This document shows, in pieces, positions 1-12,104 of a DNA stretch of 12,104 nt. Location of the stretch: positions 1 through 12,104 of the IMG/VR virus record IMGVR_UViG_2778261064_000004. One strand, written 5' to 3'. The notes under the pieces were generated by a model. It did no database searches, was not told the origin of the DNA, and saw only the letters and a list, made by a program, of their open reading frames with translations. The position numbers and the translations under genes were made by a program. Each line of letters opens with the position of its first letter. Within the stretch, counting starts at the first letter, position 1. This DNA comes from a virus. Taxonomy: Duplodnaviria; Heunggongvirae; Uroviricota; Caudoviricetes.

Positions 1-2
1 AA

Positions 3-236
3 CAGCTGGCGGTGCTGAAGGCTGACCCCATGCTGATTGTGGTGGAGCGCGATAAAGCGTCCGGCCAGAACGACGCGGCCCGGGGTGATGAGCTGGCCGC
101 ACAGCTGGATGCCGAGCGTCAGAAAGTCAGCGAACTGACGGCGCAACTGGAAGAAGAACGCCAGAAAGTCAGTGAACTGACCGCACAGCTGAACGCCGCA
201 CAGAAAACACAAAAAGCGGACAAAAAGGAGAAGTAA
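3..236 (+). CDS. 5'-partial ORF: C-terminus of a hypothetical phage head-region protein with a coiled-coil-like repeat (Mu gp35 position)
   Basis: Frame is open from the window edge (codons start at position 3) to TAA at 234-236. Translation ends ...AERQKVSELTAQLEEERQKVSELTAQLNAAQKTQKADKKEK. Sits immediately upstream of the DUF1320-like gene. Function not recognisable. Confidence 0.5.
   Translation, partial: QLAVLKADPMLIVVERDKASGQNDAARGDELAAQLDAERQKVSELTAQLEEERQKVSELTAQLNAAQKTQKADKKEK
114..191 (+). repeat. Imperfect tandem repeat, two copies of 36 nt at 42-nt spacing, encoding ERQKVSELTAQL twice
   Basis: Unit 1 at 114-149 (gag cgt cag aaa gtc agc gaa ctg acg gcg caa ctg) and unit 2 at 156-191 (gaa cgc cag aaa gtc agt gaa ctg acc gca cag ctg). 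30 of 36 nt identical; all six differences are synonymous third-position changes. Confidence 0.8.
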
Positions 237-239
237 CCC

Positions 240-671
240 ATGGCCTACGCCACACCGGAGCAGTTCATCAGGGCGTTCAGTGAACGCGAGGCACGCACAC
301 TGACGGATGAAGACATGACGGGATTCATCGACGAAGACAAGCTGGCCTCCGCGCTTGCACGTGCCAGTGCCCAGATTGATGGCTATCTGGTGGGGCGTTA
401 CCGGACCCCGTGGCCTGACAGCCCGGGGATTCTGGTGGGTTACTGCTGCGATATCGCCCGTTACCACCTGGCGACCGATTACCGTATCTGCTCAGAAGAA
501 ATTCAGATGCGCTACCGGGATGCCATCCGCTTTCTGGAGAAAGTCGCGGCAGGACAAATCAACCTCGGGCGGGATACGTCCGGCAGCGTGATCCAGTCAT
601 CGTCACAGGTGCGTATCCGCTCCGGCTCCCGTCAGTTCGGGCGTGAGTCCACGCGGGGAGGTGCATTCTGA
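240..671 (+). CDS. Mu gp36-like protein (DUF1320 family; head-tail connector/head completion type)
   Basis: 143-aa ORF. AAGGAG Shine-Dalgarno about 10 nt upstream of ATG 240. Translation (…DGYLVGRYRTPWPDSPGILVGYCCDIARYHLA…) resembles DUF1320/Mu gp36 as recalled. Position directly upstream of gp37/gp38/sheath genes. Confidence 0.7.
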   Translation: MAYATPEQFIRAFSEREARTLTDEDMTGFIDEDKLASALARASAQIDGYLVGRYRTPWPDSPGILVGYCCDIARYHLATDYRICSEEIQMRYRDAIRFLEKVAAGQINLGRDTSGSVIQSSSQVRIRSGSRQFGRESTRGGAF

Positions 672-724
672 TTACTGACATTGAACGGGCGCTGGTTGAG
701 CGTCTGCGCTGTGGTCTGGGGCAT

Positions 725-1321
725 ATGGTGCAGGATGTCCGCACCTATGCCGGTGAACTGGATGAAGACCCGGGCCGGATTGTTCGCAGCCTTCCGGCAG
801 CCTGGGTGACGTTCGGCGGCATCGTGAAAACCGAACGCTATTCCACGTCACGCCGGAAATACATTGCCACCGGACGCTTTGTGGTTGTGGTGGGTGATTA
901 CAACACCCGCAGCGAACAGAGCGCCAGACAGGGAGGCACCGTCCGGGATGAAGTCGGGACAAACCAGCTGGTTGAATCCGTCCGTCGCCTGCTGACCGGT
1001 CAGGATTTGGGGCTGGAGATTGATTATTTCGAACCCGGGCGGGTCAGGACACTGTTTAACACCGGCGTGGCAGAGCGGGCAATGTCCGTATTTGCCTGTG
1101 AGTTCGATACCCGCTGGGTGGAGCACGCGCTGGAGAACGGCAAATGGCCGGAGCGTGGCGCAGAAGCGGACCGCCTCTTCAACCGTTACCACGGCAGGCT
1201 GTCAGACCCTGATCCGGAACTGCTGAACCTTGGCATCCGGTACCAGATGCAGGACAGCGACGCTGAAGTATCAGGGCTGACTGAATTAAGAGAGCAACAG
1301 CATGAACAAAATGAAGGTTAA
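725..1321 (+). CDS. Mu gp37-like virion protein (DUF1834 family); true start probably upstream at about 668-671 using a non-AUG codon
   Basis: 198-aa ORF from ATG 725, but the frame is open from 647 and a strong GGGGAGGTG Shine-Dalgarno lies at 655-663, 7 nt before ATT 671. The encoded upstream peptide (L)ITDIERALVERL reads as a natural N-terminus. Ends TAA 1319-1321. Confidence 0.7.
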   Translation: MVQDVRTYAGELDEDPGRIVRSLPAAWVTFGGIVKTERYSTSRRKYIATGRFVVVVGDYNTRSEQSARQGGTVRDEVGTNQLVESVRRLLTGQDLGLEIDYFEPGRVRTLFNTGVAERAMSVFACEFDTRWVEHALENGKWPERGAEADRLFNRYHGRLSDPDPELLNLGIRYQMQDSDAEVSGLTELREQQHEQNEG

Positions 1322-1544
1322 GGCGGCTCCCGGGATGAAGTTCCCGATGGAGGATAACGCCCGGAAATACATCACCACGGAAGCGGTGACCGTTGAGAAC
1401 ACCGCTTATTACCGGCGCGCCGTTCAGGACGGTGACCTGATTCTGGTGAAGGATGAGCCTGAAACCACCGTGACGGCTGAACAGGACGCCGTGCAGGTAA
1501 AAGCGAAGGCGAAGAGAGAGAAACAGGTGGATTCCGATGAGTGA
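1302..1544 (+). CDS. Small Mu gp38-like protein (DUF2635 family)
   Basis: 80-aa ORF overlapping the upstream gene by 20 nt and the sheath gene by 8 nt (ATGAGTGA junction). Size and position between gp37-like and sheath genes match Mu gp38. Alternative start at ATG 1311. Confidence 0.65.
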   Translation: MNKMKVKAAPGMKFPMEDNARKYITTEAVTVENTAYYRRAVQDGDLILVKDEPETTVTAEQDAVQVKAKAKREKQVDSDE

Positions 1545-2958
1545 AATTCAGTTTGACACCATTTCGGGCGGCATCCGTAAGCCCGGTGTGCATTTTGAGT
1601 TTAATACCCGGCTGGCCGTTAACACGCTGCCGGGTAATGAACAGCGTGTTCTGGTGATTGGTCCGATGCTGTCAGGCGGCACCGCCACGCCCCTGAATGC
1701 CGTCTCCGTGTATTCCGAAGACGAAGCGGATTTGTATTTCGGGGCCGGTTCGCTGGCCGCTGCAATGGCGCGCGCGGCCATTAACGCCAACAGTTATCTG
1801 CAACTGGATGTTATCGGTATTGCAGACAGTGGCGCAGGACAGGCGGCAACCGGTGCGGTTACCGTCAGCGGTACGGCAATCAGCAGCGGCACACTGTCGG
1901 TATGGGTTGCCGGTGAGCAGGTTACGGTGGATGTGGAAACCGGCGATGAACCGTCGAAAATCATTCCTGCACTGGTGGAAGCAATGACGCAGACGCCATC
2001 GCTTCTGGTCACGGGGGAATACAAATCAGAAACCTCTCAGCTGACGGTGACCACCCGGACCAAAGGTGCCTGGGGGAATGATATCACCCTGTCAGCGTCC
2101 ACCACGGCAGGTGGTCTGACCGTGAGCGCCACGCCGATGGCGAACGGTGAAATGGACCCGGATATTCAGCCCGCACTGGATGCGGTCTTTGCCGCCGGTC
2201 ACAACATTCTGATTTGTCCGTTCAGTACCACGCCAGCCCTTGCCGCCCTGAAGCAGCATCTGGAGAAAACCGGGAACGCGATGGAACAGCGCGGCGCGAT
2301 TGGCTGTGCAGGCTGGACGGGCAGTCTCGGAAACGGGATCACCCTGGCAGCCGGTGTGAACAGTGGGCGCGTGTCCGTCCCCTGGTATCGCGGCTCCGTG
2401 AAGCTGCCAGCGGTGCTGGCTGCCATCTACGGCGCTGTGATGGCGGGCGAGGAAGACCCGGCGCGTCCGCTGAACTCGCTGGCGCTGTCCGGGCTGGATG
2501 TGGTCGCAATGTCACAGCGTGAAAGCCGTAACGAGCAGGAAAACGCCCTGCATAACGGCCTGACGCCGGTTGAGGTTGGCCCGGGTAACACGGTGCAGAT
2601 TGTGCGTGCGGTCAGTACGTACACGGTTAACGCACAGGGTGTGACTGACGTCTCGTTACTGGATATCACGTCCATCAGAACGCTGGACTACACCCGCAAG
2701 GCGTGCCGCGAACGCATCAGCCTTCGCTTCCCGCGCGAAAAACTCAGCACCCGTACTATCGCAAAAGTGGAAAGCGAACTGTATGACGTGCTGATCAAGC
2801 TGGAGGAAGCGGAGATTCTGGAGAACGTGGAAGCGAACAAGGCAAAGCTGCGCGTTCAGCGAAACGGGAAAGATGCAAACCGTCTCGACTGCGTGGTTCC
2901 GGCGGATGTGGTTAACGGCCTGCATGTGTTTGCCGGTCGCATCGACATGATTTTGTAA
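1537..2958 (+). CDS. Contractile tail sheath protein (Mu L-like)
   Basis: 473-aa ORF. AGGTGG Shine-Dalgarno upstream of ATG 1537. Size typical of myophage sheath proteins and it lies immediately upstream of the tube gene. Start overlaps the preceding stop. Confidence 0.85.
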   Translation: MSEIQFDTISGGIRKPGVHFEFNTRLAVNTLPGNEQRVLVIGPMLSGGTATPLNAVSVYSEDEADLYFGAGSLAAAMARAAINANSYLQLDVIGIADSGAGQAATGAVTVSGTAISSGTLSVWVAGEQVTVDVETGDEPSKIIPALVEAMTQTPSLLVTGEYKSETSQLTVTTRTKGAWGNDITLSASTTAGGLTVSATPMANGEMDPDIQPALDAVFAAGHNILICPFSTTPALAALKQHLEKTGNAMEQRGAIGCAGWTGSLGNGITLAAGVNSGRVSVPWYRGSVKLPAVLAAIYGAVMAGEEDPARPLNSLALSGLDVVAMSQRESRNEQENALHNGLTPVEVGPGNTVQIVRAVSTYTVNAQGVTDVSLLDITSIRTLDYTRKACRERISLRFPREKLSTRTIAKVESELYDVLIKLEEAEILENVEANKAKLRVQRNGKDANRLDCVVPADVVNGLHVFAGRIDMIL

Positions 2959-2970
2959 GGAGCGCGGTAA

Positions 2971-3345
2971 ATGTCCATTAAAGAATATGTCGGCTCGATT
3001 GTGCTGGAGGTGGACAGCCAGGAAATCGAGATCACCGACTTCGATGTTCAGATCAACACCGGGCGAAAGCTGGTCAAGACCATGAACAAAACCGGCAGGG
3101 CCAAAGGCTTTGCCCGTGGCATTGCCACTTACGATATTTCAGTTTCGGCGGTGATCCCTGATACCAACGAGCCGGACTGGGAAAATCTGGAAGGTGTGAA
3201 AATCTCAATTTATCCGCTCAGCAACAGCGGCAAGCGCACCTCCTATCTGGACTGCTTCACAACCGAAGTGGGTGAGAAATACACCGTCGACAGTGAAGCG
3301 AAAATTGATATCAAAATGGCTGCACTCAGGAAGGTGACAGGATGA
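2971..3345 (+). CDS. Tail tube protein (Mu M-like)
   Basis: 124-aa ORF with a strong AAGGAG Shine-Dalgarno (about 2951-2956 region, ending 8-9 nt before ATG 2971). Canonical sheath-tube-chaperone-tape measure order. Confidence 0.8.
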   Translation: MSIKEYVGSIVLEVDSQEIEITDFDVQINTGRKLVKTMNKTGRAKGFARGIATYDISVSAVIPDTNEPDWENLEGVKISIYPLSNSGKRTSYLDCFTTEVGEKYTVDSEAKIDIKMAALRKVTG

Positions 3346-3725
3346 CTTTGATTAATACACAGACCGGCGAACTGTCTGATGGCGTGGTGTTTAACGGCAC
3401 CGTTCATAAAAACTTTGAGCTGCGTCTGCCAGTCATGCGTGATAACGGGCAGGCACTGGAAGAAACCGAAGAACGCTTTCAGACGGTGGATGGCTTCGCG
3501 GCGGATTATTACTACCGCTGTGCGGTGATGGCGGCAACGCTGGTCCGTCTGGGGGATATTCCGCAGGAAGAACTGACGGCGGAGCTGTTGCACGACAACA
3601 TGACGCCGGACGATTTTAATATTCTGCTGGCATCACGCAACGTCCTGAAGGTAAAGCGGAACGGCGGGAATCCCGGCTCGCCGGACTCCGGCTCGCAGTC
3701 CTTATCCTCGGGCGCTACGGAATAA
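3342..3725 (+). CDS. Tail assembly chaperone (Mu gp41 / P2 gpE / lambda gpG analogue)
   Basis: 127-aa acidic ORF between the tube and tape-measure genes. AAGGTGA Shine-Dalgarno; ATGA overlap with the tube stop. Followed by an overlapping -1 frame ORF, as is typical of this gene class. Confidence 0.75.
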   Translation: MTLINTQTGELSDGVVFNGTVHKNFELRLPVMRDNGQALEETEERFQTVDGFAADYYYRCAVMAATLVRLGDIPQEELTAELLHDNMTPDDFNILLASRNVLKVKRNGGNPGSPDSGSQSLSSGATE

Positions 3726-3898
3726 CCGAAGAGCAAATCATGACCATGAGCCGTCCCGAGCTGGACGGCTGGCTTGCCGCCGTTGACAGGCTGAACGGCG
3801 GCGGCTCAGGAAGAAAGGACACCTCACAGACCACCCGCCAGTCATTTAAATCCCTCAGAAAGAAACGCAGAAAAGGTAAGCAGAAAAATGGCCGGTAA
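3620..3898 (+). CDS. Putative -1 frame extension of the tail chaperone (gpGT / gpE+E'-like fusion C-terminus); alternatively an independent 52-aa ORF from ATG 3740
   Basis: Frame 2 is open from 3620 (just after an in-frame TAA at 3617-3619) to TAA 3896-3898. It overlaps the last ~35 codons of the chaperone and ends 11 nt into the tape-measure gene. Encodes …ITEEQIMTMSRPELDGWLAAVDRLNGGGSGRKD…KKRRKGKQKNGR. No canonical X_XXY_YYZ heptamer found in the overlap. Confidence 0.45.
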   Translation, partial: YSAGITQRPEGKAERRESRLAGLRLAVLILGRYGITEEQIMTMSRPELDGWLAAVDRLNGGGSGRKDTSQTTRQSFKSLRKKRRKGKQKNGR

Positions 3899-6125
3899 TT
3901 TCAAAGTTGGCATGACCCTGACTGCGAAGGACGAAGCCTCGCAGGTTCTGGAAAAGGGACAAAAACAGGTTATCAAAGCCACCGAAGGTGTAACAAAGGC
4001 AACCCGGAAGGCAGGCGCAGAGCAGAAGCGTACCGGGCAGGAAAGCATTAACAGCACGAAAAAGGCCGCAAAAGAGATACAGCGTGCCGCCCGTGCCCGG
4101 GAAACGCTCGGTATTCGTGCAGAACGCGAGATCCGGCGTGAAATTTATCTGACGGTTGCCAGTTATAACCGTCTGGCCCGCGCCGGTTTTGAATCTGCGC
4201 AGGAGCAGGAGCGCGCCATGCAGGCCACCCGGGAAAAAGCCCGGGCACTCAAGCGTGAACTGGATGGCGTTACTCAGGCTCAGATGAAGATGGCGAAAAC
4301 GCCTGTTATCCCTGAACGGGGGCGTTTTGCCCGTGCGGCTGCATTTGGCGGGAATGCCGTGACAATAGGCGGTGGTATTGCAGCAGGTGCTGCCATTATG
4401 GCGCAGCCGGTCAAAAAGCAGATGAGCTACGAACGCCAGCTGGCAATGATGGCCAATACCGCCTTCAGTGATGGCGGACTGGAGGGGCGCAGGGCTGGTC
4501 TTGAGCAGATGAAAAGCAGCATCCGTAACGCGGTGACCTATGGTGGTGGCACGAAAGAGGATGCAGCCGAAACGCTGGATGCCCTGCTGAAAGACGGCAT
4601 TTCATTTGAAACAGCCAACAAGTGGCTACCTGAACTGATGAAATACGCCACGGCTTCCGGTGCATCTGCAACAGACCTGGCCAACGTAATGGTCAAAGGA
4701 AAAAAGACGTTTGGATTCAGGGATGAAGATATTTCCACCGTTCTGAATATGGCGATTGCAGCGGGGAAAGAAGGCAGCTTTGAACTGAACGATATGGCGC
4801 AATATTTATCGTCACAACTGGGGGCTGCTGCCAATGCCGGGATGAAAGGCAAGGATGATTTCGTCAAGATTCTGGCGCTGAATGAAGCCGCAGCGATTAC
4901 AGCTGGTAACAGCAGCGAAGCCGGAAATAACGTATTTAACCTGCTGGCAAAACTGACCAGTAAGGATATTGAAACAGCGGCTGCGGGAATAAATTACAAC
5001 GGTAAGGGCATCGACTTTGCAGGCACGCTGGTAGAAGCGCGCAAGAACGGGCTTGATCCGATAGACGCGCTGTCCAGCCTGATAGACAAAATCGTTGCCA
5101 GCGATAAACGCTATCAGGAGTTGCAAAAGAAACTGGCATCCGCCCGGGACAAAGGCGAGCAGACGGCTGTTTATGATTCGATGGTAAAACTCCTTGAAGG
5201 TTTTGGTGTCGGAAAGCTGGTTGCAGACCAACAGGCGTTAAAGGCGTTGCTGGCTTATCGTAACAACCCGGAATACCGGAAAAAGGTTGAAGACGCGATT
5301 AATCAGCAGCGCACCCTGCCGGAAGGTCAGCGCGCGGGTGATGTGGATTTTAAATTCATATCAGACACGAATGATTTTAAAACCGGGCAGGCTAAAAACA
5401 CGCTTGAATTTTCACAAATGGATGGCGTGAAAAAACTGGCTGATGCATCCGGGACTGTGGCCGATGCCATAAGCTGGGCGGGTGAAAAATTTCCGGGGCT
5501 GACCACAGCAGTGGTGACAGCTACCACAGCCATTAAAGCGATGACAGCAGCGGCCGTCACGTTTGCGGGGCTGAAACTTATTACCGGTAATCCAGTGTCC
5601 GGAGGAGCAGATAAACCCGATGATACTGGGGATACTGCATCCAAAGTTAAAGATATCAGTGAAGTCGCTTCCGGCAATCAGGGACGTCTGGGAAAAATAA
5701 TGGGCGCAGCCGGAAAAATTGCAACCATTTACGCAGGCTATGAGGCCGCAGAAGAACTTTATGGGGCTGTTGTTGGCGATACCATCAAGAACTTTACAGA
5801 TAATCATGGTTTGTTTTTTGCAGACGATGGCTCCTTGTTCTTTACCCGTGAAGGAATGCTTAAACGGGATAATGAGCTGAAAGCCGCAGCTGATGCTCTG
5901 CCATCACCGGAGCAGGTGAACAAAGCCGCAGGAAACACAACGTCTGAACCGGCATCAGAACAACCCGGACGCATCACCCAGCCGGAATACCTCACGCACT
6001 GGGGACCACCTGCCAGCCCCATAAATTTCACCACACAACTGGTGCTCGATGGTCAGGTCGTGGCGGAGGCAGTGAACAAATACAACCTTCAGGACGGCAA
6101 CAGAGGCACGGGAGGAACTTACTGA
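3888..6125 (+). CDS. Tail tape measure protein (Mu Y-like)
   Basis: 745-aa ORF, the longest in the window, located right after the chaperone/frameshift pair. Ala/Gly/Lys-rich, largely helical-looking sequence with a hydrophobic stretch (…TTAVVTATTAIKAMTAAAVTFAGLKLITG…). Confidence 0.85.
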   Translation: MAGNFKVGMTLTAKDEASQVLEKGQKQVIKATEGVTKATRKAGAEQKRTGQESINSTKKAAKEIQRAARARETLGIRAEREIRREIYLTVASYNRLARAGFESAQEQERAMQATREKARALKRELDGVTQAQMKMAKTPVIPERGRFARAAAFGGNAVTIGGGIAAGAAIMAQPVKKQMSYERQLAMMANTAFSDGGLEGRRAGLEQMKSSIRNAVTYGGGTKEDAAETLDALLKDGISFETANKWLPELMKYATASGASATDLANVMVKGKKTFGFRDEDISTVLNMAIAAGKEGSFELNDMAQYLSSQLGAAANAGMKGKDDFVKILALNEAAAITAGNSSEAGNNVFNLLAKLTSKDIETAAAGINYNGKGIDFAGTLVEARKNGLDPIDALSSLIDKIVASDKRYQELQKKLASARDKGEQTAVYDSMVKLLEGFGVGKLVADQQALKALLAYRNNPEYRKKVEDAINQQRTLPEGQRAGDVDFKFISDTNDFKTGQAKNTLEFSQMDGVKKLADASGTVADAISWAGEKFPGLTTAVVTATTAIKAMTAAAVTFAGLKLITGNPVSGGADKPDDTGDTASKVKDISEVASGNQGRLGKIMGAAGKIATIYAGYEAAEELYGAVVGDTIKNFTDNHGLFFADDGSLFFTREGMLKRDNELKAAADALPSPEQVNKAAGNTTSEPASEQPGRITQPEYLTHWGPPASPINFTTQLVLDGQVVAEAVNKYNLQDGNRGTGGTY

Positions 6126-7474
6126 TGGGCTGGGCTGAAAACCTGCAAAACGCCTCCTTTCGCGGTGTGCAGTTTGATGTACTGAACACGGATGAACAAA
6201 TCAGCCGCGACCATGCGGTCTATGAATACCCGTTTGTTGACGGGGCGGATTTGCACGACCTCGGGCGCAAGGCGCGACCGTTCCGCATGACGGCGTTCCT
6301 GTGGGGGGAGTATTACGAATATAAACTCGAAAAGCTGATCGCCGCCCTGGATAAAGGCGGTGATGGTGAGCTGATTCACCCGGTTTACGGCTCCGTACCG
6401 TCGGTGATTGTGACCGGCTACAGCATCCGCCATGACGCAGAAAGCCCGGACAGCTGCACCATCGACATGAGTTTTCTGGAGAACCGCACCGGCAGCGCGT
6501 TGTTCAGCACCCCGTTACCGGAGCTGTTTGCACAGAAGTTATTTGAAGAACTGGATAAGTTACTGGCACAGTTAAGCGAATTATTTGACGCTGTTACGGC
6601 CCCTTTAAAGACCATTAACAGCGTGATTAAAAAAATCCAGACGGTGCGTGCCACGCTGGTGAATACCCTGCTGACATTCAAAAGCGATTTTCTCTCATCC
6701 ATCGACAATATGATGTCACTGGCCAGCGAACCCGGAAAGTTCATCGGCGGGCTGGCAGAGGTGCTGGAAATCCACACGTCAGATGTCGGGCACGCGGTGC
6801 CGGTGCTGGAGCGTACTGATTCCGCCACCACGACCGGACTGACCGGGGAAGACAGCGTCGCCAGTTCTGCGACAGTGATGACCTGCTGGAATGAGGTGAT
6901 GGCAGATATGGATGAGCTGGTCGCACTGCCGGTCGCACTGGTCAGCGGTGATAAAACGCCGTCTGTGGCACTTCCGCCGGATGCGTCCGTGGAAGACGTG
7001 CAGGACGTGAAAGCGGCATATGCGGTTCTGGCAGCCTCAGAGCTGGCCAGCGTGGCGACGGCGATACTGTCAGATGAGGCCCAGTCAGAGCAGCTTATAC
7101 CGGCGGATATCGGGCGACTGGTCGGGGATGTGCGCACCCGCTTACAGGCAGCCATCACGCTGTTCCGTGAACGCTATGAAGGCGAACGCGAACGGATAAC
7201 CGAAACCGCATCACCGCTGGGGCTGATGTACCCGGAAATCATTCAGAGCATGAAGAACGTGGCGGCATCCGTGCAGGATGTCGGCCTGCTGGTTCTGTCT
7301 CGCCGCCCACCGCTGACGCAGAAACAGGTGCAGGCGGACAGCTGTCTGCTGTTGCTGGCGTGGCAGTGGTACGGCGATTACAGCCGTGCGGCAGAGCTGC
7401 AACGTCTGAACCCGCAGCTGCGTGACCCGAACAACATAACCGCCGGGATGGTGATTAATGCCTATGCAAAATAA
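6125..7474 (+). CDS. Mu N-like tail protein (DNA circularisation protein N-terminal domain family)
   Basis: 449-aa ORF. GGAGGAA Shine-Dalgarno upstream; TGATG stop/start overlap with the tape-measure gene. Position between tape measure and baseplate hub matches Mu N. Family assignment is from memory. Confidence 0.7.
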   Translation: MGWAENLQNASFRGVQFDVLNTDEQISRDHAVYEYPFVDGADLHDLGRKARPFRMTAFLWGEYYEYKLEKLIAALDKGGDGELIHPVYGSVPSVIVTGYSIRHDAESPDSCTIDMSFLENRTGSALFSTPLPELFAQKLFEELDKLLAQLSELFDAVTAPLKTINSVIKKIQTVRATLVNTLLTFKSDFLSSIDNMMSLASEPGKFIGGLAEVLEIHTSDVGHAVPVLERTDSATTTGLTGEDSVASSATVMTCWNEVMADMDELVALPVALVSGDKTPSVALPPDASVEDVQDVKAAYAVLAASELASVATAILSDEAQSEQLIPADIGRLVGDVRTRLQAAITLFRERYEGERERITETASPLGLMYPEIIQSMKNVAASVQDVGLLVLSRRPPLTQKQVQADSCLLLLAWQWYGDYSRAAELQRLNPQLRDPNNITAGMVINAYAK

Positions 7475-8669
7475 CGACGACAAAATCAGCCTGGTCATTG
7501 CCGGAAGGTCGCATTCTGACTGGAGCAGTTATCGTATTGACAGCGATTTCCTGAAAGCCGCCGACGGCTGGCAGCTTCAGCTGGGACTGCCTGAAAAGGT
7601 GTTCCCGGCGGATATCGTCCGGGGTGCGCCGGTCCGTTTGCAGGTGGGAGACGAGACGGTCCTCAGTGGTCGCGTGGACAGCGTGCGCCGCAGTGTATCC
7701 CGTCAGAGCTGCACGCTGACCCTGTCCGGGCGTGATGATGCCGCCATCCTGGTGGACTGTGCCGCACCGGTGTTCAGCGCCAACCAGCTGACACTGGACG
7801 AGGTCATCGACAGGATAGTCAGACCGCTGGGGATACAGCGCATCCGTATTCAGGCGTCCGGTGTGTCACGTAATGACAAGGTCGTTATAGAGCCGGGGAT
7901 GCGTGCGTGGGATGCACTGGCTAAAGCTGCCGCCGGTCGCGGCTTATGGCCGTGGTTTGAGCCTGACGGGACGCTGGTTGTGGGTGGCCCTGACTACACC
8001 ACCACGCCGGTGGACACGCTGATTATGAAGCTGGACGGCACCGGGAACAACGTGATGGAGCTGGACGATACCCGGTCCATTAACGGCTGTTTCTCCGAGC
8101 TGACGGTGCTGGCCCAGAGCCACGCCCGCCGCGCAGACAGCAAGAAACAACTGGCCGTGGTGCCGCTGGATATCTGGAACGAGGACGGCAGCGTGCGCAC
8201 ATTGTCCGGGCAGGACAGCGGTAATACGGACAGTGGCCAGACGGGCATTCATAACATGAAAGCCGTGGCCACCGACCCCACCGTGGATTATTACCGCCCG
8301 CAGATAATCACCCAGGGCGACACCAGTAACATGGAGCAGGTGAACTGGCGCGCCAAAAAAATGATGAGTGATGCCCGTCTGTCGGGGCTGGATATCGTCG
8401 CACTGGTTGCAGGTCATCGCACGGCGGACGGTGTCCTGTGGCAGCCCGGCCAGCGTGTGCGGATTGTCAGCGAACCCCACGGCATCGACGCCATCTTTTT
8501 CCTGATGGGGCGTGAGTTCAGCGGAGGCCGGAGCGGGCAGACAACCCGGCTCCGCTTTAAGGAGGATGGCGTGTGGATACCTGATGCCTTCCCGCGCGAG
8601 ACGAAACGCCATCACCGCAGGGGCAAAAAGAAAAAAGAGGTCGCCATTGTTAAGGTCTGGGAGAAATGA
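7458..8669 (+). CDS. Baseplate hub protein (Mu P/gp44-like; P2 gpD 'late control D' family)
   Basis: 403-aa ORF overlapping the N-like gene by 17 nt (alternative start ATG 7464). Size and position match Mu P. Has a Lys/Arg-rich C-terminal tail. Confidence 0.7.
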   Translation: MPMQNNDDKISLVIAGRSHSDWSSYRIDSDFLKAADGWQLQLGLPEKVFPADIVRGAPVRLQVGDETVLSGRVDSVRRSVSRQSCTLTLSGRDDAAILVDCAAPVFSANQLTLDEVIDRIVRPLGIQRIRIQASGVSRNDKVVIEPGMRAWDALAKAAAGRGLWPWFEPDGTLVVGGPDYTTTPVDTLIMKLDGTGNNVMELDDTRSINGCFSELTVLAQSHARRADSKKQLAVVPLDIWNEDGSVRTLSGQDSGNTDSGQTGIHNMKAVATDPTVDYYRPQIITQGDTSNMEQVNWRAKKMMSDARLSGLDIVALVAGHRTADGVLWQPGQRVRIVSEPHGIDAIFFLMGREFSGGRSGQTTRLRFKEDGVWIPDAFPRETKRHHRRGKKKKEVAIVKVWEK

Positions 8670-9322
8670 TGTGGGACAAGGTTAATCAGCGCATACAGCA
8701 GGCACTGGCCGCCGTTCGCCAGGCATTCAGGGTGGTGACCGGTACGGTGGACAGTTCGACCAAAGTACAGTTGCTTCAGCTGAACGGGCTGGCAGGCGAA
8801 CAGCTGGACGGTGCGGAGTATTTTCAACATTACGGCCTCACCACATCCCCGCCGCCCGGCTCGATGGGTATTGCCGTTCCGCTGAATGGTAATACCTCCC
8901 ATACCGTCGTCGTGGCCACAGAGCACGGCGCATATCGCCTGACGGAATTGAAACCCGGGGAAGTGGCCCTGTATACCGACGAAGGCGCGAAAATTGTGCT
9001 GAAGCGCGGACGTGTGATTGAAACGGAGTGTGATATTTACCGGGTGAAATGTAATTCGTTTGAAGTTGAAGCAAAGGACAGCGCTGGTTTTATTACTCCC
9101 CAACTTACCGCAAGTGAGCAATTAATTGCTGAAGGGAAAATATCCGGTAATGGGGGTATGGCCATTAAAGGCGGCAAAGGAAAATATACTGCCACCTTTG
9201 AAGGCAATATCAACCACACAAGCGGTGTGATTACCTCCGTTGACGTCACCATTAATGGCGTTAAAATCGGAACGCACAAACACCCGACCCCACACGGCAT
9301 GTCTGACACGCCGGTTAATTAA
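8666..9322 (+). CDS. Baseplate central spike protein (Mu gp45-like / gpV-like)
   Basis: 218-aa ORF; ATGATG overlap with the hub stop, so the start is 8666 or, more likely given GGAG spacing, 8669. C-terminus contains HKHPTPHG, resembling the His-rich apex motif of gpV-type spikes. Confidence 0.65.
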   Translation: MMWDKVNQRIQQALAAVRQAFRVVTGTVDSSTKVQLLQLNGLAGEQLDGAEYFQHYGLTTSPPPGSMGIAVPLNGNTSHTVVVATEHGAYRLTELKPGEVALYTDEGAKIVLKRGRVIETECDIYRVKCNSFEVEAKDSAGFITPQLTASEQLIAEGKISGNGGMAIKGGKGKYTATFEGNINHTSGVITSVDVTINGVKIGTHKHPTPHGMSDTPVN

Positions 9323-9354
9323 GTGCTGAACACCCTCACCTGATTCTGACCTGT

Positions 9355-9379
9355 CCATGCTGCCAGACTGGCGGCATGG
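9355..9379 (+). promoter_or_regulatory. Inverted repeat/hairpin that base-pairs across the AUG of the downstream gp46-like gene
   Basis: ccatgctgccag (9355-9366) and ctggcggcatgg (9368-9379) are complementary except for one G·U position. The start codon at 9376-9378 lies inside the right arm. No Shine-Dalgarno motif precedes this start. Confidence 0.4.
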
Positions 9380-9726
9380 ACCAGACGATTTCACCTGCAA
9401 CCGGCGACTACGAACGCCGCCGGATTTATACACTCCATAACGCGGTTTATCTGCGACTGGCGACACCGCTTGGCAGTTACTGGGCGGATGCGTCGCTGGG
9501 GTCACGCCTGCACGAACTGAAGCGGGAAAAAGACGTTTCCCGTGTTCACAGGCTGGCGGCGCAGTATGCCAGCCAGGCACTTCAGCCCCTGCTTGATGAC
9601 GGGCGGGCAAAATCCATTACCGTTGACACGAAAGCGGGCCAGCGAGGCTGGCTGTTGCTGTTAATCACCGTCACGGATAACGCGGGCACACCGCAGACGT
9701 TTGAACACCCTGTGAGGATTATGTAA
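9376..9726 (+). CDS. Small baseplate protein (Mu gp46-like; gp25/GpW-type wedge subunit by position and size)
   Basis: 116-aa ORF, the only start in an open frame bounded upstream by TAA 9316-9318. Lies between the spike and Baseplate_J-like genes. Assignment rests on synteny and size, not on a recognised motif. Confidence 0.6.
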   Translation: MDQTISPATGDYERRRIYTLHNAVYLRLATPLGSYWADASLGSRLHELKREKDVSRVHRLAAQYASQALQPLLDDGRAKSITVDTKAGQRGWLLLLITVTDNAGTPQTFEHPVRIM

Positions 9727-10805
9727 TGCCGTTTCCTGTTCCGGGCGTTGCTGAAAACACAGAACGCCAGCTACGTGATATCGCTAACGCCCTGCCGGGA
9801 GAAACCATCGACACCGGCGCTGACAGCGATTACCGCATTCGTGCAAATGCCGTATCCGGCGTGGCGGACGGACTTTATATGCATCAGGGATGGATCCTCC
9901 GTCAGGTGTTTCCTGACACGGCAGACCCTGAATATCTGGAGCTGCACTGCCGTACGCGCAATGTTTTTCGTAAAAAAGCAACGGCCTCATCCGGTCCGGT
10001 AGTGATTACCGGCACACCCGGTAAGACGCTGCCAGCCGGTGCGGAAATTCGTGGTGAAGGTGTCAGCGTGGCCACCACAGCAGACTGCACCATCGGTGAT
10101 GAAGGCAGCGCAGAGGTGACGGTAAAAAGCACCGCCACGGGTGTACAGACGAACGCATCCGCAACGCAGACGGCAACGCTGGTCAGCCCGCCGGAAGGCA
10201 TCAACAGCACGGTGACGATTAAATCCCTGACCGGTGGAACGGACAGGGAAAGTGACACCGACCTGCTGGCGCGTTATCTGGATATCCTGCGCAGGCCGCC
10301 CGCTGGCGGTAACAAATATGATTACAAACGCTGGGCGCTGGAAGTGGATGGCGTTACCTCAGCATATGTGGAGCCGTTACGTCGTGGGTTGGGGACGGTT
10401 GATGTGGCCATTACGTCAGCCAATGACCTCCCTTCGCAGGAACTGATTAATGCCGTGCTGGCACATATTGAGGAAGTCCGCCCGGTCACAGCGAAGGACA
10501 CAATGGTACTGGCCCCGACGAAAAAAGCCGTTGATTTCGTTGTTCGGGTAAAAACCAGCGGCCTGACCGTTGAGCAGATAAAACCGCAGATAACTGACGT
10601 TATCACGGATTTTATGAACCGGCTGGAGCCGGGGCAGGAATTAATAATTTCACAACTGGAAACCCAGATTTCATTAATTTCCGGTGTCAGTGACCGGCGA
10701 ATCATTACGCCAGCAGACAACGTAAAAGCCATTATTAACGCGTCAACGTGGGAATGGCTGCGCCCGGGAAATATTGATATTCAGTCTTTTCCACGTGAGG
10801 GGTGA
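9726..10805 (+). CDS. Baseplate J-like protein (Mu gp47-like; P2 gpJ / T4 gp6 family)
   Basis: 359-aa ORF. GAGGA Shine-Dalgarno; TAATG overlap with the upstream stop. Contains …PPAGGNKYDYKRWALEVDGV…, which matches the Baseplate_J family core as I recall it. Confidence 0.85.
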   Translation: MPFPVPGVAENTERQLRDIANALPGETIDTGADSDYRIRANAVSGVADGLYMHQGWILRQVFPDTADPEYLELHCRTRNVFRKKATASSGPVVITGTPGKTLPAGAEIRGEGVSVATTADCTIGDEGSAEVTVKSTATGVQTNASATQTATLVSPPEGINSTVTIKSLTGGTDRESDTDLLARYLDILRRPPAGGNKYDYKRWALEVDGVTSAYVEPLRRGLGTVDVAITSANDLPSQELINAVLAHIEEVRPVTAKDTMVLAPTKKAVDFVVRVKTSGLTVEQIKPQITDVITDFMNRLEPGQELIISQLETQISLISGVSDRRIITPADNVKAIINASTWEWLRPGNIDIQSFPREG

Positions 10806-10809
10806 TTTT

Positions 10810-11382
10810 ATGAATATGGTCGATTTATTTCGCGCCATGCTGCCACCTGTCAGTTATGACCTGAACGGGAAATATATTTCCGCAGAACTGACAGCCGAGG
10901 CTGACGTCATGGAGGCCGTGAAGGCCTCAGCGGCGCGCGTTCTGGCACAAATCACCCCGTTGCAGGCATCGATGACGCTGTCCGACTGGGAGCGCGTGTA
11001 CAGTGTTGTCCCCCGTGAAGAGGCAACACAACAGGAGCGGCGGCAGAACATTCTGGTAAAAATGGCAGCCACTGGCGGACTGTCAATCCCTTACTTTAAG
11101 AGCCTTGCCGCCAGTCTGGGCTATACCATCACCATTACGGAGCCGCGACCGTTCCGGGTGGGGATAAACCGCTGCGGCGACCGTCTGCTGATACCGGAAA
11201 TCCGCTGGGCGTGGCAGGTCAACGTTATCGGGACAAAAACACCGGTCTACCGGTTCAGAACGGGCGCATCGGCAACCGGCGAACCTCTGACGGCCTTTGG
11301 TGAATCCATTTTAGAAAACACGTTTAAAGACCTTAAACCGGCTTTTACAGACTGTTATTTTACGTATGAGGTGGAGGAATAA
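10810..11382 (+). CDS. Tail/baseplate protein (Mu gp48-like; DUF2313 / P2 gpI-like)
   Basis: Chosen start ATG 10810 (MNMVDLFRAMLPP…): GAGG at 10797-10800 lies 9 nt upstream and it is 5 nt past the upstream stop. The ORF-track start at 10774 would overlap the J-like gene by 32 nt and lacks a Shine-Dalgarno. N-terminal LFRAMLPP…Y is typical of DUF2313. Confidence 0.8.
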   Translation: MNMVDLFRAMLPPVSYDLNGKYISAELTAEADVMEAVKASAARVLAQITPLQASMTLSDWERVYSVVPREEATQQERRQNILVKMAATGGLSIPYFKSLAASLGYTITITEPRPFRVGINRCGDRLLIPEIRWAWQVNVIGTKTPVYRFRTGASATGEPLTAFGESILENTFKDLKPAFTDCYFTYEVEE

Positions 11383-12104
11383 TGCAGAATTTAATGCCCC
11401 CGGTGAATACGCCGGATAAGTTATTTCATGATGGTGACCCGACTCAGGGAATTGAGGGAACCATCGTTACTGCTGAATTTATGAATAATCATCAGGCAGC
11501 AACGCGTGATTTGCAGCAGGAGGTGATTAACGTCCTTAAAGAGGCTGGCGTCACCCCTGACCCGGAAAAACAAAACCAGCTGGTTGAGGCGCTGACCTCG
11601 TTTATTGGTCAGAAAGTCCCGGATGCATCGCTGACGCAAAAAGGCGTGGTGCAGCTTAACAGTGCTGTTAATAGTGAATCAGAAACAGAAGCTGCCACAC
11701 CAAAAGCGGTCAAAATTGCGATAGATAACGCAAACGCCAGACTGGCAAAAGACCGTAACGGCGCAGACATCCCGAATAAACAGTTGTTTCTGGATAACAT
11801 CAGCGGTGTGCCAAAAGCACGCAAGGTCAACGGTATGGCCCTGACTTCGGATATCACCATCAGCAGCATCAGCGGCAACGCCGGAACAGCAACCCGCCTT
11901 CAGAACGCCCGCAGAATCAACAATGTGCTGTTTGATGGCTCCAGCGATATCACAATCACCAGTGCCGATTCTGGTGCTGTGCGTAATTTCCAGTATACCA
12001 ACGAGGTGTTTCATAATCCCGGCGGTGCTGAAATTACATGGACATTCCGGGCACCTTCCGGCTGTCAGTTGTCAGGCATTTATGTCCAGGAAACGGGAGA
12101 TAAT
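11382..12104 (+). CDS. Tail fibre protein, 3'-partial (Mu S-like; P2 gpH / lambda Stf-type N-terminal region)
   Basis: Frame is open from ATG 11382 (GGAGG Shine-Dalgarno; TAATG overlap) to the window edge. Contains DASLTQKGVVQLNSAVNSESETEAATPKAVKIAIDNAN, closely resembling the conserved P2 gpH segment DASLTAKGFTQLSSATNSTSETLAATPKAVK. Absent from the ORF track only because no stop is reached. Confidence 0.8.
   Translation, partial: MQNLMPPVNTPDKLFHDGDPTQGIEGTIVTAEFMNNHQAATRDLQQEVINVLKEAGVTPDPEKQNQLVEALTSFIGQKVPDASLTQKGVVQLNSAVNSESETEAATPKAVKIAIDNANARLAKDRNGADIPNKQLFLDNISGVPKARKVNGMALTSDITISSISGNAGTATRLQNARRINNVLFDGSSDITITSADSGAVRNFQYTNEVFHNPGGAEITWTFRAPSGCQLSGIYVQETGDN

What the first reader, a model, noticed from the sequence alone, without database searches (positions are those of the whole stretch)
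3620..3898. Chaperone/tape-measure junction has gpG-gpGT geometry but no canonical slippery heptamer
A -1 frame ORF opens at 3620 right after its own stop codon, overlaps the last ~35 codons of the chaperone gene, and runs to just inside the tape-measure start. This is the layout of the conserved programmed -1 frameshift in long-tailed phages (lambda G/GT, P2 E/E+E'). However, the zero-frame codons in the overlap (…aag gta aag cgg aac ggc ggg aat ccc ggc tcg…) contain no X_XXY_YYZ site. Either a non-canonical slip site is used or the 52-aa peptide from ATG 3740 is made separately; both would be unusual for this gene pair.
Basis: partly seen in the sequence, partly recalled or inferred. Interest (0 to 1): 0.5.

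Follow-up and report, generated by a model that had tools for sequence, protein, structure and literature searches.

The report
Tail chaperone frameshift at GUA_AAG
A Mu-like E. coli prophage very probably makes the usual two-protein "G / G-T" tail-assembly chaperone pair by a -1 ribosomal slip, using a known weak slip signal (G_GUA_AAG, where only the lysine tRNA re-pairs) instead of the textbook one; this is ordinary biology that genome annotation has missed.

Summary
The -1 frame is open at 3620-3898, overlaps the last 34 codons of the chaperone gene (3342-3725) and stops 11 nt inside the tape-measure gene (3888). The chaperone gene has no X_XXY_YYZ heptamer.

The claim that this is unusual does not hold. 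The gene has one zero-frame A_AAG, in G_GUA_AAG at 3650-3656. Relatives carry G_GCA_AAG, G_GAA_AAG, A_GUA_AAG or A_GCA_AAG at the homologous position. One carries the canonical G_GGA_AAG, and two phages (Klebsiella, Ralstonia) carry A_AAA_AAG. Only NNA_AAG is invariant.

- Zero-frame synonymous variation collapses from codon 103 on, and further downstream the variable position is the third base of the -1 frame.
- The 28 -1-frame codons between the slip site and ATG 3740 contain no start codon, yet they are the best-conserved part of the locus.
- ATG 3740 itself is not conserved.
- In two lineages a -1-frame TAA abuts the heptamer.

Best reading: a lambda G/GT-type programmed -1 frameshift on a hexanucleotide motif, a class already characterised experimentally in E. 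coli. It would give a 185-aa fusion. A conserved hairpin 5 nt downstream may stimulate it, but this is unproven.

This is a new member of a known kind, annotated in RefSeq as two hypothetical proteins. There is no direct protein evidence.

The parts
1537..2958 (+). Tail sheath gene (context)
   Evidence: Pfam Phage_sheath_1/1C and phrog_165, E 1e-173.
2971..3345 (+). Tail tube gene (context)
   Evidence: phrog_185 tail tube, E 3e-35.
3342..3725 (+). Tail assembly chaperone gene ('G'). The zero-frame product is 127 aa.
3617..3619 (+). TAA stop in the -1 frame. It is the upstream limit of the -1 open frame in the window.
   Evidence: In relatives the limiting stop lies closer to the slip site, and it directly abuts the heptamer in L039 and L047.
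3650..3656 (+). Proposed slip site G_GUA_AAG (hexanucleotide GUA_AAG 3651-3656). Lys-tRNA re-pairs from AAG (3654-3656) to AAA (3653-3655).
   Evidence: It holds the only zero-frame A_AAG in the gene. The homologous position carries G_GCA_AAG, G_GAA_AAG, A_GUA_AAG, A_GCA_AAG, canonical G_GGA_AAG (L025) and A_AAA_AAG (L039, L040). The third base of codon 104 (A) and codon 105 (AAG) are invariant in 33 unique sequences.
3657..3690 (+). Candidate stimulatory hairpin. The inner stem is 3662-3668 CGGCGGG paired with 3677-3683 CUCGCCG, with an 8-nt loop. The outer stem is 3657-3660 paired with 3687-3690. The inner stem starts 5 nt after the slip site.
   Evidence: MFE -17.3 kcal/mol. The RNAalifold consensus recovers the 7-bp stem in 15 diverse sequences with one compensatory GC to AU change. 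Against it: the z-score versus shuffles is only -0.37, covariation is not significant (70/500 shuffles), and L043 breaks two pairs.
3663..3684 (+). A 22-nt block, GGCGGGAATCCCGGCTCGCCGG, invariant in 10 sequences from close relatives (94% chaperone identity) down to 53-65%
   Evidence: It covers the hairpin stem and loop and is also dual-coding (GGNPGSP in frame 0, RRESRLAG in frame -1).
3656..3898 (+). -1-frame 'T' extension of 80 codons plus the TAA stop. The predicted G-T fusion is residues 1-105 of G plus these 80 residues, 185 aa in total.
   Evidence: BLASTP against the T part of Klebsiella phage ST405-OXA48phi1.1 gives E 6e-9, with the alignment starting at residue 1 of both, in register with the slip site. 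AF2 single-sequence prediction gives helices 2-20, 25-30 and 33-46.
3740..3898 (+). 52-aa ORF as annotated in RefSeq (WP_000178828, hypothetical protein); phrog_3114
   Evidence: ATG 3740 is not conserved: it is Val or Ala in L025, L042, L047 and L048. Met 3746 is universal.
3888..6125 (+). Tape measure protein gene (context)
   Evidence: Pfam PhageMin_Tail and phrog_794, E 2e-223.

Best explanation
The window is the tail module of a Mu-like E. coli prophage. The chaperone gene (3342-3725) and the -1 ORF behind it form a lambda G/GT-type pair expressed by a programmed -1 ribosomal frameshift.

Most ribosomes terminate at 3723-3725 and give the 127-aa chaperone. A minority slip back one base at G_GUA_AAG (3650-3656) and make the fusion.

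Proposed slip mechanism (inferred):
- The slip happens when Val-tRNA is on GUA in the P site and Lys-tRNA is on AAG in the A site.
- The Lys-tRNA re-pairs from AAG to AAA.
- The P-site tRNA cannot re-pair cognately, so this is essentially single-tRNA ('hexanucleotide NNA_AAG') slippage.
- Translation continues with GCG at 3656 in the -1 frame to TAA 3896-3898. The product is a 185-aa fusion: the folded G domain (1-105) plus an 80-aa helical, C-terminally basic T domain.

A GC-rich hairpin 5 nt downstream probably raises the low intrinsic efficiency of the motif to the few per cent needed.

By analogy with lambda, G and GT coat the tape-measure protein, and the T part recruits the tube protein.

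What is shown here: the anatomy, the conservation pattern, the homologous canonical heptamers in relatives, and the chaperone fold.

What is inferred: that slippage actually occurs, its efficiency, the role of the hairpin, and the function of the T part.

For: 2. Motif. The gene's only zero-frame A_AAG lies in the overlap.

3. Homologous position in relatives.
- Four non-canonical variants occur: G_GCA_AAG, G_GAA_AAG, A_GUA_AAG, A_GCA_AAG.
- The canonical lambda heptamer G_GGA_AAG occurs in L025.
- A_AAA_AAG occurs in Klebsiella phage ST405-OXA48phi1.1 and Ralstonia phage YO374_1.
- Only NNA_AAG is invariant.

4. 5' bound. In L039 and L047 a -1-frame TAA directly abuts the heptamer. In six further lineages the frame opens only 2-3 codons before it.

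5. Synonymous sites. In 33 unique sequences, zero-frame third-position entropy is 0.6-0.9 along the gene and falls to 0.04-0.2 from codon 103 on. After 3690 the variable position is zero-frame position 2, which is -1-frame position 3.

6. Conservation of the T part. The 28 -1-frame residues between the slip site and ATG 3740 are 75-96% identical to the window in family members whose G part is 52-87% identical. There is no ATG/GTG/TTG in 3620-3739. The T part of the 38%-identical Klebsiella phage aligns from residue 1 without a gap (E 6e-9).

7. Structure.
- The last helix of G (89-106) ends at the slip Lys105, and residues 107-127 are disordered.
- The T model's most confident stretch (residues 11-40) straddles the Met encoded by ATG 3740.

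8. Literature.
- NNA_AAG motifs give -1 frameshifting in E. coli, with higher levels when the 5' codon is read by a tRNA of high wobble propensity. IS1222 uses G_CGA_AAG (PMC5009743).
- A_AAG is the most shift-prone tetramer, reaching up to 5.6% with a pseudoknot (PMC4066793).
Against: - No protein-level or ribosome-profiling evidence exists. Everything is comparative.
- Without a stimulator, A_AAG alone is barely above background (about 0.15%, PMC4066793).
- The proposed hairpin is not statistically distinguishable from shuffled sequence (z -0.37) and has no significant covariation. One relative (L043) breaks two of its pairs.
- The invariance of 3663-3684 could be due to dual coding alone.
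- A weak SD-like GAAGAG lies 6 nt upstream of ATG 3740, and Met 3746 is universally conserved. An independently initiated small product is therefore not excluded.
- No Pfam or NCBIfam model recognises either protein.
Confidence: 0.8

Rival explanations
1. There is no frameshift. The -1 ORF is an independent small gene translated from ATG 3740 (52 aa) or ATG 3746 (50 aa), as RefSeq annotates it. The open frame upstream is incidental.
For: - RefSeq/PGAP and gene callers annotate a free-standing 50-56-aa ORF.
- phrog_3114 models it from residue 1.
- A weak SD-like GAAGAG lies 6 nt upstream of ATG 3740.
- Met 3746 is conserved in all relatives.
Against: - The 28 codons upstream of ATG 3740 are the most conserved part of the locus and have no start codon.
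- ATG 3740 is replaced by Val or Ala codons in L025, L042, L047 and L048.
- Substitution patterns show the -1 frame is the selected frame from the A_AAG onward.
- Relatives have canonical heptamers at exactly that point.
- The predicted first helix of the T domain lies entirely upstream of the ATG.
Confidence: 0.08
2. A -1 frameshift occurs, but at another place in the overlap. Candidates are C_GGC_GGG, GGG_AAU (3662-3671) or C_UCG_GGC (3707-3713).
For: The whole 3654-3690 stretch is invariant, so conservation alone does not single out one site within it. G_GGC at 3710-3713 is a Z_ZZN tetramer.
Against: - G_GGN tetramers were barely or not at all shift-prone in E. coli (PMC4066793).
- The -1 peptide is conserved and aligns in register from the residue right after the A_AAG.
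- The distant phages L039 and L040 share only the A_AAG-containing heptamer with the window, not the downstream sequence.
Confidence: 0.07
3. The fusion is made by transcriptional slippage, or by a +1/-2 shift as in phage Mu.
For: Mu, which has the same gene order, uses a verified -2 shift (AF083977 annotation; PMC5009743). Relatives L027-L029 have their bridging ORF in the +1 frame.
Against: - There is no homopolymer run of 5 or more in 3600-3730.
- The +1 frame of the window is open only over 3655-3786 and does not reach the tape-measure gene.
- The conserved extension is in the -1 frame.
Confidence: 0.02
4. The feature is a chance open frame or a decaying prophage remnant with no function.
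For: Stop-free stretches of 60 or more codons do occur in alternative frames of this 56% GC window: 6 of 229 in the -1 frame.
Against: Only 1 of 229 stretches reaches 93 codons. The frame and its peptide are conserved across E. coli, Citrobacter, Yersinia, Enterobacter, Trabulsiella, Intestinirhabdus, and isolated Klebsiella and Ralstonia phages.
Confidence: 0.01

Closest known systems
Lambda G / G-T (and HK97 gp10-type) tail assembly chaperone programmed -1 frameshift (Levin 1993; Xu, Hendrix & Duda 2004, as cited in PMC5009743)
   Same: - Position between the major tail (tube) gene and the tape-measure gene.
- A short chaperone ORF with a -1 ORF that overlaps its 3' end and runs to the tape-measure start.
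- The slip occurs on an ..A_AAG lysine codon. Lambda uses G_GGA_AAG, and relative L025 has exactly that heptamer at the homologous site.
   Different: - The heptamer is G_GUA_AAG, so the P-site tRNA cannot re-pair fully.
- There is no detectable sequence similarity to lambda G or T, and no Pfam hit.
- The phage has a contractile Mu-type tail.
- The frameshift has not been demonstrated experimentally here.
Hexanucleotide NNA_AAG / tetranucleotide A_AAG -1 frameshift motifs (B. subtilis cdd A_CGA_AAG; IS1222 G_CGA_AAG; Licznar et al. 2003; Sharma et al. 2014)
   Same: - The invariant element across the family is NNA_AAG.
- The A-site Lys-tRNA slips from AAG to AAA.
- Intrinsic efficiency is low, and a downstream structure is needed for per-cent-level shifting.
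   Different: Those cases are an incidental cellular event and an IS transposase. Here the motif would serve the phage G/GT ratio. Efficiency with GUA or GCA as the 5' codon was not retrievable from the papers I could read.
Phage Mu gp41 / FS-gp41 (Mu_41/Mu_56), verified -2 frameshift
   Same: The same tail gene order (L, M, chaperone, tape measure, N, P) and the same logic of a chaperone with a frameshift-extended form.
   Different: - Mu shifts by -2 into the +1 frame at a CGG_GGG_CGA region. The window shifts into the -1 frame.
- Mu gp41 and its extension show no sequence similarity to the window proteins. Only a weak fold hit was found (BFVD E 0.17).
E. coli dnaX A_AAA_AAG frameshift
   Same: Lys AAG in the A site, a downstream stem-loop a few nucleotides after the motif, and relatives L039 and L040 use the very same heptamer.
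   Different: dnaX also has an upstream SD-like stimulator and a fully re-pairing P-site codon, and it shifts at about 50%. No conserved upstream SD-like element is seen here.

Membership tests
G/GT-type tail assembly chaperone frameshift pair (Xu et al. 2004) | Located between the major tail/tube gene and the tape-measure gene, on the same strand | tested here: met
   Tube 2971-3345, chaperone 3342-3725, tape measure 3888-6125.
G/GT-type tail assembly chaperone frameshift pair (Xu et al. 2004) | A second ORF in another frame overlaps the 3' end of the first and has no plausible own start at its conserved 5' part | tested here: met
   The -1 frame is open over 3620-3898. There is no ATG/GTG/TTG before 3740. 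The pre-ATG peptide is 75-96% conserved.
G/GT-type tail assembly chaperone frameshift pair (Xu et al. 2004) | A slippery sequence in the overlap, conserved in relatives | tested here: met
   NNA_AAG is invariant in about 40 distinct sequences. Canonical G_GGA_AAG or A_AAA_AAG occurs at the homologous site in L025, L039 and L040. The window's own motif is not canonical X_XXY_YYZ.
G/GT-type tail assembly chaperone frameshift pair (Xu et al. 2004) | The G part has the tail-assembly-chaperone fold or family | tested here: met
G/GT-type tail assembly chaperone frameshift pair (Xu et al. 2004) | Both the short product and the frameshift fusion are actually synthesised, at a fixed ratio, and are needed for tail assembly | not testable with these tools
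   This needs mass spectrometry, western blotting, a reporter or genetics.
Hexanucleotide NNA_AAG single-tRNA -1 slippage (Licznar et al. 2003) | A zero-frame NNA_AAG in which Lys-tRNA can re-pair to AAA | tested here: met
   GUA_AAG at 3651-3656. The third base A of codon 104 and the AAG of codon 105 have zero entropy in 33 sequences.
Hexanucleotide NNA_AAG single-tRNA -1 slippage (Licznar et al. 2003) | P-site re-pairing is dispensable, so the first three heptamer positions are free to vary | tested here: met
   G_GU, G_GC, G_GA, G_GG, A_GU, A_GC and A_AA are all seen at the homologous site.
Hexanucleotide NNA_AAG single-tRNA -1 slippage (Licznar et al. 2003) | A downstream structure or upstream SD acting as stimulator | tested here: inconclusive
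   A conserved 7-bp GC stem starts 5 nt downstream (-17.3 kcal/mol with the outer stem) and shows one compensatory change. It is not significant against shuffles or in the covariation controls. No conserved upstream SD is present. There is no Rfam match.
Mu-type -2 frameshift chaperone (Mu gp41/FS-gp41) | The extension is encoded in the +1 frame and reached by a -2 shift | tested here: not met
   The +1 frame closes at 3786, and the conserved extension is in the -1 frame. There is no sequence similarity to Mu gp41.

The most novel reading that the evidence does not exclude
This chaperone family is a natural allelic series for bacterial -1 frameshifting. The P-site codon varies freely (GUA, GCA, GAA, GGA, AAA; preceding base G or A), while A_AAG and an invariant 22-nt GC-rich hairpin block are fixed.

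The most novel reading still allowed is that the 3663-3684 element is a dedicated, sequence-specific stimulator. Its loop is invariant, which could point to a pseudoknot or a ribosome- or protein-contacting element. Such a stimulator would make a weak single-tRNA motif deliver the correct G:GT ratio.

A further possibility is that a third product initiated at the universally conserved Met 3746 is also made.
Probability: 0.2. Interest if true: 0.45.

Novelty: new member of a known kind. Interest (0 to 1): 0.3.

Why it matters
Practical value: in RefSeq this prophage family (56 of 5,426 complete E. coli genomes, plus Citrobacter, Yersinia, Enterobacter and related prophages and a Klebsiella phage) carries two 'hypothetical protein' genes. 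The correct annotation is a tail assembly chaperone and its ribosomal-slippage fusion.

The site also shows why heptamer-only searches miss real tail-chaperone frameshifts.

Conceptual value: modest. The family documents, within one homologous site, interchange between canonical heptamers and NNA_AAG motifs. This agrees with the bacterial rule that cognate A-site re-pairing on A_AAG matters most. It does not open a new question.

Tried and rejected
- **Nucleotide search against isolated phages.** Megablast of 2900-4300 against 50,697 phage records found nothing. tblastn with the chaperone found only four distant phages.
- **Pfam and NCBIfam.** Searches of G and T, even at E of 1-10, returned nothing. 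A PDB sequence search returned nothing meaningful.
- **Rfam.** The search of 3500-3950 gave only a chance sRNA hit on the opposite strand.
- **Pseudoknot.** I considered pairing the hairpin loop CCCG with CGGG at 3709-3712. I rejected it because G3712 is A in five relatives.
- **Upstream SD-like stimulator.** None is conserved. AGGGAA-like strings occur in some relatives only.
- **Transcriptional slippage.** Rejected because there is no homopolymer run.
- **+1/-2 shift.** Rejected because the +1 frame closes at 3786.
- **Licznar et al. 2003.** The paper could not be retrieved, so the relative efficiency of GUA and GCA as 5' codons rests on the review's summary and on my own knowledge that tRNA-Val and tRNA-Ala carry cmo5U34.
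- **Literal motif search in papers.** A search for GGUAAAG or GGCAAAG found nothing.
- It used the wrong frame for L040 and should be ignored. One search is the correct comparison.
- **+1-frame peptide of L027.** It has no BLASTP similarity to the window's T part, so I do not claim homology there.

Full report
**1. What is there**

The window is the tail module of a Mu-like prophage. It is 100% identical to E. coli OkiPb01701 and is found in 56 of 5,426 complete E. coli genomes.

The gene order is as follows:
- sheath, 1537-2958
- tube, 2971-3345
- a 127-aa protein, 3342-3725, matching phrog_508 'tail assembly chaperone' (E 4.5e-40)
- a 52-aa ORF, 3740-3898 (phrog_3114, function unknown)
- tape-measure protein, 3888-6125
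- DNA-circularisation protein
- gpP-like hub

RefSeq calls the chaperone and the 52-aa ORF 'hypothetical protein' and annotates no slippage. All database homologues of the small ORF are likewise unnamed.

**2. Checking the observation**

- The -1 frame relative to the chaperone has a TAA at 3617-3619. It is open from 3620 to TAA 3896-3898 and contains no ATG/GTG/TTG before 3740.
- It overlaps 34 chaperone codons and ends 11 nt inside the tape-measure gene.
- No X_XXY_YYZ heptamer exists in the zero frame of the whole chaperone gene.
- Stop-free -1 stretches inside the window's genes average 15 codons, and only 1 of 229 reaches 93.

**3. Where the shift must be**

The gene has one zero-frame A_AAG.

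I collected relatives from IMG/VR, metagenomes, GTDB genomes, Logan/NCBI contigs and two isolated phages. At the homologous position they carry:
- G_GUA_AAG
- G_GCA_AAG
- G_GAA_AAG (L042)
- A_GUA_AAG (L043)
- A_GCA_AAG (L044)
- the canonical lambda heptamer G_GGA_AAG (L025, 60% identical chaperone)
- the canonical A_AAA_AAG (Klebsiella phage ST405-OXA48phi1.1, L039, and Ralstonia phage YO374_1, L040; 38-40% identity)

Only NNA_AAG is invariant.

In L039 and L047 a -1-frame TAA directly abuts the heptamer. In six further lineages the -1 frame opens only 2-3 codons upstream. The shift therefore cannot lie further 5'.

On the 3' side, the -1 peptide is conserved from the first residue after the lysine. 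The T part of the Klebsiella phage aligns with the window's from residue 1 of both, ungapped over 50 residues (E 6e-9). The Ralstonia phage aligns across the Met region (E 1e-4).

**4. Evidence that the -1 frame is translated upstream of ATG 3740**

- In 33 unique family sequences, zero-frame third-position entropy is 0.6-0.9 along the gene. It drops to 0.04-0.2 from codon 103 (3648) onward.
- Beyond 3690 the most variable position is zero-frame position 2, which is the third position of the -1 frame.
- The A at the third position of codon 104 and the AAG of codon 105 never vary. This holds although codon 104 encodes Val, Ala, Glu, Gly or Lys in different lineages.
- The 28 -1-frame residues between the slip site and ATG 3740 are 75-96% identical to the window in family members whose G part is 52-87% identical. 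The zero-frame tail after the slip is a variable Ser/Pro/Gly/Asp-rich stretch.
- ATG 3740 is Val or Ala in L025, L042, L047 and L048. Only Met 3746 is universal.
- L046 carries a CGG to AGA double substitution that is synonymous (Arg) in the -1 frame.

**5. Protein models**

- AF2 with the family alignment folds the chaperone over residues 1-106. The last helix (89-106) ends at the slip Lys105, and residues 107-127 are disordered.
- BFVD hits are weak. They include tape-measure chaperones and Mu FS-gp41 (E 0.17).
- Single-sequence AF2 of the 80-aa T part (mean pLDDT 68.5) predicts helices 2-20, 25-30 and 33-46. The best confidence is over residues 11-40, which straddles the Met encoded by ATG 3740. 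A 52-aa product would lack the first helix.

**6. Mechanism**

The literature I could read gives the following:
- NNA_AAG hexanucleotides support -1 frameshifting in E. coli through re-pairing of tRNA-Lys from AAG to AAA. Levels are higher when the 5' codon is read by a tRNA with high wobble propensity.
- G_CGA_AAG is used productively by IS1222, and G_GU is a known partial P-site motif in T7 gene 10 (PMC5009743).
- A_AAG is the most shift-prone tetramer: about 0.15% alone and up to 5.6% with the IS3 pseudoknot (PMC4066793).
- Lambda needs a G:GT ratio of about 30:1 (PMC5009743), so a weak motif with a moderate stimulator would be adequate.
- From my own knowledge, E. coli tRNA-Val(UAC) and tRNA-Ala(UGC) carry cmo5U34 and wobble broadly. 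This fits GUA and GCA being the commonest 5' codons.

**7. The candidate stimulator**

- Immediately downstream lies a hairpin: inner stem CGGCGGG (3662-3668) with CUCGCCG (3677-3683), an 8-nt loop, a 5-nt spacer and a 4-bp outer stem. Its energy is -17.3 kcal/mol.
- A 22-nt block, 3663-3684, is invariant in ten sequences from close relatives down to 53-65% chaperone identity.
- The one strongly variable base in the region, 3661, is the predicted bulge.
- RNAalifold recovers the stem in 15 sequences with one compensatory GC to AU change, in L046.

The hairpin remains unproven for these reasons:
- The fold is no better than shuffles of this GC-rich sequence (z -0.37).
- Covariation controls are not significant.
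- L043 breaks two pairs.
- Dual coding could explain the invariance.

There is no Rfam match and no conserved upstream SD-like element. I therefore treat the hairpin as a plausible but unproven stimulator.

**8. Comparison with known systems**

- The layout and logic are those of lambda G/GT. The chaperone fold and one relative's heptamer agree with that.
- Phage Mu, which shares the gene order, uses a verified -2 shift in an unrelated sequence. The window does not, because its +1 frame closes at 3786.
- Three distant relatives (L027-L029) have their bridging ORF in the +1 frame, like Mu. That peptide shows no BLASTP similarity to the window's T part.
- The PRFect survey notes that the XXXYYY motif is absent from most annotated phage frameshift overlaps (PMC10885494). 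The lack of a canonical heptamer is therefore not exceptional.

**9. Verdict**

- The 'non-canonical slip site' option is supported and localised to G_GUA_AAG (3650-3656). The predicted fusion is 185 aa.
- The 'unusual' claim is not supported.
- This is a new, so far unannotated member of a well-known kind, using a known class of weak slip motif.
- Confidence in the frameshift reading is about 0.8. Confidence in a stimulatory role for the hairpin is about 0.4.
- Nothing here is direct protein evidence.

Noticed in passing
L027:1745-1987, L028 (same), L029:1769-2020: In three distant relatives of the chaperone (29-32% identity), the -1 frame closes soon after the chaperone stop. A +1-frame ORF of about 80 codons bridges to the next gene instead, as in phage Mu (-2 shift). 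The L027 chaperone ends ...GAA AAC AAA AAA TAG. The +1 peptide has no BLASTP similarity to the window's T part. The frame used for the extension therefore differs within one chaperone superfamily.
   Followed up: partly
window 3663-3684: The 22-nt block GGCGGGAATCCCGGCTCGCCGG is invariant in ten sequences from close relatives down to 53-65% chaperone identity. This includes the 8-nt hairpin loop, which is more than a simple stem would need. Dual coding (GGNPGSP / RRESRLAG) or a higher-order RNA element could both explain it.
   Followed up: partly
window 3845-3898: The C-terminus of the T part is extremely basic (KSLRKKRRKGKQKNGR), and this is conserved in all -1-type relatives. Its stop TAA (3896-3898) lies inside codons 3-4 of the tape-measure gene (ATGGCCGGTAA).
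   Followed up: no
window 3660-3725 (chaperone residues 107-127): The zero-frame tail of the chaperone after the slip site is a disordered Ser/Pro/Gly/Asp-rich stretch (pLDDT below 50). Its length varies (22-27 residues) and its stop moves between relatives (for example L015 is 6 codons longer). Its first part, GGNPGSPDS, is nevertheless nearly invariant.
   Followed up: partly
L046:1506-1556 and L043:1509-1559: L046 has a compensatory GC to AU change in the hairpin stem. It also has a CGG to AGA change that is synonymous in the -1 frame only. L043 (A_GUA_AAG) disrupts two stem pairs, so the hairpin is not universally kept.
   Followed up: yes
window 2971-3345 and 3342-3725: Neither the tube protein nor the chaperone of this prophage family is recognised by any Pfam or NCBIfam model. 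Only PHROGs recognise them. This is why RefSeq labels them hypothetical.
   Followed up: yes
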